The notes below the pieces were generated by a model. It did not search any database. It worked only from the letters and a program-made list of their open reading frames with translations, and was not told the origin of the DNA. The translations under genes were made by a program, and so were the position numbers. This document shows positions 1 to 64,000 of a stretch of DNA of 64,000 nt, one piece after another. Source of the stretch: a phage; sequence record PZ534512.1, one strand, 5' to 3'. How positions within the stretch are numbered: the first letter of the stretch is position 1; the number at the start of each line of letters is the position of its first letter.

Positions 1-39
1 AAGAAACGATTAGAAGATTTAAAATAATTTCACAAAGTT

Positions 40-69
40 GTTTACATAGGGTTTTAGTTGTGATACTAT
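40..69 (+). promoter_or_regulatory. T4-type early promoter
   Basis: GTTTAC-N18-TACTAT, followed by conserved leader ctactgaggagaataaaATG. Confidence 0.6.
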
Positions 70-97
70 TACCCTATCTACTACTGAGGAGAATAAA

Positions 98-283
98 ATG
101 AAACGTTGTGAATTAATTCGAAATGTTGCTATTGCAATTTCTGCTTCTGCTTTTAGTTTTTCAATGTTTGTTGGATTTATATGCGGATTATTGACTACAG
201 CAGAAAACGTTTTTTCACTTGTAGTAGCATTTTTAATTGGTTTAATCGCTATCGTTATGGATAAAATTTCTAAAGGTGAATAG
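98..283 (+). CDS. small hydrophobic protein (61 aa)
   Basis: ATG preceded by GAGGAG RBS; one predicted TM segment. Confidence 0.5.
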   Translation: MKRCELIRNVAIAISASAFSFSMFVGFICGLLTTAENVFSLVVAFLIGLIAIVMDKISKGE

Positions 284-284
284 A

Positions 285-665
285 ATGTATAAAGTGTATG
301 CGGATTATCAGGCTAATCCATCTGAAAAGCCAGGTTGTCAAATTGGATGGGCTCATGATACTTTGCTTGAAGCAGTAGATGCTGCTCAAAAATTGGGATA
401 TAAATATGTAGAGATTGTTCAACCGTCAGGAAAAGTTATTACTCTTGAAGAGTTCAATAACATTAAACCAAACTTTTTACTTTTTGCAGGTGATAATTAT
501 TATCCTCGTGGTGGATATGCTGATTTAATCGCGAAAGCCGCCACTGAAGATGAACTCCGTGACATTATCAAAGAAAATGAAAACAAACCAGATTATGGTT
601 CTAATCGCTTTGATTGGTGGCAAATTGTAAATGCCAATACGCATACTATTGTTGATGAAGGTTGA
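285..665 (+). CDS. hypothetical protein (126 aa)
   Basis: ORF track start 276 is GTG; first ATG at 285 has GGTGA RBS. Confidence 0.45.
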   Translation: MYKVYADYQANPSEKPGCQIGWAHDTLLEAVDAAQKLGYKYVEIVQPSGKVITLEEFNNIKPNFLLFAGDNYYPRGGYADLIAKAATEDELRDIIKENENKPDYGSNRFDWWQIVNANTHTIVDEG

Positions 666-955
666 TAATGATTCTTTATGCGAAAGTATCGTCCATTGAA
701 AATGGATATAAATATGATCAAGACGCGGCTAAAGCCTTGATTGATGATTATGGCATTTTAACATATTTTGAAGTTGAAAAGGTTTACATTGACCGTTCAT
801 CTTCACAAGTTAAATTAGTAAAGGAAGACCGTAAATTTAATACAGTAAATTTTGATTTCTTTATTGAAACAGAAAAAGGTCCTCTTGAATATGATATTTT
901 CAAGAATCCTTTGGGTCTTGAATGCATCGTAAATATGTATTATCATAAATGGTAA
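662..955 (+). CDS. hypothetical protein (97 aa)
   Basis: ATGA start/stop overlap with upstream ORF. Confidence 0.45.
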   Translation: MIMILYAKVSSIENGYKYDQDAAKALIDDYGILTYFEVEKVYIDRSSSQVKLVKEDRKFNTVNFDFFIETEKGPLEYDIFKNPLGLECIVNMYYHKW

Positions 956-1052
956 ATATGCTTTAAGAATTATTTGTTATTATTAACTCATATCGCACTG
1001 ATTAATACCCTCTATCATCAAGGGTTCTTGCTTAAGAGCCTTTGTTAATAAT

Positions 1053-1125
1053 TGGGAATTAGCCAAGTTGGTAAGGCACTGGATTTTGATTCCAGGATGC
1101 AAAGGTTCGAGTCCTTTATTCCCAG
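1053..1125 (+). tRNA. tRNA-Gln (anticodon UUG)
   Basis: cloverleaf, acceptor tgggaat/attccca, T-arm GGTTCGAGTCC. Confidence 0.85.
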
Positions 1126-1126
1126 C

Positions 1127-1213
1127 GCGAGAATGGTCAAATTGGTAAAGGCACAGCACTTAAAATGCTGCGGAATGATTTCCTTGTGGGTTCGAGTCCC
1201 ACTTCTCGTACCA
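1127..1213 (+). tRNA. tRNA-Leu (anticodon UAA), long variable arm
   Basis: acceptor gcgagaa/ttctcgt, anticodon loop cttaaaa, encoded CCA. Confidence 0.8.
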
Positions 1214-1219
1214 AAGTTT

Positions 1220-1291
<72 letters not shown>

Positions 1292-1303
1292 AAATTTAAT
1301 TTA

Positions 1304-1377
1304 CTCCGTGTAGCTCAGTTTGGTAGAGCGTCTGCTTTGGGAGCAGAATGTCGTAGGTTCAAATCCTGCCACGGAGA
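1304..1377 (+). tRNA. tRNA-Pro (anticodon UGG)
   Basis: acceptor ctccgtg/cacggag, D-arm tagctcagtttggtagagc. Confidence 0.8.
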
Positions 1378-1379
1378 CT

Positions 1380-1466
1380 GGAGGCGTGGCAGAGTGGTTT
1401 AATGCACCGGTCTTGAAAACCGGCAGTCGCTCCGGCGACTCATAGGTTCAAATCCTATCGCCTCCG
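1380..1466 (+). tRNA. tRNA-Ser (anticodon UGA), long variable arm
   Basis: acceptor ggaggcg/cgcctcc, anticodon loop cttgaaa. Confidence 0.8.
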
Positions 1467-1473
1467 TAATTTC

Positions 1474-1546
1474 GCTGATTTAGCTCAGTAGGTAGAGCAA
1501 CTCACTTGTAATGAGGACGTCGGCGGTTCGATTCCGTCAATCAGCA
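1474..1546 (+). tRNA. tRNA-Thr (anticodon UGU)
   Basis: acceptor gctgatt/aatcagc, anticodon loop cttgtaa. Confidence 0.8.
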
Positions 1547-1552
1547 TATCAA

Positions 1553-1624
1553 GGCCCTGTAGCTGGAAGGTTCAAGCAAGCGACTCATAATCGCCAGATG
1601 GTGGTTCAATTCCACCCAGGGCCA
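1553..1624 (+). tRNA. tRNA-Ile (anticodon CAU, presumably modified C34)
   Basis: acceptor ggccctg/cagggcc, anticodon loop ctcataa; T4 tRNA-Ile is of this type. Confidence 0.7.
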
Positions 1625-1665
1625 TATTTTGGGAACATAAATACTCTTAGAAATAGGAGATATTT

Positions 1666-2331
1666 ATGTTCCATTACACTTATAAAATAACAAATAAAAT
1701 TAATAATAAAATCTATATAGGCGCTCATTCTACCGAAAATTTAGATGATGGATATATGGGTTCTGGTAAATTATTAAAAAGAGCCCAAGACAAGTATGGT
1801 ATAGAAAATTTCTCTAAAGAAATATTAGAGTTCTTTGACGATAAAACCTCTATGTTTGAGTCAGAAAAGAATATTGTGACTGAAGAGTTTTTAAAGCGCC
1901 CTGACGTTTATAATTTGAAATTAGGTGGTGAAGGTGGTTGGGACCATTTAAACACTGAAGAATATTTGGATAAAAAGAAAGAAGCTTCCTTAAAAGGAGT
2001 TGCCGCTTTTAAAACCAGATTTGAGAACGACCCAGACCTTAAAGAAAAATATCGTAAAATGGGTTCAGAAAGGTTTAAACAGCTTTGGGATAATCCTAAG
2101 TATAGAGAGAAATTTTTAAATACTAAATCTTTCTTGGGTAAGACCCATACTCCTGAAACTATTAATAAAATGAAAGAATCTCACGCCAGAAATAAACACC
2201 AACAGGGCGAAAAGAATTCCCAATTTGGTATGATGTGGATTCATTCATTAGATGAAAAAGTTTCTAAACGTATTAAGAAAACTGACCCAATTCCAGAAGG
2301 ATGGTTTAAAGGTCGAAAAATGAAATTTTAA
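1666..2331 (+). CDS. segB: GIY-YIG homing endonuclease SegB
   Basis: 221 aa, YTYKITN..KIYIG motif, GGEGG; lies inside the tRNA cluster as in T4. Confidence 0.8.
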   Translation: MFHYTYKITNKINNKIYIGAHSTENLDDGYMGSGKLLKRAQDKYGIENFSKEILEFFDDKTSMFESEKNIVTEEFLKRPDVYNLKLGGEGGWDHLNTEEYLDKKKEASLKGVAAFKTRFENDPDLKEKYRKMGSERFKQLWDNPKYREKFLNTKSFLGKTHTPETINKMKESHARNKHQQGEKNSQFGMMWIHSLDEKVSKRIKKTDPIPEGWFKGRKMKF

Positions 2332-2334
2332 CTA

Positions 2335-2411
<77 letters not shown>

Positions 2412-2725
2412 GACAAGAAGCCGGGTCGCTACCGGTAAGTCGTCGGACTGATGTTCCCTGAGTAAGGAATTGCGTTAATAATCTTTGCGTTTATTGATGC
2501 CCTCTTATATCACAGCAGAAACGGCGCACCGAATTATCGATTCGAGGAAATATCTTTGCCGTAAGCCGAGTAGCGTTTTTGACGGAACGTTCGGATATGG
2601 TCGAGATATGGCCTTTTAAAAATATTGAGTAGCGTCAACTGCTTGATAACCGGGTTCAAATCCCGGCGTTTCGTACAAACACTTGCCTTAGCAGGTGGAA
2701 CCCCGACAAGGTTGCCGCAAGGCTT
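2412..2725 (+). ncRNA. stable small RNA block (T4 rnaC/rnaD-like species 1/2 RNAs)
   Basis: ~310 nt GC-rich, ORF-free, tRNA-like T-arm (ccgggttcaaatcccgg), directly after tRNA-Arg as in T4. Confidence 0.45.
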
Positions 2726-2754
2726 AGCCCCGACCGAAAGGTTGGGGCTTTTTA
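2726..2754 (+). terminator. hairpin terminator (GAAA loop + T-run)
   Basis: agccccgacc-gaaa-ggttggggct then ttttt. Confidence 0.6.
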
Positions 2755-2755
2755 G

Positions 2756-2763
2756 TATAAATA
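2756..2763 (+). promoter_or_regulatory. T4 late promoter TATAAATA
   Basis: exact TATAAATA about 40 nt upstream of ATG 2804. Confidence 0.6.
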
Positions 2764-2803
2764 TAGTAGTATATTAAATCCACGAATTAAAACAGGAAAT
2801 AAG

Positions 2804-3277
2804 ATGAAATCATATACTCAATTTTTAAATGAAGCGGTGTTAAATGAAGCATCTAGCACCGAAATTCAAGCTGTCGCAAAAGCAGCCATTGCAGCGGGTA
2901 AATATTCTTATAAAGATGCTTCTGATGAATCGCGATTCCAGTTCGCACGCGACATGAAAGCGGAAGGATTTACGGGAAATGCAGTTAGTATGGCCTGGAA
3001 AAGTTTAGTTGCTACTGGCGCTGCTTTTGCAAAGGCTTCGGGTAAACCTGCTCCTAAAGCAGATCCTAAAGTCGCACAAGAGAAAAATATTGTTAAAGGA
3101 ATTATCTCCAAATATGAAGCTATCCTTAAAGAGCTTTTAGTAATCAAAACTGAAGGCCAAAAACTAGCTCGTGCTTATAGTTTCAAAGATAACCCACATG
3201 CTCACTCTCTTGAGTATGTTGAAGACATTCAAAAAATTATTAAAGACCGCATTTGGTCTGCTAAACAAATCAAATAA
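2804..3277 (+). CDS. internal-protein-like capsid-targeted protein (157 aa)
   Basis: N-terminus MKSYTQFLNE/AVLNE fits T4 CTS pattern with L-x-E protease sites; AGGAAA RBS; own late promoter. Confidence 0.6.
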   Translation: MKSYTQFLNEAVLNEASSTEIQAVAKAAIAAGKYSYKDASDESRFQFARDMKAEGFTGNAVSMAWKSLVATGAAFAKASGKPAPKADPKVAQEKNIVKGIISKYEAILKELLVIKTEGQKLARAYSFKDNPHAHSLEYVEDIQKIIKDRIWSAKQIK

Positions 3278-3285
3278 CATTCTTA

Positions 3286-3314
3286 GCCCTAGCCGAAAGG
3301 TTGGGGCTTTTTGG
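3286..3314 (+). terminator. hairpin terminator, near-duplicate of 2726-2754
   Basis: agccctagcc-gaaa-ggttggggct then ttttt. Confidence 0.6.
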
Positions 3315-3445
3315 TATCTAGGCCTTTCCAGGCCTCTCTAGACATCATTTAGTTTCTACCCTTTATAATATATTATCCTATCCTTTGATTTCCCCTCCCT
3401 GCCCTAGAATTCCTCAAAACTTTTTAAAAATTTTTTCACAAAACG

Positions 3446-3475
3446 GTTTACATCCTTGTCCTTCCATGGTACTAT
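3446..3475 (+). promoter_or_regulatory. T4-type early promoter with conserved leader
   Basis: ttttcacaaaacgGTTTAC-N18-TACTAT then acaactatcaactactgatacag. Confidence 0.7.
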
Positions 3476-3518
3476 ACAACTATCAACTACTGATACAGAA
3501 AACAACTTGGAGAATGAA

Positions 3519-3782
3519 ATGGATAATTACGGCGAACTGTTCAACTTCTTTATGAAATGTGTTTCAGAAGATTTTGGTCGTACAGTGAATGATATTAAAG
3601 TTATCGGTCCTGATCATCCGATGTTTGAAACTTATGCAGTAATGGGTAATGAAGATGGTCAGTGGTATACTGTAAAGGTTGTAATTAATATGTTCACGGC
3701 AGAAGGTTATGTTAAACTGTCTTCTAAAGTTTACCATGATAACGACGAAATCGCAGAAGAATATTTCAATAATATGAAATAA
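3519..3782 (+). CDS. hypothetical protein (87 aa)
   Basis: ORF track start 3456 lies inside the promoter; ATG 3519 has GGAG RBS. Confidence 0.5.
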   Translation: MDNYGELFNFFMKCVSEDFGRTVNDIKVIGPDHPMFETYAVMGNEDGQWYTVKVVINMFTAEGYVKLSSKVYHDNDEIAEEYFNNMK

Positions 3783-3850
3783 TTGTGTACAAACACCAAG
3801 GATGGTGTTATTATAGACTTATCAAAACAAATACAGAAACGGAGAAATAA

Positions 3851-4015
3851 ATGACTACTTTAATTATTTGGTTCGACGAAAATGAAGAAACATACTGCGT
3901 GAACATTGGCGAAAGCCCAATGCCAGAATTTGAATCTTCAGATAAAAACTCGGTTGTATCTTGGGCTGAAGGTTATAAAGCAGCAAAAGGCGATGTTGAA
4001 ATAGTTTACATCTAA
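3851..4015 (+). CDS. small hypothetical protein (54 aa)
   Basis: GGAGAAATAA RBS then ATG; below ORF-track length cutoff. Confidence 0.4.
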   Translation: MTTLIIWFDENEETYCVNIGESPMPEFESSDKNSVVSWAEGYKAAKGDVEIVYI

Positions 4016-4059
4016 GTATGAAGGCGTTACTATAGACTTATCATCACAAGGAAAACATT

Positions 4060-4395
4060 ATGAAACGTAACTTTAGTAAAGCTTTTTGTAATAGAAATGA
4101 TTATCCTGAAGAGCTTTTTGAATCTAAGGAATTTAAAGAGTTTAACGAACGTTCTCAAAACATGCCTGTACAGTGGGTATTGGATTATGCTAACCGTATC
4201 TTTGAAGGCGTACGTTTCGTTGGCCCCGATGATGAAGCTCCTTATTTTAAAAAGGCTTGGGAACTCGCCAACCAAGCATATATCAATGCTTTAGAATCTT
4301 CTAAAGGTACTGACGATGATTTTATTTTATTGGCTATCAATGATGCCGTTGTCGAGGCCATCGACGCCTTTATCGACGAGCTAGACGAAGAATAA
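4060..4395 (+). CDS. acidic hypothetical protein (111 aa)
   Basis: AGGAAAA RBS; coding-like composition. Confidence 0.5.
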   Translation: MKRNFSKAFCNRNDYPEELFESKEFKEFNERSQNMPVQWVLDYANRIFEGVRFVGPDDEAPYFKKAWELANQAYINALESSKGTDDDFILLAINDAVVEAIDAFIDELDEE

Positions 4396-4452
4396 GTTTA
4401 CAATCTATTAGAAACGTGATATTATCTAATTATACAAACCTAAGGAAATACT

Positions 4453-5046
4453 ATGAACACACTGAAGAAAATTGTTGAGTTTATTCGCACTAAACTTGGT
4501 TCTGCTATGGCTAAAAATCTATCTGTTGAAGAACAGTATACTGCTGCGGCAGCAAAACTACTTGATAAGATTAAAGATCTAAAAACTGCTTCTGTTAAAT
4601 CTATTAATGAAGAAAAGCGTATTCGTGAACTTATTGTCGAAAAGAATAAGCAGGCCGAATCAAAAGAGCGTGAAATTCGCAAGCTTCTTTCGGAAGGTCA
4701 AGATGTAACAATGCATGCTAAACTTGGTTTACTATATCGTCGAACAGCTGAGCAGTTGACTACTAAAGCTGATGGTTATGCTGAAATGCGAATTGAAATC
4801 GCCAAGAAAGTAGTTGAATTGGATGATGCTCGCCAAGAACTTGCAGTTAAATTGGAATATATCCGTGAAACTCGTGCAGCAAATGCCCTTGGAATTAGTA
4901 CTGCTGATGATGTAGTTGAAATTGCAGCACTGACTAAGGTTGATATTGAAGATACTCTTGCTCGAGTTGAAACCTTTAATGGCAATATTTCTGGGGTTGA
5001 AACTACCTCTGCCGATGTTCAGGAATATATTAATTCTCTGAAATAA
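4453..5046 (+). CDS. coiled-coil hypothetical protein (197 aa)
   Basis: AAGGAAATA RBS; followed by UUCG hairpin at 5052-5067. Confidence 0.55.
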
Positions 5047-5087
5047 TGATAAGGGGCTTCGGCCCCTATTACTTGGAGTAAGTAGGA

Positions 5088-5696
5088 ATGAAAATGCAAA
5101 GTGATTTCAATTCAATGTTTGAAGAGTTCCAAAGACAGGTTGATGTTCCAGATCAATTATTAAATGCTCTTAAACGTATGGCAGAAGGACGTAATTATTA
5201 TTGGGGTTCTTCATATGAAACTGATGAAAGTCTTTCTAGAGGATTTTCTAGAGGTAAAAAGTCTTTAATACGTCCTGGAATACTTATTAACAGTATTGAA
5301 TCAATTCATTTATTAACATGCGATTTTGACGTTGAATTTACTGATTTTGTTTCTCCTGAATGGACGGTCTGTTATTTAAACGACGATTATGATTATCTTG
5401 GCGTTTATAGTTTAAGTGATGCACGGTTTAAACGTAATTTACAAAAGTCAAATTTATTTTATATTGATACTACTGTAAAATTTCAGGGCAAGAAATATTT
5501 CTTTACTCTTATAGTTGATTCTGAAACGAAGCATGAAAATAAACGTATTCTTAGTAAAAAGAATATCTTAACTATTGTCGATGATCTTTTTGATAAATTC
5601 GTAGAAAATCCCAATTTTGAAAGCGATTTATTATTAGAAAAATTTGTGAAGGAATGCAGAGAATATGTCAAAGCCATCAATGTATCTTCCAAGTAA
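5088..5696 (+). CDS. hypothetical protein (202 aa), ECR-tail family
   Basis: AGGAATG RBS; C-terminus KFVKECREY. Confidence 0.5.
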   Translation: MKMQSDFNSMFEEFQRQVDVPDQLLNALKRMAEGRNYYWGSSYETDESLSRGFSRGKKSLIRPGILINSIESIHLLTCDFDVEFTDFVSPEWTVCYLNDDYDYLGVYSLSDARFKRNLQKSNLFYIDTTVKFQGKKYFFTLIVDSETKHENKRILSKKNILTIVDDLFDKFVENPNFESDLLLEKFVKECREYVKAINVSSK

Positions 5697-6057
5697 ACCG
5701 TTGAAGTATGAATTAAAGCGCCAGCTAATTTCTACTGATGTATTAATAGGTCCTGTAATAGCTGTATCATTTGTAATTCTACTGGGGGTTGGAATAGTTA
5801 TAGATGTTATGACTGATATTGAATCTAATATAATATTTGCGTCAACATTAATTCTTCCAATGATAGTTCCATTTTTATTAGTACCTGTAAATTGGGTAGG
5901 ATACTGGTATCAAGGAAGACATTATCGTAAACGCGTACGCGATTGGAAAGCTCAGTGTAAAAAGATTAAAAATGAACACCAGCTTAAACTTGCTGCGTAT
6001 GAATTTGATGAAATTATGAAATTTGTTAAGGAATCACGATGCAAAAGCCAAAACTAA
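5665..6057 (+). CDS. 2-TM membrane protein (130 aa), ECR-tail family
   Basis: overlaps upstream gene; two hydrophobic helices; C-terminus KFVKESRCK. Confidence 0.5.
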   Translation: MSKPSMYLPSKPLKYELKRQLISTDVLIGPVIAVSFVILLGVGIVIDVMTDIESNIIFASTLILPMIVPFLLVPVNWVGYWYQGRHYRKRVRDWKAQCKKIKNEHQLKLAAYEFDEIMKFVKESRCKSQN

Positions 6058-6413
6058 ATAAAGTTAAATATTCGTTTCCAGAGGCACTATTAATTCTTGC
6101 CGTATCAGCATTTGCAGCTCTTGCAGGTAGTCTTATTGGATTGTTAATTGACTGTTTTATTTTAAACATCCGTAGTAACGTCAGCGGTATAATAGATATA
6201 ATAGAAGTTTGGAGTGAACTTCATTATACTATAGCGATTTCATTATTTTCATTCTTTGGTACAATGTTATATTTTCATTATGATAATTTTAAAATAAATT
6301 GGCAAAGAAAAAAGGATTACAAAATACAATTAAAGGAATATAATAGCTACATGTCTTATATTGAAAAAGAATCAATGGAAGAGTTTGTGAGTGATTGTAG
6401 GAAAATTAAATGA
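6039..6413 (+). CDS. 2-TM membrane protein (124 aa), ECR-tail family
   Basis: overlapping start; C-terminus EFVSDCRKIK. Confidence 0.5.
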   Translation: MQKPKLNKVKYSFPEALLILAVSAFAALAGSLIGLLIDCFILNIRSNVSGIIDIIEVWSELHYTIAISLFSFFGTMLYFHYDNFKINWQRKKDYKIQLKEYNSYMSYIEKESMEEFVSDCRKIK

Positions 6414-6898
6414 TTTTAAAAACTCGCTGGTATGATTTAGATGATGGGGATGATGGCATTTCAGTTGATAGAGTTGACTGGAGTGGCTGTTCCGAAGATA
6501 TGAAAAAAATGTTAATTAGGGAGTTTAGAATGGGATATCAAGCAGCTAAGCCATCTACTATAACAGATGATAAGTTCGTATGTATTCATAATGGTCGCGC
6601 TAAGTTAACGAACGCTGATTGGTTCACAGATAAAATTATGATTCTGTGGTATATTATTAGTCTTCCTGTGACATCATTCGTATTTTACTTTTTTATAAAA
6701 AATCCAATGGACAGAATAGGAGATTGGATTCTTTTAACCATACTTGTTAATATTTTTACAGCAGCAATATTATCTGGGATATGGTGCGTGTTCATTGAAA
6801 TGCCATGGCGGTTACGCAGACAGCAAAAGATTTTTGATGAAAAGAAATATACTCAAAATTTAAATAACTTTATCACTGAATGCAGGAAATTAAAATGA
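6410..6898 (+). CDS. membrane protein (162 aa), ECR-tail family
   Basis: ATGA overlap; two TM helices; C-terminus NFITECRKLK. Confidence 0.5.
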   Translation: MILKTRWYDLDDGDDGISVDRVDWSGCSEDMKKMLIREFRMGYQAAKPSTITDDKFVCIHNGRAKLTNADWFTDKIMILWYIISLPVTSFVFYFFIKNPMDRIGDWILLTILVNIFTAAILSGIWCVFIEMPWRLRRQQKIFDEKKYTQNLNNFITECRKLK

Positions 6899-7335
6899 AA
6901 ACACTATCAGCTGGTATTATCTTTATGACAGAAGATAAAGATTTATTTATGGGACGAGTTACTGGTTCTCGTAAACCTGGATTGATGGCACATCGCTGGG
7001 ATATTCCAAAGGGGCGTGTAGAAAGTTCTGATTTAAGCGCATTAGATGCAGCACGAAGAGAATGCTTAGAAGAGACCGGTTTTAGCAATTATAATCCAGA
7101 CCTTCTAGAAGACCTAGGTGTATTTAAATATTCTAGTAATAAAGACCTACAGTTATTTTATTATACGATTCCAGTAGAGCATGAGATGTTTAGAAATTGC
7201 CATTGCGAGTCTTATTTTGAAAATAAAGATGGTGTTATGATTCCAGAAATGGACGCTTTTGCTCTTATTCCTCGTACTCAGTGGCAATATGTGATGGGTC
7301 CTTCACTTTACCGAATAATGAACAGCCTCTTTTAA
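6880..7335 (+). CDS. nudE: Nudix hydrolase NudE
   Basis: Nudix box RRECLEETGF; 151 aa; immediately upstream of e as in T4. Confidence 0.8.
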   Translation: MQEIKMKTLSAGIIFMTEDKDLFMGRVTGSRKPGLMAHRWDIPKGRVESSDLSALDAARRECLEETGFSNYNPDLLEDLGVFKYSSNKDLQLFYYTIPVEHEMFRNCHCESYFENKDGVMIPEMDAFALIPRTQWQYVMGPSLYRIMNSLF

Positions 7336-7866
<531 letters not shown>

Positions 7867-7870
7867 AGCT

Positions 7871-7900
7871 GTTTACTTTCTCTTGCAATTGTGATAGTAT
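7871..7900 (+). promoter_or_regulatory. T4-type early promoter
   Basis: GTTTAC-N18-TAGTAT. Confidence 0.55.
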
Positions 7901-7954
7901 ATTCACAGTTACTTGAATAGATAAATTACTAATTAAAATATTTAAAGGAAACGC

Positions 7955-8272
7955 ATGAAAACATATCAAGAATTTATTGCAGAATCTGCTGCAGGACAGC
8001 GTGTAGAAGGCGGTTATATCTGGATTGAACAAGTTGAGCCGCCAAGTCGCACTTCTACAGGTAAATGGAAAATCACTGTTGATGGTCCTGGTGGTAAACG
8101 TAGGACTCTTAAAGAAATTAACGGGTACTATGAAGAAGCTCTTTCTGACGCGGGTACTTATATGATGCAAATCATGATTAAAAACCCAGAAAATCGTTTT
8201 GCGGCTAGAGTTTTCCGCCGTATTGGAAATAAGCTTTATGATGCATATTCTAAAAACTTCCCTAAAGAATAA
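7955..8272 (+). CDS. internal protein (IPII/IPIII family), CTS-bearing
   Basis: N-terminus MKTYQEFIAE; basic 105-aa protein; downstream of e as in T4. Confidence 0.75.
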   Translation: MKTYQEFIAESAAGQRVEGGYIWIEQVEPPSRTSTGKWKITVDGPGGKRRTLKEINGYYEEALSDAGTYMMQIMIKNPENRFAARVFRRIGNKLYDAYSKNFPKE

Positions 8273-8288
8273 AAATTAAAGGATACAC

Positions 8289-8762
8289 ATGAAAACATAT
8301 CAAGAATTTATTACTGAAGCAGCTATTAATTCTCAAATTATTGCTGAATCTTTTACTGATCTTTTGAAATTTAAAAAAGGTCAAAAAATCACTGCTGTAT
8401 TGGATGATGGTACAGAAATTGAGATGGATGTACAAGGATATAATTATGCAGTAGATGGAAAACTGTATAATAAATCTCATGCTAAATTTGATTCATTTGA
8501 CGACTTTGTTAATACAGTTGAAGATGAAAAAACTCGTCGATCCATTGCAACTGGTGATGCTAAGGTTCTTATGGCACATGGTCATGAACGCATTCGCGCT
8601 AAACAGAATAAAATGGGTGAAGATAATTTTGCATTAGTTGGTTATCAATCTGGTAAACAAACTTATGGCTATCAACGTACTGCTACAATGTATAATAAAA
8701 ATGGTAAAATTGCCTTTGTAAATAGTAAAGGTTCTATTCAGTACGTTAAATCGTTCAAATAA
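8289..8762 (+). CDS. internal protein (IPII/IPIII family), CTS-bearing
   Basis: N-terminus MKTYQEFITEAAINSQIIAE with two L/I-x-E sites; 157 aa. Confidence 0.75.
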   Translation: MKTYQEFITEAAINSQIIAESFTDLLKFKKGQKITAVLDDGTEIEMDVQGYNYAVDGKLYNKSHAKFDSFDDFVNTVEDEKTRRSIATGDAKVLMAHGHERIRAKQNKMGEDNFALVGYQSGKQTYGYQRTATMYNKNGKIAFVNSKGSIQYVKSFK

Positions 8763-8897
8763 TATGGGAACAGCCTGGACCTCATTTGAGGTATTCCCGC
8801 CAACCTGTGATAAGGTCGAGCCAAAGCGCGGTAATGGGTAATGCAGGAATGGACAACTCATGTGCCATGGAATGGCCCAAAAATTAAGAGAGAAAAT

Positions 8898-9440
8898 ATG
8901 AAAACATTTTTAACTGGCCCGTATCTATCCCTGATGAATGCTTTTACACACCATTCTGATGCTAGAGTAGAAGAAATTTGTAAAAACGAATATATCCCGC
9001 CATTTGAAGAATTACTTAAACAGTACTGTACACTTCGTATAGATGGTGGACGTCAATCCGGTAAATCACTTGCTGTGACTAACTTTGCTGCTAATTGGCT
9101 GTATGATGGCGGAACAGTTATTGTTCTATCTAATACTTCAGCTTACGCTAAAATTTCTGCAAATAACATTAAAAAGGAATTTTCGCGTTATTCTAATGAT
9201 GATATACGTTTTCGTTTATTTACTGATTCTGTGCGCAGTTTTATTGGTAATAGAGGTAGCAAGTTCAGAGGTTTATCGCTTTCACGAATTTTGTATATAA
9301 TTGATGAGCCTGTTAAATCTCCTGATATGGATAAAATTTACGATATTCATATTGAAACTGTGCAACACTGTTGTCGAAGCTATAATGCTGAAACAGGTGA
9401 AACAGTTCGTCCTCAATTTTTTGTGATTGGAATGCAATGA
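8898..9440 (+). CDS. P-loop NTPase-like protein (180 aa)
   Basis: Walker A GGRQSGKS, Walker B LYIIDEP; start moved to ATG with GAGAGAAAA RBS. Confidence 0.5.
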   Translation: MKTFLTGPYLSLMNAFTHHSDARVEEICKNEYIPPFEELLKQYCTLRIDGGRQSGKSLAVTNFAANWLYDGGTVIVLSNTSAYAKISANNIKKEFSRYSNDDIRFRLFTDSVRSFIGNRGSKFRGLSLSRILYIIDEPVKSPDMDKIYDIHIETVQHCCRSYNAETGETVRPQFFVIGMQ

Positions 9441-9766
9441 TGACAGACACACAGCTTTTCGAATATCTTTATTTTTCGCCAAAAACTATTAAAAATAAAT
9501 TGGTGAATCATTTTGAAATTTTGGCAAATAATAACATTTTGAGCGAATTTTATCCCAAGCAATACAAATTACAAAAAGGCGTATTCAAAGGATGCAGAGT
9601 TTTGTGCACTGCTCCTAATGCACGGCTAATGAATAAAATTCCATATTTTACCATGGAATTTATTGATGGACCTTTTAAAGGACTAATCACCCAAAGTTTA
9701 ATGGCATATGATTCTGAGCCATTTTTAATTAAAGAACAATCTTGGATAAATTTATTTTCTAATTGA
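9437..9766 (+). CDS. hypothetical protein (109 aa)
   Basis: ATGA overlap coupling. Confidence 0.5.
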
Positions 9767-9773
9767 GGTTTAT

Positions 9774-10136
9774 ATGAAAGCATATCAAATTCTTGAAGGC
9801 ACACATAAAGGTACTATTTATTTTGAAGATGGTATTCAAGCACGAATTATTGTCTCTAAAACCTTTAAAGAGGACTCTTTTGTAGACCCAGAAATTTTCT
9901 ATGGTTTGCATGCCCGTGAAATTGAAATTGAGCAACAGCCTACAGTTAAAATTGAAGGTGGTCAACACCTGAACGTTAACGTTCTGCGTCGCGAAACTTT
10001 GGAAGATGCAGTTAAGCATCCGGAAAAATATCCGCAGCTGACCATCCGTGTATCCGGTTATGCAGTTCGCTTTAACTCTCTGACTCCGGAACAGCAGCGC
10101 GACGTTATCGCTCGTACCTTTACTGAGAGTTTGTAA
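9774..10136 (+). CDS. autonomous glycyl-radical cofactor (GrcA/YfiD-like)
   Basis: C-terminal glycyl radical motif [27 protein letters not shown]; 120 aa. Confidence 0.8.
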
Positions 10137-10357
10137 TGGCAAAGATAATTATTGAAGGTTCTAAAGATGTGCTAAATGCTTTCGCCGAGTGGTTTAGTAA
10201 TTCAGGCGAACAGCAATTTAATGAAGCCTGGAATATGGGTGATATTGATGGAATTTATCCTACGACAGAAATTTCTGTTCAAGGATATGGCATTCATGAA
10301 CCTATTCGTTTAGTTGAATATGATTTATGTACTGGTGAGGAAGTCAAATATGATTGA
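10136..10357 (+). CDS. hypothetical protein (73 aa)
   Basis: TAATG overlap with upstream gene. Confidence 0.45.
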   Translation: MAKIIIEGSKDVLNAFAEWFSNSGEQQFNEAWNMGDIDGIYPTTEISVQGYGIHEPIRLVEYDLCTGEEVKYD

Positions 10358-10616
10358 AGACATTAAAGGTTATAAGCCGCATACTGAAGAGAAAATCGGT
10401 AAAGTGAATGCTATTAAAGACGCTGAAGTTCGTTTAGGACTTATCTTTGACGCTTTATACGATGAATTCTGGGAAGCACTAGATAATTGTGAAGATGATG
10501 AACTCGCGAAGAATTATGCTGAAAGCCTCGATCAGTTAACTATTGCTAAAACGAAACTCAAAGAAGCCAGTATGTGGGCTTGTCGTGCAGTGTTCCAACC
10601 AGAGGAAAAATACTAA
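10350..10616 (+). CDS. Acb2-like cyclic-oligonucleotide sponge candidate (T4 vs.4 position), 88 aa
   Basis: position 4 genes upstream of regB; small helical acidic protein; AGGAAG RBS; assignment from recall. Confidence 0.45.
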
Positions 10617-10894
10617 TGGCTCAATTAAGTGCAGGGTTTGGTTATGAGTATTATACTGCACCTCGTCGTGTATCTGCCGCTCCTAAGAAAATTCAAAGTC
10701 TTGATGACTTCCAGGAAGTAGTCCGTAAAGCTTTTCAGGACTATGCACGCTATCTTAAAGAAGATTCGCAGGACTGTCTCGAAGAAGATGAAATTGCTTA
10801 CTATGAGCAGCGTCTTGAACAGCTTAAAAACTTACATGAGGTTCGTGCAGAAGTTTCAAAGTCTATGAATAAATTGATTAGATTTAAAGAATAA
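10616..10894 (+). CDS. hypothetical protein (92 aa)
   Basis: TAATG coupling to upstream gene. Confidence 0.45.
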
Positions 10895-10896
10895 CT

Positions 10897-10926
10897 GTTT
10901 ACTTTTCCTCTTGACTGTGGTATAAT
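10897..10926 (+). promoter_or_regulatory. T4-type early promoter
   Basis: GTTTAC-N18-TATAAT. Confidence 0.65.
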
Positions 10927-10953
10927 TTTTCTATCAGTTAAGAGGAGAATAAC

Positions 10954-11415
10954 ATGACTATCAACACTGAAGTTTTTATCCGTCGAAATAAGCTTCGTCG
11001 TCACTTTGAGTCGGAGTTTCGTCAAATTAACAATGAGATTCGTGAGGCATCAAAAGCAGCAGGGGTCTCATCGTTTCATCTAAAATATTCTCAGCATCTT
11101 CTTGATCGTGCAATTCAACGGGAGATTGATGAGACATATGTTTTTGAATTATTCCATAAAATAAAAGATCATGTTTTAGAAGTTAATGAATTCCTGAGTA
11201 TGCCTCCGCGTCCTGACATTGACGAGGATTTTATTGATGGGGTTGAATATCGTCCTGGACGTTTAGAAATCACAGATGGAAATCTTTGGCTTGGATTTAC
11301 AGTTTGTAAGCCTAATGAGAAGTTCAAAAACCCGTCACTTCAATGCAGGATGGCAATTATCAACAGTCGTCGTTTACCAGGAAAGGCTTCTAAAGCAGTA
11401 ATTAAAACTCAATGA
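10954..11415 (+). CDS. regB: RegB site-specific endoribonuclease
   Basis: 153 aa; matches T4 RegB as I recall it. Confidence 0.85.
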   Translation: MTINTEVFIRRNKLRRHFESEFRQINNEIREASKAAGVSSFHLKYSQHLLDRAIQREIDETYVFELFHKIKDHVLEVNEFLSMPPRPDIDEDFIDGVEYRPGRLEITDGNLWLGFTVCKPNEKFKNPSLQCRMAIINSRRLPGKASKAVIKTQ

Positions 11416-11422
11416 GGTAAAC

Positions 11423-11968
11423 ATGAGAAAAGCACTACTCGCTGGTCTATTGGCCATTTCAATGATGGCACATAGCTCCGAGCATACTTTCAGTAATGTC
11501 CAACTCGATAACATGCGTTACGCGTATCAATTCGGGGAACAATTTTCTAAGGATGGAAAATATAAAACACACAAAAATATCCACAAGAGCGGATTAGGTC
11601 ATATAATGGCTGCCATTTTATGGCAAGAAAGCTCTGGCGGAGTTAATTTAAAATCTAAACCAAAGCATCACGCCTACGGAATGTTCCAAAATTATTTGCC
11701 TACTATGCGAGCAAGAGTTAAGGAACTTGGTTATAATATGACCGATGCTGAAATAAAAAGAATGTTGAATAAACGGTCCAATTCAGCTTCCTGGGCGTAC
11801 ATTGAACTTTCTTATTGGTTAAATATACATAAGGGCGATATAAGAAAAGCAATATCCTCTTATAATTCGGGATGGAATGTTAAAGCAGGTTCTAAATATG
11901 CTTCTGAAGTCCTAGAAAAGGCTAATTACCTTAAAAATAATAAACTTTTGGAAATAGTAAATGACTAA
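11423..11968 (+). CDS. secreted lytic-transglycosylase-like protein (T4 vs.1 position)
   Basis: signal peptide; SLT-like motif LWQESSGG...AYGMFQ. Confidence 0.55.
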   Translation: MRKALLAGLLAISMMAHSSEHTFSNVQLDNMRYAYQFGEQFSKDGKYKTHKNIHKSGLGHIMAAILWQESSGGVNLKSKPKHHAYGMFQNYLPTMRARVKELGYNMTDAEIKRMLNKRSNSASWAYIELSYWLNIHKGDIRKAISSYNSGWNVKAGSKYASEVLEKANYLKNNKLLEIVND

Positions 11969-12302
11969 AATTTTGGTTTTATGTATAGGATTAATTTCAT
12001 TTTCTGCGTTAGCAGATACATCATATACTGAAATTAGAGAGTATGTAAACCGTACTGCAGCGGATTATTGCGGGAAAAATAAAGCATGCCAAGCTGAATT
12101 TGCGCAGAAATTAATATATGCATATAAAGACGGAGAAAGAGATAAATCAAGCAGATACAAAAATGATACATTGTTAAAACGATATGCTAAAAAGTGGAAT
12201 ACCTTAGAATGTTCAGTTGCGGAGGAGAAAGATAAAGCCGCTTGTCATTCAATGGTTGACCGTTTGGTAGATTCTTATAATCGAGGATTGAGTACTAGAT
12301 GA
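11961..12302 (+). CDS. exported small protein at T4 vs position (113 aa)
   Basis: signal peptide MTKILVLCIGLISFSALA; positional assignment only. Confidence 0.4.
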   Translation: MTKILVLCIGLISFSALADTSYTEIREYVNRTAADYCGKNKACQAEFAQKLIYAYKDGERDKSSRYKNDTLLKRYAKKWNTLECSVAEEKDKAACHSMVDRLVDSYNRGLSTR

Positions 12303-12778
12303 TTGTAAAATATATCAAGGGCGATATTGTCGCCCTCTTTCTTGAAGGTAATATTATTGCGCACGGGTGCAATTGTTTTCATACAATGGGCAGTGGTGTA
12401 GCTGGTCAATTAGCAAGAGCCTATCCCAAAATTTTAGAAATAGATAAGACCACAACTGAATATGGTTCGCGTGAAAAACTCGGTGATATGTCTATTGTTT
12501 TTAAACATAAACCTAATGGTTTTGGCATATGTTATAACTTGTATACGCAATACGAACCAGGTCCTAATCTTGATTATGGTGCTTTAGTAAACTGCATGAT
12601 AGAATTAAATCTACAGGCAGAAACCCTTTTGTTTAAACCGGTAATTTACATTCCACGCATAGGTTGTGGTATTGCTGGCGGCGATTGGGATAAGGTTTCT
12701 AAATTAATCGACATGTTTACTCCTGATATTGATTTAATAGTGGTGGATTATGAAAGTGCATTACCCGCATCCGTTTGA
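12299..12778 (+). CDS. macrodomain (ADP-ribose binding/hydrolase-like) protein
   Basis: IKGDIV...AHGCNCFHTMGSGVAGQ and IPRIGCGIAGGDW motifs typical of Macro domains. Confidence 0.6.
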   Translation: MIVKYIKGDIVALFLEGNIIAHGCNCFHTMGSGVAGQLARAYPKILEIDKTTTEYGSREKLGDMSIVFKHKPNGFGICYNLYTQYEPGPNLDYGALVNCMIELNLQAETLLFKPVIYIPRIGCGIAGGDWDKVSKLIDMFTPDIDLIVVDYESALPASV

Positions 12779-12962
12779 TCCTAAAAACAAAGCAGTAATT
12801 ATTCGTCAATGGGAACGCATTTGCCGTACTAAATGTCCAATTAATAGTCCACATGATGTAGATAAAGACTACATTGGAACATTCGTTGAATATACCTTTA
12901 TTGATAAGAAAGGTCGTAAACAACATGTAGAAGAATATTGCTTAAAGGTTACATGGTTATGA
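12750..12962 (+). CDS. hypothetical protein (70 aa)
   Basis: ORF track; overlaps upstream gene end. Confidence 0.4.
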   Translation: MKVHYPHPFDPKNKAVIIRQWERICRTKCPINSPHDVDKDYIGTFVEYTFIDKKGRKQHVEEYCLKVTWL

Positions 12963-13165
12963 GCCAAACTAGTATTCTTAAAAATGCCCACTGTGAAAAG
13001 TGTAAGTGGCCTGTTGTTTTTGCTTTATGTAATGATGAAATGGCTTGTGATTTCGATTATTGGTGCTATTGTTCTAATAAAGGATGCATCAATCATAAAG
13101 GTGAAGGATTTTATTCGGGATTTTATCCTTATCCTGATTTCGTTAAAGAAGGTAAACCAAAATGA
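12938..13165 (+). CDS. Cys-rich zinc-binding small protein (75 aa)
   Basis: CEKCK...CNDEMAC...CYCSNKGC cysteine clusters. Confidence 0.45.
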   Translation: MLKGYMVMSQTSILKNAHCEKCKWPVVFALCNDEMACDFDYWCYCSNKGCINHKGEGFYSGFYPYPDFVKEGKPK

Positions 13166-13338
13166 ATGATGATTTAAAATATCAATTATTACGTGAACTT
13201 GATGTTTTGATTGAACTTTCTGCACAAAAAGGATTTATAATTGGATCGGGTCAAAAAGACCCCAACGGTCATTCAATCGTAGCGGTTATGAATCAGAAAC
13301 GAGTCATTTTAAAACTTTTGGGGATTGACATACTGTGA
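13162..13338 (+). CDS. small hypothetical protein (58 aa)
   Basis: ATGA overlap with upstream stop; below ORF-track cutoff. Confidence 0.35.
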   Translation: MNDDLKYQLLRELDVLIELSAQKGFIIGSGQKDPNGHSIVAVMNQKRVILKLLGIDIL

Positions 13339-13520
13339 GCCTAAGCAAAGAACAAAAAGATAAATTGTTTGAGCTTATCCATGAACTTCTAGATGAGCAT
13401 GCAGAAGCAAACACCTTTTATGATGAATACGGCCCGCTATCTCCCGAACAGCAGGAAGAATTTGCTGATCGGTTTGATAAGAAAGAAAATGAATTAATAG
13501 CTTATGTGAATACGCTTTAA
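13335..13520 (+). CDS. acidic hypothetical protein (61 aa)
   Basis: GTG start overlapping upstream stop. Confidence 0.4.
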   Translation: MSLSKEQKDKLFELIHELLDEHAEANTFYDEYGPLSPEQQEEFADRFDKKENELIAYVNTL

Positions 13521-13529
13521 GAAGGTGAT

Positions 13530-14111
13530 ATGGCGAGTTTAATTTTTACTTATGCAGCAATGAATGCTGGAAAATCTGCTTCTCTTTTGACTGCTGCACA
13601 TAATTATAAAGAACGTGGAATGAGTGTATTAGTTCTTAAGCCTGCTATTGATACTCGCGATTCTGTCTGTGAAGTTGTTTCTCGCATTGGAATTAAACAG
13701 GAAGCGAATATTATTACAGATGATATGGATATTTTCGAGTTCTATAAATGGGCTGAAGCACAAAAAGATATTCATTGCGTATTTGTAGATGAAGCCCAAT
13801 TTTTAAAAACTGAACAGGTGCATCAATTAAGCCGAATTGTTGATACATATAATGTTCCTGTTATGGCTTATGGATTAAGGACTGATTTCGCTGGAAAATT
13901 ATTTGAAGGTTCTAAAGAACTTTTGGCGATTGCAGATAAACTTATTGAACTAAAAGCAGTTTGTCACTGTGGTAAAAAAGCGATTATGACAGCTCGATTA
14001 ATGGAAGATGGAACACCAGTTAAAGAAGGTAATCAAATCTGTATTGGTGATGAAATTTATGTTTCTTTGTGTAGAAAACATTGGAATGAATTAACTAAAA
14101 AGCTCGGTTAA
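13530..14111 (+). CDS. tk: thymidine kinase
   Basis: 193 aa; MASLIFTYAAMNAGKS P-loop; Zn ribbon CHCGKKA; matches T4 Tk. Confidence 0.95.
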   Translation: MASLIFTYAAMNAGKSASLLTAAHNYKERGMSVLVLKPAIDTRDSVCEVVSRIGIKQEANIITDDMDIFEFYKWAEAQKDIHCVFVDEAQFLKTEQVHQLSRIVDTYNVPVMAYGLRTDFAGKLFEGSKELLAIADKLIELKAVCHCGKKAIMTARLMEDGTPVKEGNQICIGDEIYVSLCRKHWNELTKKLG

Positions 14112-14120
14112 TGCAAAAGT

Positions 14121-14128
14121 TATAAATA
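14121..14128 (+). promoter_or_regulatory. T4 late promoter TATAAATA
   Basis: exact motif about 25 nt upstream of ATG 14154. Confidence 0.5.
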
Positions 14129-14153
14129 GGTTTATCTAACTAAAGGGGTATAT

Positions 14154-14366
14154 ATGCTACAATTAACTGAAAAGCAACTTCGCAATCTTACTGTTCTTCA
14201 ATTAGATGAAATTCGTAGGGAAGTTGGAAATATCATTTCAGCTTTGCGTCGAGAAGTATCACTCAACCAATCTCCGGCAGACTATACTAGATTGCGAAAT
14301 TTTGAAAAATACCTTGATAAAGTTAAGGCCGTGCATCGGCATAAAGTAAATACAGGACAAAAATGA
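14154..14366 (+). CDS. hypothetical protein (70 aa), T4 rI.-1 position
   Basis: AAAGGGG RBS; positional. Confidence 0.5.
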
Positions 14367-14378
14367 TAGGAGGCCTTT

Positions 14379-14672
14379 ATGGCCTTAAAAGCAACGGCAC
14401 TATTTGCCATGCTAGGATTAGCGTTTGCTTTATCTCCACCAATTGAAGCGAATGTCGATCCTCATTTTGATAAATTTATGGAATCTGGTATTAGACACGT
14501 TTATATGCTTTTTGAAAATAAAAGCGTAGAATCATCTGAACAGTTCTATAGTTTTATGCGAACGACCTATAAAAATGACCCGTGCTCTTCCGATTTTGAA
14601 TGTATAGAACGAGGCGCGGAGATGGCACAATCATACGCTAGAATTATGAACATTAAATTGGAGACTGAATGA
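14379..14672 (+). CDS. rI: lysis-inhibition regulator rI (periplasmic)
   Basis: 97 aa with signal-anchor N-terminus; adjacent to tk as in T4. Confidence 0.8.
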   Translation: MALKATALFAMLGLAFALSPPIEANVDPHFDKFMESGIRHVYMLFENKSVESSEQFYSFMRTTYKNDPCSSDFECIERGAEMAQSYARIMNIKLETE

Positions 14673-15055
14673 AATTCAGCGACTTTTCACAAAGTGGAAA
14701 ACCTTCAAAGGCAGATGAATACTTAGGTTTATTAATGGCTGCACAAGCTTATTTTCATTCTGCGCATTTTGAAACTAAAAGTTATGCTAGACACAAAGCA
14801 TACGATTTTATTTTCTCTGAGTTACCAGATTTGATTGATAAATTTGGTGAGCAATATTTGGGGTATTCTGGTAGAAAATACACGCCGTCAATTCCGGATG
14901 CCAGTAAACTTCCTACCGACACAATTAAAATGATTGATCGCATACTAGACCAATCTAACGGCATTTACAAAGAAATGCCTCCAGCCATTCAAAGCACGAT
15001 AGATGATATTACTGGAATGTTTTACCGGAGTAAGTATCTTCTTTCCCTCGAATAA
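14669..15055 (+). CDS. hypothetical protein (128 aa), T4 rI.1 position
   Basis: ATGA overlap with rI. Confidence 0.55.
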
Positions 15056-15058
15056 CAT

Positions 15059-15084
15059 TAGTCTCCTTCGGGAGACTTTTTTCA
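15059..15084 (+). terminator. UUCG-loop hairpin terminator
   Basis: agtctcc-ttcg-ggagact then tttttt. Confidence 0.7.
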
Positions 15085-15092
15085 TTTTACCG

Positions 15093-15122
15093 GTTTACTT
15101 TTCATTTGAGCTGTGATACTAT
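15093..15122 (+). promoter_or_regulatory. T4-type early promoter with conserved leader
   Basis: GTTTAC-N18-TACTAT then acaactatc. Confidence 0.65.
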
Positions 15123-15150
15123 ACAACTATCGGATAAAGAGGAGAACATC

Positions 15151-15339
15151 ATGAAAATTGAAGCACTCAATCAAAAAGGAAATATCTACGTCATCATTAA
15201 TGGTGATTTTTTCGTCGACATGGATGAAGTTACTAGTGAAGAACTTGTAGAACTTCTTAAGAAACGTTATAATATGTGTGATGAAGTTGCAACTCACATG
15301 GCGTGTGCAATATTCTCTCTTTCATATGTGGTGGAATAA
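15151..15339 (+). CDS. hypothetical protein (62 aa)
   Basis: GAGGAGAA RBS; ORF-track N-terminal extension runs through the promoter. Confidence 0.5.
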
Positions 15340-15521
15340 TGATTAGTATCGAACAAGCGGATAAAATTAAGGAATTGGTAGCTTTAATTCGCAAAGCAGA
15401 TGAGGAACGCATTAACTTTGCCTTATCAGGTATTGAAGAACTTGAAGCTAAAGTTGATAATGCTTTAGAAGCGTTAGATATGTTTCTTGATGAAATTATC
15501 GATCACAATACGAGAATTTAA
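15339..15521 (+). CDS. hypothetical protein (60 aa)
   Basis: TAATG coupling; GGTGGAA RBS. Confidence 0.45.
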   Translation: MISIEQADKIKELVALIRKADEERINFALSGIEELEAKVDNALEALDMFLDEIIDHNTRI

Positions 15522-15523
15522 GT

Positions 15524-15718
15524 ATGCTGACACACGAACAGTTTGAAAAAATCATTAAATTAACACGTGATGTTGAAATAGATTCATATCAATTAGCAGT
15601 TGAGCACTGTGAAGGATATTCATACGAAGGTATAGCAGCAGCTAAAAAGGATTTGGATAAATCTAAAGCTAAGTTAGTTCAATATCTTGAAATGATTAGG
15701 TGGAATAATGAAAACTGA
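15524..15718 (+). CDS. hypothetical protein (64 aa)
   Basis: ORF track; tightly packed. Confidence 0.45.
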   Translation: MLTHEQFEKIIKLTRDVEIDSYQLAVEHCEGYSYEGIAAAKKDLDKSKAKLVQYLEMIRWNNEN

Positions 15719-15881
15719 AAAGCAGATGTTTTTAATGAAGCTAATTGAAGAATATGCTAATGCAGTTTCTGACTATGAGCATTCTGCTCGGGAAAGAGGT
15801 ACAGCTTTCGCCAAAGAAGAAATGAAAATCATGGTTGATGCTCACACAAAGCTTCAGAATTTTATTGAAAACGTCATTTAA
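15708..15881 (+). CDS. small hypothetical protein (57 aa)
   Basis: ATG overlapping upstream gene end; below ORF-track cutoff. Confidence 0.35.
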   Translation: MKTEKQMFLMKLIEEYANAVSDYEHSARERGTAFAKEEMKIMVDAHTKLQNFIENVI

Positions 15882-15883
15882 TG

Positions 15884-15913
15884 GTTTACAAGTTGGCAAG
15901 GTTATGGTATAGT
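15884..15913 (+). promoter_or_regulatory. T4-type early promoter
   Basis: GTTTAC-N18-TATAGT. Confidence 0.65.
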
Positions 15914-15941
15914 AATCTTGTCAACTGCCAAGGAGAAGAGA

Positions 15942-16046
15942 ATGAAAATTTTGTTTGTTGTGTATGTGGTGATTCAATATAATTACCCAATGTTTACCTA
16001 TAATCTGGTGAACAATATTATTGATATGATTCAAAGGAGTATGTAA
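15942..16046 (+). CDS. 34-aa hydrophobic micro-ORF coupled to downstream gene
   Basis: AGGAGAAGAG RBS then ATG; stop overlaps next start (TAATG). Confidence 0.35.
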   Translation: MKILFVVYVVIQYNYPMFTYNLVNNIIDMIQRSM

Positions 16047-16591
16047 TGATGAGCGAGGCGAAACGATTAGTATTAGAAGTTAGTTCACTTTTTGGTGAAT
16101 TGGCTATAGAAAAAGTAAATAATATGTATCGTTTGACACAAGAAGACGATATGCTATATTTTACGCCTAGTGAAATCATTCATTTAATCCAAATTGAAAA
16201 TCCTTATACTGATAAAATTGTAAGCATTAATGATGAGCATAAAATTCATTTTTATTCTTCATGCCCAGGATTTAATATTGAAAGCGAGTCAATATGCTTA
16301 TCAGTTATCCATTGGGATAGTTTTATAGATAAGATTAAATATTTTTATTATTCTAATGAAAGAAAACATAGTTTAAAATGGTTTAAAAATTGCAATGCTA
16401 TTATTACTAACGCTTGCAATCAGAATGATGAAACTGTTTTAAACGTATCAAAATGTTATGAAGATGGAGATGTCTTAACTATTCGTCAAATTGATGATTT
16501 TCGAGCACATATTGTCACATTTACCAAAGACGAAGCTATTGCGCTAAAGACTTATCTTGATTCTGTCATTCCAACTATGATTTCAAAGTGA
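16046..16591 (+). CDS. hypothetical protein (181 aa), paralog A
   Basis: shares PGFNIESE and C-terminal KTYLDSVIPTM motifs with next ORF. Confidence 0.55.
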   Translation: MMSEAKRLVLEVSSLFGELAIEKVNNMYRLTQEDDMLYFTPSEIIHLIQIENPYTDKIVSINDEHKIHFYSSCPGFNIESESICLSVIHWDSFIDKIKYFYYSNERKHSLKWFKNCNAIITNACNQNDETVLNVSKCYEDGDVLTIRQIDDFRAHIVTFTKDEAIALKTYLDSVIPTMISK

Positions 16592-16597
16592 GGAAAT

Positions 16598-17119
16598 ATG
16601 TTTATTTCAAGTGAAAGTGGTTTAATTCGTGTTGAATTTAAAAATGACATCTTTCTTATTCAAGGAGATGATACTATTAAAATGAGTTATGACGAAATCA
16701 AGAAAATTTGTCACATTCTTGGAAGTCGTGGAAAAGTAAATGCTGTTATTGACATCGGTGATTTATGGGTAACTCTTTATGAAGTATCCGAAGGATTTAA
16801 CATTGAAGATGAAAACAACATCTTAGCTATTGATAAAAGAAGCGATTTGTTTGATGTGTTAAAAGTTTATGAACAGTCAAACGGTGGAAGAAAAGCTGCA
16901 TTGATTTATCAAAAACCACATTCATGCGGAACTGCTTCAATTATTTCAGATATTGAAGATGAAACTGATACTTATATGTGTGTTTTAAAAGCTGGTGGTG
17001 ACCGTCATCCGGATTTTATTTCTATTCGTCAAAACAATGGAGAAATTTCATTATCAAAATCAGAAGCTGAAGCTATGATTAAGTATTTAACAACTGTTAC
17101 ACCTTCAATGAAAGGATAA
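16598..17119 (+). CDS. hypothetical protein (173 aa), paralog B
   Basis: EGFNIEDE and C-terminal IKYLTTVTPSM motifs. Confidence 0.55.
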   Translation: MFISSESGLIRVEFKNDIFLIQGDDTIKMSYDEIKKICHILGSRGKVNAVIDIGDLWVTLYEVSEGFNIEDENNILAIDKRSDLFDVLKVYEQSNGGRKAALIYQKPHSCGTASIISDIEDETDTYMCVLKAGGDRHPDFISIRQNNGEISLSKSEAEAMIKYLTTVTPSMKG

Positions 17120-17121
17120 TT

Positions 17122-17583
17122 ATGATTATTAATGAAAACTCTTGGCACTATAAATTATTCAAACTGTTTAACGACGAATGGAAACGACCTAAGACACTGT
17201 GTGCATACTTTTGGTCTATTGTTATCCCTACATTTTTCGTTTCTTTTTTCGGATGTACTATACTCGCAGGTCTAACTATTATCTGTGCAGAAATCATGCA
17301 GAAATGGCTTATTTTTGGTAGTTTATGGACTCTTATTCCATCAGCATTTATACTTGCCATTTTGCTTGTTTTACTTATTATTGGTTCATTTGTTATTCCT
17401 GCACAACTGCATGAAAAATATAAAGATTATAAATGGAAAAAGGATTATGCTTTACATGTAGAAAATATTGATAGGGCGTATAAAGGTTTACCTCCTATTC
17501 AACCCAAGAAATCTATTATCGTCGAATTTTTAAAAGCACGTAAAGCTAAAGTATGTCCTGTTATTGAATATAAGGCTGAATGA
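17122..17583 (+). CDS. multi-TM membrane protein (153 aa)
   Basis: three hydrophobic helices; AAAGGA RBS. Confidence 0.55.
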   Translation: MIINENSWHYKLFKLFNDEWKRPKTLCAYFWSIVIPTFFVSFFGCTILAGLTIICAEIMQKWLIFGSLWTLIPSAFILAILLVLLIIGSFVIPAQLHEKYKDYKWKKDYALHVENIDRAYKGLPPIQPKKSIIVEFLKARKAKVCPVIEYKAE

Positions 17584-18593
17584 TGAAAACAGTAATGAAA
17601 AGCTATTTTGGTAGTCATCTTTATGGAACTTCTACTCCAGAATCTGATGTAGATTTTAAAGAAATCTTTGTTCCTCCTGCTCGTGATATTCTTATCGGAA
17701 ATGTTAAAGAGCATATGAGTAAAAACACTAACAACACATCATCTAAAAACACTAAAGATGATATTGACCATGAACTATACAGTCTTAAGTATTTCTTTAA
17801 ATTAGCAGCAGATGGTGAAACTGTAGCATTGGATATGCTCCACACTCCACCGGAACTAGTAGTTAAATCTGATTTGCCTGATGTATGGAAGTTTATTCAA
17901 GACAATCGTTCTCGTTTTTATACGACCAACATGAAATCCTACTTAGGATATGTTCGCAAGCAAGCTTCTAAATACGGTGTTAAAGGTTCTCGTTTGGCCG
18001 CATTACGCGATGTATTGAAAGTAGTTAATCAAATCCCCGATCAGTGGGTTGATTACCAAGAAGATGGTTCTATTAAGCAGCGTCGCACTAAAGTTGAAGA
18101 TATTAAGCATCGTCTTCCAGAAAACGAATTCTGTGAATGGGTGTTCCATAATCATGAGAAAACAGGTCCACAGACGTTTTACACAGTGTTGGGTCGTAAA
18201 TATCAGACAACGCTTTCTCTTATTGAGCTTAAGCAGTCACTGAACAAATTAGATGCTGAATATGGTGAACGTGCTCGTAAGGCCGAAGCCAACGAAGGCA
18301 TTGACTGGAAAGCTCTGAGCCATGCCTGTCGTGGTGGACTTCAACTATTGGAAATTTACAAAACTGGCGACTTGGTTTATCCACTTCAAGACGCTCCATT
18401 TATTCTCGACGTGAAGTTGGGTAAACATCCATTTAAAACAGTTCAAGAGTTTTTGGAAGATGTGGTCGATCAAGTAGAAGCAGCATCTACTGAAGCTTCT
18501 AAGAACGGTATGCAGCAAAAAGTAGACATGGGTTTCTGGGATGACTTCCTTGAGAAGGTCTATCTTGAAAACCACCGAAGTTATTATAAATGA
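17580..18593 (+). CDS. Pol-beta-superfamily nucleotidyltransferase-like protein (337 aa; T4 nrdC.11 position)
   Basis: hG[GS]...DxD motif YGSHLYGTSTPESDVDF near N-terminus. Confidence 0.6.
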   Translation: MMKTVMKSYFGSHLYGTSTPESDVDFKEIFVPPARDILIGNVKEHMSKNTNNTSSKNTKDDIDHELYSLKYFFKLAADGETVALDMLHTPPELVVKSDLPDVWKFIQDNRSRFYTTNMKSYLGYVRKQASKYGVKGSRLAALRDVLKVVNQIPDQWVDYQEDGSIKQRRTKVEDIKHRLPENEFCEWVFHNHEKTGPQTFYTVLGRKYQTTLSLIELKQSLNKLDAEYGERARKAEANEGIDWKALSHACRGGLQLLEIYKTGDLVYPLQDAPFILDVKLGKHPFKTVQEFLEDVVDQVEAASTEASKNGMQQKVDMGFWDDFLEKVYLENHRSYYK

Positions 18594-18595
18594 TA

Positions 18596-18619
18596 GGGAG
18601 CCTTCGGGCTCCCTTTTTT
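18596..18619 (+). terminator. UUCG-loop hairpin terminator
   Basis: gggagcc-ttcg-ggctccc then tttttt. Confidence 0.7.
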
Positions 18620-18643
18620 ATTTCAAAAATTTTTCACAAAACG

Positions 18644-18673
18644 GTTTACAAGCATAAAGCTTTATGGTACTAT
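18644..18673 (+). promoter_or_regulatory. T4-type early promoter with conserved leader
   Basis: GTTTAC-N18-TACTAT then acaactatcaactgatacag. Confidence 0.7.
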
Positions 18674-18707
18674 ACAACTATCAACTGATACAGATTTGGA
18701 GAATAAA

Positions 18708-19676
18708 ATGAAAACTGTAACTATCAATAAGGGTATCTACTTCGGTAAAGAAATCTCTGGAACTTTTGAGCTCTTAGGCGAATGGTTCCCAGATAATGCT
18801 CCGGTAGATGCACAAGGAGATGGTAAAGTTTTTGTTGAAATTGACGGTAAGCGTCGCGGTGTTTGGGTTTACAAATCAGACATTTCATATGATGGTGTAA
18901 AAGTTGAAGAAGTTAAAGAATCATATGAAGATATGAAAACCCGCATTAATAAAAGATTTAATGTTATGGGAATGATGACGAATGGTATTATTAACGGAAA
19001 CATTCGTTCATTAATTATCTCTGGTGCGGCGGGTATTGGTAAAACGTATTCTTTAGATAAAGCTTTAAATAAAGCAAATGATATTGGATACATTGAATAT
19101 AAAAGCATTAATGGTAAAATCTCTGGTATTGGTCTTTATGAACAGCTTTGGAATAATCGTGAAGAGAATTCTGTCCTTTTGATTGATGATGTGGATGTTT
19201 TCTCTGATATGGACATTCTTAATCTTCTGAAAGCTGCTCTGGACACTGGAGAGACCCGTAAAGTCTGCTGGAGCACTGCGTCTTCTTACTTAGAAGAAAA
19301 AGGCATTGAGCGTGAGTTTGAATTTAAAGGAACGATTGTTTTTATCACAAACGTTGACATTGACCGCGAATTAGACCGTGGTACTAAACTTGCTCCACAT
19401 TTACAAGCATTAGTGTCCCGCTCAGTTTATTTGGATTTGGGTGTTCACACTAATGAAGAAATTATGGTCAGGGTTGAAGATGTTATTCTTTCAACTGACA
19501 TGATGCAAAAGCGCGGTCTTTCTGATGAAGAAACTTATAAAGCATTATCATGGATGAAAGTCAATGTTAATCGTTTACGCAATGTTTCACTGCGTACTGC
19601 TCTTTATCTTGCTGACTTTATTATGACAGACAAAAACGGTTGGGAAGAAATTGCTGAAACGGTATTATTAAAATGA
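18708..19676 (+). CDS. AAA-type ATPase (322 aa; T4 nrdC.10 position)
   Basis: Walker A GAAGIGKT, Walker B LLIDDVD; GGAGAATAAA RBS. Confidence 0.65.
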   Translation: MKTVTINKGIYFGKEISGTFELLGEWFPDNAPVDAQGDGKVFVEIDGKRRGVWVYKSDISYDGVKVEEVKESYEDMKTRINKRFNVMGMMTNGIINGNIRSLIISGAAGIGKTYSLDKALNKANDIGYIEYKSINGKISGIGLYEQLWNNREENSVLLIDDVDVFSDMDILNLLKAALDTGETRKVCWSTASSYLEEKGIEREFEFKGTIVFITNVDIDRELDRGTKLAPHLQALVSRSVYLDLGVHTNEEIMVRVEDVILSTDMMQKRGLSDEETYKALSWMKVNVNRLRNVSLRTALYLADFIMTDKNGWEEIAETVLLK

Positions 19677-20392
19677 AAAAATATTTTACTATCTATAAAA
19701 CTGAAATATTAAATTTAAAGACAGGTATTAAGAAATACTATTATGGTCGACATATAACTAATAACATCAATGATTCGTATGTTGGTAGTGGAAATTATAT
19801 AGAACGTGTAAAAGTGTCAAATGACCACATATTATCAAAAACGGTTTTAGAAGTTTTTGATAATTATGATAAAATGGTACAAGCTGAAATATTATATATC
19901 ATGGCAGGTAAATTGAAATATGGAAAAAACTGTGTTAACCTGTCATACGGGGGTGAAGGAGGAAAGGTTGCAGATGAAACTAGGATAAAATGCAAAAAGC
20001 ATTCTATAAATTTATGGAAAAATCCTAATCATATACAGCATATGAAGAAAAAGATGAAAGAGGTCACATCCACGCCGGAAGCTAAATTAAACACTTCAAT
20101 AAAAACTTCGCAACGATATAAGGACCCAGTTTTTGTTAGAAAAGTTAGTAATATTATTAAAAAGAAACTAAGCAATCCTGTAGTAAAAGAAAAGCATATT
20201 AATGGAATTAAAGCTGCAAAGCGTTCTCATTTAACTATATGGCAATATGAAGATGAATTATTCGAGCTTTGGAAAGAAACTAAATATGGATGGAGAAAAT
20301 TTACAAAGGAAGCTATAAAACACGGGTATCCAAATGAACCGTATCGTAGTATGGTATCAACCTTTCAGAAAAGACATTTAGAAGAATCCTAA
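19673..20392 (+). CDS. GIY-YIG homing endonuclease (Seg-like)
   Basis: TIYKTE...KYYYGRH and SYGGEGG motifs shared with SegB; AT-rich codon usage. Confidence 0.6.
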   Translation: MKKYFTIYKTEILNLKTGIKKYYYGRHITNNINDSYVGSGNYIERVKVSNDHILSKTVLEVFDNYDKMVQAEILYIMAGKLKYGKNCVNLSYGGEGGKVADETRIKCKKHSINLWKNPNHIQHMKKKMKEVTSTPEAKLNTSIKTSQRYKDPVFVRKVSNIIKKKLSNPVVKEKHINGIKAAKRSHLTIWQYEDELFELWKETKYGWRKFTKEAIKHGYPNEPYRSMVSTFQKRHLEES

Positions 20393-20474
20393 GACAAAAA
20401 GGCAGTTCAGAAATAGATTATATGGACTGCCATTAAAAAGATGACTAGAATTAAACTGGTGAATGGAGGTAGTG

Positions 20475-20777
20475 ATGTTATACTCAAAGGCTCGTGAAAT
20501 TTACGAAACTAAAATTAAAGAAGCAGTATTTCAGTTCGCAACAACGATGCGATGGACAAATGATTGGGAGTATTCAAAAAATCATAAGAAGCCCATGGTG
20601 ACAAGAAAGGCTCATATGTTAGTGTTAATAGACCGTGAGCAGATTAAAGCCCGAGAAGCCCTCCAGAATCATAAAAAGGCTGCTTTTGAATGGTTTATGG
20701 ATAACACTGCTCCTGAGACTAAGAAAGCGGTGAGCGCGTGGTTCAGTGGAAAAAATTGTGAAAGAAGTTTCTTTTAG
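20475..20777 (+). CDS. hypothetical protein (100 aa)
   Basis: GGAGG RBS before internal ATG. Confidence 0.5.
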   Translation: MLYSKAREIYETKIKEAVFQFATTMRWTNDWEYSKNHKKPMVTRKAHMLVLIDREQIKAREALQNHKKAAFEWFMDNTAPETKKAVSAWFSGKNCERSFF

Positions 20778-20779
20778 TT

Positions 20780-20809
20780 GTTTACAAGACCGTTCCTCTG
20801 TGGTACTAT
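20780..20809 (+). promoter_or_regulatory. T4-type early promoter with conserved leader
   Basis: GTTTAC-N18-TACTAT then acaactatcaactac. Confidence 0.7.
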
Positions 20810-20837
20810 ACAACTATCAACTACGGAGGAACAGAAA

Positions 20838-21365
20838 ATGAATGCTAAAGATATTTTCAACTTGGTAAACTACAATGATGGTAAATTTAAATCTGAAGCA
20901 CAAAGTAAGTTCTTTAATGACATCTCAATCGGTGGTGAAATCACGGTTGATGGAGGACAAGTTTATAAATCTCGTTGGAATTGGATCGTTATTATCGATG
21001 AGATTGGTATTGTAGAAATTTACAAAAATACGAATAAAAATCGTACATTACACTGGTCTCGTGATACTAACGAACAGTACAAAAAGGATAAAGCATCTAA
21101 ATTATCTCGTGTAACTCAAGAAGATATTGAGTTCATCAAGAAAGATATTTTGATGTATGATAACTTAATTGCTGAAGAGCAAGCTGTTATTGATAAATTT
21201 GACGAGATTAAAGCTTCTCGTGAAATTCCTGATTTTATGAAAGAATCAGTAAATGAACGATACACTCTCATTTCAGAGCGTATTGAAACTTACAAAAAGC
21301 AAAGAGCTGAACGCCAGAATACTCTTCAGAAGTTTGAAGAACGGTTAAAGACGGTACTCGCATAA
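20838..21365 (+). CDS. hypothetical protein (175 aa)
   Basis: GGAGGAACAGAAA RBS; ORF-track extension runs through promoter. Confidence 0.55.
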   Translation: MNAKDIFNLVNYNDGKFKSEAQSKFFNDISIGGEITVDGGQVYKSRWNWIVIIDEIGIVEIYKNTNKNRTLHWSRDTNEQYKKDKASKLSRVTQEDIEFIKKDILMYDNLIAEEQAVIDKFDEIKASREIPDFMKESVNERYTLISERIETYKKQRAERQNTLQKFEERLKTVLA

Positions 21366-21420
21366 CCGCTTTATACCAAGGATGGTATAATGGTTCTAAG
21401 CCCTTTTAATTGAGATTATT

Positions 21421-21825
21421 ATGAAACAGTTGATAATTAAAAGATTGAATTTATTGATATGTTGTTTATGTATAGTAATTGCATATGGTTATTACGCAAT
21501 TAATGATTATATGCATTATAAAGATTATGATGTTACTGTAGTTAATACCATTACAGGAACTCAAGGAAAGGGGTCTAGTTTATCATTTATTGCTGTATAT
21601 GAACTCAAAGACGGTTATAGATTTAGTGAATATATTTCCCCAGAGATGTATTCTTCAATAGAAAAAGGTGATAATATTACTGTAAGTTTACGTCCTTTCG
21701 ACGTAAAACAGACATTGTTTGATAATATTGTTTGGTTCTTTGGAATGGTATTAGTTCAATCTGTATGCGGTGCTTATATAGTCTTTTCCATCATATTCTG
21801 TGTATTTAGTAAAATTGAAAATTGA
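21421..21825 (+). CDS. membrane protein (134 aa)
   Basis: N- and C-terminal hydrophobic helices. Confidence 0.5.
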   Translation: MKQLIIKRLNLLICCLCIVIAYGYYAINDYMHYKDYDVTVVNTITGTQGKGSSLSFIAVYELKDGYRFSEYISPEMYSSIEKGDNITVSLRPFDVKQTLFDNIVWFFGMVLVQSVCGAYIVFSIIFCVFSKIEN

Positions 21826-22724
21826 GTGAGAAAAATATGTCAGTAGTAATTAATAATGTCAATGCAGTAATTAAATCTTTAGTTAATAAAAAATTAAATG
21901 AATGGACTGTACTTCGTCGTGGAGAGCCAGATAAATTTTTTCATAGATTTAACCCAACTTTGGATTTGAATGTTATTGACAGAGATGTTCATGCTGAAAT
22001 TTTAGATAAATTTAAAGTTGATATTGGGTTTGGATTAGATAAACATTTGCAACGAACAAACGGATCTGGAATGGGTTTATCTAATCGCATCATGAAAGCC
22101 CTTAATAAAATTGGAGCATTGTCTCGTATTAACGCGAGTGAAATCCTTCGCAATTATAATAAAGGATATGACCTTTATGGTCGATTAATGCCGAAATTAT
22201 CATTTGACCAAATGATCGCAGATTTGTGGGAAAATCAACGACGATTATTAGCATTAGGCGCTCGATTAGCTAAAGGTCTAGATAAACAAATGATTTTTAA
22301 GACCAATAATACAGAAGACCTTAAATGCTTTAAATTTAGTATTCGCGGCGATGATTATTATATCAGAGCTCGCTCTACAGATTATGTTAATATGGGGCAT
22401 CATCTCTGTTTAGCTTTTGAAGTTTTAAAAGAAGCCGGAACATTAGAATATTCGTCTGGTGCAAAATGCCCGATTGGTTCAAGTTGTATTTTAATTTATC
22501 GCCCGGATGAATCCAGTTCATCTAAATTACCTACAAAACCTGTACCAGTTCGTAGTAACGAAAAACATTCTGAACAAATTGATTATTTTAATAAGCAAAT
22601 TGAAGAGCTGAATATTTCTATTCAACAGTATGACGATGAAATTTTCAGACTATCTGGATTGAGTAGTAAAGCTAAATCTGAGCGTGAAAAATTAATTAAA
22701 ATTGTTGATTTACTTAAATCTTAA
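21822..22724 (+). CDS. hypothetical protein with C-terminal coiled coil (300 aa)
   Basis: ATGA overlap; alternative start at 21837; heptad-like C-terminal ~45 aa. Confidence 0.55.
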   Translation: MSEKNMSVVINNVNAVIKSLVNKKLNEWTVLRRGEPDKFFHRFNPTLDLNVIDRDVHAEILDKFKVDIGFGLDKHLQRTNGSGMGLSNRIMKALNKIGALSRINASEILRNYNKGYDLYGRLMPKLSFDQMIADLWENQRRLLALGARLAKGLDKQMIFKTNNTEDLKCFKFSIRGDDYYIRARSTDYVNMGHHLCLAFEVLKEAGTLEYSSGAKCPIGSSCILIYRPDESSSSKLPTKPVPVRSNEKHSEQIDYFNKQIEELNISIQQYDDEIFRLSGLSSKAKSEREKLIKIVDLLKS

Positions 22725-22732
22725 GGAACACT

Positions 22733-23761
22733 ATGAAAACTCGTTCTCAAATTGAAGATATGGTTCGTAATGCCAGCTATACTCGTGATGTTATGACATT
22801 TTTGTGTGAAAATAATTTAGACCCTGATAAAGTTAATCGTGTTATTCATCACTTTAAGTATACGAATAGCAGTGAATGGGTGCGTAATTTTAGTAAAGCG
22901 GGGTATATTACACAAATGACTGCTCGTGAGCAGCTCACCGATTTCTGTAAAACTATTGATTATAAAAATCCTCTATTTGTTCAAGGTGTTGGTCAGAGTA
23001 AGGTTGATTTATCATCTGGATTTTTTAATCCAAATCATTATCGTATTGAATGGAGATTTATTGCTCTATTCCGTAAGCAATTAAAGCAAATTTTGTCGAC
23101 GGCTAGTCGATTAAAAGGTTCTGACATTAACTTAAAGAACCTGAAATTTGATGGTTATACTCTTCAGATGGAAGTAAGACCATTAAAAGAAAATAACAGA
23201 ACTGCACGAATTAGCTTTAAACCTAATACAAAAAATTCTCTTTCAATTTGCGAATGCCTTAAATCGCAGTTGACAGAAGCATTTAAGTATATGGATGTTG
23301 TTGCCGCTGTTCAGTCTAAGATTTTACCTCGTTTTGAGCGAAATTGGGAACATACAACAACATATGAACTTGATATGGTTGTTTCATTTAAATATGATTT
23401 TTTGAGAAAGGACGAAGTCCCGCAAGAGAAAAAGCAGGAAGTACAAGATAACTTAAATTTAAATTTATCCAATTACTTATCAAACGATCCTAAATTTTGG
23501 ATGTATAGTTCAGGTAATAAAGATGCATGGAAATTTAATAAAGTGAATTTTCTTCCTATTGAAAATCCGAGTCTTAAACCTGTTGAAAAATGGCATGCAG
23601 ATGCGATTGAGAAGTCTATCAAGGCAGTAGATGATGAACTCGTTAAAGCAACTAATGAAGTGCTAGAAGCTGAAAAGATGTTGGAAAAAGCTCAAGAAAA
23701 AGTCAAAAATCTTACGAAGCAACGTTCTAAACTGAACAATGCACTAAATGCACTGAACTAG
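22733..23761 (+). CDS. hypothetical protein with C-terminal coiled coil (342 aa)
   Basis: AAGGAACAC RBS; C-terminus ...LEKAQEKVKNLTKQRSKLNNALNALN. Confidence 0.55.
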   Translation: MKTRSQIEDMVRNASYTRDVMTFLCENNLDPDKVNRVIHHFKYTNSSEWVRNFSKAGYITQMTAREQLTDFCKTIDYKNPLFVQGVGQSKVDLSSGFFNPNHYRIEWRFIALFRKQLKQILSTASRLKGSDINLKNLKFDGYTLQMEVRPLKENNRTARISFKPNTKNSLSICECLKSQLTEAFKYMDVVAAVQSKILPRFERNWEHTTTYELDMVVSFKYDFLRKDEVPQEKKQEVQDNLNLNLSNYLSNDPKFWMYSSGNKDAWKFNKVNFLPIENPSLKPVEKWHADAIEKSIKAVDDELVKATNEVLEAEKMLEKAQEKVKNLTKQRSKLNNALNALN

Positions 23762-23790
23762 TTTACATTGCCACAAGGATGTGGTATAAT
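23761..23790 (+). promoter_or_regulatory. T4-type early promoter
   Basis: GTTTAC-N18-TATAAT, overlapping stop of upstream gene. Confidence 0.65.
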
Positions 23791-23818
23791 GTTCTTACTT
23801 TCTACTGAGGAGATTATT

Positions 23819-24820
23819 ATGACTCGCAACGAATATATTAAATCGTTCAACAGCGTTATTGATGATAAAGCTATACCGATGTTTGGTCAAAATATCGTTC
23901 TTTCTATTATCAATCAATGGCTCAATAATACTGATGCAAGTATTGTTTCTTCTACTAAATTTATTCATGAAATTCGTAAAATTTCTAGCCGTGTAGATAA
24001 AGATGTTATTAAGAAAACCTTTAAAGAGTCTCGTCTTCTTTCATATTTGGTTAATCGGGATATTCTTGGTAATTTTGGGAAAGAAATTAAACGAACTAAA
24101 GATGTAGTAGGATATAATTGGTTCGGTGATGTTAATTCTTATCATCTTAATAATAAAGAAGACCCTGAGAATATTTTTACTCGTCGTTGGATTAGTAATT
24201 TCAAACTTTTCAAAGGACAAATTCTAAAATCAGCTTCTAAATTATGTTATGGCGATTATCGTCAAATTCATCCTTTGGCTTCTGATATGATTATCGTAAA
24301 AGAATATGAGCTTGATGAAAATAAAGTAGCTATTTTTGTGAATTATGGATTTTTTACACCAAACGCTAGCCAAAAGAATATTAATAAATTTTTCTCAATT
24401 GCTAGCACTATAACTCGTCAGTTAGAGACTGCATTACTTTGTATGGAAACAGTAGAAAATATTCATACATATCCTTTTAAGAATATATGCGGATGGGAAG
24501 GATATAAAATTGTAATTAGTCTTCGTGAAGTGAAATGTGCTTATTCACCTACTGATAAAGAAATTTATCAACAAAAATGTGAGGAAATTGTGAATACTTC
24601 TAAAGAAGAAACTACCCTTGAGGAACTAATGGATAATCTTGATGATTCGCCTGAACCGGCAGAAATTCGTCCAGAAGTTATTGCATTAGAAAAAGCTTAT
24701 AAAGAAGTTCTAGAAATTTCTAATAAAGCGCAGAAAGAATATGAGCAGGCTAAAAAGATTTGGGAAGAATCTGTCAATCGCTTGGATCGTCTTGAACAAG
24801 CTTTACAGTTAATTAAGTAA
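23819..24820 (+). CDS. hypothetical protein with C-terminal coiled coil (333 aa)
   Basis: leader ctactgaggagattattATG; C-terminus ...RLDRLEQALQLIK. Confidence 0.55.
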   Translation: MTRNEYIKSFNSVIDDKAIPMFGQNIVLSIINQWLNNTDASIVSSTKFIHEIRKISSRVDKDVIKKTFKESRLLSYLVNRDILGNFGKEIKRTKDVVGYNWFGDVNSYHLNNKEDPENIFTRRWISNFKLFKGQILKSASKLCYGDYRQIHPLASDMIIVKEYELDENKVAIFVNYGFFTPNASQKNINKFFSIASTITRQLETALLCMETVENIHTYPFKNICGWEGYKIVISLREVKCAYSPTDKEIYQQKCEEIVNTSKEETTLEELMDNLDDSPEPAEIRPEVIALEKAYKEVLEISNKAQKEYEQAKKIWEESVNRLDRLEQALQLIK

Positions 24821-24872
24821 TTTAAAGCCAAGGATGGCTCGGAGCATAAATCATTAACCAAGTGAGAAGAAC

Positions 24873-25802
24873 ATGAAAACTCGTAAACATTATATTGATT
24901 ATTTTGACAGTCTTATTACTAAACATCGTAATTATCAGATAGGACACAGAGCAGTAATCAATAATATTCTTCGTGATTTCCTTCAATATGTTGGCCAGGA
25001 AAATCATATCTGTAAAGATACTCAAAACGCTTATTCTCATTCGTTAGGCAATTTGCTTGAATGGTTTAAACGTTCTCGTATGTTATCTTCTACTGTAGCT
25101 CACGATAACATTAAAAACTTTATGAAGCCGAGCTTTATTAAATCTGAGACATCTATAACCGATTTGGTTGAATTTACTATTGTTAACGATGTTAAAAAGA
25201 CTCATTTGGCTGATTGGTTATCTACCATTCCTGAAACTAAATTTGCTGATAAATTTGCTTGTCAATTCAATGACCAAGTGAATATGCTTTTTAAGCATGC
25301 TCGCAAACTATTTACCGCGGGCGATGACCGTACAAATACAGTTCATGTTAAGGACTGGGTTATTGCTGATGAAGTAACACACAAGCCAGGTGGTTCATCA
25401 GTATTAATTAATATCCAGGTTCCTTATTATTACTCACGTAATCTTGGCACCATGACAGCTAAAGAAATTAATAAGCACAACAAAACTATTCGTTCGTTGT
25501 CTTATAAACTCCGCATGATGTTAAAAATTATGGACGTAGTGGAAATGTATGACGAAACCGAAAATAATGGTTCAATGTTATACAGTTCACGCATTCTAAT
25601 TAAACTGAAGAACCCTAATACATATAAGACAGTTGTAAAAGAGCCTAAAGTAGAAAAGGTTGATAATCTGAGTGAAGAACGCGAATATCTCAATGCCCGT
25701 TTGATTGAAGTTGAAGCCCAAATTGCAGAACACACCAAATTGTTAAAAGCTCTTAATGCAAAAGCAAATGGTTTACGTAATGCTATTGAGGTATTGAAAT
25801 GA
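24873..25802 (+). CDS. hypothetical protein with C-terminal coiled coil (309 aa)
   Basis: GAGAAGAAC RBS; C-terminus ...[21 protein letters not shown]. Confidence 0.55.
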   Translation: MKTRKHYIDYFDSLITKHRNYQIGHRAVINNILRDFLQYVGQENHICKDTQNAYSHSLGNLLEWFKRSRMLSSTVAHDNIKNFMKPSFIKSETSITDLVEFTIVNDVKKTHLADWLSTIPETKFADKFACQFNDQVNMLFKHARKLFTAGDDRTNTVHVKDWVIADEVTHKPGGSSVLINIQVPYYYSRNLGTMTAKEINKHNKTIRSLSYKLRMMLKIMDVVEMYDETENNGSMLYSSRILIKLKNPNTYKTVVKEPKVEKVDNLSEEREYLNARLIEVEAQIAEHTKLLKALNAKANGLRNAIEVLK

Positions 25803-26188
25803 AAAAGCGTTTATTAGAAGACATTGCAGCTTCAAGTAATTCCAGTTTAATTAAAATTATTATGGCTGGTGAGGAAGATGATATGGAAATGCGTGGAAAG
25901 ATTCACGGCTGCGACGATTTAGATTTTAAACCTCCAGCATGGGATGCTATTATGGCTATGGTTGAACGACGTGAAAGAGCTTCTAAAAACGTTCCTAATT
26001 GCCCTGAATGCGGTACTGAACAAGTTCAATTGATTAACTGGCGTAAACCAGAGCTTGAATATAAATGCCGTCATTGTAAACATAAATTTAATAAGCATGC
26101 TCCGGAAATGGTTAAATTGCCTGACTCTACTGAGTTCTTTAAAGAACTTGTGAGTGTTCAACCAATGCCTAATAATATTTTGGATTAA
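25799..26188 (+). CDS. C4 zinc-ribbon protein (129 aa)
   Basis: CPECG...CRHCKHKF. Confidence 0.5.
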
Positions 26189-26190
26189 AA

Positions 26191-26433
26191 ATGACCAAGC
26201 GTAAAGAATATATGGAGACTGCTGAAAAGGCAGTCCGTGAATTAGCAATAGCTTATTATAATGAACATGGTAAATTTCCTGATAGATACAGCGTGCTTAA
26301 ATCTGCTGTAACTCGTTCATACAAAAATATGCTATCAGAAGTAAGTGATATTATATACAAACATAAAGAACAAACGGGCCAAAGTCTTGATTACGACGAG
26401 ACTTTTAAACAAGTACTAGGAATTAAGGAATAA
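26191..26433 (+). CDS. hypothetical protein (80 aa)
   Basis: tightly packed ORF. Confidence 0.5.
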
Positions 26434-26434
26434 T

Positions 26435-26698
26435 ATGTTTAAAGTATATGGTTATGATAGCAACATCCATAAATGTGTGTATTGCGATAATGCAAAACGT
26501 CTTTTGACTGTGAAGAAACAGCCGTTTGAATTTATCAACATTATGCCGGAAAAAGGTGTTTTTGATGATGAGAAAATTGCTGAGCTTCTGACGAAACTAG
26601 GTCGTGATACTCAAATCGGCTTGACAGTGCCTCAGGTATTTGCTCCTGATGGAAGTCATATTGGTGGATTTGACCAACTGCGAGAATATTTTAAATGA
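26435..26698 (+). CDS. nrdC: glutaredoxin/thioredoxin NrdC
   Basis: 87 aa; CVYC active site; matches T4 NrdC. Confidence 0.92.
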   Translation: MFKVYGYDSNIHKCVYCDNAKRLLTVKKQPFEFINIMPEKGVFDDEKIAELLTKLGRDTQIGLTVPQVFAPDGSHIGGFDQLREYFK

Positions 26699-26910
26699 TG
26701 CTCGAAGGAACTGACTATATTCATGATTACCGCGGAAGCGCGGTATATGTAGGTGATGAAGTTGCAGTTTATTATGGGTATGGAACTTTGATGACAGCCA
26801 AGGTTATTCAAATTAAAAATAATCGTGCTAAACTTGAAGTTTATTATTCTAATGGTGAAAAGTCTATTTCTAAGTGGAAATACGGCGATTGTATGGTCAA
26901 ACTGGGGTAA
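26695..26910 (+). CDS. hypothetical protein (71 aa)
   Basis: ATGA overlap with nrdC. Confidence 0.5.
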   Translation: MMLEGTDYIHDYRGSAVYVGDEVAVYYGYGTLMTAKVIQIKNNRAKLEVYYSNGEKSISKWKYGDCMVKLG

Positions 26911-26912
26911 AT

Positions 26913-27083
26913 ATGATTTACGATATTAATGTAGCAAGAGCTTCGTCAATGGTTACTATTCCTGCTGAAGAACTAGATCGTCTTCATAAAATTGAAGAAC
27001 TTCTTTGGGAAATTGAATGTGACCTGCCATCAGGACTAGAATCCTGGATTGATGATGAAGAACTTAATAAATTGCGAAATTAA
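26913..27083 (+). CDS. hypothetical protein (56 aa)
   Basis: internal ATG with GGGG RBS; alternative start 26874. Confidence 0.35.
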   Translation: MIYDINVARASSMVTIPAEELDRLHKIEELLWEIECDLPSGLESWIDDEELNKLRN

Positions 27084-27093
27084 TTGGTGAAAA

Positions 27094-27414
27094 ATGACTA
27101 TTGAAAATAAATTAGATGTTGATGCAGTTCTGAGCGAAATCATTGAAGACCATGATGCATTTTCGGAAAACTATGATTTCGATTTTTCCGATTATCTTAA
27201 ACCTATCGAAATAGAAGACTGGGTGCAAGATGGTAAATGCCAATATCGTCAGTGTGTTTACTTTAGTCCAAAACATAATGTACATGTAGCGGTAAATGAA
27301 TCTCGGTCAGGTTCTTATCATTCTGACTGGTATTATGCAGTTCCGACTGTTGAACTAGTCGAGCCCCGTGAACGTGTAGTAACTCAGATAGTACGAGAAT
27401 GGATTACGCTATAA
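27094..27414 (+). CDS. hypothetical protein (106 aa)
   Basis: GGTGAAAAA RBS. Confidence 0.5.
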   Translation: MTIENKLDVDAVLSEIIEDHDAFSENYDFDFSDYLKPIEIEDWVQDGKCQYRQCVYFSPKHNVHVAVNESRSGSYHSDWYYAVPTVELVEPRERVVTQIVREWITL

Positions 27415-27537
27415 AACCTTGGTGGGCGGCTAGATGGGAAACTGTAGAGCCAGAGCCGGAAGAACCGGTTTACACTGATGAAGAAACAGTATATAATGAA
27501 CCAACGATAAATGACTTAATTGATATGGAGATGGGAC

Positions 27538-28023
27538 ATGATTACAGTAGATAAGTGGTTTAGAATTAATCGTGCTGATACAGTGCTGTGTAATTACTGG
27601 CCGGAACTTAGTGCAGGTACTGTCTTTAAAGTTCGTGAACTTGCAAAAGAATGTGAAGATGATATAGAGCCTGATACTGGAATTATTGAAATTGAACTTT
27701 CCGACGGAAAGATTATTAATATCTATGATAAGCCAATTACGTATTGGTGCTTATGGAATACTGAATCCGTTGAAAATGGCGAAATTGAAGAAGTTGTAGA
27801 GCGAACTAATCAAGTTGTTCAGAAGCCTAAAGCCGATTTTCAAGGTGAACGTATTTCATACGCATTAGCTAAATTAGCTGCACAAGAAAATAACGATGGC
27901 TATGAAGGAAATTTGATGCAAGCTGCGGCAGAATATATTGAATGGCTTGAAACCCAAATTTCTTTTTCTGACCAAAAGATTCGGCAATATAAGCGATTGA
28001 ATCAAATGTTTTACAATACTTGA
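27538..28023 (+). CDS. pin: Lon protease inhibitor PinA-like
   Basis: 161 aa from internal ATG; position immediately upstream of gene 49 as in T4. Confidence 0.55.
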   Translation: MITVDKWFRINRADTVLCNYWPELSAGTVFKVRELAKECEDDIEPDTGIIEIELSDGKIINIYDKPITYWCLWNTESVENGEIEEVVERTNQVVQKPKADFQGERISYALAKLAAQENNDGYEGNLMQAAAEYIEWLETQISFSDQKIRQYKRLNQMFYNT

Positions 28024-28064
28024 AAATAATAAATACCCTTATCTATTTAAGGTAAGGGTTTATT

Positions 28065-28538
28065 ATGTTATTGACTGGCAAATTATATAAAGAAGAAAAA
28101 CAGAAATTTTATGATGCGCAAAACGGTAAATGCTTAATTTGCCAACGAGAACTAAATCCTGATGTTCAAGCTAATCACCTCGATCATGACCATGAATTAA
28201 ATGGACCAAAAGCAGGAAAGGTACGTGGATTGCTTTGTAATCTCTGCAATGCTGCAGAAGGTCAAATGAAGCACAAATTTAATCGTTCTGGCTTAAAGGG
28301 ACAAGGTGTTGATTATCTTGAATGGTTAGAAAATTTACTTACTTATTTAAAATCCGATTACACCCAAAATAATATTCACCCTAACTTTGTTGGAGATAAA
28401 TCAAAGGAATTTTCTCGTTTAGGAAAAGAGGAAATGATGGCCGAGATGCTTCAAAGAGGATTTGAATATAATGAATCTGACACCAAAACACAGTTAATAG
28501 CTTCATTTAAGAAGCAGCTTAGAAAGAGTTTAAAATGA
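28065..28538 (+). CDS. 49: endonuclease VII (Holliday junction resolvase)
   Basis: 157 aa; zinc cluster CLICQ...CNLCN; H-N-H-like core; matches T4 gp49. Confidence 0.92.
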   Translation: MLLTGKLYKEEKQKFYDAQNGKCLICQRELNPDVQANHLDHDHELNGPKAGKVRGLLCNLCNAAEGQMKHKFNRSGLKGQGVDYLEWLENLLTYLKSDYTQNNIHPNFVGDKSKEFSRLGKEEMMAEMLQRGFEYNESDTKTQLIASFKKQLRKSLK

Positions 28539-30352
28539 CAATTGAAAAAGAAATTGAAGGATTGATTCATAAAACTAATAAAGACCTTTTAAACGAGAAT
28601 GCTAATAAAGATTCTCGTGTTTTTCCAACTCAACGGGACCTTATGGCTGGTATTGTGTCTAAACACATTGCCAAAAATATGGTCCCGTCTTTTATTATGA
28701 AAGCGCATGAAAGCGGAATTATTCATTTCCACGATATTGATTATTCCCCTGCTCTTCCATTTACTAATTGTTGTTTAGTAGATTTAAAAGGAATGCTTGA
28801 GAATGGATTTAAGCTTGGTAATGCGCAGATTGAAACTCCTAAATCAATTGGAGTTGCTACTGCAATTATGGCACAAATTACTGCACAGGTTGCTTCCCAT
28901 CAATACGGCGGAACGACTTTTGCTAATGTAGATAAAGTACTTTCTCCTTATGTTAAACGCACCTATGCAAAACATATTGAGGATGCAGAAAAATGGCAAA
29001 TCGCCGATGCACTGAATTATGCTCAATCTAAAACAGAAAAAGACGTATACGATGCATTCCAAGCTTATGAATATGAAGTAAATACTCTCTTTAGTTCAAA
29101 CGGACAAACGCCTTTTGTAACAATTACATTTGGTACGGGAACTGACTGGACTGAACGAATGATTCAGAAAGCAATTCTGAAAAATCGTATTAAAGGTCTT
29201 GGTCGTGATGGGATAACTCCTATTTTCCCTAAGCTTGTTATGTTCGTTGAAGAAGGTGTTAATCTTTATAAAGACGATCCGAACTATGATATTAAGCAGC
29301 TTGCTCTAGAGTGTGCAAGCAAAAGGATGTATCCTGATATTATTTCAGCTAAGAACAATAAAGCTATCACTGGTTCATCTGTTCCTGTTTCTCCAATGGG
29401 TTGCCGTAGTTTCTTGAGCGTATGGAAAGATTCGACTGGTAATGAAATTCTTGATGGACGTAATAATCTTGGTGTTGTAACACTGAATCTTCCTCGCATC
29501 GCGTTAGATTCTTATATTGGAACACAATTCAATGAACAGAAATTTGTTGAGCTATTTAATGAACGAATGGATTTATGTTTTGAAGCTTTGATGTGTAGAA
29601 TTAGTTCCTTAAAAGGAGTTAAAGCTACTGTTGCTCCTATTCTTTACCAAGAAGGTGCATTCGGGGTTCGTCTTAAACCTGATGACGACATAATTGAGTT
29701 ATTTAAAAACGGTAGAAGTTCAGTGTCCCTAGGATACATTGGTATTCACGAATTGAATATTCTTGTCGGTCGTGATATTGGACAAGAAATTTTAACTAAG
29801 ATGAATGCTCATCTTAAACAGTGGACTGAAAGAACTGGATTTGCTTTTAGTTTATATTCGACTCCTGCTGAAAACCTTTGTTATCGCTTCTGTAAACTTG
29901 ATACAGAAAAATATGGAAGTGTAAAAGATGTTACCGATAAAGGCTGGTACACTAACAGTTTCCATGTTTCAGTAGAAGAAAATATTACTCCGTTTGAAAA
30001 GATTTCTCGTGAAGCGCCATATCATTTCATTGCGACAGGTGGTCACATTTCTTATGTTGAACTTCCTGATATGAAAAATAACTTAAAAGGCCTTGAGGCC
30101 GTATGGGATTATGCTGCGCAACATTTAGATTATTTTGGTGTTAACATGCCGGTAGATAAATGTTTTACATGCGGAAGTACCCATGAAATGACTCCTACTG
30201 AAAACGGATTTGTTTGTTCTATTTGTGGAGAAACTGATCCTAAAAAGATGAATACAATAAGAAGAACATGTGGTTATTTGGGAAATCCGAACGAACGTGG
30301 ATTTAATCTCGGCAAAAATAAAGAAATCATGCATAGGGTTAAGCATCAATGA
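28535..30352 (+). CDS. nrdD: anaerobic ribonucleotide reductase NrdD, intron-less
   Basis: 605 aa continuous; C-terminal glycyl-radical motif RRTCGYLG and Zn site CTCGSTH...CSICG. Confidence 0.95.
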   Translation: MTIEKEIEGLIHKTNKDLLNENANKDSRVFPTQRDLMAGIVSKHIAKNMVPSFIMKAHESGIIHFHDIDYSPALPFTNCCLVDLKGMLENGFKLGNAQIETPKSIGVATAIMAQITAQVASHQYGGTTFANVDKVLSPYVKRTYAKHIEDAEKWQIADALNYAQSKTEKDVYDAFQAYEYEVNTLFSSNGQTPFVTITFGTGTDWTERMIQKAILKNRIKGLGRDGITPIFPKLVMFVEEGVNLYKDDPNYDIKQLALECASKRMYPDIISAKNNKAITGSSVPVSPMGCRSFLSVWKDSTGNEILDGRNNLGVVTLNLPRIALDSYIGTQFNEQKFVELFNERMDLCFEALMCRISSLKGVKATVAPILYQEGAFGVRLKPDDDIIELFKNGRSSVSLGYIGIHELNILVGRDIGQEILTKMNAHLKQWTERTGFAFSLYSTPAENLCYRFCKLDTEKYGSVKDVTDKGWYTNSFHVSVEENITPFEKISREAPYHFIATGGHISYVELPDMKNNLKGLEAVWDYAAQHLDYFGVNMPVDKCFTCGSTHEMTPTENGFVCSICGETDPKKMNTIRRTCGYLGNPNERGFNLGKNKEIMHRVKHQ

Positions 30353-30819
30353 ATTATGATAGATTTTATCCTTGCGATTTTGTGAATGGCCCTGGTTGCA
30401 GGGTCGTTCTTTTCGTTACAGGTTGTTTGCATAAATGCGAAGGGTGTTATAATAAATCAACATGGAATGCTAGAAATGGTATTCCATTCACTGGTGAAAC
30501 ACTAGAACAATTAATTGAATGTTTGAATAATGATTATATAGAAGGATTGACTATAACTGGAGGAGACCCTCTCTATCCGGATAATCGAGATGTTATTCAT
30601 TGCATTGTTCAAACAGTAAAAAATCTTTATCCCAATAAAAGCATTTGGTTGTGGACAGGATATAAGTTTGAAGATATTAAACAACTAGAAATGCTTAAAT
30701 ATGTTGATGTTATTATTGATGGGAAGTATGAGAAAAATCTTCCGACTAAAAAGCTGTGGCGAGGATCAGATAATCAGCAACTTTGGTCAAATACCGATGG
30801 GGTGTGGAAACATGATTAA
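30349..30819 (+). CDS. nrdG: NrdD activating enzyme (radical SAM) NrdG
   Basis: 156 aa; CxxxCxxC cluster CLHKCEGC; ATGA overlap with nrdD. Confidence 0.92.
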   Translation: MNYDRFYPCDFVNGPGCRVVLFVTGCLHKCEGCYNKSTWNARNGIPFTGETLEQLIECLNNDYIEGLTITGGDPLYPDNRDVIHCIVQTVKNLYPNKSIWLWTGYKFEDIKQLEMLKYVDVIIDGKYEKNLPTKKLWRGSDNQQLWSNTDGVWKHD

Positions 30820-30934
30820 ATTGAATTGCATTATGGATACTATAAATGATATGATTTTTCATTTTGGTCCAGAATTTTATTCTCAATATAGTTTAGTGCT
30901 TATCAATGCTTGGTTAATCAATTAAGGGTAAAAT

Positions 30935-31150
30935 ATGTATAAATTTCGTAAAGGTTTAGCTGATTTTCTTACAACTGTAACATTCTTTCTGTTTATGGCA
31001 GTTGGAGCTATTTTCCTTATTCCTTTTATTGCTATATTTTTCGTGATTAGTTTGATTTCTCCAGAAAAGGGCTTATCTTCTAGTGAGTTCAATGAGCGTC
31101 TGGATAAAATTACTAACAAGCTGAATTCTGTTCTTGATAAAAAGGCTTAA
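30935..31150 (+). CDS. small membrane protein (71 aa)
   Basis: AAGGGTAAAAT RBS; one TM helix. Confidence 0.5.
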   Translation: MYKFRKGLADFLTTVTFFLFMAVGAIFLIPFIAIFFVISLISPEKGLSSSEFNERLDKITNKLNSVLDKKA

Positions 31151-31152
31151 TT

Positions 31153-31464
31153 ATGATTAGTTTTGAGCGGTATGTGGTAGAGAGTTTGAAGGGTTTTGAT
31201 ATGTTCGGTAATGACTATTATTTTTACGAATGTAGTCTAAATCCTAGTTTTTGGGCTGGACGTGAACGAGATCTCGAAGAAATTAATGCTCGTGCCGAAT
31301 TGTTAGGTGAACTGCCTACGGTTTATTTTACCTTTGATGCATCTGGATTTGTTATCCAGGTTTATTTTCCTGAAGAAAACTCTGGTGAGGATTCTGTTAA
31401 TCCTCCTTATTGGGCTTACCAAGGAATTATTTCTCGTGGAACAAAACTTGAACTTAAAGAATAA
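31153..31464 (+). CDS. hypothetical protein (103 aa)
   Basis: tight spacing to upstream gene. Confidence 0.5.
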   Translation: MISFERYVVESLKGFDMFGNDYYFYECSLNPSFWAGRERDLEEINARAELLGELPTVYFTFDASGFVIQVYFPEENSGEDSVNPPYWAYQGIISRGTKLELKE

Positions 31465-31759
31465 GATTGAAGTCTATGGAATTCCAGATGAAGTAGGTCG
31501 TTGTCCTGGATGTCAATCAGTTACAAAACTTCTAAAGGAGCTCAATGCTCCTTTTACTTTCTATAAAGTTCTTACAAATAATGGTAAGATTGAGTATGAT
31601 CGTCCACTGATTGTATCTCTTGCTAAACGCGCTGGATTCACATCTCTTAACATTCGTTATCCAGTCATTTTCATTAATGATTCTAGACAAAAGAACATTA
31701 AACACTTCAAAGAAACTCTCATTTCACTTGGATATGATAGAGATATCATAGAAGATTAA
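31433..31759 (+). CDS. nrdH: glutaredoxin-like NrdH-type redoxin
   Basis: CPGC motif in IEVYGIPDEVGRCPGCQSV; no in-frame ATG, so GTG 31433 proposed (TTG 31445 or ATT 31466 possible). Confidence 0.55.
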   Translation, partial: LVEQNLNLKNKIEVYGIPDEVGRCPGCQSVTKLLKELNAPFTFYKVLTNNGKIEYDRPLIVSLAKRAGFTSLNIRYPVIFINDSRQKNIKHFKETLISLGYDRDIIED

Positions 31760-31762
31760 GAC

Positions 31763-31784
31763 GGGCCCTCTGGGCCTTTCTTTC
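31763..31784 (+). terminator. hairpin terminator
   Basis: gggccc-tct-gggcc then tttctttc. Confidence 0.5.
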
Positions 31785-31857
31785 TCACATTCTGTATATT
31801 ACCATTCTAAGCTATCGTTCCTTTCTTATCATTCCCTAAAATATTTTTCACAAAGTT

Positions 31858-31887
31858 GTTTACAACAAGTTCAAACCATGGTATTAT
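31858..31887 (+). promoter_or_regulatory. T4-type early promoter
   Basis: atttttcacaaagttGTTTAC-N18-TATTAT. Confidence 0.6.
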
Positions 31888-31917
31888 TAACATATGAATT
31901 ACCTTTGAGGAATTGAT

Positions 31918-32100
31918 ATGGTTGTAGTTGATAAAGAAATTAAAAAGGGACAGTATTATCTCATTAATGGTAATGCTGTTCGTGTTACTCATGTAAATAG
32001 TTTTGAAGTTTGCTATATTATACTCAAGTTACATAAACGCATGATTTGCGATCGTGCTGCATTTAGTTCAGTTGCTAAGGAAATTAAACTCCATGGGTAA
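31918..32100 (+). CDS. hypothetical protein (60 aa)
   Basis: GAGGAATTGAT RBS. Confidence 0.5.
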   Translation: MVVVDKEIKKGQYYLINGNAVRVTHVNSFEVCYIILKLHKRMICDRAAFSSVAKEIKLHG

Positions 32101-32386
32101 AACGTATCGTCGTAAAGACTTAAAAGTGCGTGATTATGACTATTTCGGAAAGCGTAAAGCTCCTGATGGGGTAAGTCATAAAGATATGGTTGAAAACATT
32201 TTTCGCTCAGATAAATGGCGTAGAATGAAAGGTATTGATTCAGAAGTTAAAGATGAGCTAAATCGCCAATTACGTGGTGAAGTAAGAAAGTTGAAAAAAT
32301 CAGTTTACATTGACGATGATTTTGATTATAATACTTCTCAACGAGTTGCTAAACGTAAATCAAACGAGTGTTATCGTTACAGCTGA
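32093..32386 (+). CDS. basic hypothetical protein (97 aa)
   Basis: ORF-track start is GTG; ATG 32093 has AAGGAAA RBS. Confidence 0.45.
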   Translation: MGKTYRRKDLKVRDYDYFGKRKAPDGVSHKDMVENIFRSDKWRRMKGIDSEVKDELNRQLRGEVRKLKKSVYIDDDFDYNTSQRVAKRKSNECYRYS

Positions 32387-32393
32387 GGAAATT

Positions 32394-32525
32394 ATGAATA
32401 TCAAACGAATGCTTTTTAAGCAGGGGTTATACACTTTAAATGTTACTCCAAAAGGTGATACAACTAAGTGGTCAGTAAATGACTGGATTAAATTTATTGA
32501 TGAAAACGGTAACTGGAAAATTTAA
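32394..32525 (+). CDS. small hypothetical protein (43 aa)
   Basis: GAGGAAATT RBS then ATG. Confidence 0.4.
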   Translation: MNIKRMLFKQGLYTLNVTPKGDTTKWSVNDWIKFIDENGNWKI

Positions 32526-32726
32526 ATGAATCCTGAATCTAAATTATCACAACGAATTGCCGAATCTCGTCGTCAGTTCTTTGAAAATATGATAGCCCAA
32601 GGTATTGATGATGAAGTTTTTCTAAACTGGTTTTGGAATCACAAATATTCAAGTTGCTCAGGAGCAATATTAATATCAGCCGCAATGATGTATGAAGGCT
32701 GGAAGGGTGCCAAAAAGTTTAGCTAA
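32526..32726 (+). CDS. hypothetical protein (66 aa)
   Basis: TAAATG coupling. Confidence 0.45.
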   Translation: MNPESKLSQRIAESRRQFFENMIAQGIDDEVFLNWFWNHKYSSCSGAILISAAMMYEGWKGAKKFS

Positions 32727-32743
32727 GGGCTTCGGCCCTTTTT
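32725..32743 (+). terminator. UUCG-loop hairpin terminator
   Basis: aagggc-ttcg-gccctt then ttt. Confidence 0.6.
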
Positions 32744-32778
32744 GGATAATAAAATTTTAACGTAATTGAGGATAATTT

Positions 32779-33105
32779 ATGACTATTCAAATTAAAAACG
32801 CCATCAATTCTTACGCATATGATAAAGTAGTTTCTTTGCTAGAAAAAGGCGATATTGTAACTCCTCAAATTTTGGATAAATGGGAAAAAGAGCTTCATCA
32901 GACGATGAAACAGAATGATCAGAAGATTGGACGTAATACTATCCGTGAATTGTTGGTTCAATATATCTTGTCAGAATTTGATGTTAAAGCTTTTGGTGTA
33001 GAATCTAAAGCTTATCAAAAGCATGAAATTTCCGATAAAACTATTCGTCGCATGAAAAATCAACGCAAGAAAAAATTTGCAGACCTGAAAATTACTAAGG
33101 TATAA
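32779..33105 (+). CDS. hypothetical protein (108 aa)
   Basis: TGAGGATAA RBS. Confidence 0.5.
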   Translation: MTIQIKNAINSYAYDKVVSLLEKGDIVTPQILDKWEKELHQTMKQNDQKIGRNTIRELLVQYILSEFDVKAFGVESKAYQKHEISDKTIRRMKNQRKKKFADLKITKV

Positions 33106-33107
33106 TT

Positions 33108-33323
33108 ATGAACGAAGCTCTTATTAACGATTTGCGTCTTGCCGGATATGAAGTAAATACAAACGGCAATGGTTTAACTCAAATTGAAGGAAATGGATTC
33201 ATCCTTGAGTATGAATTTAGCCAATGGTGGTTATATGCCAATTATGGCGAATTGATTGAATATGTTGACCAATTTGATTCACTAGATGCAGCTCTTGAAG
33301 CGGCTAAGTTGATGAATGTATGA
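33108..33323 (+). CDS. hypothetical protein (71 aa)
   Basis: tight coupling. Confidence 0.45.
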   Translation: MNEALINDLRLAGYEVNTNGNGLTQIEGNGFILEYEFSQWWLYANYGELIEYVDQFDSLDAALEAAKLMNV

Positions 33324-33589
33324 AATTTATTAATATTTCTATTACTATTGAAAATTATGGCATTTTCTATGTTGACCAATACATGAAAATTTCATTTTTC
33401 CCAAATAAGACTGGTGTTGGATATTGGGAAAGTCATGTTTCTGAATTAAATGAAAGTGAATATGTTAGTACACATGAAAAGTTTTTAGACTTTTTATATC
33501 ATGCTGATTTAACTAGTCATTATATAGATATTCATGAATTTAAAAAGATGATGGAAAAAGTATTCCAAGCATACTGTTTACTTAGATAA
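33320..33589 (+). CDS. hypothetical protein (89 aa)
   Basis: ATGA overlap. Confidence 0.45.
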   Translation: MKFINISITIENYGIFYVDQYMKISFFPNKTGVGYWESHVSELNESEYVSTHEKFLDFLYHADLTSHYIDIHEFKKMMEKVFQAYCLLR

Positions 33590-33667
33590 CTGATATCCTC
33601 TATGCTTTAAGATAGATCTTCAAATATTATGATATAATAGATCTATGAATTGAGCTAAGAGGTGAAA

Positions 33668-34225
33668 ATGTCAGAAACTAAGCCTAAATATAATTACGTA
33701 AACAATAAAGAGCTTTTACAAGCTATTATTGATTGGAAAACAGAATTAGCAAATAATAAAGACCCAAATAAAGTAGTTCGTCAAAATGATACTATTGGAT
33801 TAGCCATTATGCTTATTGCAGAAGGCTTATCTAAACGTTTCAACTTTTCAGGATACACCCAGTCTTGGAAACAAGAAATGATTGCAGATGGTATAGAAGC
33901 TTCTATTAAGGGGCTTCATAATTTTGATGAAACGAAATATAAAAACCCACATGCGTATATAACTCAAGCTTGTTTTAATGCATTCGTCCAGCGTATTAAA
34001 AAAGAACGTAAGGAAGTTGCAAAGAAATATAGTTACTTCGTTCACAATGTCTATGACAGCCGTGACGACGATATGGTTGCGTTAGTAGATGAAACTTTTA
34101 TTCAAGACATCTATGATAAAATGACGCATTACGAAGAATCAACCTATAGAACACCGGGGGCTGAAAAGAAAAGTGTTGTAGACGATTCTCCTAGTTTGGA
34201 TTTTTTATATGAGGCTAACGATTAA
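33668..34225 (+). CDS. 55: late-transcription sigma factor gp55
   Basis: 185 aa from [17 protein letters not shown]; matches T4 gp55 as I recall it. Confidence 0.9.
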
Positions 34226-34427
34226 CCTCTCCGGATTCTTGGAAGAAATACCTGAAGTTGAAGCTATTCCCTATTTACTTAAAATGTATCTCAGGGAAGT
34301 TTTAGCTCTTGACATTGATATTGATCCAGAAAATCCGTATGATACCGCTTTTAAATCTAATGGTGTAGAATTAAATTACAGGTATCATTTAACAGATGAT
34401 GATTTTTATTTTATACTAGAGAAATAA
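34209..34427 (+). CDS. hypothetical protein (72 aa)
   Basis: overlaps end of 55. Confidence 0.45.
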
Positions 34428-34428
34428 T

Positions 34429-34746
34429 ATGACTGATAAACCCGAAATTAATGATGAAGTGGAAAAGCTTATTTCTTCTATTGAAGAAAAGAACCGTCTT
34501 GAAGCAGAAAGAAAAGCAAATAAGTTATTGTCTAAAAACAAACGCGAACTGAATCGTCTTTATAAGCACGCTCAGACTGCAGCTGAAAACAATAATTTTG
34601 CTCAATACGAATATGCTATCAAGAAAAGTCGGGATATTCTAAAACAGCCATATAACGATGAACTCATCAGTATTCTTTGGAAGACTACTAGATCGCAAAT
34701 TGAGGATATGATTGATGCTTACACACGTAAAATTCAAGCGTCTTAA
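34429..34746 (+). CDS. hypothetical coiled-coil protein (105 aa)
   Basis: tight coupling. Confidence 0.5.
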   Translation: MTDKPEINDEVEKLISSIEEKNRLEAERKANKLLSKNKRELNRLYKHAQTAAENNNFAQYEYAIKKSRDILKQPYNDELISILWKTTRSQIEDMIDAYTRKIQAS

Positions 34747-34918
34747 AATTAATGCAGGATTTACTGAATCTTTGAATGGTCATCTTTGTGTGAAAATTTC
34801 TGAAAAAGAATACCATGATAGTTCAATTAAAGAAGTTAATCCTCCTATTGTAAGAGCAGACCCTAATATGAAAGTGTGGGTTGATTCTTATCAAGTCAAA
34901 AAATGGTGGCAGTTATGA
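34715..34918 (+). CDS. hypothetical protein (67 aa)
   Basis: ORF-track start is TTG; first ATG at 34715. Confidence 0.35.
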   Translation: MLTHVKFKRLKINAGFTESLNGHLCVKISEKEYHDSSIKEVNPPIVRADPNMKVWVDSYQVKKWWQL

Positions 34919-35112
34919 AAGATGAACACCCAGACTTCTGAAATAGATTATAATAAAATTCGTTCCTCTAAAGAGGAAATGATGAGACTCTTTAAAGCGT
35001 CTCATGATAAAGCTAAAGCAGAAGGAACTATAAAATATAAGCGCATAAAATTTAAAAGTTCTAACGAGCCTCTGTATGGCGTATTATGTGGATAGGAGCT
35101 TCGGCTCCTATA

Positions 35113-35137
35113 TTGCTTTATAAATTTTTGGTAAAAT
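35113..35137 (+). promoter_or_regulatory. MotA-dependent middle promoter candidate
   Basis: MotA box TTGCTTTA, 11 nt spacer, -10 TAAAAT; upstream of a-gt. Confidence 0.5.
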
Positions 35138-35161
35138 AAACCAAAACAAAGAGGATATTAA

Positions 35162-36364
35162 ATGAAAGTATGTATTTTTATGGCTCGAGGTCTTGAAGGT
35201 TGTGGTGTAACTAAATTTTCTCTTGAGCAACGTGATTGGTTTATTAAGAATGGTCATGAAGTAACTTTGGTTTATGCTAAAGATAAATCATTTACTCGTA
35301 ATTGCGCGCATGATTATAAATCATTTTCAATTCCGGTTTTATTGGCAAAAGAATATGATAAAACACTTAAGCTGGTAAATGATTGTGATATTCTAATTAT
35401 CAATTCAGTTCCTGCTACTTCGGTTGAAGAAGACACTATTAATAACTATAAAAAAATTATTGATAACATTAAACCTTCTGTTCGTGTTGTAGTTTATCAA
35501 CATGACCATTCTTCTCTTTCTTTGCGCCGAAATTTGGGATTAGAAGAAACTGTTCGTCGAGCTGATGTTATTTTTAGCCATTCTGATAATGGTGATTTTA
35601 ATAAAGTTCTGATGAAAGAATGGTATCCTGAAACAGTTTCTCTGTTTGATGATATTGAAGAAGCACCGACAGTATATAACTTTCAGCCTCCTATGGATAT
35701 TGCGAAGGTTCGGTCAACCTACTGGAAAGATGTTTCTGAAATTAACATGAATATCAATCGTTGGATTGGTCGTACGACTACATGGAAAGGTTTTTATCAG
35801 ATGTTTGATTTTCATGAAAAACATCTTAAACCTGCAGGACTAAGTACTATTATGGAAGGTCTGGAACGTTCTCCAGCGTTCATTCCTATTAAAGAAAAAG
35901 GAATTCCATACGAGTATTATCGTCTTCATCAAGTAGACCAAATTAAAATTGCTCCTAATTTGCCAACGCAAATTCTTGACCGTTATGTAAATAGCGAAAT
36001 GCTTGAACGTATGAGTAAATCCGGATTTGGTTATCAGTTGAGTAAGTTGGATAAAAAATATCTACAGCGCTCTTTAGAATATACTCATCTCGAGCTTGGT
36101 GCATGTGGAACAATTCCGGTATTTTGGAAATCTACTGGCGAAAATTTAAAATTCCGTGTTGATAATACTCCTTTGACCTCGCATGATAGCGGTATCATTT
36201 GGTTTGATGAAAATGATATGGAATCAACATTTGAACGTATTAAAGAACTGTCATCTGACCGAGCTCTTTATGACCGTGAGCGTGAAAAAGCATATGAATT
36301 TTTGTATCAGCATCAAGATTCAAGCTTCTGCTTTAAAGAACAGTTTGACATTATTACAAAATAA
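35162..36364 (+). CDS. agt: DNA alpha-glucosyltransferase
   Basis: 400 aa; close match to T4 a-gt as I recall it. Confidence 0.9.
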   Translation: MKVCIFMARGLEGCGVTKFSLEQRDWFIKNGHEVTLVYAKDKSFTRNCAHDYKSFSIPVLLAKEYDKTLKLVNDCDILIINSVPATSVEEDTINNYKKIIDNIKPSVRVVVYQHDHSSLSLRRNLGLEETVRRADVIFSHSDNGDFNKVLMKEWYPETVSLFDDIEEAPTVYNFQPPMDIAKVRSTYWKDVSEINMNINRWIGRTTTWKGFYQMFDFHEKHLKPAGLSTIMEGLERSPAFIPIKEKGIPYEYYRLHQVDQIKIAPNLPTQILDRYVNSEMLERMSKSGFGYQLSKLDKKYLQRSLEYTHLELGACGTIPVFWKSTGENLKFRVDNTPLTSHDSGIIWFDENDMESTFERIKELSSDRALYDREREKAYEFLYQHQDSSFCFKEQFDIITK

Positions 36365-36403
36365 AGGGCTTCGTCCCTTTAGCTTTATACGGAGTTTGAT
36401 ATA

Positions 36404-36544
36404 ATGATATTTCTTGGATATGTGATACTTTTTCTTGCATTTTATCTATTCACTAGAGCATGTTGGATTGGGTTCTTTAGCACTCCAGATGGATTTATTT
36501 CAATAATTTTATTTTGCATTTCAATGACGGTTCTTGATATATGA
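36404..36544 (+). CDS. 46-aa hydrophobic peptide
   Basis: GGAG RBS; ATGA overlap with gene 47 start. Confidence 0.4.
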   Translation: MIFLGYVILFLAFYLFTRACWIGFFSTPDGFISIILFCISMTVLDI

Positions 36545-37560
36545 AAATTTTAAATTTAGGTGATTGGCATTTAGGCGTTAAAGCCGATGATGAGTGGGTT
36601 CAATCCATTCAGTTGGATGGAATTAAGCAAGCGATAGAATATTCTAAGAAAAATGGAATTACTACCTGGATTCAATACGGCGATATTTTTGATGTGCGAA
36701 AAGCAATCACGCATAAAACTATGGAGTTCGCTCGTGAAATAGTTCAAATGCTTGATGATGCTGGTATTACCCTACATACTGTTGTAGGAAACCATGATAT
36801 GCACTTTAAAAATACTTTAACTCCAAATGCCTCTACTGAGCTTTTGGCTAAATATCCTAATGTTAAAGTATATGATAAGCCTACTACAGTAGATTTTGAC
36901 GGATGTTTAATTGATTTAATTCCTTGGATGTGTGAAGAAAATACTGGTGAAATTCTTGAACACATCAAAACTTCATCTGCTTCTTTTTGCGTTGGTCACT
37001 GGGAACTGAACGGATTTTATTTTTATAAAGGAATGAAATCTCATGGTCTTGAACCTGATTTCCTTAAGACTTATAAAGAAGTGTGGTCTGGTCACTTCCA
37101 TACTATCTCTGAGGCTGCTAACGTCAGATATATTGGGACACCATGGACACTAACTGCAGGTGACGAGAATGACCCTCGTGGGTTCTGGATGTTTGATACA
37201 GAAACAGAACGAATGGAATTTATTCCAAACAATACTACCTGGCATCGTAGAATTCATTATCCATTTAAAGGAAAAATTGACTATAAAGATTTTACAAATC
37301 TATCAGTACGTGTTATAGTAACTGAAGTAGACAAAAATCTAACGAAGTTCGAATCTGAACTAGAAAAAGTTGTGCATTCATTACGAGTTGTGTCAAAAAT
37401 TGATAACTCTGTCGAGTCAGATGAAAGTGAAGAAGTTGAAGTTCAATCTCTTCAGACGTTGATGGAAGAATACATTAATGCAATTCCAGACATCACTGAT
37501 TCTGACCGTGAAGCACTTATTCAATATGCAAATCAGTTATATGTAGAGGCAACACAATGA
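36541..37560 (+). CDS. 47: recombination endonuclease subunit gp47 (Mre11-like)
   Basis: 339 aa; phosphoesterase motifs LGDWHLG, GNHD, GHWE. Confidence 0.93.
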   Translation: MKILNLGDWHLGVKADDEWVQSIQLDGIKQAIEYSKKNGITTWIQYGDIFDVRKAITHKTMEFAREIVQMLDDAGITLHTVVGNHDMHFKNTLTPNASTELLAKYPNVKVYDKPTTVDFDGCLIDLIPWMCEENTGEILEHIKTSSASFCVGHWELNGFYFYKGMKSHGLEPDFLKTYKEVWSGHFHTISEAANVRYIGTPWTLTAGDENDPRGFWMFDTETERMEFIPNNTTWHRRIHYPFKGKIDYKDFTNLSVRVIVTEVDKNLTKFESELEKVVHSLRVVSKIDNSVESDESEEVEVQSLQTLMEEYINAIPDITDSDREALIQYANQLYVEATQ

Positions 37561-37820
37561 CTTTTGATGAATTTAAAAATGTTATGATGAGTCAGCATTT
37601 TGAATGCGAAGTAAAAGATGATATTGGGCATAAAGAAATTATTGAATATTGGTTTGAACCACTAGAGGTTGAAGATAATTGTATTAAAAAGGTTACAGTC
37701 TGCACTGACTGGGCTGTATCTTTTAACTTCAACATTTTAGATAATGACACACCTAAATCATTACGAGATATGGCTGTATCTTGTATTAAGGATGCATACT
37801 GTGAAGTTTTCGACATTTGA
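37557..37820 (+). CDS. hypothetical protein (87 aa)
   Basis: ATGA overlap with gene 47. Confidence 0.5.
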   Translation: MTFDEFKNVMMSQHFECEVKDDIGHKEIIEYWFEPLEVEDNCIKKVTVCTDWAVSFNFNILDNDTPKSLRDMAVSCIKDAYCEVFDI

Positions 37821-38007
37821 CATTAATGATGAATTCATAGCAAACATTGATTATACCGAAGAAGATTCTAGATATGTTGGAATAATTTATATTACATCAA
37901 AAACAGCACAAGGCGTTGTTTGCATGGCTGAATTTGATGAATACTTTTTAGATTATGATGATATGATAGAATGGTCTAAAAGATACATTAAAAGGAATCT
38001 TTTGTGA
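37792..38007 (+). CDS. hypothetical protein (71 aa)
   Basis: first in-frame ATG; stop overlaps gene 46 start. Confidence 0.4.
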   Translation: MHTVKFSTFDINDEFIANIDYTEEDSRYVGIIYITSKTAQGVVCMAEFDEYFLDYDDMIEWSKRYIKRNLL

Positions 38008-39686
38008 AGAATTTTAAACTAAACCGAGTTAGGTATCAAAATATAATGTCAGTAGGTGGAAATCCTATTGACATTCAACTAGATAAGGTTCAAAAAACTC
38101 TTATTACTGGCCGAAATGGCGGTGGTAAGTCTACTATGTTAGAAGCCATCACATTTGGGCTTTTTGGCAAACCATTTCGTGATGTAAAGAAAGGTCAATT
38201 AATAAACAGCACAAATAAGAAAGAACTTTTAGTTGAACTGTGGATGGAATATGATGAGAAAAAGTACTATATCAAAAGAGGACAAAAACCAAACGTTTTC
38301 GAAATCACCGTTAACGGTACACGTCTTAATGAATCTGCCAGCAGTAAAGATTTCCAAGCAGAATTTGAACAGCTTATCGGAATGTCATATGCCAGTTTCA
38401 AGCAGATTGTTGTCCTTGGTACAGCAGGGTATACCCCTTTCATGGGTTTGTCGACCCCTGCGCGAAGAAAGCTTGTGGAAGACCTGCTCGAGGTAGGAAC
38501 ATTAGCTGAAATGGATAAGCTTAATAAAGCACTAATACGTGAATTAAATTCGCAGAACCAAGTGCTTGATGTTAAAAAAGATAGTATTATCCAACAAATT
38601 AAAATATATAATGATAACGTTGAACGCCAGAAAAAATTAACGGGTGACAACCTTACTCGTCTGCAAAATATGTACGATGATTTGGCAAAAGAAGCTAGAA
38701 CGCTAAAATCGGAAATAGAAGAAGCTAATGAAAGATTAGTTAATATTGTTTTGGATGAAGACCCGACTGATGCATTTAATAAAATCGGTCAAGAAGCAGT
38801 TTTAATTAAATCAAAAATTGACTCATATAATAAAGTCATTAATATGTATCACGAAGGTGGATTATGTCCAACCTGTTTGTCGCAATTAAGTTCCGGTGAT
38901 AAAGTTGTTTCTAAAATTAAAGATAAAGTTTCTGAATGCACGCATTCGTTTGAACAGCTTTCAACACATCGTGATAATTTAAAAGTTCTTGTTGATGAAT
39001 ACCGAGATAATATTAAAACCCAGCAGTCGTTGGCAAATGATATTCGCAATAAAAAGCAATCTCTAATCACGACGGTAGATAAAGCTAAAAAAGTTAAAGC
39101 GGCTATAGAAAAAGCATCTTCTGAGTTTATTGACCATGCTGATGAAATAGCACTGCTTCAAGAAGAACTTGATAAAATTGTTAAGACAAAAACTAATTTA
39201 GTAATGGAAAAATATCACCGAGGAATTTTGACTGATATGCTCAAAGATTCTGGTATTAAAGGTGCTATTATTAAAAAGTACATTCCATTATTTAATAAGC
39301 AGATTAACCATTATCTTAAAATAATGGAAGCGGATTATGTGTTTACATTAGATGAAGAATTTAATGAGACAATTAAATCCCGTGGTCGTGAAGATTTTAG
39401 TTATGCTTCATTCAGTCAAGGTGAAAAAGCGCGAATTGATATTGCTCTTTTATTTACTTGGCGTGATATTGCTGAAAAAGTTTCAGGTGTTAAAATAAAC
39501 ACACTAATTCTTGATGAAGTTTTTGATTCAGCGACCGACGTTGAAGGTGTAAAAGCTATTTCAACTATTTTAGATAGTTTAAAAAATACTAATGTTTTTG
39601 TTATTTCGCATAGAGACCATGACCCACAAGCATACGGTCAGCATCTTCAAATGAAGAAAGTTGGTCGATTTACTGTAATGGTTTAA
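38004..39686 (+). CDS. 46: recombination endonuclease subunit gp46 (Rad50/SbcC-like ATPase)
   Basis: 560 aa; Walker A GRNGGGKST; zinc hook CPTC; apparent GTG start overlapping upstream stop. Confidence 0.93.
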   Translation: MKNFKLNRVRYQNIMSVGGNPIDIQLDKVQKTLITGRNGGGKSTMLEAITFGLFGKPFRDVKKGQLINSTNKKELLVELWMEYDEKKYYIKRGQKPNVFEITVNGTRLNESASSKDFQAEFEQLIGMSYASFKQIVVLGTAGYTPFMGLSTPARRKLVEDLLEVGTLAEMDKLNKALIRELNSQNQVLDVKKDSIIQQIKIYNDNVERQKKLTGDNLTRLQNMYDDLAKEARTLKSEIEEANERLVNIVLDEDPTDAFNKIGQEAVLIKSKIDSYNKVINMYHEGGLCPTCLSQLSSGDKVVSKIKDKVSECTHSFEQLSTHRDNLKVLVDEYRDNIKTQQSLANDIRNKKQSLITTVDKAKKVKAAIEKASSEFIDHADEIALLQEELDKIVKTKTNLVMEKYHRGILTDMLKDSGIKGAIIKKYIPLFNKQINHYLKIMEADYVFTLDEEFNETIKSRGREDFSYASFSQGEKARIDIALLFTWRDIAEKVSGVKINTLILDEVFDSATDVEGVKAISTILDSLKNTNVFVISHRDHDPQAYGQHLQMKKVGRFTVMV

Positions 39687-39741
39687 TTTATAAGAGATTA
39701 TGCTTTAATTTATTAGAGTATAATCTCTATGGAGGAAAAAC

Positions 39742-39930
39742 ATGGAATATTCAACTGGACAGCATTTATTAACTTTTCCTGAAATAAAACGATATATTCT
39801 GAGAAATAATTTTTCTAATGAAGAGCATATAGTTACTGAATCTATGCTTAGGAATGCATTTAAAGCAGAATATACAAAAATAATGTCCAATAGAAATGAA
39901 GCTTGGACTGTTACTGATTATTATGACTAA
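39742..39930 (+). CDS. hypothetical protein (62 aa)
   Basis: strong GGAGGAAAAAC RBS. Confidence 0.5.
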   Translation: MEYSTGQHLLTFPEIKRYILRNNFSNEEHIVTESMLRNAFKAEYTKIMSNRNEAWTVTDYYD

Positions 39931-39939
39931 AGGTGTATT

Positions 39940-40329
39940 ATGACTAAAATTACTGTGAATTATACTGTTGATGTAAAAGATATTCAGCCAAAACACGTGC
40001 GTTCTGACTCAAATCCGCAAAACCAAAATAAAATTCGTCGAGCATGGGTTTTGTCTCTTTCTGATAACGCAATGGAAGTTATTCAGAACAAAATTAAATC
40101 TGCACCTGCTCGTCATGCGTATTATGAAGCTATCGATCGTGAAGTAAGTAATAAATGGATTGAACTAATGCGCAAACATACTACAGAATCCCTAAACGCC
40201 GGTGCTAAATTTATTATGACTTCATGTGGTGAACGTCTTGAAGATGATTATTGCGGTAATGCAGATGAACGTCTAATTGTTGCTGCTCAAATTGTTGCGG
40301 AAACAATTGCGGCTGATTTTAATCGTTAA
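39940..40329 (+). CDS. rpbA: RNA polymerase binding protein RpbA
   Basis: 129 aa; position immediately upstream of gene 45 as in T4. Confidence 0.75.
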
Positions 40330-40355
40330 TTGCTTTATTAAATTAGTTATAAAAT
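40330..40355 (+). promoter_or_regulatory. MotA-dependent middle promoter candidate for gene 45
   Basis: MotA box TTGCTTTA, 12 nt spacer, TAAAAT. Confidence 0.5.
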
Positions 40356-40384
40356 TAAATCTCATTTGAATTGAAGGAAATTAC

Positions 40385-41071
40385 ATGAAACTGTCTAAAG
40401 ATACTACTGCTCTGCTCAAAAATTTCGCTACTATTAACTCTGGTATTATGCTTAAATCCGGTCAATTTATTATGACTCGCGCAGTTAATGGTACAACTTA
40501 CGCGGAAGCAAATATTTCTGACACTATTGATTTTGATGTAGCAATTTACGATTTGAACGGTTTTCTCGGTATTCTGTCTCTAGTTAATGATGATGCAGAA
40601 ATTTCCCAGTCAGAAGATGGAAATATTAAAATTGCTGATGCCCGTTCAACAATTTTTTGGCCAGCAGCCGATCCGAGTACAGTAGTTGCTCCTAATAAAC
40701 CAATTCCATTCCCGGTAGCATCTGTTGTTACCGAAATTAAAGCTGAAGACCTTCAACAGCTGTTGCGTGTATCTCGCGGTCTGCAGATTGATACAATTGC
40801 TATCACGGTAAAAGAAGGTAAAATCGTAATTAACGGTTTTAATAAAGTAGAAGATTCTGCTCTGACCCGCGTTAAATATTCTTTGACTCTTGGTGATTAT
40901 GATGGTGAAAATACATTTAATTTCATTATCAATATGGCAAATATGAAAATGCAACCAGGAAATTATAAACTTCTGCTCTGGGCAAAAGGTAAACAAGGTG
41001 CTGCTAAATTTGAAGGTGAACACGCGAATTATGTAGTAGCTCTTGAAGCTGATTCTACCCATGATTTTTAA
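40385..41071 (+). CDS. 45: sliding clamp gp45
   Basis: 228 aa; GAAGGAAATTAC RBS; T4 order 45-44-62-regA. Confidence 0.95.
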   Translation: MKLSKDTTALLKNFATINSGIMLKSGQFIMTRAVNGTTYAEANISDTIDFDVAIYDLNGFLGILSLVNDDAEISQSEDGNIKIADARSTIFWPAADPSTVVAPNKPIPFPVASVVTEIKAEDLQQLLRVSRGLQIDTIAITVKEGKIVINGFNKVEDSALTRVKYSLTLGDYDGENTFNFIINMANMKMQPGNYKLLLWAKGKQGAAKFEGEHANYVVALEADSTHDF

Positions 41072-41074
41072 TAG

Positions 41075-41090
41075 AGGGCTTCGGCCCTTT
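41075..41090 (+). terminator. UUCG-loop hairpin (attenuator/stability element)
   Basis: agggc-ttcg-gccct then tt. Confidence 0.45.
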
Positions 41091-41122
41091 ATAATTTACA
41101 CTAAAACTTGAATGAGGAAATT

Positions 41123-42082
41123 ATGATTACCGTAAATGAAAAAGAACACATTCTTGAACAGAAATATCGTCCATCTACTATCGATGAATGTATTCTTCCC
41201 GCCTTTGATAAAGAAACCTTTAAATCTATTACAAGTAAAGGTAAGATTCCACATATTATTCTTCATTCTCCTTCTCCAGGAACAGGTAAAACAACTGTAG
41301 CAAAAGCATTGTGTCATGATGTAAATGCTGATATGATGTTTGTGAATGGGTCAGATTGTAAAATTGATTTCGTTCGTGGTCCTTTGACTAATTTTGCCAG
41401 CGCCGCTTCATTTGATGGTCGTCAAAAAGTAATCGTTATTGATGAATTTGACCGTTCAGGTTTAGCAGAATCTCAGCGACATCTTCGTTCCTTTATGGAA
41501 GCTTACAGCTCAAACTGTAGTATTATTATTACTGCTAACAATATTGATGGTATTATTAAACCGCTTCAGTCACGCTGCCGAGTTATCACATTCGGTCAAC
41601 CGACCGATGAAGATAAAATTGAAATGATGAAGCAGATGATTCGTCGGTTGACCGAAATCTGTAAACATGAAGGTATTGCTATAGCTGATATGAAAGTTGT
41701 AGCAGCTTTGGTTAAAAAGAATTTTCCTGATTTTCGTAAAACTATTGGCGAGCTCGATAGTTATTCATCTAAAGGTGTTTTGGATGCTGGTATTTTATCA
41801 CTGGTTACTAACGATCGTGGTGCTATTGATGATGTTCTTGAGTCTCTCAAAAATAAAGATGTTAAACAACTCAGAGCTTTAGCACCAAAATATGCAGCCG
41901 ATTATTCGTGGTTCGTAGGTAAACTTGCCGAAGAAATCTATTCACGTGTAACTCCACAGAGTATTATTCGTATGTACGAAATTGTCGGCGAAAATAATCA
42001 GTATCATGGTATTGCAGCTAATACTGAATTGCATTTAGCTTATCTTTTCATTCAATTAGCATGCGAAATGCAGTGGAAGTGA
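41123..42082 (+). CDS. 44: clamp loader large subunit gp44
   Basis: 319 aa from MITVNEKEH; Walker A PSPGTGKT; SRC motif. Confidence 0.95.
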
Positions 42083-42083
42083 T

Positions 42084-42647
42084 ATGAGCTTATTTGAAGA
42101 TGATATTCAATTAAACGAGCATCAAGTTGCTTGGTATTCAAAAGATTGGACAGCTGTCCAATCCGCTGCTGATTCTTTTAAAGAAAAAGCTGAAAATGAA
42201 TTTTTTGAAATAATTGGAGCTATTAATAATAAAACTAAATGCTCTATTGTTCAAAAAGATTATTCAAAATTCATGGTTGAAAATGCATTGTCACAATTTC
42301 CAGAGTGCATGCCAGCTGTATATGCTATGAATTTAATTGGATCAGGCTTAAGTGATGAAGCCCATTTTAATTATCTAATGGCTGCAGTTCCTCGTGGTAA
42401 AAGATATGGTAAATGGGCAAAACTAGTTGAAGATTCCACCGAAGTATTGATTATTAAGTTACTTGCTAAGCGGTATCAAGTTAATACAAATGATGCAATT
42501 AACTATAAATCAATTCTTACTAAAAATGGAAAACTTCCTTTAGTATTAAAAGAACTAAAAGGTTTAGTCACGGATGATTTTTTGAAAGAAGTGACTAAGA
42601 ACGTAAAAGAACAGAAACAACTCAAAAAACTAGCATTGGAATGGTAA
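42084..42647 (+). CDS. 62: clamp loader small subunit gp62
   Basis: 187 aa; coupled to gene 44. Confidence 0.93.
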
Positions 42648-42648
42648 A

Positions 42649-43017
42649 ATGATTGAAATTACTCTTAAAAAACCTGAAGATTTTCTGAAAGTAAAAGAAA
42701 CTTTGACTCGTATGGGAATTGCTAATAATAAAGATAAAGTTCTGTATCAGTCCTGTCATATTCTTCAGAAAAAAGGACTATACTATATCGTTCATTTTAA
42801 AGAAATGCTTCGTATGGATGGCCGTCAAGTTGAAATGACAGAAGAAGATGAAGTTCGTCGTGATTCGATTGCATGGCTATTAGAAGATTGGGGACTGATT
42901 GAAATCGTTCCTGGTCAAAGAACTTTTATGAAAGATTTAACTAATAACTTCCGAGTTATTTCTTTTAAACAAAAACATGAATGGAAACTCGTTCCTAAAT
43001 ATACGATTGGTAATTAA
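42649..43017 (+). CDS. regA: translational repressor RegA
   Basis: 122 aa; coupled to gene 62. Confidence 0.93.
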   Translation: MIEITLKKPEDFLKVKETLTRMGIANNKDKVLYQSCHILQKKGLYYIVHFKEMLRMDGRQVEMTEEDEVRRDSIAWLLEDWGLIEIVPGQRTFMKDLTNNFRVISFKQKHEWKLVPKYTIGN

Positions 43018-43027
43018 GGTAAATTAT

Positions 43028-43264
43028 ATGACACAATCAGAGATTCAGTTTACCGAAGCTTTTCTAATATTCGAAAATCTAAAACAAACATATGGTCTGT
43101 CTTCTACCCAACTGGTTTTTGACCTCCCGGAAGATAAACAAATAGAATTCCAAAAAGAATTCCAACGATTAGTTTACCCACGCCAACGCGCATTTCATGC
43201 GATTATCAAAACCACAAATACAGATGGCAAGTCCGTTATATCGCGTCGTACAATAGAAATTTAA
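43028..43264 (+). CDS. hypothetical protein (78 aa)
   Basis: internal ATG after AAGG RBS. Confidence 0.45.
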   Translation: MTQSEIQFTEAFLIFENLKQTYGLSSTQLVFDLPEDKQIEFQKEFQRLVYPRQRAFHAIIKTTNTDGKSVISRRTIEI

Positions 43265-43268
43265 AGCA

Positions 43269-43290
43269 AAGGGGCTTCGGCCCCTTATTT
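43269..43290 (+). terminator. UUCG-loop hairpin terminator
   Basis: aaggggc-ttcg-gcccctt. Confidence 0.55.
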
Positions 43291-43344
43291 GGAGTATAAT
43301 ATATCAAGAGCCTAATAACTCGGGCTATAAACTAAGGAATATCT

Positions 43345-46041
43345 ATGAAAGAATTTTATATCTCTATTGAAACAGTCGGAAATAATATTGTTGAACGTTA
43401 TATTGATGAAAATGGAAAGGAACGTACTCGTGAAGTAGAATATCTTCCAACTATGTTTAGGCATTGTAAGGAAGAGTCAAAGTACAAAGACATCTATGGT
43501 AAAAACTGCGCTCCTCAAAAATTTCCATCAATGAAAGATGCTCGAGATTGGATGAAACGAATGGAAGACATCGGTCTCGAAGCTCTCGGTATGAACGATT
43601 TTAAACTCGCTTATATCAGTGATACATACGGTTCAGAAATTGTTTATGACCGAAAATTTGTTCGTGTAGCTAACTGTGACATTGAGGTTACTGGTGATAA
43701 ATTTCCTGACCCAATGAAAGCTGAATATGAAATTGATGCTATCACTCATTACGATTCAATTGACGATCGTTTTTATGTTTTCGACCTTTTGAATTCAATG
43801 TACGGTTCAGTATCAAAATGGGATGCAAAGTTAGCTGCTAAGCTTGACTGTGAAGGTGGTGATGAAGTTCCTCAAGAAATTCTTGACCGAGTAATTTATA
43901 TGCCATTTGATAATGAGCGTGATATGCTCATGGAATATATTAATCTCTGGGAACAGAAACGACCTGCTATTTTTACTGGTTGGAATATTGAGGGGTTTGA
44001 CGTTCCATATATTATGAATCGCGTTAAAATGATTCTGGGTGAACGCAGTATGAAACGCTTCTCTCCAATCGGTCGAGTAAAATCTAAACTAATTCAAAAT
44101 ATGTACGGCAGCAAAGAAATTTATTCTATTGATGGTGTATCTATTCTTGATTATTTAGATTTGTACAAGAAATTTGCTTTTACTAATTTGCCGTCATTCT
44201 CTTTGGAATCAGTTGCTCAACATGAAACCAAAAAAGGTAAATTACCATACGACGGTCCTATTAATAAACTTCGTGAGACTAATCATCAACGATACATTAG
44301 TTATAACATCATTGACGTAGAATCAGTTCAAGCAATTGATAAAATTCGCGGGTTTATCGATCTAGTTTTAAGTATGTCTTATTACGCTAAAATGCCTTTT
44401 TCTGGTGTAATGAGTCCTATTAAAACTTGGGATGCTATTATTTTTAACTCATTGAAAGGTGAACACAAGGTTATTCCTCAACAAGGTTCGCACGTTAAAC
44501 AAAGTTTTCCGGGTGCATTTGTATTTGAACCTAAACCAATTGCTCGTCGATATATTATGAGTTTTGACTTGACGTCTCTGTATCCGAGCATTATTCGTCA
44601 GGTTAACATTAGTCCTGAGACTATTCGTGGTCAGTTTAAAGTTCATCCAATTCATGAATATATCGCAGGAACAGCTCCTAAACCGAGTGATGAATATTCT
44701 TGTTCTCCGAATGGATGGATGTATGATAAGCATCAAGAAGGTATCATTCCAAAGGAAATCGCTAAAGTATTTTTCCAGCGTAAAGATTGGAAAAAGAAAA
44801 TGTTCGCTGAAGAAATGAATGCCGAAGCTATTAAAAAGATTATTATGAAAGGCGTAGGGTCTTGTTCAACTAAACCTGAAGTTGAACGATATGTTAAGTT
44901 CAGTGATGATTTCTTAAATGAACTATCGAATTATACTGAATCTGTTCTCAATAGTTTGATTGAAGAATGTGAAAAAGCGGCTACACTTGCTAATACAAAT
45001 CAGCTGAACCGTAAAATTCTTATTAACAGCCTTTACGGTGCTCTTGGTAATATTCATTTCCGTTACTATGATTTGCGAAATGCTACTGCTATCACAATTT
45101 TCGGCCAAGTTGGTATTCAGTGGATTGCTCGTAAAATTAATGAATATCTGAATAAAGTATGCGGAACTAATGGCGAAGATTTCATTGCAGCAGGTGATAC
45201 TGATTCGGTATATGTTTGTGTAGATAAAGTTATTGAAAAAGTTGGTCTTGACCGATTCAAAGAGCAGAACGATTTAGTTGAATTCATGAATCAGTTCGGT
45301 AAGAAAAAGATGGAACCTATGATTGATGTTGCATATCGTGAGTTATGTGATTATATGAATAACCGCGAGCATCTGATGCATATGGACCGTGAAGCTATTT
45401 CTTGCCCTCCACTTGGTTCAAAGGGCGTTGGTGGATTTTGGAAAGCGAAAAAGCGTTATGCTCTGAACGTATATGATATGGAAGATAAGCGATTTGCTGA
45501 ACCGCATCTAAAAATCATGGGTATGGAAACTCAGCAGAGTTCAACACCAAAAGCAGTGCAAGAAGCTCTCGAAGAAAGTATTCGTCGTATTCTTCAGGAA
45601 GGTGAAGAGTCTGTCCAAGAATATTACAAGAACTTCGAGAAAGAATATCGTCAACTTGACTATAAAGTTATTGCTGAAGTAAAAACTGCGAACGATATAG
45701 CGAAATATGACGATAAAGGTTGGCCAGGATTTAAATGTCCGTTCCATATTCGTGGTGTGCTAACTTATCGTCGAGCTGTTAGCGGTTTAGGTGTAGCTCC
45801 AATTTTGGATGGAAATAAAGTAATGGTTCTTCCATTACGTGAAGGAAATCCATTTGGTGACAAGTGCATTGCTTGGCCGTCGGGCACAGAACTTCCAAAA
45901 GAAATTCGTTCTGATGTACTGTCTTGGATTGACTACTCAACTTTGTTCCAAAAATCGTTTGTTAAACCGCTTGCGGGTATGTGTGAATCGGCTGGTATGG
46001 ACTATGAAGAAAAAGCTTCGTTAGACTTCCTGTTTGGCTGA
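43345..46041 (+). CDS. 43: DNA polymerase gp43 (family B, 3'-5' exonuclease)
   Basis: 898 aa; exo motifs; polymerase motifs DxxSLYPS and YGDTDS. Confidence 0.97.
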   Translation: MKEFYISIETVGNNIVERYIDENGKERTREVEYLPTMFRHCKEESKYKDIYGKNCAPQKFPSMKDARDWMKRMEDIGLEALGMNDFKLAYISDTYGSEIVYDRKFVRVANCDIEVTGDKFPDPMKAEYEIDAITHYDSIDDRFYVFDLLNSMYGSVSKWDAKLAAKLDCEGGDEVPQEILDRVIYMPFDNERDMLMEYINLWEQKRPAIFTGWNIEGFDVPYIMNRVKMILGERSMKRFSPIGRVKSKLIQNMYGSKEIYSIDGVSILDYLDLYKKFAFTNLPSFSLESVAQHETKKGKLPYDGPINKLRETNHQRYISYNIIDVESVQAIDKIRGFIDLVLSMSYYAKMPFSGVMSPIKTWDAIIFNSLKGEHKVIPQQGSHVKQSFPGAFVFEPKPIARRYIMSFDLTSLYPSIIRQVNISPETIRGQFKVHPIHEYIAGTAPKPSDEYSCSPNGWMYDKHQEGIIPKEIAKVFFQRKDWKKKMFAEEMNAEAIKKIIMKGVGSCSTKPEVERYVKFSDDFLNELSNYTESVLNSLIEECEKAATLANTNQLNRKILINSLYGALGNIHFRYYDLRNATAITIFGQVGIQWIARKINEYLNKVCGTNGEDFIAAGDTDSVYVCVDKVIEKVGLDRFKEQNDLVEFMNQFGKKKMEPMIDVAYRELCDYMNNREHLMHMDREAISCPPLGSKGVGGFWKAKKRYALNVYDMEDKRFAEPHLKIMGMETQQSSTPKAVQEALEESIRRILQEGEESVQEYYKNFEKEYRQLDYKVIAEVKTANDIAKYDDKGWPGFKCPFHIRGVLTYRRAVSGLGVAPILDGNKVMVLPLREGNPFGDKCIAWPSGTELPKEIRSDVLSWIDYSTLFQKSFVKPLAGMCESAGMDYEEKASLDFLFG

Positions 46042-46054
46042 TAGAATAAATCTA

Positions 46055-46075
46055 GGGACCTCCGGGTCCCTTTTT
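46055..46075 (+). terminator. hairpin terminator
   Basis: gggacc-tccg-ggtccc then ttttt. Confidence 0.75.
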
Positions 46076-46158
46076 CATACAAGTAATATAAATCTATACT
46101 TATGAAAAACAGATGATTCTGGACCTTTAGAATTCCCTAAAAAATTTTTCACAAAACT

Positions 46159-46188
46159 GTTTACAAGACTGTTCCTCTGTGGTACTAT
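46159..46188 (+). promoter_or_regulatory. T4-type early promoter with conserved leader
   Basis: aaaatttttcacaaaactGTTTAC-N18-TACTAT then acaactatcaactactgatacag. Confidence 0.7.
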
Positions 46189-46225
46189 ACAACTATCAAC
46201 TACTGATACAGATTTGGAGAATAAA

Positions 46226-46462
46226 ATGAAAATTGTTATGGGATGCTTAGCAATTTGTTTAGTTGCATTAGCAGCAGTTCCATTTGTTAGTGTTGAAAAT
46301 GATACTCAACCTGTGATTGAATCTAGCACCGTTATTCACACTAATGGTAAAATATCAGTTAAAATTGATGATAATCTTCATGTGAATACAAATGGATCTT
46401 TAGGTGTGCAAATGGGTAATACCTGCATAAGCACTACTGGAGTAATTACTACTTGCATTTGA
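46226..46462 (+). CDS. secreted/membrane small protein (78 aa)
   Basis: ORF-track start is TTG; ATG 46226 has GGAGAATAAA RBS; signal-like N-terminus. Confidence 0.5.
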   Translation: MKIVMGCLAICLVALAAVPFVSVENDTQPVIESSTVIHTNGKISVKIDDNLHVNTNGSLGVQMGNTCISTTGVITTCI

Positions 46463-46472
46463 GGAAATTATT

Positions 46473-46853
46473 ATGAAAATCGCTATTTTGGTTATTGCAT
46501 TAGGTCTTACTGGTTGTGTAGCTCAAGGACCGGTAGTAAATCAGTCTGATGTAGGAAAAATTGTAAACTGTTCAAGCAAATTTTATAATCCTAATGTCAA
46601 GTGTTATAAAGAAGCTCCAAAGCAAACAGTCGAACAAATGCAGGCGAATTTTGACGAAGCTATTCGTCCAGATGAATCTGCTCAAGCATATCGTAATTCT
46701 GATGTAATTACACGCGAAGAAAAAATTGAAAACTACTGCGCCGAAATTTGGGCTAATTGGGCTAATAATTACCAATGGCGTACTGGTAAAAATGCTCCGA
46801 TGGAGTATGTAGTGAATTCTTATAATTCATGTGTAAAAAATTTGACTAAGTGA
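46473..46853 (+). CDS. lipoprotein (126 aa)
   Basis: lipobox LTGC after signal peptide. Confidence 0.55.
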   Translation: MKIAILVIALGLTGCVAQGPVVNQSDVGKIVNCSSKFYNPNVKCYKEAPKQTVEQMQANFDEAIRPDESAQAYRNSDVITREEKIENYCAEIWANWANNYQWRTGKNAPMEYVVNSYNSCVKNLTK

Positions 46854-46860
46854 GGAAAAC

Positions 46861-47112
46861 ATGGAAACTTTAGTAGCAGGTTCAATTTTTATGGTTTTAG
46901 TTTCAGGCGTGTTGGCTATTATTATATACATGCTTCCATGGTTTATCGCCTTGATGCGTGGGTCAAAATCGACAGTAGGAATCTTTTTCACATCTTTACT
47001 GTTTAACTGGTCAATTATTGGTTGGTTTATTACATTTATTTGGTCAATTGCGGGTGAAACTAAAAAGTCTGCACAACCAAATCAGGTAATTATCATCAGA
47101 GAGAAGGAATGA
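46861..47112 (+). CDS. imm: superinfection immunity protein Imm
   Basis: 83 aa, two TM helices, between 43 and 42 as in T4. Confidence 0.8.
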   Translation: METLVAGSIFMVLVSGVLAIIIYMLPWFIALMRGSKSTVGIFFTSLLFNWSIIGWFITFIWSIAGETKKSAQPNQVIIIREKE

Positions 47113-47258
47113 AAAGCAAAATTATAGCAGTGTTGCTTTTAATCTTGATGATTATAATAAGTATATACTATAGTGTAACGGTTCCTCTTATGATTCCAAC
47201 TATTATTTTAGGTTGGGGTTTATTACTGTTACAAGTTAAATATGAATGTATCAATTGA
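47109..47258 (+). CDS. 49-aa hydrophobic peptide
   Basis: ATGA overlap with imm stop; two hydrophobic stretches. Confidence 0.35.
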   Translation: MKSKIIAVLLLILMIIISIYYSVTVPLMIPTIILGWGLLLLQVKYECIN

Positions 47259-47265
47259 GGTTTAA

Positions 47266-48006
47266 ATGATTAGTGACTCTATGACAGTTGAAGAAATCCG
47301 TCTTCATTTGGGGCTTGCATTAAAAGAAAAAGATTTCGTAGTTGATAAAACCGGTGTTAAAACTATTGAAATTATTGGCGCATCATTTGTAGCAGATGAA
47401 CCGTTTATTTTTGGCGCTCTTAATGATGAATACATTCAGCGTGAACTTGAATGGTATAAATCTAAGAGCTTGTTTGTTAAAGATATTCCAGGTGAAACAC
47501 CAAAGATTTGGCAGCAGGTAGCATCTTCTAAAGGCGAAATTAACTCGAATTATGGTTGGGCTATTTGGTCAGAAGATAACTATGCCCAGTATGATATGTG
47601 TTTAGCTGAACTTGGTCAAAATCCTGATTCTCGACGTGGTATCATGATTTATACTCGTCCATCTATGCAGTTTGACTATAATAAAGATGGTATGTCAGAT
47701 TTCATGTGTACGAATACCGTACAGTATCTGATTCGTGACAAGAAAGTCAATGCAGTAGTAAGCATGCGCTCAAATGACGTGGTCTTCGGATTCCGTAATG
47801 ATTATGCATGGCAAAAATACGTATTAGATAAATTAGTATCTGATTTGAATGCAGGCGATTCAACTCGTCAGTATAAAGCAGGTTCTATTATATGGAATGT
47901 TGGAAGTCTTCATGTATATTCTCGTCATTTTTACTTGGTTGATCATTGGTGGAATACTGGCGAAACTCATATTGTGAAAAAAGATTATAACGGTGAGTGG
48001 AAATGA
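47266..48006 (+). CDS. 42: dCMP hydroxymethylase gp42
   Basis: 246 aa; thymidylate-synthase-like fold motifs. Confidence 0.93.
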   Translation: MISDSMTVEEIRLHLGLALKEKDFVVDKTGVKTIEIIGASFVADEPFIFGALNDEYIQRELEWYKSKSLFVKDIPGETPKIWQQVASSKGEINSNYGWAIWSEDNYAQYDMCLAELGQNPDSRRGIMIYTRPSMQFDYNKDGMSDFMCTNTVQYLIRDKKVNAVVSMRSNDVVFGFRNDYAWQKYVLDKLVSDLNAGDSTRQYKAGSIIWNVGSLHVYSRHFYLVDHWWNTGETHIVKKDYNGEWK

Positions 48007-48845
48007 TTCAATTCGTAATTCCGAGCTATCAACGTGTAGGGGCAGTTTCTGCCCTTGATATGTTTCCGACTGATTATGAACCTCATATCGTAGTACGTGA
48101 ACATGAAGAAAAAGCTTATTATGACGCCTATGGGTCTAGAGCTAAAATTATAACTATTCCTGATGATGTAAACGGAATTGCCGGTACTCGTAAAGCAATT
48201 ACTGATATGTATGCAGGTCAACGAATCTGGATGATTGACGATGATACTACTATTCGTATGAGTTCAATGCGAAAAAGAGATGATCGTCGTTGCGTAGATA
48301 AAGTCAATCAATTGACTCGTGAACAGTTCTATGAATTGATTCAATATGTTGAGGATGCCATGGATTGTGGGTATTATCATGGCCATGCTCGTCTACCTAT
48401 TTTTAAAATTACTTCATCTTGGGGTAATTATCGTGAAAATTCATATGGATTCACGAATACATGGTATGACCTTGGAAAACTTACTACAGAACAAATTGGG
48501 TATGGAAAAATTGATTTATGCGAAGATATGTATGCATTTCTCAATTTAATTAATCAAGGTTATCCGCATTTGGCCTTGTTCAAATATCTGGTTGTATCTG
48601 GAAAAGCACAAGCTCCTGGCGGGTGCAGTTCAATTCGTAGTAATTCTAAACATAATAGAGCGCTTGAGCAAATCAATATAGAGTTTCCAGAGCAAGCTCG
48701 TTGGAAAACTTCTAATATTGAAAAACGAAAATCGTTGGGTGAAGAAGACGAGCCATTAAAGGTTCTTCGCATGTGTGTTTCGCGCAAAGAAAAATCAGAA
48801 GCATTTCATAAGTTTAATGCTATTCATCCGATAGCAGTTGATTAA
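48003..48845 (+). CDS. GT-A fold glycosyltransferase (DxD), candidate second-glucose (beta-alpha) glucosyltransferase
   Basis: 280 aa; WMIDDDTT DxD motif; occupies the T4 beta-gt locus but is unlike T4 beta-gt. Confidence 0.55.
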   Translation: MIQFVIPSYQRVGAVSALDMFPTDYEPHIVVREHEEKAYYDAYGSRAKIITIPDDVNGIAGTRKAITDMYAGQRIWMIDDDTTIRMSSMRKRDDRRCVDKVNQLTREQFYELIQYVEDAMDCGYYHGHARLPIFKITSSWGNYRENSYGFTNTWYDLGKLTTEQIGYGKIDLCEDMYAFLNLINQGYPHLALFKYLVVSGKAQAPGGCSSIRSNSKHNRALEQINIEFPEQARWKTSNIEKRKSLGEEDEPLKVLRMCVSRKEKSEAFHKFNAIHPIAVD

Positions 48846-48923
48846 TGCCTAAATTTATTGTGTTATAATTACTCTATCTTTAACCAGTGAGGAAAATATA
48901 ATGATGCCTATGGAAAAAAATGA

Positions 48924-50105
48924 ATGTCTATTGCAGATTTAAAATCCCGTTTGATTAAAGCTTCCACTTCTAAAATGACTGCTGAACTGACTACATCTAA
49001 GTTCTTTAATGAAAAGGATGTAATCCGTACAAAAATCCCAATGCTTAATATTGCTATTTCTGGTGCGATTGATGGCGGTATGCAGTCTGGTTTAACTATT
49101 TTCGCAGGGCCTTCTAAACACTTTAAATCAAATATGTCTTTGACTATGGTTGCGGCATATTTGAACAAATATCCTGACGCGGTTTGTCTATTCTATGATA
49201 GCGAATTTGGTATTACTCCAGCTTATTTGCGATCCATGGGAGTTGACCCGGAACGAGTAATTCATACGCCAATCCAGTCAGTTGAACAGCTGAAAATTGA
49301 TATGGTGAACCAGCTTGAAGCTATTGAGCGCGGTGAAAAGGTTATTGTATTCATCGACTCAATTGGTAATATGGCTTCTAAGAAAGAAACGGAAGACGCC
49401 TTGAATGAAAAATCTGTGGCAGATATGACTCGTGCTAAATCACTGAAGTCATTATTCCGTATTGTTACTCCTTATTTTAGCATTAAAAATATTCCATGTG
49501 TTGCGGTTAACCATACAATTGAAACAATTGAAATGTTTAGTAAAACCGTGATGACAGGTGGTACAGGCGTAATGTATTCGGCTGATACTGTATTCATTAT
49601 CGGTAAACGTCAGATTAAAGATGGTTCTGATCTTCAAGGGTATCAATTTGTTCTAAATGTAGAAAAATCTCGTACCGTTAAAGAAAAAAGTAAATTCTTT
49701 ATTGATGTTAAATTTGACGGTGGTATCGATCCTTATTCTGGATTGTTAGATATGGCTCTAGAATTAGGATTTGTAGTAAAACCTAAGAATGGTTGGTATG
49801 CTCGTGAATTTCTTGACGAAGAAACCGGCGAGATGATTCGCGAAGAAAAATCTTGGCGTGCAAAAGATACCAACTGCACTACATTCTGGGGTCCTTTATT
49901 TAAGCATCAACCATTCCGAGATGCTATTAAACGTGCTTATCAGTTAGGTGCTATTGATAGTAATGAAATTGTTGAAGCTGAAGTTGATGAATTGATTAAC
50001 TCAAAGGTTGAAAAATTTAAATCTCCAGAAAGTAAAAGTAAATCAGCTGCTGATTTAGAAACTGACCTCGAACAGTTAAGTGATATGGAAGAATTTAATG
50101 AATAA
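48924..50105 (+). CDS. uvsX: RecA-like recombinase UvsX
   Basis: 393 aa; Walker A GPSKHFKS; near-identical to T4 UvsX as I recall it. Confidence 0.95.
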   Translation: MSIADLKSRLIKASTSKMTAELTTSKFFNEKDVIRTKIPMLNIAISGAIDGGMQSGLTIFAGPSKHFKSNMSLTMVAAYLNKYPDAVCLFYDSEFGITPAYLRSMGVDPERVIHTPIQSVEQLKIDMVNQLEAIERGEKVIVFIDSIGNMASKKETEDALNEKSVADMTRAKSLKSLFRIVTPYFSIKNIPCVAVNHTIETIEMFSKTVMTGGTGVMYSADTVFIIGKRQIKDGSDLQGYQFVLNVEKSRTVKEKSKFFIDVKFDGGIDPYSGLLDMALELGFVVKPKNGWYAREFLDEETGEMIREEKSWRAKDTNCTTFWGPLFKHQPFRDAIKRAYQLGAIDSNEIVEAEVDELINSKVEKFKSPESKSKSAADLETDLEQLSDMEEFNE

Positions 50106-50442
50106 AGATGATTTAGATTTAGATCTAGAAATTATCGATGAATCCCCCTCTTCGGAGGGGGAAGAAGAAAGAAAAAAACGTCTTTTTAATGAGTCTCTTA
50201 AGATAATTAAATCTGCTATGGAAAATGTTATCCAGGAGATTGTCATTAAACTAGAAGATGGTTCTACGCATATAGTGTATGTAACTAAACTGGATTGGGT
50301 TGATGGAAAGGTTGTAATGGACTTTGCTGTTCTTGACCAAGAAAGAAAAGCTGAGTTAGCTCCTCATGTAGAAAAATGTATTACAATGCAACTGCAAGAT
50401 GCATTTAATAAAAGGTCAAAGAAAAAATTTAAATTCTTTTAA
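50080..50442 (+). CDS. 40: gp40-position protein (120 aa)
   Basis: between uvsX and 41 as in T4; acidic N-terminus. Confidence 0.6.
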   Translation: MIWKNLMNKDDLDLDLEIIDESPSSEGEEERKKRLFNESLKIIKSAMENVIQEIVIKLEDGSTHIVYVTKLDWVDGKVVMDFAVLDQERKAELAPHVEKCITMQLQDAFNKRSKKKFKFF

Positions 50443-50451
50443 GGAGTAAGT

Positions 50452-51879
50452 GTGGTAGAAATTATTCTTTCTCATCTCATATTTGATCAAGCTTATTTTT
50501 CAAAAGTTTGGCCATATATGGATTCAGAATATTTTGAAAGTGGTCCAGCTAAAAATACATTCAAATTAATTAAATCTCATGTCAATGAATATCATAGCGT
50601 TCCATCTATTAATGCGTTAAATGTTGCATTAGAAAATAGTTCATTTACTGAAACAGAATATTCTGGTGTAAAAACACTTATTTCAAAACTGGCTGATTCT
50701 CCGGAAGACCACAGTTGGTTAATAAAAGAAACAGAAAAATATGTTCAGCAAAGGGCGATGTTTAATGCTACGTCTAAAATAATCGAAATTCAAACTAATG
50801 CTGAACTTCCTCCGGAAAAACGAAATAAGAAAATGCCGGATGTTGGTGCTATTCCTGACATCATGCGCCAAGCATTATCAATTTCATTTGATAGTTACGT
50901 TGGTCATGATTGGATGGATGACTACGAAGCACGTTGGCTATCTTATATGAATAAAGCTCGTAAGGTTCCATTTAAACTCAGAATTCTGAACAAAATTACT
51001 AAAGGCGGAGCTGAGACTGGAACACTGAACGTTTTAATGGCTGGCGTTAACGTTGGTAAGTCATTAGGATTGTGTTCATTGGCAGCAGATTATTTGCAGC
51101 TCGGACATAATGTTCTTTACATTTCCATGGAAATGGCAGAAGAAGTCTGTGCTAAGCGTATTGACGCTAACATGCTTGATGTTTCTCTTGATGACATTGA
51201 TGATGGGCATATTTCTTACGCTGAATATAAAGGAAAAATGGAAAAATGGCGTGAGAAATCTACCCTTGGTCGTTTAATCGTTAAACAGTATCCTACTGGT
51301 GGAGCAGACGCTAACACATTCAGGTCTCTCTTGAATGAATTGAAGCTCAAGAAGAATTTTGTTCCAACAATCATTATTGTCGACTATCTAGGTATTTGTA
51401 AATCTTGCCGCATCAGAGTTTATTCAGAAAATAGTTACACAACTGTTAAAGCTATTGCAGAGGAATTGCGTGCTCTGGCTGTTGAAACCGAAACTGTTCT
51501 TTGGACTGCAGCACAGGTCAGTAAACAAGCTTGGGACTCTTCCGATGTTAACATGAGCGATATTGCAGAATCTGCTGGTCTTCCAGCAACAGCTGATTTT
51601 ATGCTTGCGGTCATTGAAACCGAGGAGCTAGCAGCTGCTGAACAACAACTCATTAAGCAAATCAAATCACGATATGGCGATAAGAATAAGTGGAATAAGT
51701 TTTTAATGGGTGTTCAAAAGGGAAATCAGAAATGGGTAGAAATTGAACAAGATTCTACTCCAACTGAAGTGAGTGAAGTAGCAGGTTCACAACAGATTCA
51801 GGCTGAACAGAATCGCTATCAAAGAAACGAATCAACTCGAGCTCAGTTAGATGCTTTGGCAAATGAATTAAAATTTTAG
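50452..51879 (+). CDS. 41: replicative DNA helicase gp41 (DnaB family)
   Basis: 475 aa; Walker A GVNVGKS; GTG start after AAGGAG RBS. Confidence 0.95.
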   Translation: MVEIILSHLIFDQAYFSKVWPYMDSEYFESGPAKNTFKLIKSHVNEYHSVPSINALNVALENSSFTETEYSGVKTLISKLADSPEDHSWLIKETEKYVQQRAMFNATSKIIEIQTNAELPPEKRNKKMPDVGAIPDIMRQALSISFDSYVGHDWMDDYEARWLSYMNKARKVPFKLRILNKITKGGAETGTLNVLMAGVNVGKSLGLCSLAADYLQLGHNVLYISMEMAEEVCAKRIDANMLDVSLDDIDDGHISYAEYKGKMEKWREKSTLGRLIVKQYPTGGADANTFRSLLNELKLKKNFVPTIIIVDYLGICKSCRIRVYSENSYTTVKAIAEELRALAVETETVLWTAAQVSKQAWDSSDVNMSDIAESAGLPATADFMLAVIETEELAAAEQQLIKQIKSRYGDKNKWNKFLMGVQKGNQKWVEIEQDSTPTEVSEVAGSQQIQAEQNRYQRNESTRAQLDALANELKF

Positions 51880-51908
51880 TTTACAAGCTGACAAGACTAT
51901 GGTATAGT
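51879..51908 (+). promoter_or_regulatory. T4-type early promoter
   Basis: GTTTAC-N18-TATAGT overlapping gene 41 stop. Confidence 0.65.
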
Positions 51909-51937
51909 AGTCTTGTTGGTTAAATGAGGAGATTGTT

Positions 51938-52120
51938 ATGGAATTGGTAAAGGTAGTTTTTATGGGGTGGTTTAAGAATGAAAGCATGTTTACTAAAGAA
52001 ATCACAATGATGAAAGATGACGTTCAATGGGCTACTACTCAATATGCTGAAGTTAATAAAGCATTAGTTGAAGCTTTCATTGATGACAAGAAAGTGTGCG
52101 AAGTGGATTGCCGAGGATAA
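51938..52120 (+). CDS. dmd: Dmd antitoxin (inhibitor of RnlA/LsoA)
   Basis: 60 aa; immediately downstream of gene 41 as in T4. Confidence 0.8.
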   Translation: MELVKVVFMGWFKNESMFTKEITMMKDDVQWATTQYAEVNKALVEAFIDDKKVCEVDCRG

Positions 52121-52121
52121 T

Positions 52122-52379
52122 ATGCATATTGTTTTATTTAAACCTACTCCGTATAACGTCAGGAAAAATACTCAATTCAAAGCACTTATTGCAGATACGT
52201 GGGAATTGGTGTTAGATATTCCAGCAGAAGAAAGTCCTCCATTTGGTCGAGTGGAATTTATTAAGTTTGCTGTACGTCCTACGAAGAGGCAGATTCGTCA
52301 GTATAAAAGGTATTTTCGTAAAATCGTTAAGCTAGAGAAACAGTTTGTAACATGTGATTACGCAGAAGTTTTAAAATAG
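52122..52379 (+). CDS. basic RNA-binding-like protein at the T4 61.4 position (TifA-like candidate)
   Basis: 85 aa from ATG after GAGGATAAT RBS; K/R-rich RQIRQYKRYFRKIVK. Confidence 0.4.
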   Translation: MHIVLFKPTPYNVRKNTQFKALIADTWELVLDIPAEESPPFGRVEFIKFAVRPTKRQIRQYKRYFRKIVKLEKQFVTCDYAEVLK

Positions 52380-52381
52380 CT

Positions 52382-52411
52382 GTTTACTTTTGTTGGAAAT
52401 TGAGATACTAT
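52382..52411 (+). promoter_or_regulatory. T4-type early promoter
   Basis: GTTTAC-N18-TACTAT then ctactgaggagattatcATG. Confidence 0.65.
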
Positions 52412-52439
52412 ATAAACATAAACTACTGAGGAGATTATC

Positions 52440-52733
52440 ATGAAAAAATTTATTTTTGCTACAATTTTTACTTTGGCTTCTTGTGCTGCTCAGCCTGCTA
52501 TGGCAGGATATGATAAAGATTTGTGCGAATGGTCTATGACTGCAGATCAGACTGAAGTTGAAACTCAAATTGAAGCGGATATTATGAATATCGTTGAGCG
52601 CGATCGTCCTGAAATGAAAGCTGAAGTGCAAAAACAGCTTAAGTCTGGTGGTGTAATGCAGTATAATTATGTTCTGTATTGTGATAAAAACTTTAATAAT
52701 AAAAATATCATCGCTGAAGTGGTAGGTGAATAA
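52440..52733 (+). CDS. sp: periplasmic protein Spackle-like
   Basis: 97 aa; signal peptide with LASC lipobox-like site. Confidence 0.6.
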   Translation: MKKFIFATIFTLASCAAQPAMAGYDKDLCEWSMTADQTEVETQIEADIMNIVERDRPEMKAEVQKQLKSGGVMQYNYVLYCDKNFNNKNIIAEVVGE

Positions 52734-53347
52734 TGCTTTATCAAATGCACAAGTGTAAAGACACGTACAAATATAAAGGTGCCCAGTGTTATATCATTAA
52801 TCGTGAAAACGCAGGTCCAGGTCATTCGCATCAATCACGGTTTGTATTCGTTAAAAATAATGAAATTATAGCAGTTGCTAATTATATGTTTGTGACCAAT
52901 GATGTTAATCCGGTGCCTTTCACGTATGACAATCTAATGGACTTGGCATATGATTATAATTGGTTTAATCATGACAATTTAGTTCATATTGAAGGCGTAG
53001 GATTTGACATCTCTTATTCTAGTTATTCGTTGTGCCCTATGAGCCGAGCTCATAAAGAGCCTGAATATTTTTCATTTCGTCGGCGTGTAGACTTTAAACG
53101 CAGCACAGAGTATGTCGGTGGAATATTTGTTAAAGATAATCGAATTACTCGCATTATTTATCCTTTGGGCTGTGGTCAAAAAGATATTGATGTTGATTTA
53201 GACTTCACTGAAAATATCATTAATCATATTGCTTCTGTGTATTTTGATATTGATCATAAAATTGTAATATGTGGATATGAATTGCCATCCGAAAAACAGT
53301 CTAAAGTAAATGTTTCTATTGATGACCAAATTTTAATGCTTTTATGA
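52733..53347 (+). CDS. hypothetical protein (204 aa; T4 61.2 position, AdfA-like candidate)
   Basis: TAATG coupling; positional assignment only. Confidence 0.4.
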   Translation: MLYQMHKCKDTYKYKGAQCYIINRENAGPGHSHQSRFVFVKNNEIIAVANYMFVTNDVNPVPFTYDNLMDLAYDYNWFNHDNLVHIEGVGFDISYSSYSLCPMSRAHKEPEYFSFRRRVDFKRSTEYVGGIFVKDNRITRIIYPLGCGQKDIDVDLDFTENIINHIASVYFDIDHKIVICGYELPSEKQSKVNVSIDDQILMLL

Positions 53348-53362
53348 ATAGAGATTAATATG
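53318..53362 (+). repeat. direct repeat copy 1 (gene-junction cassette)
   Basis: attgatgaccaaattttaatgcttttatgaatagagattaatatg. Confidence 0.85.
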
Positions 53363-53716
53363 TATAGTTCTGAATTTTCATATTTAAAAATGGAAAAAAT
53401 TTCATACGATTTCATAGATGAAAAGGTTTATTACAGTTTCCATGAACCACGTTTTAATAGTGAGGTTGGGTTTATTGTAGTAAAAGACAATTTTATTTTA
53501 AAAATATATTCAGCATTAAAGGATTTTCATTACGAAAATATTAACCTAAAATTTAATAAAGAAAACGTTCGTAATTGCGCAGTAACAATTACAGGAAATA
53601 AAGGTACATGTGTTATGCTATCCGATGAAATTAATGATTTGCTAAATGATGCAGAAAATATTACTGCGCCATCTATTGATGACCAAATTTTTAATGCTTT
53701 TATGAATAGAGGTTAA
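53360..53716 (+). CDS. hypothetical protein (118 aa)
   Basis: start and C-terminal coding both lie inside the direct repeats. Confidence 0.5.
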   Translation: MYSSEFSYLKMEKISYDFIDEKVYYSFHEPRFNSEVGFIVVKDNFILKIYSALKDFHYENINLKFNKENVRNCAVTITGNKGTCVMLSDEINDLLNDAENITAPSIDDQIFNAFMNRG

Positions 53717-53720
53717 TATG
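53675..53720 (+). repeat. direct repeat copy 2 (gene-junction cassette)
   Basis: attgatgaccaaatttttaatgcttttatgaatagaggttaatatg; one extra T and one A/G change versus copy 1. Confidence 0.85.
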
Positions 53721-53882
53721 AAAACATATAAAGAATTTATTAAAGAAGATATGGTTGCTGGAGATTCAGGTGGTAATCCTGAAAATATCTCTACTGGAAC
53801 AACATCAGGTGCTGTAGTAAATAAAGGTCCTGAACAGATTCCTAAAAAGAAAAAAGAGGAATCTAAAGAAAAAGAAGAGTAA
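53718..53882 (+). CDS. 54-aa CTS-bearing peptide (candidate packaged internal peptide)
   Basis: N-terminus MKTYKEFIKE then Gly/Lys/Glu-rich tail; GAGG RBS; coupled on both sides. Confidence 0.5.
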   Translation: MKTYKEFIKEDMVAGDSGGNPENISTGTTSGAVVNKGPEQIPKKKKEESKEKEE

Positions 53883-53884
53883 AA

Positions 53885-54913
53885 ATGTCATCAATACCTT
53901 GGATTGATAATGAGTTTGCGTATCGTGCATTGGCTCATTTACCTAAATTCACACAAGTAAATAATAGTTCAACTTTTAAATTACGGTTTAGATGCCCTGT
54001 TTGCGGAGATTCAAAAACCGACCAAAATAAAGCCCGTGGATGGTATTATGGTGATAATAATGAAGGAAATATTCATTGTTATAACTGTAACTATCATGCA
54101 CCAATCGGAATATATTTAAAGGAGTTTGAACCTGATTTATATCGTGAGTATATCTTTGAAATAAGAAAAGAAAAAGGTAAAAGTCGTCCAGTAGAAAAAC
54201 CTAAAGAACTTCCTAAACAACCTGAGAAGAAAATAATTAAATCTCTTCCGTCATGTGTTAGATTAGATAAACTGGCGGAAGACCATCCAATTATAAAATA
54301 TGTAAAAGCTCGTTGTATTCCAAAGGATAAATGGAAATATCTTTGGTTTACAACCGAATGGCCTAAATTAGTTAATAGCATAGCACCGGGAACATATAAA
54401 AAGGAAATACCTGAGCCTCGTCTTGTTATTCCAATTTATAATGCTAATGGAAAAGCTGAGTCTTTTCAAGGACGTGCATTAAAGAAAGATGCTCCCCAAA
54501 AATATATCACTATCAAAGCTTATCCTGAAGCAACAAAAATCTATGGAGTCGAACGAGTTAAAGATGGTGATGTATATGTTCTAGAAGGACCTATAGATTC
54601 ACTTTTTATTGAAAATGGTATAGCTATTACAGGTGGTCAATTAGACCTAGAAGTTGTTCCATTTAAAGATAGACGTGTGTGGGTTTTAGATAATGAACCT
54701 CGTCACCCTGACACTATTAAACGAATGACTAAATTAGTTGATGCAGGAGAAAGGGTTATGTTTTGGGATAAATCTCCCTGGAAATCAAAAGATGTTAATG
54801 ATATGATTAGAAAGGAAGGTGCAACCCCTGAACAAATTATGGAATATATGAAAAATAATATTGCCCAGGGGTTGATGGCTAAAATGCGGCTATCTAAATA
54901 TGCTAAGATTTAA
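53885..54913 (+). CDS. 61: DNA primase gp61
   Basis: 342 aa; N-terminal zinc ribbon CPVCGDS...CYNC; TOPRIM region. Confidence 0.93.
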   Translation: MSSIPWIDNEFAYRALAHLPKFTQVNNSSTFKLRFRCPVCGDSKTDQNKARGWYYGDNNEGNIHCYNCNYHAPIGIYLKEFEPDLYREYIFEIRKEKGKSRPVEKPKELPKQPEKKIIKSLPSCVRLDKLAEDHPIIKYVKARCIPKDKWKYLWFTTEWPKLVNSIAPGTYKKEIPEPRLVIPIYNANGKAESFQGRALKKDAPQKYITIKAYPEATKIYGVERVKDGDVYVLEGPIDSLFIENGIAITGGQLDLEVVPFKDRRVWVLDNEPRHPDTIKRMTKLVDAGERVMFWDKSPWKSKDVNDMIRKEGATPEQIMEYMKNNIAQGLMAKMRLSKYAKI

Positions 54914-55110
54914 ATTAACCCAACTAAAGCAAATGCTAAATCTACGAATGTATCAAGAGTAACTACTGGAATATTAATACCATGTGCAATTGCAACAGGT
55001 GATAAAATAAAGTTCCAGAGTAAAATTCCTACCATAGCAGAAATAGTAAAAGCTATACGCTTTTTATTACCTTTTATGGCATTAATAAGTGCCATTAATT
55101 TTTGTACCAT
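54910..55110 (-). CDS. antisense small membrane protein (66 aa)
   Basis: only intergenic minus-strand ORF; AAGGAGG 4 nt upstream of ATG; two hydrophobic helices; stop overlaps gene 61 stop. Confidence 0.5.
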   Translation of the reverse strand: MVQKLMALINAIKGNKKRIAFTISAMVGILLWNFILSPVAIAHGINIPVVTLDTFVDLAFALVGLI

Positions 55111-55122
55111 ATGTCCTCCTTA

Positions 55123-55147
55123 TTGCTTTATATATTTATTGTATAAT
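55123..55147 (+). promoter_or_regulatory. MotA-dependent middle promoter candidate for gene 56
   Basis: MotA box TTGCTTTA, 11 nt spacer, -10 TATAAT. Confidence 0.55.
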
Positions 55148-55181
55148 TAATCTACTAACCCATGAATTGAAAGGAAAAATA

Positions 55182-55700
55182 ATGGCTTACTTTAATGAAT
55201 GTAGTCAACTGATTGAAGGCGCTGATAAAGCTCAAAATGAATACTGGGATATTCTCGGTGATGAAAAAGACCCGCTGCAAGTTATGCTTGATATGCAGAA
55301 ATCTCTGCAGGTTCGTTTAGCTAAAGATAAACCTGAATATAATCGTCATCCTGATGACTTGGCTACTGCAGGCGAAGTTGTTGATTGGCTGCGCAATCAG
55401 AAAGATTATATTGATGATGAATTCCGCGAACTTCTGACTTCTCTTGGTGGTATGAGCAATGGCGAAAAAGATGCGTCTGCTGTATGGAAACCTTGGAAGT
55501 CACAGCATGGTGAACGCCGTGAAACTTTAATTACTGATTTGTCTCCACAAGACCAGTTGGAAATTAAATTCGAAATGATTGATATTCTTCATTTCGTTCT
55601 GAACATGTTCCAAGGTCTCGGTCTTACGGCTGAAGAAATCTTTAAACTTTATTATCTGAAAAATGCTGAAAATTTCGCTCGTCAAGACCGAGGTTATTAA
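55182..55700 (+). CDS. 56: dCTP pyrophosphatase gp56 (MazG-like)
   Basis: 172 aa from MAYFNECSQ; AAGGAAAAATA RBS. Confidence 0.85.
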   Translation: MAYFNECSQLIEGADKAQNEYWDILGDEKDPLQVMLDMQKSLQVRLAKDKPEYNRHPDDLATAGEVVDWLRNQKDYIDDEFRELLTSLGGMSNGEKDASAVWKPWKSQHGERRETLITDLSPQDQLEIKFEMIDILHFVLNMFQGLGLTAEEIFKLYYLKNAENFARQDRGY

Positions 55701-55730
55701 TAGCTCGTCTTAAAAGCCGTGAGAATTTAT

Positions 55731-55738
55731 TATAAATA
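55731..55738 (+). promoter_or_regulatory. T4 late promoter TATAAATA
   Basis: exact motif ~30 nt upstream of soc. Confidence 0.6.
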
Positions 55739-55768
55739 ATCATGTAATTTAAATAAAAGGAGAATTAC

Positions 55769-56014
55769 ATGGCTAGTACTCGCGGTTATGTTAATATCAA
55801 AACATTTGAGCAGAAATTAGATGGAAATAAGAAAATTGAAGGAAAGGAAATTTCTGTAGCTTTCCCTCTTTATTCTGACGTTCACAAAATTTCTGGTGCT
55901 CATTACCAGACATTCCCTTCAGAAAAAGCAGCATATTCTACAGTATATGAAGAAAATCAACGTGATGCATGGATTACTGCAAACGAAGATTTGTGGAAAG
56001 TAACTGGTGAATAA
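55769..56014 (+). CDS. soc: small outer capsid protein Soc
   Basis: 81 aa MASTRGYVNIKTFEQKLDGNKKIEGKEISVAFPLYSDVHK; near-identical to T4 Soc. Confidence 0.92.
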   Translation: MASTRGYVNIKTFEQKLDGNKKIEGKEISVAFPLYSDVHKISGAHYQTFPSEKAAYSTVYEENQRDAWITANEDLWKVTGE

Positions 56015-56019
56015 ATTCA

Positions 56020-56044
56020 AGGACTCCTTCGGGAGTCCTTTTTC
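56020..56044 (+). terminator. UUCG-loop hairpin terminator
   Basis: aggactcc-ttcg-ggagtcct then tttt. Confidence 0.75.
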
Positions 56045-56053
56045 ATTTTACCG

Positions 56054-56083
56054 GTTTACTTTCCACAATGAGTATGGTATAAT
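56054..56083 (+). promoter_or_regulatory. T4-type early promoter
   Basis: GTTTAC-N18-TATAAT. Confidence 0.65.
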
Positions 56084-56109
56084 AGAATTATCTTATAGAG
56101 GAGAGCACT

Positions 56110-56316
56110 ATGTTAAATCGCTGGATTAAACCAAATGAAGATTTAGATATTATCATTTCACGGCATGTAATGAAAAAATATGAACTACAGCCATGGTCTA
56201 CAGAAGTTGTTGTGCATTCATTTATGATGTATGCAGATGGTTCTGTCGAATTTAATGCAGAGATTCGATATGATTATGGCGAAAAGCAAGTCGAATTCAA
56301 AAGAGGCTTTTTGTAA
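56110..56316 (+). CDS. hypothetical protein (68 aa)
   Basis: GAGGAGAGCAC RBS. Confidence 0.5.
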   Translation: MLNRWIKPNEDLDIIISRHVMKKYELQPWSTEVVVHSFMMYADGSVEFNAEIRYDYGEKQVEFKRGFL

Positions 56317-56654
56317 TGTTTATCTTTAATTGGTTTAAAAGTTTCTTTACGGATTTTTTCTCTACAACTCCCGGAGAAGGTGTAGTTCCTATTTCAAATG
56401 ACTACCTTCCTTTAACTGTAGTTGAATATGTTTATATGGGAGATGGAACAGTAGAAGCAGTTACTATGACTTATGAAGAAGCCCAAGAATATTATAAAAA
56501 TCCTTGGCGCTGGTCAACACCTACATCATCTAATACGCAGAATACACAGTCTAGTTCTGATTCATATGATACTAATGTTCCTGTTCATGTATGGACGGGC
56601 GATTCATGCGGAAGTTCTTGTGATTCTAGTTGTTCATCTACATCTTGTGATTGA
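56316..56654 (+). CDS. hypothetical protein with Ser/Cys-rich C-terminal tail (112 aa)
   Basis: C-terminus [18 protein letters not shown]; TAATG coupling. Confidence 0.5.
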
Positions 56655-57148
56655 GGAAAATTATGGAAGCAATTTTGTTTGAAATGTATATTAGCAGTGA
56701 TAGCATGTCGTTTGCTAAAGACGTTCCAATTACCGTAGCAGTAATGATTGATAAGGGTTATTGCGACCCAATGTATCTCGTAGAAAATTTCGTTTCAATG
56801 CCAGTTCCAGAAGATGCTGAAATAAAACTTAAAAAGATTGGTATTATTGAAACTGTGCCAAATATTCCATTTAGAGCAATTGAAGCATTTACTAAATCAG
56901 AATACATTAATGTTAACACAGAAAAATATAATGATGAACCTTTATCTTTTTATTCGTACGATTCAGTATATAGTTGGAAAATAGATAAAGGAAATAAATT
57001 TATAATTGTGGACGAAGATGCTTTATCATACTTTATTTCTTCTGTATGGAATAGTTTACATCCAAATTTGCTAAAAATTCATGAATTTGATGATGCTCCT
57101 ACTGTTGTTTTAGGTAAAACAGATGAAAGTTCTGAAGAAAATGCTTGA
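56651..57148 (+). CDS. hypothetical protein (165 aa)
   Basis: ATGA overlap. Confidence 0.5.
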
Positions 57149-57326
57149 ATGGTTCAGTAGACCAAACTCAATGTACATTGACGATGGTTGGGTTGAACAG
57201 GCAAATAAAGAAATGCAAAACGAATCAGAAGAATGGATGAAATCAATGATTAGTGCTGAGAAAGAAAAGAAATTAGAACGCTCAGCGCTTAAATTGATGA
57301 GAGACATCTATGGGGATAAATCGTGA
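57123..57326 (+). CDS. hypothetical protein (67 aa)
   Basis: overlaps upstream gene end. Confidence 0.4.
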
Positions 57327-57334
57327 ACAGAGAT

Positions 57335-57487
57335 ATGACGTTAGAAGAGGCTAAAGCAAAAGCAAATGAAGCAATGGATTTGCTTCTTAAAATTGGCAGT
57401 AAAATGATGGAAGAAAATGAGAAATATATCCAGGAAAACAAAATTCCTGACGGTCCATTAGTAGGCAAAAGGAAATCACATGATTGA
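57335..57487 (+). CDS. small hypothetical protein (50 aa)
   Basis: below ORF-track cutoff; stop overlaps next start. Confidence 0.3.
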
Positions 57488-57962
57488 AGTAGCAAAACAT
57501 TATTCAATAGAATTTATGTCTAAAGAAGGTAAATCAGTAAATACGCTTGATAAAAATTGTTCATTAATTATTCCTTTAGCAGAAAATCCGGATATTTTAA
57601 TTAAAGATATAAAAGAAAGAAAATATCCAGAAAATGTTATTCTAATTATAAAGCATACTGAAGATATTTTGCAGAATACTGATTCACCGTTTTCTTCTTC
57701 TGAAGCTTTAACTATTAAAGGCTATAAAAGAGCTCATGAATATGGTCTTTTTGACCTGTTTGAAGATGATAAAGTTAAATTAGCGCTTAATTTAGCAGGT
57801 CAACCTTCCAAAAGTAAAACATTCATTATTGAAGATATTAAAGATATAAATGCATTTGTTAAGATGGTCTGGGCTCATTTTGATGTTGGACTACGTTGGA
57901 GAATGTCCGAAGAAGAAAGAAAGATTATTGAAGCTAATCGTCAATTTGGTTTTTATCGCTAG
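57480..57962 (+). CDS. hypothetical protein (160 aa)
   Basis: ORF track; tight packing. Confidence 0.5.
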
Positions 57963-57970
57963 GAATTAGT

Positions 57971-58153
57971 ATGGATTTATTTGAGATGTTAGAAGATAAT
58001 CATTCTACGAATATCCAGAATGATTCTAGTGATTATAAGAAAGAGTACCGTATAGTATTACAGAATTATGGAATTGAAGCCCCAGATGCTCTTCTAGAAG
58101 AACTGGCTTCATACCATCTTGACCCTCCGCCTTGGGCTCCCTGGGCAAAATAA
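57971..58153 (+). CDS. hypothetical protein (60 aa)
   Basis: AGGAATTAGT RBS. Confidence 0.45.
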   Translation: MDLFEMLEDNHSTNIQNDSSDYKKEYRIVLQNYGIEAPDALLEELASYHLDPPPWAPWAK

Positions 58154-58164
58154 TTCAAAAAGTT

Positions 58165-58194
58165 GTTTACTTTCCTTCCTAACGATGATATGAT
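58165..58194 (+). promoter_or_regulatory. T4-type early promoter
   Basis: GTTTAC-N18-TATGAT. Confidence 0.55.
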
Positions 58195-58220
58195 AGCTTC
58201 TGAAGTATACGGAGGCTATC

Positions 58221-58844
58221 ATGATTATTAATCTTGCAGATGTTGAACAGTTATCTATAAAAGCTGAAAGCGTTGATTTTCAATATGATATGTATAAAAA
58301 GGTCTGTGAAAAATTTACTGACTTTGAGCAGTCTGTTCTTTGGCAATGTATGGAAGCCAAAAAGAATGAAGCTCTTCATAGGCAGTTGAATAAAATCGTT
58401 AAAAAGCATTTAACTAAATCGCCTTATCAGTTATATCGTGGTATATCAAAATCGACAAAAGAACTTATTAAAGATTTACAAGTTGGAGAAGTGTTTTCAA
58501 CGAACAGGGTAGATTCATTTACTACTAGTTTGCTCACAGCATGTTCTTTTTCTTACGCTGAATATTTTACTAAAATAATACTTCGCTTAAAAACTGATAA
58601 AGCTTTTAATTACTCTGACCATATCAGCGATATTATACTTTCTTCTCCTAATACTGAGTTTAAGTACACGTATGAAGATACTGATGGGCTAGATTCAGAG
58701 CGTACTGATAACTTAATGATGATTGTGCGTGAACAAGAATGGATGATTCCAATTGGAAAGTATAGAATAACTTCTATTTCAAAAGAAAAATTACACGATT
58801 CATTTGGAACATTTAAAGTTTATGATATTGAGGTAGTTGAATGA
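58221..58844 (+). CDS. modB: ADP-ribosyltransferase ModB
   Basis: 207 aa; R-S-E ART motif elements (LYRG, FSTN, EQEWMIP); tandem with modA. Confidence 0.75.
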   Translation: MIINLADVEQLSIKAESVDFQYDMYKKVCEKFTDFEQSVLWQCMEAKKNEALHRQLNKIVKKHLTKSPYQLYRGISKSTKELIKDLQVGEVFSTNRVDSFTTSLLTACSFSYAEYFTKIILRLKTDKAFNYSDHISDIILSSPNTEFKYTYEDTDGLDSERTDNLMMIVREQEWMIPIGKYRITSISKEKLHDSFGTFKVYDIEVVE

Positions 58845-59443
58845 AATACTCAGTAATGCAACTAAAAGATTTTAAAATAAAATCAATGGATGCATCGGTG
58901 CGTGCTTCTATTCGTGAAGAATTACTTTCTGAAGGGTTTAATTTATCTGAAATTGAACTTTTAATTCATTGTATTACTAATAAACCAGATGACCATACTT
59001 GGTTAAATGAAATAATCAAATCTCGTTTGGTTCCAAACGATAAACCTCTTTGGAGAGGTGTTCCAGCTGAGACTAAACAAGTATTAAATCAAGGAATTGA
59101 TATTATTACATTTGATAAAGTCGTATCAGCTTCATATGATAAAAATATAGCTCTACATTTTGCTTCTGGATTAGAATATAACACACAAGTTATTTTTGAA
59201 TTTAAAGCTCCTATGGTATTCAATTTCCAGGAGTATGCTATAAAAGCTCTACGCTGTAAAGAATACAATCCAAACTTTAAGTTTCCGGATAGCCATCGTT
59301 ATCGTAATATGGAATTAGTTTCAGATGAACAAGAAGTAATGATACCAGCTGGAAGTGTATTTAGAATTGCAGATAGATATGAGTATAAAAAGTATTCAAC
59401 ATACACTATCTATACTCTTGATTTTGAAGGATTTAATCTATAA
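58841..59443 (+). CDS. modA: ADP-ribosyltransferase ModA
   Basis: 200 aa; R-S-E motif elements (LWRG, SAS, EQEVMIP). Confidence 0.75.
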   Translation: MKYSVMQLKDFKIKSMDASVRASIREELLSEGFNLSEIELLIHCITNKPDDHTWLNEIIKSRLVPNDKPLWRGVPAETKQVLNQGIDIITFDKVVSASYDKNIALHFASGLEYNTQVIFEFKAPMVFNFQEYAIKALRCKEYNPNFKFPDSHRYRNMELVSDEQEVMIPAGSVFRIADRYEYKKYSTYTIYTLDFEGFNL

Positions 59444-59500
59444 TGGAAGGACTTAGATTCATTATACCATGAAAGTTTTAAAGCATTTTTACATAAAGTT

Positions 59501-59530
59501 GTTTACAAGTTAAGGTAAAAATGTTATAGT
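59501..59530 (+). promoter_or_regulatory. T4-type early promoter
   Basis: GTTTAC-N18-TATAGT. Confidence 0.6.
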
Positions 59531-59565
59531 ATAGTAGTTAACCGTCCGTAAGATGTGAGAAAAAT

Positions 59566-60312
59566 ATGAAGCTGTCTAATAATCAAATTCGTAAAATTAA
59601 ACGTCGTCTAGAGCATACCCAGGCATCTGCAAAAAGACGTTCTAAAGATTTTAACTTAGACTTCAATTACATTAAGAACATTTTAGATCAGAAAGTTTGT
59701 GCTTACTCAGGAGAACCTTTTGATAATCGTGTTGAAGGAGAGAAATTATCATTAGAACGTTTTGATAATAACGTTGGATACATTAAAGGGAATGTTATTG
59801 CAGTAAAGAAAAAGTATAATACATTTCGTTCTGATTATACTTTAGAAGAGTTGATTGAAAAGCGTGATTTATTTGCTTTGCGAATTGGTCGTTCATCTGC
59901 GAAAAAAGTTCATAAACTAAATTTAGATGAAAAGAAATGGGCTAAAATCAAAAAGACTTATAATCAAATTAAAGCTATACAGAAAAAGCGTGAAAATCGA
60001 ATTGAACACATTTCTAAGCTTTCTAAATCAAAACAGACCTCTGATATTAAGCTAAGGATTATAGCACTTAAAGCTCGTATTGATGGTTCTCGCATAGCAG
60101 AAGGCGCTGAAGTTGTTAAATTGAACGTTCTTCTTAAAGGCTCGGATTGGAAAACTGTGAAAAAGTTGTCAGAAGCAGAAATGCAATATGATATGTGTGA
60201 TAAAATTATTCAAGGTGTAGAGCGGTATCAAAACTTGTCTTTTATTGATAAACTTAAACTGAAAAGAGGATACCCGCTAAATTGTTCAATTTTTAAACTT
60301 ATCCGAGGATAA
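59566..60312 (+). CDS. srd: Srd-position protein (248 aa)
   Basis: between modA and dda.1 as in T4; positional assignment. Confidence 0.45.
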   Translation: MKLSNNQIRKIKRRLEHTQASAKRRSKDFNLDFNYIKNILDQKVCAYSGEPFDNRVEGEKLSLERFDNNVGYIKGNVIAVKKKYNTFRSDYTLEELIEKRDLFALRIGRSSAKKVHKLNLDEKKWAKIKKTYNQIKAIQKKRENRIEHISKLSKSKQTSDIKLRIIALKARIDGSRIAEGAEVVKLNVLLKGSDWKTVKKLSEAEMQYDMCDKIIQGVERYQNLSFIDKLKLKRGYPLNCSIFKLIRG

Positions 60313-60313
60313 T

Positions 60314-60625
60314 ATGGTTTATGTATATGCGATAGTTTACCGAGACAAAGACGGATTTACAGCGCCAGTTCCACTTGATGAACATCGTCCTGCTGTATTT
60401 TTTGAATGGAATATTGCTGATAAAGTATTTACTACTCTTAAAGAGCAGTATCGACTAGCTTTAGGTAAGGGAATTCCAAGATTAGTTGAGACTCCACGTA
60501 AATTTTGGTTTAATAAAATAGAAGTTAAACATGTTAAGCCTGACGTAGACACACAAAGATTATATCAGCGAATTTTAGATACTGGGCGTATTGTTAGTAT
60601 ACCAATTGCAGGGAATTTACGATGA
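60314..60625 (+). CDS. hypothetical protein (103 aa; dda.1 position)
   Basis: ATGA overlap with dda. Confidence 0.55.
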   Translation: MVYVYAIVYRDKDGFTAPVPLDEHRPAVFFEWNIADKVFTTLKEQYRLALGKGIPRLVETPRKFWFNKIEVKHVKPDVDTQRLYQRILDTGRIVSIPIAGNLR

Positions 60626-61941
60626 CATTTGATGATTTGACCGAAGGCCAGAAAAATGCCTTTAACATTGTTATGAATGCTATTAAAGAAAAGAAACATC
60701 ATGTAACTATCAATGGACCTGCCGGTACTGGTAAGACTACTCTTACTAAGTTCATCATTGAAGCCTTAATATCTACGGGCGAAACTGGCATTATTTTAGC
60801 AGCTCCTACTCATGCAGCTAAAAAGATTCTTTCAAAACTATCAGGGAAAGAAGCGAGTACTATTCATAGTATTCTTAAAATTAACCCAGTAACATATGAA
60901 GAAAATGTCCTCTTTGAGCAGAAGGAAGTACCAGATTTAGCTAAATGCAGGGTATTAATCTGCGATGAAGTGTCAATGTATGATAGAAAGCTATTCAAAA
61001 TTCTGCTTTCAACTATCCCGCCATGGTGTACTATAATTGGAATAGGCGATAATAAGCAAATTAGACCTGTTGACCCAGGAGAAAATACTGCTTATATCAG
61101 TCCATTCTTTACACACAAAGATTTTTATCAGTGTGAACTCACTGAAGTTAAACGCAGTAATGCTCCTATTATTGATGTAGCTACTGACGTTCGTAACGGT
61201 AAGTGGATTTATGATAAAATTGTTGACGGTCATGGAGTACGTGGATTTACTGGTGATACCGCTTTACGCGATTTTATGGTAAATTATTTTTCAATCGTCA
61301 AATCTCTAGATGATTTGTTTGAAAATCGCGTAATGGCATTTACGAATAAATCTGTTGACAAGTTAAATAGCATTATTCGTAAAAAGATTTTTGAAACTGA
61401 TAAAGATTTTATTGTTGGTGAAATTATTGTAATGCAGGAACCATTAATTAAAACATATAAAATTGATGGAAAGCCTGTGTCAGAAATTATTTTTAATAAC
61501 GGACAATTAGTTCGTATTATAGAAGCAGAGTATACATCAACGTTTGTTAAAGCTCGTGGTGTTCCTGGAGAATACTTAATTCGTCATTGGGATTTAACAG
61601 TAGAAACTTACGGCGATGATGAATATTATCGTGAAAAGATTAAAATAATTTCATCTGATGAAGAATTGTATAAGTTTAACCTATTTTTAGGTAAAACGGC
61701 AGAAACTTATAAAAATTGGAACAAAGGCGGAAAAGCTCCATGGAGTGATTTTTGGGATGCTAAATCACAGTTTAGTAAAGTGAAAGCACTTCCTGCATCA
61801 ACATTCCATAAAGCTCAGGGTATGTCTGTAGACCGTGCTTTCATTTATACGCCTTGTATTCATTATGCAGATGCTGAATTGGCCCAACAACTTCTTTATG
61901 TTGGTGTAACTCGTGGTCGTTATGATGTATTTTATGTGTGA
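60622..61941 (+). CDS. dda: Dda SF1 DNA helicase
   Basis: 439 aa; Walker A GPAGTGKT; Walker B LICDEVSM. Confidence 0.95.
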   Translation: MTFDDLTEGQKNAFNIVMNAIKEKKHHVTINGPAGTGKTTLTKFIIEALISTGETGIILAAPTHAAKKILSKLSGKEASTIHSILKINPVTYEENVLFEQKEVPDLAKCRVLICDEVSMYDRKLFKILLSTIPPWCTIIGIGDNKQIRPVDPGENTAYISPFFTHKDFYQCELTEVKRSNAPIIDVATDVRNGKWIYDKIVDGHGVRGFTGDTALRDFMVNYFSIVKSLDDLFENRVMAFTNKSVDKLNSIIRKKIFETDKDFIVGEIIVMQEPLIKTYKIDGKPVSEIIFNNGQLVRIIEAEYTSTFVKARGVPGEYLIRHWDLTVETYGDDEYYREKIKIISSDEELYKFNLFLGKTAETYKNWNKGGKAPWSDFWDAKSQFSKVKALPASTFHKAQGMSVDRAFIYTPCIHYADAELAQQLLYVGVTRGRYDVFYV

Positions 61942-61947
61942 GGCTAT

Positions 61948-62208
61948 ATGATTAACATCAATTCAAAATATTTAAATCGTCTAATAGATGGTATAAGGAA
62001 GCATACTAATAAGCAAGATAATCTCGATGTTATGGTAACAGGAGCTGAGCTCCTTCATAAGCTTTATCTTATAAGTGATACTATATTAGCAATTAAACGA
62101 ATTGAAAAACAATCATATCACAGTAATACAGATACGGTAATTACACTAGATGAAAGTGTCTGTAAATTACTAATTAAATTTGAGGAAGCTATTCGTGGAA
62201 ATAACTAA
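61948..62208 (+). CDS. hypothetical protein (86 aa)
   Basis: first of three tandem ~86-aa ORFs. Confidence 0.45.
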   Translation: MININSKYLNRLIDGIRKHTNKQDNLDVMVTGAELLHKLYLISDTILAIKRIEKQSYHSNTDTVITLDESVCKLLIKFEEAIRGNN

Positions 62209-62440
62209 AGATCAGTTTTATCTGCTTCAAGATAAAGTGAGCGAAATTTATGAAATTGCTCATGGTAAAAATCGTGAAACTGTAAAAATTGAATCTAATA
62301 AGTTGATGCTTCAATTAGAAGAAATTGAACGAGATTTAATTGCGTTAGAATTCTTTTGTGGTGAAGTGAAAACTGTTACAATTAATGATTATGTTTTAGG
62401 CGAAATTAGCTATCTTTATGAGGCGATTATTAATGATTGA
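62180..62440 (+). CDS. hypothetical protein (86 aa), tandem paralog
   Basis: shares layout and motifs with the next ORF. Confidence 0.45.
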   Translation: MRKLFVEITKDQFYLLQDKVSEIYEIAHGKNRETVKIESNKLMLQLEEIERDLIALEFFCGEVKTVTINDYVLGEISYLYEAIIND

Positions 62441-62675
62441 ATTAAGTTGGTACCAATTTAAATCTCTTATGACAAATGTTAAAGCTGTCATTGAAGAAAA
62501 TCAGGGTCCTGAAAATATTACTATTCGCGAAAAAGCTTTAAAGATAGTATACAGTCTTGAAGAAATACAAAAAGACATTGAATCTATGGCAAAATTTATT
62601 GATGAGCCTATCAATAAAGTTTATATTCAAGACTATACTGTAGGTCAAATTCGTGATTTAGCGAGGAAAATTTAA
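62418..62675 (+). CDS. hypothetical protein (85 aa), tandem paralog
   Basis: shared motifs with previous ORF; TAATG coupling to dexA. Confidence 0.45.
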   Translation: MRRLLMIELSWYQFKSLMTNVKAVIEENQGPENITIREKALKIVYSLEEIQKDIESMAKFIDEPINKVYIQDYTVGQIRDLARKI

Positions 62676-63358
62676 TGTTTGATTTTATTATAGATTTTGA
62701 AACAATGGGAAGCGGTGAAAAAGCAGCTGTTATTGATTTGGCTGTAATTGCTTTTGACCCTAACCCAGAAGTAGTTGAAACATTTGATGAATTAGTTTCA
62801 CGTGGCATTAAAATCAAATTTGATTTAAAAAGCCAAAAAGGACATCGTCTTTTTACTAAAAGCACTATCGAATGGTGGAAAAATCAGTCTCCTGAAGCTC
62901 GAAAAAATATTGCACCATCCGATGAAGATGTAAGCACTATCGATGGTATTGCAAAATTTAATGATTACATCAATGCACATAACATCGATCCTTGGAAATC
63001 TCAAGGTTGGTGCCGTGGAATGTCGTTTGATTTTCCAATTTTAGTCGATCTCATTCGCGATATTCAACGTCTTAACGGCGTTTCCGAGAATGAGCTTGAT
63101 ACGTTTAAGTTAGAACCTTGTAAATTCTGGAATCAGCGTGATATTCGTACCAGAATTGAAGCACTTCTGCTTGTTCGTGATATGACCACATGTCCTCTTC
63201 CAAAGGGAACTTTAGATGGATTCGTTGCACATGATTCTATTCATGACTGTGCGAAAGACATCCTGATGATGAAGTATGCTTTGCGCTATGCTATGGGTCT
63301 TGAAGATGCTCCGTCAGAGGAAGAGTGCGATCCTCTATCTCTTCCAACAAAACGATAA
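62675..63358 (+). CDS. dexA: exonuclease A (DEDD 3'-5' exonuclease)
   Basis: 227 aa; MFDFIIDFETMG exo I motif. Confidence 0.9.
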   Translation: MFDFIIDFETMGSGEKAAVIDLAVIAFDPNPEVVETFDELVSRGIKIKFDLKSQKGHRLFTKSTIEWWKNQSPEARKNIAPSDEDVSTIDGIAKFNDYINAHNIDPWKSQGWCRGMSFDFPILVDLIRDIQRLNGVSENELDTFKLEPCKFWNQRDIRTRIEALLLVRDMTTCPLPKGTLDGFVAHDSIHDCAKDILMMKYALRYAMGLEDAPSEEECDPLSLPTKR

Positions 63359-63364
63359 AAAGTT

Positions 63365-63394
63365 GTTTACTTCCTCGGTTAGTTGTGGTATTAT
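63365..63394 (+). promoter_or_regulatory. T4-type early promoter
   Basis: GTTTAC-N18-TATTAT then ctactgaggataataaaATG. Confidence 0.6.
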
Positions 63395-63421
63395 AACACC
63401 ATAGCTACTGAGGATAATAAA

Positions 63422-63925
63422 ATGAAAATTTATCGTGTTGAATCATCATTTAGTATTCTTAATTATGAAGATGCTATAACAATACGTCGAGATCTTTGTG
63501 TTCAAATAACGCCGTACAGGAGTATAATGGATTCATGGAGCGAAGAGTGGTTATTACACGTAGGTTATGACAGACCTAATTTTATGCATCATAGTAATGA
63601 TAATAAAAGAATTCCTCTTCCGCACGAAGACAAACTATTAGTTAAAAATGCTAATATAGCAATTAATACTAATTTTGAGAAAGAAGAATATGTAGGCGTA
63701 GATCACTATATTCCAGGATGGTTTATAGCTCTTTATCATTTTGCTTTTGCTAGTGAATATGATATGATGAGATGGTTCACACGAGAAGAGCGTGAAGAAT
63801 TAGCTTCTAAAGGATTTTATCTCGCTGTATACGAAGTACCTGAAGATAAAGTTATCATTGGTGGGCATCAAGTAATGTTCCGCAAGTCACATGCCGAATT
63901 AAAAGGCTTTATTACCTTAGATTAA
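63422..63925 (+). CDS. hypothetical protein (167 aa)
   Basis: ATG after GAGGATAATAAA leader; ORF-track extension runs through promoter. Confidence 0.5.
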   Translation: MKIYRVESSFSILNYEDAITIRRDLCVQITPYRSIMDSWSEEWLLHVGYDRPNFMHHSNDNKRIPLPHEDKLLVKNANIAINTNFEKEEYVGVDHYIPGWFIALYHFAFASEYDMMRWFTREEREELASKGFYLAVYEVPEDKVIIGGHQVMFRKSHAELKGFITLD

Positions 63926-63935
63926 AGAGAAAATT

Positions 63936-64000
63936 ATGATTAAAAATAATGCTGTTTATCAATTGAAAAAATTTGATGAAATTAAGAATTTTTCGGTACT
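63936..64000 (+). CDS. hypothetical protein, 5' fragment (runs off window)
   Basis: AGAGAAAATT RBS then ATG; MIKNNAVYQLKKFDEIKNFSV... Confidence 0.35.
   Translation, partial: MIKNNAVYQLKKFDEIKNFSV

Follow-up and report, generated by a model that had tools for sequence, protein, structure and literature searches.

The question raised by this locus is whether a small open reading frame lying between vs.5 and vs.3 encodes Acb2 (anti-CBASS 2), a sponge for the cyclic nucleotides that activate CBASS immunity. The window analyzed here is the whole stretch of phage DNA, 64,000 nucleotides in length. A sequence-only reading of it had drawn attention to an 88-aa acidic, helical product at 10350-10616 and had guessed, from position and size, that this would be the counterpart of Acb2. 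The guess holds up well: ORF 10350..10616 is almost certainly the ortholog of T4 vs.4 (acb2), the cyclic-dinucleotide sponge of Tequatrovirus. The gene and its immediate surroundings are as follows.

10350..10616, + strand: acb2 / vs.4 coding sequence, identified through the 7UQ2_A match, PF24729, PHROG 717 and Foldseek.
10337..10342, + strand: Shine-Dalgarno motif GAGGAA, inside the 3' end of vs.5; in phage Ge15 a ribosome-binding site is annotated just upstream of the same coding sequence.
10136..10357, + strand: vs.5 (73 aa), the upstream neighbour, its end with the stop codon reaching 8 nt into acb2; matches PHROG 1986 over its full length.
10616..10894, + strand: vs.3 (92 aa), the downstream neighbour, with an ATG that shares 1 nt with the acb2 stop; matches PHROG 2037.
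10954..11415, + strand: regB endoribonuclease, a landmark, preceded by an early-promoter-like site at 10898..10926 (TTTACT-17-TATAAT with TG).

The reading frame opens with an ATG at 10350, closes with TAA at 10614-10616 and contains 88 sense codons. Both the coordinates and the N-terminus given in the earlier reading are exact, and its description of the product is equally apt: the protein of 10.2 kDa has a pI of 4.58 (20 D+E against 12 K+R) and two predicted helices. Read from the sequence, the spacing between the Shine-Dalgarno motif and the ATG is 7 nt. Start and stop codons overlap on both sides of the gene, the ATG with the stop of vs.5 (ATGATTGA) and the acb2 stop with the ATG of vs.3 (TAATG). 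Such tight packing of starts and stops is typical of T-even early regions. The Shine-Dalgarno motif and the overlapping codons, together with the presence of a homologue in 1,240 phage records and a dN/dS of 0.06 relative to T4, show that this is not a chance reading frame.

A search against all PDB sequences returns T4 Vs.4 (7UQ2_A) as the top match, with 86/88 identities over the full length (E 8.5e-55). The Acb2 of PaMx33 (8H2J, 8IXZ) is a weak full-length match (E ~0.02) in which Y8 and K23 pair with Y11 and K26. Family-level searches agree: the product scores 71.3 bits against the Pfam family PF24729 (Acb2_Tad1_hairpin), for which the curated cut-off is 27, and it matches PHROG 717 (E 1.8e-32), the group used by Jenson et al. 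to define Vs.4 and to gather 198 homologues (PMC10097602). That vs.4 is acb2, as the earlier reading had it, is stated explicitly in three sources (bioRxiv 10.1101/2022.03.30.486325, PMC12657218, PMC10312549). The exact 88-aa protein is already public (for instance AUV63255.1), with 32 contigs carrying it and 8 phage records encoding it without a change. In the databases it is mostly labelled 'hypothetical protein', also in the nearest relative, Ge15.

The genomic context points in the same direction. Between 9000 and 13000 the window shows 99.7% identity to Escherichia phage Ge15, a Tequatrovirus, and hundreds of T4-like phages match it at 97-99%. Genes are arranged in the order e, two internal-protein genes, vs.8, vs.7, vs.6 (GrcA-like), vs.5, acb2, vs.3, regB, vs.1 (SLT domain), vs and tk.4 (macro domain). 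From vs.8 onwards this order matches the T4 reference map, and the order around the vs.4 slot is also that of T2 and Ge15. The position of T4 vs.4 had thus been called correctly, with the order vs.5-vs.4-vs.3-regB being the same as in T4; the distance had not, as acb2 is the second rather than the fourth gene upstream of regB, with only vs.3 in between.

A number of other features of this region differ from the T4 reference. In the window vs.5 is an intact frame of 73 aa, whereas T4 (NC_000866, 63381..63557) lacks 1 nt (TTTCG-CGAG) some 50 nt after the start of the gene, and the annotated T4 Vs.5 of 58 aa runs in a shifted frame that stops 36 nt short of vs.4. By this comparison, the Vs.5 of the T4 reference looks like a frameshifted version. 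At 8763..8840 (+), from ipIV to the vs.8 ATG, lies a G+C-rich spacer with an imperfect hairpin (GGGAAcagcctggaCCTCAtttGAGGtATTCCC). In T4 the homologous stretch forms the 5' end of vs.8, a gene that is longer there, so that the vs.8 product has 199 aa in the window and 219 aa in T4. The internal-protein locus encodes a 105-aa protein starting with the capsid-targeting sequence MKTYQEFIAE (7955..8272, +), followed by the 157-aa ipIV product (8289..8762, +), of which 155/156 residues are identical to T2 IPIV (DUF7412; PHROG 3155, 'internal virion protein'); in T4 the locus holds ipIII and ipII. A tblastn search of the complete 64 kb with Ge15 DenV did not find denV (endonuclease V). In Ge15 this gene separates e from the internal-protein genes, and exactly that place is taken in the window by a spacer of 88 nt (7867..7954); in T4 it lies between ipII and vs.8, and T2 lacks it at the same locus.

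Further upstream, a T4-type cluster of eight tRNAs is present at 1053..2411 (+), comprising Gln, Leu, Gly, Pro, Ser, Thr, one with a CAU anticodon (tRNA-Ile in the T4 annotation) and Arg. A GIY-YIG homing endonuclease ORF (1666..2331, 221 aa) is inserted between the CAU tRNA and tRNA-Arg, at the position of segB. T4 has rnaC and rnaD, but no ORF, between tRNA-Arg and e.8; at this place in the window we observe a 157-aa ORF (2804..3277, +) that starts with MKSYTQFLNEA and matches PHROG 2280 (unknown function); a Pfam search with this protein gave no match. Its start resembles the capsid-targeting leader of internal proteins, and the ORF may encode another injected internal protein.

Expression signals were scanned as well. 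Sigma-70-like sites number 18, fewer than the 25.9 expected from shuffled sequence, and on the + strand none is found between 9469 and the promoter-like site in front of regB. A regular expression for the MotA box (TGCTTNA-N11-13-TANNNT) has no match in 7000-11500; for the late-promoter motif TATAAATA the only occurrences are at 7338 and 7351. The first terminator-like site on the + strand comes no earlier than 12318, and an Rfam scan of the whole window at gathering thresholds yields only the eight tRNAs. Given the start and stop codons that overlap on both sides and the lack of a convincing promoter directly upstream, the simplest reading is that acb2 would be co-transcribed and translationally coupled with vs.8 to vs.3 from an upstream promoter.

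Structure prediction was the second check that the earlier reading had proposed, and its outcome again favours Acb2. The AlphaFold2 model, built from the single sequence, consists of two helices (residues 10-45 and 50-81) joined by a hairpin turn at residues 46-49, with short unstructured termini and a mean pLDDT of 86.9. When this model is compared to the PDB with Foldseek, three chains of 7UQ2 come first (probability 1.00, TM 0.73-0.75), followed by three chains of PaMx33 Acb2 (8H2X, 8H2J; probability 0.98-0.99). Below rank 6 only unrelated generic coiled coils are listed, with E above 0.5.

The residues on which function depends can be taken from the T4 protein. There Y8 and F82 stack on the bases of cGAMP, and Y8, H11, K23 and R79 provide hydrogen bonds or salt bridges (PMC10097602). 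Inhibition of the effector CapV is lost on mutating Y8 or F82 at the ligand or L29, A66, A73 or A77 at the interface, the F33A mutation destabilises the hexamer, and T12I, S74N and A77I were recovered in a screen as inactivating mutations, whereas L60F still inhibits CapV (PMC10097602). F82C is known as a mutation that escapes the Panoptes defence (PMC12657218). In the window protein the cGAMP-contact residues Y8, H11, K23, S74, R79 and F82 are all unchanged, and sequence comparison shows the hexamer-interface residues L29, F33, A66, A73 and A77 to be identical to T4. In total 13 positions with a role in ligand binding, hexamer formation or stability of T4 Vs.4 (12 at which mutation disrupts function, plus H11) are unchanged, T12 included, and the same holds for L60, the position of the active mutant. 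The corresponding codons are located as follows.

10371..10373, + strand: codon Y8, stacking on a cyclic-dinucleotide base; unchanged from T4 and invariant in the family (role: PMC10097602, PMC10312549).
10416..10418, + strand: codon K23, salt bridge or hydrogen bond to cGAMP; unchanged and invariant in the family (role: PMC10097602, PMC10312549).
10497..10505, + strand: codons 50-52 (D-E-L) at the hairpin tip, carrying C50D and F52L.
10569..10595, + strand: C-terminal ligand and hexamer segment S74-F82 (S74, A77, R79, F82), all identical to T4 (roles: PMC10097602).

To place these residues in the wider family we used an alignment of nine sequences built from phage-database hits, ranging from 98% to 26% identity. 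It contains the window protein, T4 and further Straboviridae (including Gaprivervirus VR7, Moonvirus Merlin, Pseudotevenvirus and Slopekvirus Miro), and from outside this family one Phapecoctavirus, one siphovirus and PaMx33. Seven positions are invariant (G7, Y8, N20, K23, M75, R79 and P84). Residues from about 36 to 64 are variable, and indels occur exactly at the hairpin tip. This is the pattern described by Huiting et al., in which the termini of Acb2 are conserved and carry the function and the middle varies in length and sequence (bioRxiv 10.1101/2022.03.30.486325). By homology, fold, pocket residues and synteny, the ORF belongs to the Acb2/Vs.4 family proper.

The mechanism is well described for T4. 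Vs.4 was crystallised with cGAMP; the hexamer holds three cGAMP molecules, binds them with a Kd of ~30 nM and inhibits CapV (PMC10097602), and a second study reports a Kd of 84 nM for cGAMP and no binding of cA3 and cAAG (PMC10312549). T4 without vs.4 plates about 50-fold worse on a type II CBASS host mutated in Cap2, and wild-type CBASS overcomes the sponge by conjugation of cGAS, which raises the output of cGAMP (PMC10097602). T4 Acb2 also binds 2',3'-c-di-AMP, the decoy produced by OptS of Panoptes, and is required, and by itself enough, to set off the OptE membrane toxin (PMC12657218).

By analogy, the 10-kDa two-helix hairpin protomers encoded in the window would assemble by six into an interlocked hexamer, of which the three dimer interfaces would form three pockets, each trapping one cyclic dinucleotide. 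Ligands would be those known for the family, 3',3'-cGAMP at tens of nM and other CDNs, with the bases stacked by Y8 and F82 and the phosphates and riboses bound by Y8, H11, K23 and R79. The messenger made by the host CD-NTase would be sequestered without being degraded, leaving CapV (a phospholipase) and other CBASS effectors inactive and allowing the phage to complete its cycle. The same property would be a liability in hosts with Panoptes (OptSE), where sponging of the 2',3'-c-di-AMP decoy would release the OptE toxin.

Cyclic trinucleotides are not expected to bind, as with T4 Acb2. The range of CDNs bound by T4 Acb2 equals that of PaMx33 Acb2, but in the T4 protein the helix at the trinucleotide pocket is unkinked, the helix angles are smaller, and Y37, A57, L60, D61 and T64 would clash with the ligand; a D61R mutation does not rescue binding (PMC10312549). 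The pocket residues Y37, A57, L60, D61, T64 and T68 are shared with T4 Acb2. Given this identity of the pocket, we predict that the window Acb2 belongs to the dinucleotide-only T4 subtype. Trinucleotide binding, as in the dual subtype of PaMx33 and JBD67, was considered and rejected: D61 stands at the equivalent of R67, T68 is present and the pocket is that of T4.

Only two amino acids distinguish the product from T4 Vs.4, namely C50D and F52L, both where helix 2 begins, directly after the turn. At the nucleotide level 13/264 positions differ, 10 by synonymous and 3 by non-synonymous changes, which corresponds to a dS of 0.23, a dN of 0.014 and the dN/dS mentioned above. With a value this low, acb2 is under strong purifying selection. 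When 14 Tequatrovirus Vs.4 alleles of the same 90% cluster are compared, the differences accumulate mainly in residues 43-54 (L/F/W44, D/N45, N/S/D46, C/D/Y/F50 and F/L52). The window allele has L44-D45-N46 like T4, and D50 and L52 like the commonest allele (P0003, 178 contigs). Judged from these residues it looks like a mosaic. The 90%-identity cluster also lists two proteins of 73 aa (P0007 and P0015) that are in fact Vs.5, a clustering artefact that affects the cluster sizes.

It might be argued that the hairpin tip makes a functional difference, in that the product is a member of Acb2 of which the C50D/F52L allele has a shifted ligand spectrum or hexamer stability, for example a weaker hold on 2',3'-c-di-AMP or a gain of trinucleotide binding. 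The concentration of variation in residues 43-54 would fit such a shift, as would the family-wide indels at the same site, and F52 lies near in sequence to A57 (five residues away), L60 and D61, all part of the lining of the trinucleotide pocket that is closed in T4 Acb2 (PMC10312549). By the argument of the Panoptes paper, decoys should also favour sponges whose specificity is retuned (PMC12657218). Nonetheless, all known CDN-contact and hexamer residues are unchanged, the middle region has been described as simply variable with the function residing in the conserved termini (bioRxiv 10.1101/2022.03.30.486325), and Cao et al. ascribe the lack of cA3 binding to helix geometry, with D61R being without effect (PMC10312549). 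Natural isolates bear on the matter too. The Tequatroviruses Bas36-45 are all restricted by Panoptes, and Bas45, of which the Vs.4 allele (P0008) carries D50/L52, is restricted more than 1,000-fold. If the Bas45 restriction depends on Acb2, this is consistent with normal decoy binding, and it gives indirect support to the view that D50/L52 alleles still bind nucleotides. We therefore consider an altered ligand spectrum or stability very improbable. A related proposal, that residues 43-54 are under diversifying selection imposed by a host factor recognising Acb2 or by decoy nucleotides, and that C50D/F52L consequently differs measurably from T4, appears just as hard to sustain; if true, the two changes would set the protein apart from T4 Acb2 in the ligands it binds, in the stability of its hexamer or in how guard systems recognise it.

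Even less probable, to the point of being barely credible, is that the window holds a decayed or inactive copy of acb2. Precedents do exist: in phage T2 the N-terminus of vs.4 is disrupted and lacks Y8, as also remarked in the Panoptes paper, and PaMx41 has a premature stop (PMC12657218). The window copy has a full-length frame with the native N-terminus MIEDIKGY and an intact Shine-Dalgarno motif and overlapping start and stop codons, and both the strong constraint on its codons and the spread of the identical protein over the contigs and phage records counted above argue against decay. That an unrelated small acidic helical protein occupies the vs.4 slot by coincidence can be dismissed. Two-helix hairpins are common, and unrelated coiled coils do appear lower in the Foldseek list, but the protein is 98% identical to a crystallised one and its Pfam score is far above threshold.

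The T2 locus is worth describing in its own right. In the T2 genome (NC_054931, 10591..10875, -) the 5' end of vs.4 is disrupted, the in-frame translation giving a stop followed by LKILRDKPHTEEK. The annotated T2 Vs.4 of 86 aa is without the ligand-stacking Y8, which agrees with the Panoptes paper, where loss of the dinucleotide site in T2 is considered probable (PMC12657218).

Overall, the ortholog of T4 vs.4 stands as the preferred reading. The identity of acb2, the family it belongs to, its fold, the preservation of its functional residues, the purifying selection on it and its synteny are shown by the present analysis. From these we infer that the C50D/F52L allele behaves like the T4 protein. 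The result correctly identifies a gene that was known before: publications already cover the gene itself, its structure, how it works and even a host guard that exploits acb2. Naming it acb2 is useful given that most records say 'hypothetical protein', but it has little importance beyond a correct annotation. Some predictions on host range follow. The phage is predicted to evade CBASS systems that signal through cGAMP or other CDNs, unless conjugation by Cap2 boosts the signal, to gain no protection from the sponge against cA3-based CBASS, and to be sensitive to guard systems of the Panoptes type. Apart from this, the natural allele series at residues 43-54 could serve as a cheap resource for probing whether the hairpin tip has a function at all.

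Comparison with known systems places the window protein closest to T4 Vs.4/Acb2 (7UQ2; NP_049728.1), with which it shares the length of 88 aa, the ligand and hexamer residues and the neighbours vs.5, vs.3 and regB. The arrangement upstream is not the same: the T4 reference has a 36-nt gap between its vs.5 with the 1-nt deletion and vs.4, whereas in the window the intact 73-aa vs.5 overlaps the start. The Vs.4 of Klebsiella phage ZCKP1 (NC_047994, 7842..8102), a Phapecoctavirus that belongs to the Stephanstirmvirinae and not to the Straboviridae, is 78% identical to that of the window, and the Vs.4 proteins of several true T4-like genera are less similar (50-67%). As the ZCKP1 protein is closer than those of several T4-like genera, this suggests that acb2 may have moved horizontally between unrelated myoviruses.

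PaMx33 Acb2 (AcbIIA1; 8H2J, 8H2X, 8IXZ) belongs to the same family and has the same interlocked hairpin hexamer fold with three CDN pockets, at about 25% identity to the window protein. It differs in also binding cA3 and cAAG, through two extra pockets with R67, T74 and a kinked helix (PMC10312549), where the window protein has D61 and T68. Tad1 (Thoeris anti-defence 1) has the PF24729 hairpin domain and the sponge strategy in common (PMC10680739), but it binds the Thoeris signal gcADPR and has additional elements. Acb2 homologues that bind 3'cADPR have extra N- and C-terminal beta-strands (PMC12393519), which are absent from the model of the window protein. An assignment to the Thoeris-inhibiting subtype (Acb2_43 type) was rejected for the same reason, the model consisting of two helices with short unstructured termini.

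Finally, Acb1 (T4 gene 57B) serves the same aim as Acb2, the removal of CBASS cyclic nucleotides, and T4 has both acb1 and acb2. The window starts at trna.4 (1..283 against T4 73329..74410), and in T4 ipI and 57B (acb1) lie immediately upstream of that point. If the genome is collinear with T4, acb1 would be located just upstream of the window start and outside the window. The two proteins reach their aim in different ways: Acb1 is an unrelated phosphodiesterase that degrades the messenger instead of sequestering it, and it does not trigger Panoptes (PMC12657218).

Follow-up and report, generated by a model that had tools for sequence, protein, structure and literature searches.

A divergent allele of the T-even macrodomain gene tk.4/adfM in a Tequatrovirus genome and its probable role against DarTG2

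The window, here the whole stretch of 64,000 nucleotides from phage sequence record PZ534512.1, is from a Tequatrovirus. An ORF of 159 aa on its + strand (12299..12778) is, judged by sequence similarity and gene order, a divergent allele and an orthologue of the T-even gene tk.4, also named adfM. The product is probably a stand-alone macrodomain hydrolase that acts on the thymidine-linked ADP-ribose made by DarT2 in phage DNA. An earlier note on this DNA had identified a phage macrodomain gene in the vs-tk region. That idea was correct, and proteins of this kind have already been described (T4 tk.4/adfM, in a 2025 preprint). The note had not recognized the ORF as a gene already known from T4.

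The ORF and its location were confirmed by a match to Pfam Macro (PF01661; 34.4 bits, above the curated gathering score of 22; E = 2.4e-8; profile positions 2-117 of 118), by PHROG 335 and by synteny with T4. The order of the genes in the window, namely regB, vs.1, vs, the macro gene and tk.3, is the T4 order, and T4 Tk.4 (NP_049723) is found at the syntenic site between vs and tk.3. The two proteins are of nearly equal size (159 aa in the window and 155 aa in T4) and share 58 % identity over 155 aa (E = 4e-69), whereas the neighbouring proteins are 96-100 % identical to those of T4. A clade signature, consisting of H-G-C-N-C-F, N-L-Y-T-Q and a short PGPN loop, is common to both, and T4 Tk.4 has the same invariant residues (H22, N25 and Q84 among them) and short QxxPGPN loop. 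However, the diphosphate loop of T4 Tk.4, GAGIGKGNW, departs from the family consensus, while that of the window allele, GCGIAGGDW, is the consensus. Relative to a profile built from 57 distant relatives, the window allele scored 184.9 bits and T4 Tk.4 scored 168.5 bits, a comparison that is somewhat biased because these relatives were gathered with the window protein as the query.

The closest genome to the window is that of phage AdolfPortmann (Bas44; GenBank accession number MZ501046), which is nearly identical. Its bas44_0227 is identical to the ORF (100 % in tblastn) and is annotated there as 'hypothetical protein'. The allele was found at ≥90 % identity in 319 phage records, and the macro family extends across approximately 2,770 phage records from many phage groups. 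The macro gene is under purifying selection, with dN/dS values of 0.09-0.23 against five homologues. The gene can now be named as an adfM/tk.4 orthologue; elsewhere it is labelled 'phosphatase', and the RefSeq label of T4 Tk.4 is 'phosphatase; contains A1pp phosphatase motif'.

Sliding identity profiles and per-gene protein identities placed the divergence from T4 in a segment with sharp bounds (12330..12790). In this segment, the nucleotide identity to T4 is 42-70 %, but it is 97-100 % in the flanks. The reverse was found for the Dhakavirus Esco_phi_B-01, which is 79-96 % identical in the segment and only 50-70 % identical in the flanks. On these profiles, the macro gene is an allele cassette that has been swapped, with precise bounds, between genera of the Tevenvirinae, and the locus would represent a concrete case of anti-defence gene exchange through homologous recombination. 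A DarTG2 phenotype is known for the T4 allele only, and a replacement as sharp as this could have brought a specificity different from that of T4 Tk.4.

An AF2 model of the product (pLDDT 94.1) has a three-layer alpha/beta/alpha fold with a mixed central sheet and can be superposed on solved macrodomains. The top Foldseek matches include TARG1/OARD1 and Poa1p (TM 0.72-0.82). Four stretches of the + strand encode the residues of interest, assessed in an alignment of 103 family members. These are H22-G23-C24-N25 (12362..12373), the ADP-ribose cleft motif GxG that follows strand 2, G31-S32-G33 (12389..12397), N80-L-Y-T-Q84 with the short loop YEPGPNLDY (12536..12577), and the diphosphate-binding loop P119-R-I-G-C-G-I-A-G-G-D-W130 (12653..12688). 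H22, N25, N80, Y82, Q84, P119, G122, G124 and W130 are invariant (103/103), G23 and G33 were likewise recorded as invariant, and G31 is conserved in ≥90 %. Both glycines of the GxG motif, as well as the glycine-rich G122-C-G124-I-A-G-G128, are kept in every macrodomain compared, and the latter is also kept across the family. H22 aligns with Adpp H24 and Poa1p H23, and N25 aligns with SCO6735 N27 and PhiKZ AdfM N23; mutational data are available for equivalent residues. The loop that begins at the glutamine, QYEPGPNLDY, has 10 residues and no lysine, and this short form, Q-[YF]-x-P-G-P-N-L-D-Y, is found in 75 of the 103 closest relatives of the ORF. Sequence, fold and conserved pocket residues thus all support the earlier proposal of a macrodomain that binds or hydrolyses ADP-ribose.

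When the catalytic residues were mapped against DarG and TARG1, the ADP-ribose pocket residues were found to be kept, but the position of the catalytic lysine (TaqDarG K80, TARG1 K84) is occupied by Q84, and A126 is at the position of TARG1 D125. These equivalences come from hhalign, and that of Q84 with the lysine rests on the hhalign profile alignments together with a published structure-based alignment (PMC9411070), as a MAFFT alignment of distant macrodomains has a gap at exactly this position and is ambiguous there. A phmmer alignment to BT1257 puts the NMIGQ motif of that protein in an insertion and not opposite NLYTQ, and this was taken as a local misalignment. Neither the change from lysine to glutamine nor the closest characterized homologue, Adpp, which brings with it a real rival function, had been noticed in the earlier note.

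DarTG2 is a bacterial defence system that ADP-ribosylates DNA. T2 and T4 lacking adfN and adfA are still resistant to it, and a further factor was therefore expected. In a transposon screen (HIDEN-SEQ), tk.4 of T4 was the single significant match on DarTG2, it was reported as a match on no other system, and a clean tk.4 knock-out sensitized T4 to DarTG2, leading to the new name adfM (bioRxiv 10.1101/2025.11.20.689424). The evidence from T4 is genetic, and the preprint states that DNA de-ADP-ribosylation by Tk.4 'seems likely' (bioRxiv 10.1101/2025.11.20.689424). By analogy, we infer that the 58 % identical allele in the window acts like T4 tk.4, through DNA de-ADP-ribosylation. The suggestion in the earlier note that a phage macrodomain could reverse defensive ADP-ribosylation of the DarT type gains support from orthology to a gene that protects T4 from DarTG2. 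That note had also raised Thoeris, to which no pointer was found in the sequence, the neighbouring genes or the literature matches. The strategy itself is present in phages because gp104 of PhiKZ, a different phage macrodomain, can strip DNA of its DarT2 marks in vitro. AdfB of ICP1 was considered as a further phage macrodomain precedent and rejected, as it is described as a protein that binds DarT directly and has little similarity to DarG.

The protein would belong to the TARG1/DarG/Poa1p ('ALC1-like') class of hydrolases, in a 159 aa form. Its most likely substrate in vivo would be the ADP-ribose that host DarT2 places on N3 of thymidine in single-stranded phage DNA. The ADP-ribose moiety would be bound in the canonical cleft, which is built from G31-x-G33 together with the diphosphate loop P119-W130, and the bond at C1'' of the ribose would be hydrolysed, allowing replication to proceed on hosts that carry DarTG2. 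Because the position of the DarG/TARG1 lysine is an invariant glutamine, catalysis would have to occur without this lysine, and the best model is therefore a mechanism of the SCO6735 type, in which Q84, held by the conserved N25, would orient the distal ribose while an activated water performs the chemistry. SCO6735, which has Gln85, cleaves DarT-made thymidine-ADPr on ssDNA, and its Q85A mutant is dead and its N27S mutant nearly dead (PMC9411070). A T-even anti-DarTG2 factor with a glutamine site of this type in place of the DarG lysine would bring the assumed 'DarG-like' mechanism into question. The basic picture, that macrodomains in phages undo host ADP-ribose chemistry, is unchanged.

SCO6735 (Streptomyces coelicolor; PDB 5E3B) and BT1257 (Bacteroides; PDB 2AFC and 2FG1; approximately 28 % identical to the ORF product) are ALC1-like proteins of the glutamine type, but are cellular and not from phages. 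Q85 and N27 of SCO6735 correspond to Q84 and N25, i.e. a glutamine at the DarG/TARG1 lysine position with a supporting asparagine. However, in these two proteins, the mobile loop is approximately 5 residues longer than that of DarG/TARG1 and includes lysines proposed to hold DNA (PMC9411070), and this extension is missing in the ORF product. DarG (from T. aquaticus and M. tuberculosis; PDB 5M31 and 5M3I) and PhiKZ gp104 have the job proposed here, removal of DarT2 marks from thymidine, and they share with the ORF product a similarly short loop after the catalytic position and an equivalent of N25. They differ in that the catalytic lysine of DarG is a glutamine in the ORF product, and DarG is approximately 330 aa with a C-terminal DarT-binding domain, while the 159 aa protein has no such domain and its gene has no adjacent darT. 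The ORF product matches positions 3-144 of 329 in the PADLOC DarG model (E = 4e-7, compared to 4e-39 for PhiKZ gp104) and positions 2-138 of 338 in the NCBIfam model antitoxin_DarG (NF048014), where its score, 28 bits, is below the cut-off of 250. Placement of the ORF in the clade of PhiKZ gp104, which is also called 'AdfM', was rejected on the PADLOC values and a BLASTP E value of 0.02. Judged by sequence, the 'AdfM' of T4 and the 'AdfM' of PhiKZ are members of different macrodomain clades. TARG1 shares the PRIGCG motif with the ORF product, but its K84/D125 dyad is replaced by Q84/A126. Poa1p has neither Q nor K at the Q84-equivalent position, and a long insertion precedes its diphosphate loop.

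Several observations run against a DNA-repair role. Relative to DarG (25 % identity, E = 4e-9) and PhiKZ AdfM (E = 0.02), the ORF product is much closer to Adpp of Vibrio phage Gary (39 %, E = 2e-26), and it keeps H22. In addition, both the catalytic lysine of DarG and the longer, lysine-bearing mobile loop of the SCO6735 type are missing, and the antitoxin_DarG score is low, as given above.

The strongest rival explanation is that the macro gene encodes an ADPR-1''-phosphate phosphatase like Adpp or Poa1p, whose main role would concern a small molecule and not DNA repair. The substrate would be ADPR-1''-P that arises from NAD+ cleavage by RES-domain defence proteins (aRES), or the Appr-1''-p of RNA 2'-phosphotransferase reactions. 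Even with a bifunctional version that acts on both DNA and ADPR-1''-P included, we consider this unlikely, though it deserves serious consideration. Adpp (KNV71_gp137) belongs to the same phage macro family (PHROG 335-like) and is the nearest homologue with a measured activity. It converts ADPR-1''-P to ADPR in vitro, and NARP1-AP needs it against aRES (bioRxiv 10.64898/2026.01.28.702374); the substrate demonstrated for it is thus a small molecule and not DNA. The H24A mutant of Adpp was built as an inactivating mutant, and this histidine, essential there, is conserved as H22, which is invariant in the ORF family. The motifs H-x-C-N-C-F, N-x-Y-x-Q-Y and GCGxAGGDW are common to both proteins, Poa1p is among the best structural matches, T4 Tk.4 already carries the RefSeq phosphatase label quoted above, and aRES systems are found in E. 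coli.

However, Adpp is useful only alongside NARP1 (Adps and Namat), which converts ADPR to NAD+, and its gene lies within a NARP1 operon. The macro gene has vs and tk.3 as neighbours and is not in a NARP1 operon, and tblastn against the window and 150 kb of Bas44 (all but its last 16.8 kb; the baseplate module is annotated from approximately 148 kb) revealed no Adps homologue (best E value, 1.0). Among the published NARP1 operons that have a macro gene next to them, none is from an Escherichia phage. The loop after the glutamine also differs; it is 6-8 residues longer in all eight NARP1-linked macro proteins aligned (7 residues longer and His/Lys-rich in Adpp), in contrast to the short form that predominates among the relatives of the ORF. 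Finally, the sole phenotype known for a gene of the Tk.4 clade is on DarTG2.

The two functions might also be combined. In this broader proposal, which we regard as speculative and doubtful, tk.4/adfM would be an exchangeable anti-defence cassette with non-equivalent alleles, its glutamine-type site would act on both thymidine-ADPr in DNA and ADPR-1''-phosphate, and the Dhakavirus-derived allele would cover another range of substrates or DarT2 variants. If this were true, 'AdfM' and 'Adpp', named in two independent preprints, would belong to a single family of bifunctional phage enzymes. The family includes a proven ADPR-1''-phosphate phosphatase, and the DarTG2 and aRES/NARP1-AP stories may share an enzyme scaffold.

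It is highly improbable that the protein works mainly by binding, either neutralizing DarT2 or another ADP-ribosyltransferase/NADase or sequestering a signal derived from ADP-ribose, with catalysis dispensable. There are precedents, as the dead Q85A form of SCO6735 still inhibits DarT in vitro, and does so more strongly than dead DarG or TARG1 (PMC9411070), and direct interaction is the presumed mode of action of AdfA and AdfB, two further anti-DarT factors. The rapid turnover of alleles at the tk.4 locus would also fit co-evolution with a protein partner. However, the residues that are invariant across the 103 relatives are pocket or catalytic positions and do not form a surface patch, the dN/dS range (0.09-0.23) reflects enzyme-like constraint, and nothing in the 159 aa protein corresponds to the C-terminal domain with which DarG binds DarT.

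Alt, ModA and ModB make arginine-linked ADP-ribose. The earlier note had also suggested that the macrodomain might regulate the ADP-ribosylation programme of the phage itself. It would then erase or tune the marks of these enzymes on host proteins, or ModB-type RNAylation. Although the window encodes ModA and ModB, Bas44 has two Alt genes in addition, and macrodomains as a superfamily take ADP-ribose off proteins (for SCO6735 and TARG1, automodified PARP1 is a substrate as well as DNA), this found no support and we give it very little credence, because the class has been characterized on thymidine, acidic-residue and 1''-phosphate linkages, modA and modB are approximately 46 kb from the macro gene, so that sharing the window is not linkage, alt is not co-located, the family is spread over many phage groups (approximately 2,770 records), and the published screen matched tk.4 on DarTG2 alone.

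As for the expression of the predicted hydrolase, its start codon overlaps the stop codon of vs in an ATGA (12299..12302, + strand), an arrangement that points to translational coupling along the gene string regB-vs.1-vs-macro-tk.3. A Shine-Dalgarno-like GAGGA is located 11 nt upstream of the ATG (12283..12287, + strand) and is identical in T4, and a second GAG is present 6 nt upstream (12290-12292, + strand). The strongest promoter candidate of the sigma-70 type, TTTACT-17-TATAAT plus a TG extension, is upstream of regB (10898..10926, + strand) and is the likely early promoter of the gene string, so that the macro ORF is probably on an early transcript that begins upstream of regB. The generic promoter scan returned 17 sites, compared to 23 in shuffled sequence, and therefore only the strongest is reported. 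A scan of 10000-12400 revealed no MotA box or late-promoter core.

Near the 5' end of the coding region, where the divergent segment has its left junction, a terminator-like scan identified a conserved GC-rich hairpin of 8 bp (12318..12336, + strand; -12.6 kcal/mol, z = -2.7), with a U-rich tract after it. T4, NR1 and two Dhakavirus loci share the stem, and SEA1 lacks it; in T4, both the hairpin and the first 14 residues of the protein are identical to those of the window allele. The hairpin is not a catalogued RNA, as no family was matched when 10.5-14.5 kb was compared with Rfam at E ≤ 1. At the 3' end, the macro ORF overlaps the start of the tk.3-like ORF (DUF7202) out of frame by 29 nt (12750..12778, + strand), and its product is 4 residues longer at the C-terminus than T4 Tk.4, compared to an overlap between tk.4 and tk.3 of just 4 nt in T4.

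The ORF at 12299-12778 (+ strand, ATG start, 159 aa) lies exactly where the earlier note placed it, and both macrodomain motifs quoted there are found in it. It matches Pfam Macro (PF01661; 34.4 bits, gathering cut-off 22) over nearly the entire profile and PHROG 335 (E = 2.5e-71), and an AlphaFold2 model of the product, built from 103 homologues, has a mean pLDDT of 94.1 and a pTM of 0.89. With this model as query, Foldseek recovered from the PDB the macrodomains of TARG1, Poa1p, BT1257 and DarG at TM 0.7-0.8, and BT1257 is the best match both by structure and by PDB sequence. Together, these results rule out a chance ORF and assign the protein to the TARG1/DarG/Poa1p ('ALC1-like') class. Of 50,697 phage records, about 2,770 contain a homologue, and these come from many groups of large lytic phages.

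AdolfPortmann (BASEL Bas44) and Ge15, both Tequatrovirus, share 99.3 % identity with the region, and the identical protein (100 %) in Bas44, bas44_0227, is annotated 'hypothetical protein'. Genes here are ordered regB, vs.1, vs, macro, tk.3-like, three small ORFs and tk, which matches T4, where tk.4 occupies the slot of the macro ORF; T4 Tk.4 (155 aa; NC_000866, 60922-61389) is 58 % identical to the macro protein (E = 4e-69) and is labelled 'phosphatase; contains A1pp phosphatase motif' in RefSeq. The gene is a new allele of T4 tk.4/adfM, and its role is predicted via this orthology. Other labels look like name-propagation errors: T4 RefSeq calls mobD.4 'molybdopterin-guanine dinucleotide biosynthesis protein MobD' and the product of tk.3 'Tk.2 conserved hypothetical protein', while in Bas44 both mod genes carry the note 'ModA', though the 207-aa one is ModB-sized.

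T4 tk.4 was the single significant gene needed on a host expressing the DNA-ADP-ribosylating defence DarTG2 in a transposon-sequencing screen; a clean knock-out confirmed the requirement, the gene was renamed adfM (anti-DarT factor Macrodomain), and removal of ADP-ribose from DNA was proposed by the authors without biochemistry (10.1101/2025.11.20.689424). A further anti-DarTG2 factor had been predicted from adfN and adfA mutants, as resistance was kept by T2 and T4 lacking adfN and by T4 lacking both adfA and adfN (PMC11825919). The main proposal of the earlier note, reversal of DarT-type defensive ADP-ribosylation, is thus supported through orthology to tk.4/adfM, and for the same reason the gene is of a kind already described. 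A second 'AdfM', PhiKZ gp104, clears DarT2 marks off DNA in vitro (PMC13309987). By the PADLOC DarG model, gp104 is a true DarG-like protein (E = 4e-39, versus 4e-7 for the macro ORF), and BLASTP found no significant similarity between the two, so the name covers two different macrodomain clades.

Thirteen residues are invariant in the 103 family members (H22, G23, N25, C26, G33, A35, N80, Y82, Q84, P119, G122, G124 and W130). The structure prediction and residue mapping suggested in the earlier note bear out the macrodomain fold and show no DarG/TARG1 catalytic lysine: in profile alignments Q84 corresponds exactly to TaqDarG K80 and TARG1 K84, and A126 to TARG1 D125, making the lysine chemistry of those enzymes unavailable. 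SCO6735 offers a precedent, with Gln85 at the lysine position: it can cleave the thymidine-ADPr that DarT leaves on ssDNA, and it shields S. coelicolor against DarT; Q85A is dead and N27S nearly dead (PMC9411070), N27 being the counterpart of N25. Its homologue Bt_1257 was aligned beside it by the same authors (PMC9411070). The mobile loop of SCO6735 and BT1257 is longer and lysine-bearing, whereas that of the macro ORF is a short QYEPGPNLDY, about as long as those of DarG and TARG1. On our analysis, the macro protein is probably an anti-DarT2 DNA de-ADP-ribosylase using a glutamine-type (SCO6735-like) mechanism. The diphosphate-binding loop of the macro ORF is the consensus GCGIAGGDW, found in at least 90 % of relatives, from which the experimentally validated T4 Tk.4 departs (GAGIGKGNW; A126G, G127K).

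A 2026 preprint shows that 'Adpp', the Poa1p-like macro proteins of NARP1 operons, remove the phosphate from ADPR-1''-phosphate, which the RES-domain defence aRES produces, and thereby allow NARP1 (Adps plus Namat) to rebuild NAD+; Adpp H24A served as the catalytic-dead control (10.64898/2026.01.28.702374). Adpp (Vibrio phage Gary; sequence from Table S1 of that paper) is 39 % identical to the macro ORF (E = 2e-26) and shares the motifs H-x-C-N-C-F, N-x-Y-x-Q-Y and GCGxAGGDW. As Adpp is nearer to the macro ORF than DarG is, this is a real rival function, and since the leaving group of both substrates is on ribose C1'', an active site shared by, or promiscuous for, DNA-ADPr and ADPR-1''-phosphate is chemically plausible. 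However, the Adpp role depends on NARP1 alongside, and no Adps homologue was found in the window or 150 kb of Bas44 (best E-value 1.0); the paper's list of macro-associated NARP1 operons contains no Escherichia phages (10.64898/2026.01.28.702374). The loop after the glutamine is also 6-8 residues longer in all eight NARP1-linked proteins aligned, whereas 75 of the 103 closest relatives of the macro ORF have the short PGPN loop. A primarily Adpp-like phosphatase or a bifunctional protein is doubtful, and it is similarly unlikely that specificity varies between tk.4/adfM alleles and that a single bifunctional scaffold underlies AdfM and Adpp. Separately, 176 Escherichia phage records contain Adps-like (ribose-phosphate pyrophosphokinase-like) genes. 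Among the carriers listed, the few phages of E. coli, Salmonella and Enterobacter have genomes of ~89, 142 and 161 kb, unlike Tequatrovirus (~167 kb), and phage groups of those sizes also hold PHROG 335 macro genes.

ModB (58221-58844) and ModA (58841-59443) are encoded in the window, as the earlier note stated, but its idea that the macro ORF regulates them found no support; we give little weight to erasure of the phage's own marks or to stoichiometric inhibition. Outside the window, Bas44 (MZ501046), the closest full genome, has two tandem Alt-type ADP-ribosyltransferase genes, named Alt and Alt2 (26497-30654), and genes for an alpha-glucosyltransferase and a beta-alpha-glucosyltransferase.

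Returning to the tk.4/adfM allele, neighbouring proteins are 96-100 % identical to those of T4, in contrast to 58 % for the macro protein. Sliding nucleotide identity to T4 is 97-100 % up to ~12330 (30 nt inside the ORF), falls to 42-70 % from ~12330 to ~12790 and is 97-100 % again from ~12790 through tk.3. Dhakavirus Esco_phi_B-01 is the mirror image: its macro gene is 79-96 % identical, and regB, vs.1, vs and tk just 50-70 %. By these patterns, homologous recombination has evidently carried the allele across Tevenvirinae genera, with junctions at the conserved 5' end of the macro gene and the start of tk.3. The window-type allele (at least 90 % identity) is found in 319 phage records and the T4 type in 224, plus 159 at 80-90 %. 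The dN/dS of 0.09-0.23 (five homologues) indicates purifying selection. A profile of 57 distant relatives scores the window allele at 184.9 bits and T4 Tk.4 at 168.5, a comparison somewhat biased by gathering the profile with the macro protein as query. The extra C-terminal residues ESALPASV also occur in the Dhakavirus alleles, and the 3' end overlaps the tk.3-like ORF (DUF7202) out of frame by 29 nt (12750-12778), compared with only 4 nt in T4. Directly downstream of tk.3, in a second divergent block (12945-13520, + strand), T4 tk.2 and tk.1 give way to three small ORFs of 75 aa (PF23895, phage zinc-binding domain), 58 aa (PHROG 3452) and 61 aa (DUF7438, 52 % identical to T4 Tk.2); tk then returns to at least 97 % identity.

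The vs stop and macro start codons overlap as ATGA, with a GAGGA motif 11 nt upstream of the latter, and the regB-to-tk genes are tightly packed, with overlaps or few-base gaps. The sole strong sigma-70-like promoter nearby precedes regB (10898-10926), and no MotA box or late-promoter core was found in 10000-12400. From this we infer early expression, which would fit a need for action before replication.

Within the ORF, 12318-12336 (+) holds a GC-rich hairpin with an 8-bp stem, AGGGCGAU-AUU-GUCGCCCU, and a U-rich tract after it (dG -12.6 kcal/mol, z = -2.7). The genome is AT-rich, yet the hairpin is made of GC-ending codons (GGC, GTC, GCC); it matches no Rfam family. T4, NR1 and two Dhakavirus alleles preserve the stem while synonymous positions close by vary, and a loop change (ATT>ATC) does not disrupt it; Gelderlandvirus SEA1 lacks it. 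The hairpin coincides with the left junction at which the divergent allele recombined, and could serve as an attenuator or an mRNA stability element, or be no more than a conserved recombination patch.

Follow-up and report, generated by a model that had tools for sequence, protein, structure and literature searches.

Four adjacent open reading frames (ORFs) on the + strand of phage record PZ534512.1, whose full 64,000 nt we refer to as the window, encode proteins that each end in a heptad-like helix, which raises the question of what these proteins do and whether they act together through their tails or separately. An initial annotation saw a shared oligomerization tail on diversified heads, a design that it compared to decoy or adaptor families. 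We favor, with a probability of roughly 0.6, the reading that the four genes form an early-expressed tandem array of anti-defense paralogs encoding tailed, non-enzymatic immune blockers. The genes themselves are known ones, and what is gained is a modest new insight at the level of the family and not a new kind of system.

Gene identities and starts

The window is the genome of a Tequatrovirus (T4-like) phage, and the region is matched by 657 phage records at 80–99% DNA identity. The pointer of the initial annotation to T4 nrdC.3-nrdC.6 was correct: T4 annotation and protein identities place the four ORFs as orthologs of T4 nrdC.6, nrdC.5, nrdC.4, and nrdC.3, in that order (Table 1), and the C-terminal peptides that it gave match the translations exactly. 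Identity to the T4 proteins is 94–97% for nrdC.6, nrdC.5, and nrdC.4 and 61% for nrdC.3, and the two phages have in common the gene order beside nrdC and the promoter cassettes. They differ in that our phage has another nrdC.3 allele, a weakened -10 in the nrdC.3 cassette, and an intact nrdC.6, the T4 reference copy being frameshifted before the tail. The first ORF had been called mechanically from a TTG at 21822; its true start is ATG 21837, because every nrdC.6 homolog, that of T4 included, begins MS(V/Q)xIN and because GAGTGAG lies 6 nt upstream. The ATG at 23819 is the right start for nrdC.4, as it has a GAGGAG Shine-Dalgarno sequence and lies downstream of the 23762-23790 promoter.

Table 1. 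Positions in the window of the predicted genes, tails, and promoter cassettes around nrdC.6-nrdC.3
Feature	Position	Strand	Description
nrdC.8	20838..21365	+	175 aa; phrog_2274; shorter, different head; C-terminal heptad tail
Cassette before nrdC.7	21374..21391	+	Extended -10 TGgTATAAT (-10 at 21386-21391) overlapping hairpin TACCA-AGGA-TGGTA
nrdC.7	21421..21825	+	phrog_2547; small predicted membrane protein (T4 annotation); outside the family
nrdC.6, predicted ortholog	21837..22724	+	295 aa; phrog_2257; helical N-domain, alpha/beta domain, linker, heptad tail; 97% identity to T4 NrdC.6 over residues 1-259
nrdC.6 tail	22560..22718	+	a/d 81% hydrophobic, p = 0.001
nrdC.5, predicted ortholog	22733..23761	+	342 aa; Pfam DUF7235 (PF23882, E = 8e-130); 94% identity to T4 NrdC.5
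nrdC.5 tail	23594..23755	+	Residues 288-341, 7.5 heptads; a/d 88% hydrophobic, p < 0.0005
PeSL-type early promoter of nrdC.4	23762..23790	+	-35 TTTACA 23762-23767; -10 TATAAT 23785-23790, TG upstream
nrdC.4, predicted ortholog	23819..24820	+	333 aa; phrog_1435; 95% identity to T4 NrdC.4
nrdC.4 tail	24671..24817	+	Residues 285-333; a/d 86% hydrophobic, p < 0.0005
Weakened PeSL-type cassette before nrdC.3	24821..24850	+	TTTAAA 24821-24826; hairpin AGCCA-AGGA-TGGCT 24826-24839; -10-like CATAAA 24845-24850
nrdC.3, predicted ortholog	24873..25802	+	309 aa; phrog_1435; 61% identity to T4 NrdC.3
nrdC.3 tail	25668..25799	+	Residues 266-309; a/d 85% hydrophobic, p = 0.002
NrdC (genuine)	26435-26698		87 aa
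gp49.2	27094-27414		106 aa; ~1.3 kb downstream of the nrdC.6-nrdC.3 array

Promoter cassettes

PeSL modules combine an intergenic sigma70-type early promoter with a stem-loop that mostly sits between -35 and -10; bordering non-essential ORFs in the hyperplastic regions of T4-like phages, they are believed to promote the shuffling of modules (Arbiol 2010; Comeau 2014). The three cassettes of Table 1 appear to fit this description, although the PeSL papers cover the cassettes and not the nrdC.6-nrdC.3 protein family. The one at 21374-21391, which has no good -35 hexamer, fits the PeSL class of PMC2839356 and probably drives nrdC.7-nrdC.6-nrdC.5: neither nrdC.6 nor nrdC.5 has its own promoter, and both come after nrdC.7, apparently the upstream gene of the same transcription unit. 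The 40-nt block at this place recurs almost unchanged immediately ahead of nrdC.6 in other genera.

Two of the genes had been described as fed by their own early promoters. This holds for nrdC.4, whose textbook early promoter (TTTACA-17-TGgTATAAT, with hairpin CCACA-AGGA-TGTGG between the hexamers, within 23769-23786) scored 11/12 consensus matches plus TG in a consensus scan and agrees with the T4/PST PeSL consensus TTTACW-N17-TAYWAT (PMC4122927). Related loci that keep it number 14 and span several genera, and their stem flanks covary. For nrdC.3 the description needs tempering, as its cassette (TTTAAA-18-CATAAA) has CATAAA at the -10 position, which reads TATAAA in T4 and in four of five related loci used for comparison, and the consensus scan did not list it.

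Relationships among the heads

The heads had been called unrelated-looking, which at the BLAST level stands for nrdC.6 and nrdC.5 only. BLAST aligns nrdC.4 with nrdC.3 at E = 4e-7, and hhalign matches nrdC.3 to the nrdC.4 family with 97.8% probability over the head; judged from their sequences, the two are clear paralogs. A combined nrdC.4 and nrdC.3 profile reaches nrdC.5 (70.9% probability, E = 3.8e-5), and an intermediate protein, P0234, matches the nrdC.5 family with 92.6% probability and the nrdC.4 family with 94.1%, in each case over ~240 columns. These profile comparisons place nrdC.5, nrdC.4, and nrdC.3 as homologs, with nrdC.4 at the center of the family as far as sequence can detect it.

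The nrdC.6 profile scored E 0.08–0.4 against the other three, no better than the nrdC.10 and nrdC.8 controls, and profile comparison did not match nrdC.8 significantly to any of the four families. The AF2 models of nrdC.6 (pLDDT 77) and nrdC.4 (pLDDT 79; helices 3-84, alpha/beta domain 88-235, disordered 261-284, helix 285-332) have an identical order of secondary-structure elements, and with Foldseek both match A0A7G3KGN9, A0A0A0PZG4, and A0A345AUV5 in BFVD at E 1e-6 to 1e-8, the TM-scores of these cross-matches being modest (0.4–0.5). Since its link to the family rests on this order and on the common Foldseek targets, nrdC.6 is placed as a modeled family member at the fold level only. The four-part predicted layout runs from a helical bundle at the N-terminus, through an alpha/beta domain in the center and a flexible linker, to an amphipathic C-terminal helix of 44–54 residues.

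The central domain could conceivably mimic a conserved virion protein of the tail-terminator type, such that early-made decoys saturate host sensors without activating them. We consider this very improbable. The match to tail terminators (lambda gpU, T5 p142, Mu, and others) has a low score that unrelated folds equal, and those are late structural proteins with neither an N-terminal helical bundle nor a heptad tail, whereas the nrdC.6-nrdC.3 genes are early.

Searches of the four proteins with Pfam, NCBIfam, PADLOC, and PDB sequence search found no enzyme signature. A near-invariant 60-residue core of nrdC.6 (NYNKGYDLYGR...NQRRLLALGARLAxGxDKQMxFKTN) resembles an active site, or an interface for a constant partner, more than a surface shaped by an arms race, and so counts against the blocker reading. 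Hundreds of GenBank records label proteins of this family "thioredoxin," and the genes adjoin nrdC, as might befit nucleotide-metabolism or redox accessory proteins. That identity is effectively refuted: Pfam, NCBIfam, and the PDB sequence search returned no thioredoxin, glutaredoxin, or enzyme-family match, and the label derives from the locus name nrdC.N, the genuine NrdC being a separate ORF.

The C-terminal tails

The heptad-like C-terminal helix noticed on each protein was borne out, as all four tails (44–54 residues) keep a single unbroken register. In a purpose-made periodicity test on the family alignments, with permutations and not with a formal coiled-coil predictor, 81–88% of tail a/d positions were hydrophobic vs. 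20–28% elsewhere (p <= 0.002 for all four). By C-terminal heptad score, the first three of the window's 62 + strand ORFs with lengths of 120 aa or more are nrdC.5, nrdC.4, and nrdC.3, in that order, followed by nrdC.8 in fourth and nrdC.6 in fifth place; the nrdC.5 tail has the top single-sequence score, and nrdC.8 may add a fifth tailed protein to the cluster. Both AF2 models place a low-confidence linker ahead of the tail, which is one 48-residue helix in nrdC.4 (residues 285-332) and two helices in nrdC.6 (242-271 and 277-294) kinked at a conserved Gly.

The body-plus-tail design is real, and in every set of orthologs the tail has changed less quickly than the head. Across genera, nrdC.6 tails are 57–70% identical vs. 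41–45% for heads; nrdC.3 alleles with heads at 60–61% have tails at 78–82%; and the nrdC.4 tail is almost unchanged in a homolog with 36% overall identity. What does not hold is that the tail is shared: aligned in register, paralog tails are identical at 4–9 of 44 positions, no better than register-preserving shuffles, which does not favor co-assembly via a common tail.

The conservation of the tail within each family would also suit a reading in which the tail is the working end, an amphipathic helix docking on a membrane or on a conserved partner from host or phage, with the head as a regulatory or specificity module. The break of the nrdC.6 helix at a conserved Gly points the same way, as do core positions rich in Ala, Ser, Tyr, and Trp and not in Leu/Ile; with so many of these residues at a/d, a classical stable coiled coil is not guaranteed. 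We nevertheless regard docking as unlikely, because one common conserved partner predicts mutually similar tails and these are dissimilar, because the tails contain no hydrophobic stretch or known docking motif, and because in library searches they weakly match coiled-coil segments from BrxC and PgrA.

Distribution and the question of co-assembly

The protein family is confined to T4-like phages (Straboviridae), and the synteny of its tailed relatives with nrdC is ancient. In Acinetobacter phage Acj61, p120 and p121 lie adjacent beside nrdC and have heptad tails; by length they correspond to BFVD entries E5E4A1 and E5E4A2, which the two AF2 models match. Mineola, fHe-Yen9-01, and RZH have one tailed member each, adjoining nrdC.2/nrdC.

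This distribution bears on the adaptor or decoy-scaffold idea of the initial annotation, in which the C-terminal helices would join the four proteins in one hetero-oligomer displaying four different heads. The tails are alike in design, length, and terminal heptad phase (all end ...a..d-e-COOH, usually L/I then K), the genes adjoin one another and share early expression, and the neighboring nrdC.8 has a similar tail. We find the idea distinctly unlikely. Tails that differ between paralogs as much as shuffles do, yet are strongly conserved inside their own family, are the pattern expected of separate homotypic interfaces. Moreover, copy number ranges from 1 to 4 between genera, nrdC.3 is specific to Tequatrovirus and absent from nine more distant loci (L008-L016), nrdC.4 is deleted in the natural phage P0120, and T4's own nrdC.6 has no tail. 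Finally, T4 nrdC.5 alone, supplied from a plasmid, restores infection of Dsr1-carrying Escherichia coli (PMC9391042).

Within one genus, nrdC.3 falls into at least three allele classes whose divergence is concentrated in the central domain (residues 81-260), and natural deletions, fusions, and duplications occur in the nrdC.6-nrdC.3 region. Read from the sequences, these features together constitute an arms-race signature.

Known and proposed counter-defense functions

Function had been given as unknown, which is outdated for one member, as T4 NrdC.5 neutralizes the SIR2 defense protein Dsr1, an NADase (Srikant 2022; PMC9391042). This activity is that of the T4 protein; the ortholog in our phage is known from sequence. 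Because nrdC.5 disarms a bacterial immune protein, nrdC.6, nrdC.4, and nrdC.3 become candidate immune blockers. An experimental phenotype exists for one of the four, and extension to its paralogs is guilt by homology and neighborhood.

Under the anti-defense reading, the array would be transcribed early from its promoter-plus-hairpin (PeSL-type) cassettes, and each paralog may be a stoichiometric, non-enzymatic blocker of one host immune protein, with target specificity set by the central domain. Anti-defense action by nrdC.6, nrdC.4, and nrdC.3 is an inference, as are direct binding and homo-oligomerization; a homotypic coiled coil formed by the tail would make the inhibitor multivalent against oligomeric defense proteins. 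The Dsr1 sensor recognizes the major capsid protein (PMC13581612), and NrdC.5, being made early, may already occupy or lock Dsr1 by the time capsid protein is produced. NrdC.5 might stop Dsr1 by binding it, through effects on NAD+, or by some indirect path.

DSAD1 of an SPbeta-type phage is described as neutralizing another defense-associated sirtuin with a virion-protein sensor, DSR2, a likeness to NrdC.5 in role, taken from descriptions and not from sequence. As described, DSR2 differs from Dsr1 in sensing the tail tube, and the DSAD1 abstracts do not describe a paralog array or heptad tail. Closer to hand, T4 gp49.2 of the pin-nrdC accessory region is an early, Straboviridae-restricted accessory gene of the same genomic island whose product inhibits OLD (PMC13096335); this small protein is unrelated, lacks a heptad tail, and falls outside the family. 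The array thus sits in an accessory region with two proven counter-defense genes, nrdC.5 (Dsr1) and gp49.2 (OLD).

The tandem ORFs correspond to T4 nrdC.6-nrdC.3

The window is a Tequatrovirus genome in the orientation opposite to that of the T4 record, and 657 phage records match positions 21400-26200 at 80-99% DNA identity. The initial annotation had described four tandem ORFs in this region and proposed a comparison with T4 nrdC.3-nrdC.6. The four ORFs are indeed the orthologues of those genes (61-97% protein identity, same order), and the succession of nrdC.7, the four ORFs and nrdC.2/nrdC agrees with the annotation of both T4 (NC_000866) and the close relative OR062946. The coordinates first assigned to the ORFs were right for all but the first start: the TTG at 21822 is only a mechanical start, and the ATG at 21837 is used by all homologues. 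The four genes are thus already known as accessory genes of T4, the phage studied in most depth, and the kind of system to which they belong is unchanged.

Positions of the four nrdC-locus genes and the associated promoter-hairpin cassettes
Feature	Position	Strand	Remarks
Cassette before nrdC.7	21374-21391	+	Extended -10, without -35; same CCA-AGGA-TGG hairpin
nrdC.6	21837-22724	+	97% protein identity to T4 NrdC.6
nrdC.5	22733-23761	+	94% protein identity to T4 NrdC.5
Early promoter before nrdC.4	23762-23790	+	TTTACA-17-TGgTATAAT, textbook T4 early type; AGGA-loop hairpin between hexamers
nrdC.4	23819-24820	+	95% protein identity to T4 NrdC.4
Cassette before nrdC.3	24821-24850	+	CCA-AGGA-TGG hairpin; weakened -10
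nrdC.3	24873-25802	+	Just 61% protein identity to T4 NrdC.3

Full-length PHROG profile matches (E = 1e-116 to 1e-170) were obtained to PHROG 2257 for nrdC.6, 2351 for nrdC.5 and 1435 for both nrdC.4 and nrdC.3, all of which carry the annotation "unknown function." nrdC.5 also matched Pfam DUF7235 (PF23882) over its full length (residues 1-342; 433 bits vs. a cut-off of 30). The local Pfam copy held no family for nrdC.6, nrdC.4 or nrdC.3; precomputed labels assign PF26897 to nrdC.4 and PF26899 to nrdC.6. GenBank records frequently label these proteins "thioredoxin", an identity that we rejected since no thioredoxin or glutaredoxin match was found in Pfam or NCBIfam at E ≤ 1; the label stems from the locus name. 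An integrase SAM-like domain was hit weakly by the N-terminus of nrdC.3 (E = 0.002-0.07), far below cut-offs, and was likewise rejected. PDB sequence searches, PADLOC and NCBIfam returned only weak coiled-coil or helical-repeat noise, and nrdC.5 matched no PDB chain at E ≤ 0.5 in the copy searched, which should include the DSR2-DSAD1 complexes.

The heads are related by sequence or predicted fold

Each protein consists of a head (an N-terminal helical part and a central alpha/beta domain) and a C-terminal heptad tail. The heads had initially been described as unrelated-looking, a view that our comparisons contradict. Pairwise BLASTP among the four detected a single pair, nrdC.4-nrdC.3, and these two fall in the same PHROG and align across the whole head at 97.8% hhalign probability. 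nrdC.5 matched the combined nrdC.4 and nrdC.3 profile at 70.9% probability (E = 3.8e-5). An exhaustive profile search yielded P0234, a 315-aa homologue that joins an nrdC.4-like head to an nrdC.5-like tail and matches the nrdC.5 family at 92.6% and the nrdC.4 family at 94.1% probability, over ~240 columns each. Because P0234 matches both families, the profile evidence settles nrdC.5, nrdC.4 and nrdC.3 as one family.

No sequence link of nrdC.6 to the other three was found: profile E values were 0.08-0.4, no better than controls, and profile-profile comparisons of heads alone and of tails alone, as well as merged profiles run against nrdC.6, were not significant and level with controls. The connection comes from AlphaFold2 models of nrdC.4 and nrdC.6, built from diverse alignments (mean pLDDT 79 and 77, respectively), in which the secondary-structure elements occur in the same order. 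Foldseek searches with the two models shared three BFVD targets (E = 1e-6 to 1e-8), uncharacterised proteins 300-335 aa long from T4-like phages of Enterobacter, Pectobacterium and Acinetobacter. These two models predict a shared fold and domain order for nrdC.6 and nrdC.4, in line with one paralog superfamily. The structural match to phage tail-terminator proteins scored low, at a level shared with unrelated folds. As an illustration, the motif [ILM]L..[AGH][SA][RK]L.{1,3}G.?D, which was designed post hoc, occurs only in nrdC.6, nrdC.5 and nrdC.4 among 98 ORFs of the window. A core of 60 residues in nrdC.6 is nearly invariant; such constancy would fit a fixed partner or an activity better than a surface shaped by an arms race.

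The heptad tails share a design

The C-terminal heptad helices noted in the initial annotation were confirmed, far above the level expected by chance. In the nrdC.4 model, a disordered linker is followed by one helix (residues 285-332), and the nrdC.6 tail is modelled as two helices (242-271 and 277-294). Family alignments revealed one unbroken heptad register of 44-54 residues in every tail, with hydrophobic residues at 81-88% of a/d positions vs. 20-28% elsewhere (permutation P ≤ 0.002 in 4/4 tails) and an identical heptad phase at the C-terminal end. Judged by their helices and a/d periodicity, the tails are predicted coiled coils. We also ranked the 62 plus-strand ORFs of at least 120 aa in the window by a crude single-sequence score for C-terminal heptads: nrdC.5, nrdC.4 and nrdC.3 took ranks 1-3, nrdC.8 rank 4 and nrdC.6 rank 5. 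With the top five scores falling in one cluster, the grouping of heptad tails here is not due to chance.

Within every one of the four orthologous families, conservation is higher in the tail than in the head, with identities of 57-70% vs. 41-45% for nrdC.6, 32-36% vs. 24-31% for nrdC.5, 57-67% vs. 42-51% for nrdC.4 and 78-82% vs. 60-61% for nrdC.3. Between paralogs, only 4-9 of 44 tail positions are identical in register, no better than heptad-preserving shuffles. The proposed layout of head plus heptad tail is thus upheld, on related heads and with tails that have no common sequence. Since paralog tails resemble each other only at the shuffle level, they appear to have a design in common and not an interface: the comparison argues against one common interface, and the tail pattern favours homotypic association over co-assembly of the four proteins.

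Variation, synteny and promoter-hairpin cassettes

Tequatrovirus genomes carry nrdC.3 in at least three allele classes (identity ≥90%, ~75-78% or ~60%), and about 270 of 654 phage records lie in the 60-80% identity band. Their differences are concentrated between residues ~81 and ~260, and the alleles remain similar over the first 60 residues and in the tail. The nrdC.3 alleles, those of this phage and T4 among them, are thus mosaic, with 80-95% identity in the first 60 residues, 30-75% (mostly 30-65%) in residues 81-260 and 60-75% in the tail. Natural rearrangements were also observed. Protein P0120 is an nrdC.5::nrdC.3 fusion in which nrdC.4 is deleted and the junction is a short VN microhomology; nrdC.6 of Shigella phage Sf25 carries an internal duplication, and that of phage Pinarejo is reduced to its last 47 codons. 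In the T4 reference (NC_000866, 9067-9894), the nrdC.6 product is 275 aa long and its end is read in a shifted frame, and the tail-coding DNA, corresponding to window positions 22600-22724, persists out of frame directly upstream of nrdC.5; this frameshift is either a recent event or a reference error. Together, the fusion lacking nrdC.4, the Sf25 duplication and the T4 frameshift indicate that the region is plastic and its genes individually dispensable.

Tailed members are found at the same place in more distant phages. Acinetobacter phage Acj61 has two adjacent heptad-tailed genes beside nrdC, with lengths matching the 330-aa and 304-aa model hits, and Klebsiella phage Mineola, Yersinia phage fHe-Yen9-01 and Enterobacter phage RZH have a single one. 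None was found near nrdC in Cronobacter phage leN, Providencia phage PSTCR6 or Shewanella phage Thanatos-2. Nine more distant T4-like contigs (L008-L016) carry nrdC.6, nrdC.5 and nrdC.4 and lack nrdC.3. The distant members beside nrdC and the variable gene complement indicate that the array is old and syntenic, with variable copy number. Across 1.84 billion representatives, a deep profile search retrieved 10 proteins only, all from T4-like phages, and relatives in cellular genomes were thus not detected. With the database size set conservatively, jackhmmer searches from the Mineola, fHe-Yen9-01, RZH and Acj61 members gave no links, and a second scan of viral contigs with the nrdC.6 alignment added no further contigs. 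Contigs L008, L011 and L015 encode a predicted membrane protein of 71 aa in the interval from nrdC.6 to the nrdC.5-like gene (~6844-7157), and nrdC.7 is missing from its usual place upstream of nrdC.6.

[quoted passage not shown] The hairpin at the nrdC.4 promoter is kept across genera with covarying stem flanks; before nrdC.3, the -10 box is CATAAA in this phage vs. TATAAA in T4 and relatives. Judged by sequence, the cassettes fit the description of PeSL elements, in which a sigma70-type early promoter is combined with a stem-loop in hyperplastic regions.

A possible role in counter-defence

The initial statement that function is unknown is out of date for nrdC.5. A T4 mutant with deletions removing nrdC.5 does not plate on Escherichia coli carrying ECOR17 Dsr1, and expression of nrdC.5 alone restores plating on this host (PMC9391042). 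This activity belongs to T4 NrdC.5, to which the protein studied here is 94% identical. The Dsr1 sensor, which Avs7 also has, is triggered by a phage major capsid protein (PMC13581612), and T6 gp49.2 inhibits the OLD defence nuclease (PMC13096335). The gp49.2 ORF, T4 gene 49.2, follows the array at a distance of about 1.3 kb (27094-27414). Pfam, NCBIfam, PADLOC and PDB sequence searches gave no enzyme or defence-family signature for the four proteins. From the anti-Dsr1 activity of nrdC.5, the anti-OLD activity of gp49.2 and the lack of an enzyme signature, we infer that the array is part of an anti-defence island, in which the role of nrdC.5 is experimental and those of nrdC.6, nrdC.4 and nrdC.3 are putative.

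On this reading, the array products would be early-made, non-enzymatic blockers of host immune proteins, with specificity coming from the central domain and homo-oligomerisation from the tail. A more elaborate proposal, which we consider unlikely as a whole (probability about 15%), is that the paralogs are modular blockers of immune receptors, with swappable specificities, possible virion mimicry and homo-oligomeric assembly via the tails. The central alpha/beta domain of each paralog would fit its own host sensor, out of those that recognise conserved virion proteins (Dsr1/Avs7 and other classes), and might imitate a virion protein surface; the family-specific coiled coils would build a homo-oligomer matched to an oligomeric receptor. 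The discrete nrdC.3 alleles, the change in copy number from genus to genus and the promoter-hairpin cassettes on either side of the genes would then be the specificity-swapping machinery of T4-like phages.

Dsr1, a SIR2 defence protein, is widespread, and the route by which NAD+-reconstitution pathways evade it differs from that of nrdC.5. In the literature searched, we found no other direct Dsr1 counter protein and no description of the paralogy, the conserved synteny, the tail-vs.-head conservation or the nrdC.3 allele mosaic. Placing nrdC.5 in a tandem family makes counter-defence candidates of nrdC.6, nrdC.4 and nrdC.3, as well as of the relatives in Klebsiella, Yersinia, Enterobacter and Acinetobacter phages. 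It also suggests that specificity is likely to reside in the central domain and that the tail may serve oligomerisation, which can be tested, and it corrects a widespread "thioredoxin" misannotation. The family-level view thus provides testable candidates, and the insight is incremental.

Neighbouring genes

Upstream of the array, nrdC.8 (20838-21365), the product of which ranked fourth by C-terminal heptad score, encodes 175 aa with a different, beta-rich head. Profile comparison with the four families gave nothing significant, and nrdC.8 may be a fifth tailed protein of the cluster. A 239-aa homing endonuclease (19673-20392; phrog_314, E = 2e-30) is encoded between nrdC.10 and nrdC.9; T4 has no gene at this position and carries mobD beyond nrdC.11 instead. 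Within 17580-19676, nrdC.10 showed weak matches to P-loop/STAND-type NTPases, all under cut-offs, and nrdC.11 matched the RlaP nucleotidyltransferase family (PF10127, E = 3e-11). Downstream, gene 49.2 is called "ribonucleotide reductase" in the T4 record, which appears to be another misnomer, and "12.6 kDa protein" in that of a close relative.

Follow-up and report, generated by a model that had tools for sequence, protein, structure and literature searches.

The gene between gene 42 and uvsX of a Tequatrovirus very probably encodes a T2/T6-type beta-glucosyl-HMC-alpha-glucosyltransferase

We analyzed a 64,000-nucleotide stretch of phage DNA (sequence record PZ534512.1; hereafter, the window) and found on its plus strand a coding sequence at 48003..48845, which we call ba-gt. 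It starts with an ATG at 48003, ends with a TAA at 48843-48845, and encodes 280 amino acids. A preliminary interpretation of this DNA (the sequence-only reading) had placed a 280-aa protein with the DxD motif WMIDDDTT between gene 42 and uvsX, and the ORF map agrees with it in both coordinates and description; the motif lies at residues 76-83 (codons 48228-48251). The mechanical ORF list places the start two codons upstream, at the GTG at 47997, but the ATG is the start in all annotated relatives. The upstream neighbor, gene 42 (47266..48006, plus strand), encodes dCMP hydroxymethylase, a member of the thymidylate synthase family (PF00303, E 1.1e-15), and its location is syntenic with that of gene 42 in T4, T2, and T6. 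The ba-gt ATG (48003-48005) overlaps the gene 42 TGA (48004-48006) in an ATGA at 48003..48006. The same 4-nt overlap is annotated in T2, T6, EH2, Solly, and EL, and it suggests that translation of the two genes may be coupled. The downstream neighbor is uvsX (48924..50105). The annotations of T2, T6, EH2, Solly, and EL have ba-gt in this same slot, whereas the gene 42-uvsX interval of T4 carries beta-gt (351 aa) and the homing endonuclease gene segA.

Only 78 nt (48846-48923) separate ba-gt from uvsX, at the place where T4 has the GIY-YIG homing endonuclease gene segA. There are SegA-like ORFs in other parts of the window, one at 1666..2331 with 54% identity over 90 aa and one at 19673..20392 with 25% identity. 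A scan of 46000-50200 gave no excess over shuffled sequence of either promoter-like sites (21 versus 17.3 +/- 4.0) or terminator-like sites (4 versus 1.8 +/- 1.4), and thus we make no regulatory claim for the 78-nt gap. Approximately 30 to 60 nt inside the ba-gt coding region, there is a stable hairpin at 48031-48064 with a GC-rich stem (GGGGCAG/CUGCCC), the 91-nt context of which folds at -24.7 kcal/mol (z = -2.2 versus shuffles). Upstream of gene 42, a hydrophobic 49-aa ORF lies at 47109-47258, next to imm (46861..47112); T2, EH2, Solly, and EL have this ORF in their annotations, whereas the T4 RefSeq annotation of that interval lacks it.

Other genes for cytosine modification are present in the window. 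The alpha-gt gene, which encodes a DNA alpha-glucosyltransferase of 400 aa, is located at 35162..36364 on the plus strand and is intact, as had been claimed: its product aligns with T4 alpha-gt over the full 400 aa at 92% identity and without gaps, and its match to PF11440 has an E value of 1.8e-237. By tblastn, neither a homologue of the T4-type beta-gt nor a second alpha-gt was found in the 64-kb window. Gene 56, encoding dCTPase, was located by tblastn with EL gp56 (71% identity over 172 aa) at 55182..55700 on the plus strand, with an approximate start. Between the primase gene 61 (53885..54913) and gene 56, i.e., at 54913-55182, dam is absent, and no homologue of this DNA adenine methyltransferase gene was found anywhere in the window; in T4 and phage EL, dam occupies this position. 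The window also lacks segF, which in T4 is located between 56 and soc.

The ba-gt protein is 100% identical to that of phage teqskov, 99% identical to that of T6, and identical to that of T2 at 277 of 280 positions, so that the alignment to the T2/T6 enzyme, proposed earlier as a check, came out in favor of orthology. It matches PHROG 842 (beta-glucosyl-HMC-alpha-glucosyltransferase) over residues 1-275 with an E value of 2.1e-88. It also matches PF20691 (TET-associated glycosyltransferase, TAGT) with 38.9 bits and an E value of 1.2e-9, residues 3-207 covering profile positions 2-205 of 205; this score clears the Pfam gathering threshold of 27.5 bits. No NCBIfam model exists for the protein. 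On the other hand, a BLASTP comparison with T4 beta-gt gave only noise (best E 0.56), and PF09198 had no match at E <= 1, whereas the T4 beta-gt control matched it at 9.4e-98. By neither sequence similarity nor profile match, then, does ba-gt belong to the T4 beta-gt family (PF09198, GT-B), and the earlier impression of no resemblance to T4 beta-gt held up. Full-length orthology to the T2/T6 enzymes, together with the intact alpha-gt and the absence of beta-gt in the window, supports the earlier reading of a T2/T6-like second-glucose enzyme. We place the probability at about 0.95 that 48003..48845 encodes the T2/T6-type beta-glucosyl-HMC-alpha-glucosyltransferase (ba-gt, ggt, TAGT), acting as the second-glucose enzyme. 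Beta-1,6 glucose transfer by the window's protein is a prediction supported by the literature on the near-identical proteins of T6, EH2, and Solly.

A sequence search of the PDB with ba-gt found no relative at E <= 1; therefore, the fold was taken from a model. The AlphaFold2 model, built from a shallow 10-sequence alignment, is of moderate confidence overall (mean pLDDT 69.6, pTM 0.72), with pLDDT values of 84-95 in residues 1-80 and below 50 in residues 126-151 and 203-211. It has a GT-A fold, i.e., a single Rossmann-like nucleotide-binding domain, and the nearest solved folds are those of cell-wall or polysaccharide GT-A enzymes (TarP, TarS, cellulose or hyaluronan synthases). Our model agrees with the AlphaFold3 model published for the T6 enzyme, which was placed among GT-A enzymes as a sister group of GT2 (PMC13216743). 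When 1.84 billion representative proteins were searched with a profile, 2137 clusters had E <= 1e-3, of which 734 reached E <= 1e-10. We examined residue conservation by aligning the window protein with 152 full-length family members (n = 153). The DxD motif, D79-D80-D81 (codons 48237..48245, plus strand), has Asp in 151, 153, and 146 of the 153 members, respectively. In GT-A enzymes the DxD is expected after a hydrophobic beta-strand, and W-M-I-D-D-D indeed follows the strand 74-77 in the model. Inverting GT-A enzymes usually have their catalytic base at a helix start, and the helix 174-184 begins with the "ED" motif, E174-D175 (codons 48522..48527, plus strand), with D175 being Asp in all 153 members and E174 being Glu in 121. 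R11 (codon 48033..48035, plus strand), in a PSYQR loop after strand beta-1, is Arg in 151 members, and the other two have gaps. Further near-invariant positions are G207 (153/153), G186 and G206 (152/153), R212 (150/153), and R63 (143/153), while position 226, an Ile in the window, is highly variable across the family.

By general GT-A precedent, D79-D80-D81 presumably hold a divalent metal and the UDP diphosphate, and ba-gt is expected to depend on such a metal. The fold class also makes D175, together with E174, the likely candidate for the catalytic base, and R11 a likely contact of the nucleotide, with the PSYQR loop resembling the GT2 nucleotide-binding loop. The literature describes UDP-alpha-glucose as the donor and a beta linkage in the product, which implies an inverting mechanism.

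The pathway is well established: gp42 forms hydroxymethyl-dCMP while gp56 clears dCTP, and hmC is incorporated by the polymerase. The alpha-gt then places an alpha-linked glucose on the hmC of newly replicated DNA, creating the acceptor for ba-gt, which in the window phage would move the glucose of UDP-glucose to the 6-OH of that first glucose in a beta linkage, yielding gentiobiosyl-hmC. [quoted passage not shown] The DNA of T6 without ba-gt bears only alpha-glucosyl-hmC, shows increased sensitivity to the Brig1 glycosylase, and is a substrate of the BapA deglucosylase (PMC11078745, PMC13160076). In the virion DNA of the window phage, we expect hmC, alpha-glucosyl-hmC, and gentiobiosyl-hmC to be present and beta-monoglucosyl-hmC to be absent.

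How much of each is a separate matter. The earlier prediction of a T2/T6-like pattern stands as far as the second glucose is concerned; as a single pattern, however, "T2/T6-like" does not, since it covers two very different compositions. T2 DNA has approximately 70% alpha-glucosyl- and 5% gentiobiosyl-hmC (PMC11078745, PMC6024577, PMC13160076), whereas T6 DNA has approximately 3% and 72%, respectively (PMC11078745, PMC13160076), with naked hmC at approximately 25% in both (PMC11078745, PMC13160076). The T2 gene is 99% identical to the window's and yet goes with approximately 5% gentiobiosylation; therefore, the presence of the gene does not tell how far the second glucosylation goes. Closer references are EH2 and Solly, Tequatroviruses of the Durham collection, whose ba-gt proteins are encoded in the same neighborhood and are identical to the window's at 279 of 280 positions, differing only at the variable position 226 (Arg there, Ile in the window). 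Their DNA, according to HPLC/MS, contains approximately one-third hmdC and two-thirds alpha-gentiobiosyl-mdC; alpha-glucosyl-mdC was present as a trace, and beta-glucosyl-mdC was not found (PMC13390438). The authors named the TAGT gene that is syntenic with T4 beta-gt as responsible for the second glucose (PMC13390438). According to them, the absence of dam marks the EH2/Solly group off from EL, BGP, and Geo, which have intermediate ratios (PMC13390438); like the window, the EH2/Solly group has no dam between genes 61 and 56.

On the premise that the gene is ba-gt, we infer that the window phage probably has a T6-like, mostly gentiobiosylated genome, because R11 and P251 are present, the protein is almost the same as in EH2 and Solly, and dam is absent between 61 and 56. 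The strongest competing possibility, which we consider unlikely, is that the orthologue makes only a small contribution, as in T2, leaving mostly alpha-monoglucosyl-hmC and a few percent of gentiobiosyl-hmC. The composition of T2, with its 99% identical gene, speaks for it (PMC11078745, PMC6024577), as does phage EL, whose ba-gt protein is 97% identical to the window's and whose ratio is an intermediate 1:2:2 (PMC13390438). However, the window protein carries neither of the T2-specific substitutions, R11H and P251S; it matches at 279 of 280 positions the enzymes of phages with approximately two-thirds gentiobiosylation (PMC13390438), I226 being at a variable position; and the window resembles EH2 and Solly in having no dam between 61 and 56.

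The T2 substitutions deserve a comment of their own. T2 is the only phage whose ba-gt has His at 11; it also has Ser at 251, and the window, T6, EH2, and Solly differ from T2 at both. Codon 11 is at 3834-3836 of the T2 stretch examined, equivalent to 48033-48035 in the window. All eight T2/SV76 records are identical in ba-gt, with R11H and P251S fixed, so these are true T2 alleles. Because R11 is invariant in the family, T2 ba-gt may be hypomorphic. We raise tentatively, as an idea with somewhat less than an even chance of being right, that R11H causes this and would explain the 60-year-old difference between T2 and T6 in gentiobiosylation (approximately 5% versus 72%); residue 11 would then predict the pattern, and the window phage, with Arg11, would be of the heavily di-glucosylated T6 type. 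Our literature search, which did not include the 1993 cloning paper, found no paper testing or proposing this explanation.

In a separate observation, the T6 RefSeq ba-gt (NC_054907/AP018814) lacks one Asp codon of the triplet (WMI-DDTT), its gene being 840 bp (4135-4974 of the stretch examined); the other T6 record, MH550421, has an 843-bp span, as do all other phages. This 3-nt loss in the GAC-GAT-GAT run is probably a stock-specific or sequencing indel. We considered the missing Asp as a cause of the T2/T6 difference and rejected it, because EH2 and Solly have a T6-like pattern despite DDD and the loss is confined to AP018814/NC_054907, with MH550421 keeping 843 bp.

A further possibility is that the enzyme of this phage transfers another sugar or acts on another acceptor (naked hmC or beta-glucosyl-hmC, for example). 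TAGT homologues of other genera occur paired with beta-gt or alone, with varied or relaxed acceptor specificity (PMC13216743), and beta-gt adjoins TAGT in CC31-, S16-, and G3F8-type phages. We nevertheless regard it as very improbable, since the window has no beta-gt and enzymes 98-100% identical to ba-gt come from phages having only alpha-glucosyl and gentiobiosyl products (PMC13390438). Least probable of all is a glycosyltransferase not acting on DNA, e.g., a modifier of host envelope polysaccharide or of protein: its nearest solved folds, those of TarP, TarS, and the cellulose and hyaluronan synthases, would suit such a role, but deletion of the near-identical T6 gene shifts gentiobiosyl-hmC to alpha-glucosyl-hmC (PMC11078745, PMC13160076), ba-gt adjoins gene 42 with overlapping start and stop, and the Pfam TAGT family is defined by its association with DNA-base-modifying enzymes.

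The T2/T6-type enzyme is widespread. In the phage collection, the 1.8-kb region matched 557 phage records, mostly at 95-99% DNA identity, in which the gene is widely annotated as beta-glucosyl-HMC-alpha-glucosyltransferase, beta-alpha-glucosyltransferase, or ggt. Homologues of the protein were found in 689 phage records, far beyond chance, with 472 at >= 95% protein identity, and T4 beta-gt had homologues in 126 records, reaching >= 90% in only 29. In a published survey, an alpha-gt or a beta-gt was accompanied by a TAGT in most phages (PMC13216743), and alpha-gt with beta-gt was found in only 6 of 753 genomes, those of T4 and its close relatives (PMC13216743). These counts and the survey indicate that ba-gt is the common Tequatrovirus state and T4 the exception. 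The sequence-only reading that a glycosyltransferase here "replaces" T4 beta-gt is thus correct only with T4 as the reference, ba-gt being the usual gene at this place. A beta-gt homologue 49-55% identical to that of T4 lies directly beside TAGT in some Tequatrovirus and related phages, namely MZ234036 (G3F8), MZ234043 (PM123), CC31, S16, and Melville, so that TAGT genes go together with either of the primary glucosyltransferases.

The ba-gt gene, its product, fold class, and distribution are all already published and are textbook biology; the T2-specific change at an invariant Arg is the sole mildly new item, and it concerns T2, not the window's gene. The assignment settles the annotation, making the window phage a T2/T6-type rather than a T4-type Tequatrovirus with respect to cytosine hypermodification, and this status predicts its behavior toward modification-sensing defenses. 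The second glucose shields DNA against defenses that recognize alpha-monoglucosyl-hmC: gentiobiosyl-hmC withstands the Brig1 glycosylase in vitro as well as the BapA deglucosylase (PMC11078745, PMC13160076, PMC13390438). Gentiobiosylated DNA is still a target of GmrSD/BrxU-type enzymes, and unglucosylated hmC is open to Brig3-like glycosylases (PMC11078745, PMC13160076, PMC13390438). The assignment should be of use in choosing phages or interpreting host ranges.

Among known systems, T2 ba-gt is likewise 280 aa long and shares with the window's the position between gene 42 and uvsX, the ATGA overlap, the pairing with alpha-gt, and the DDD and ED motifs, differing by three substitutions (in the window, R11 not H, I226 not R, and P251 not S). 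T6 ba-gt shares the position, overlap, and pairing as well as the ED and R11 motifs, and its RefSeq version shows five differences from the window's: Y40N, D55G, R106H, I226R, and the one extra Asp of the window's protein. None of these T2 or T6 substitutions suggests a new function. The GT2-type inverting GT-A enzymes (TarP, 6h1j; TarS, 5tze; AvpGT, 9jma) resemble ba-gt in their Rossmann-like GT-A fold, in having a DxD that follows the fourth strand, and in having an acidic residue where a helix starts. T4 beta-gt (PF09198, PDB 1JG7) also follows gene 42, uses UDP-glucose as the donor, forms a beta linkage, and has phage hmC DNA as its substrate. However, it has a GT-B fold as opposed to the GT-A fold of ba-gt (a difference also noted in PMC13216743), and it glucosylates naked hmC to a monoglucoside, whereas the acceptor of ba-gt is the glucose of alpha-glucosyl-hmC.
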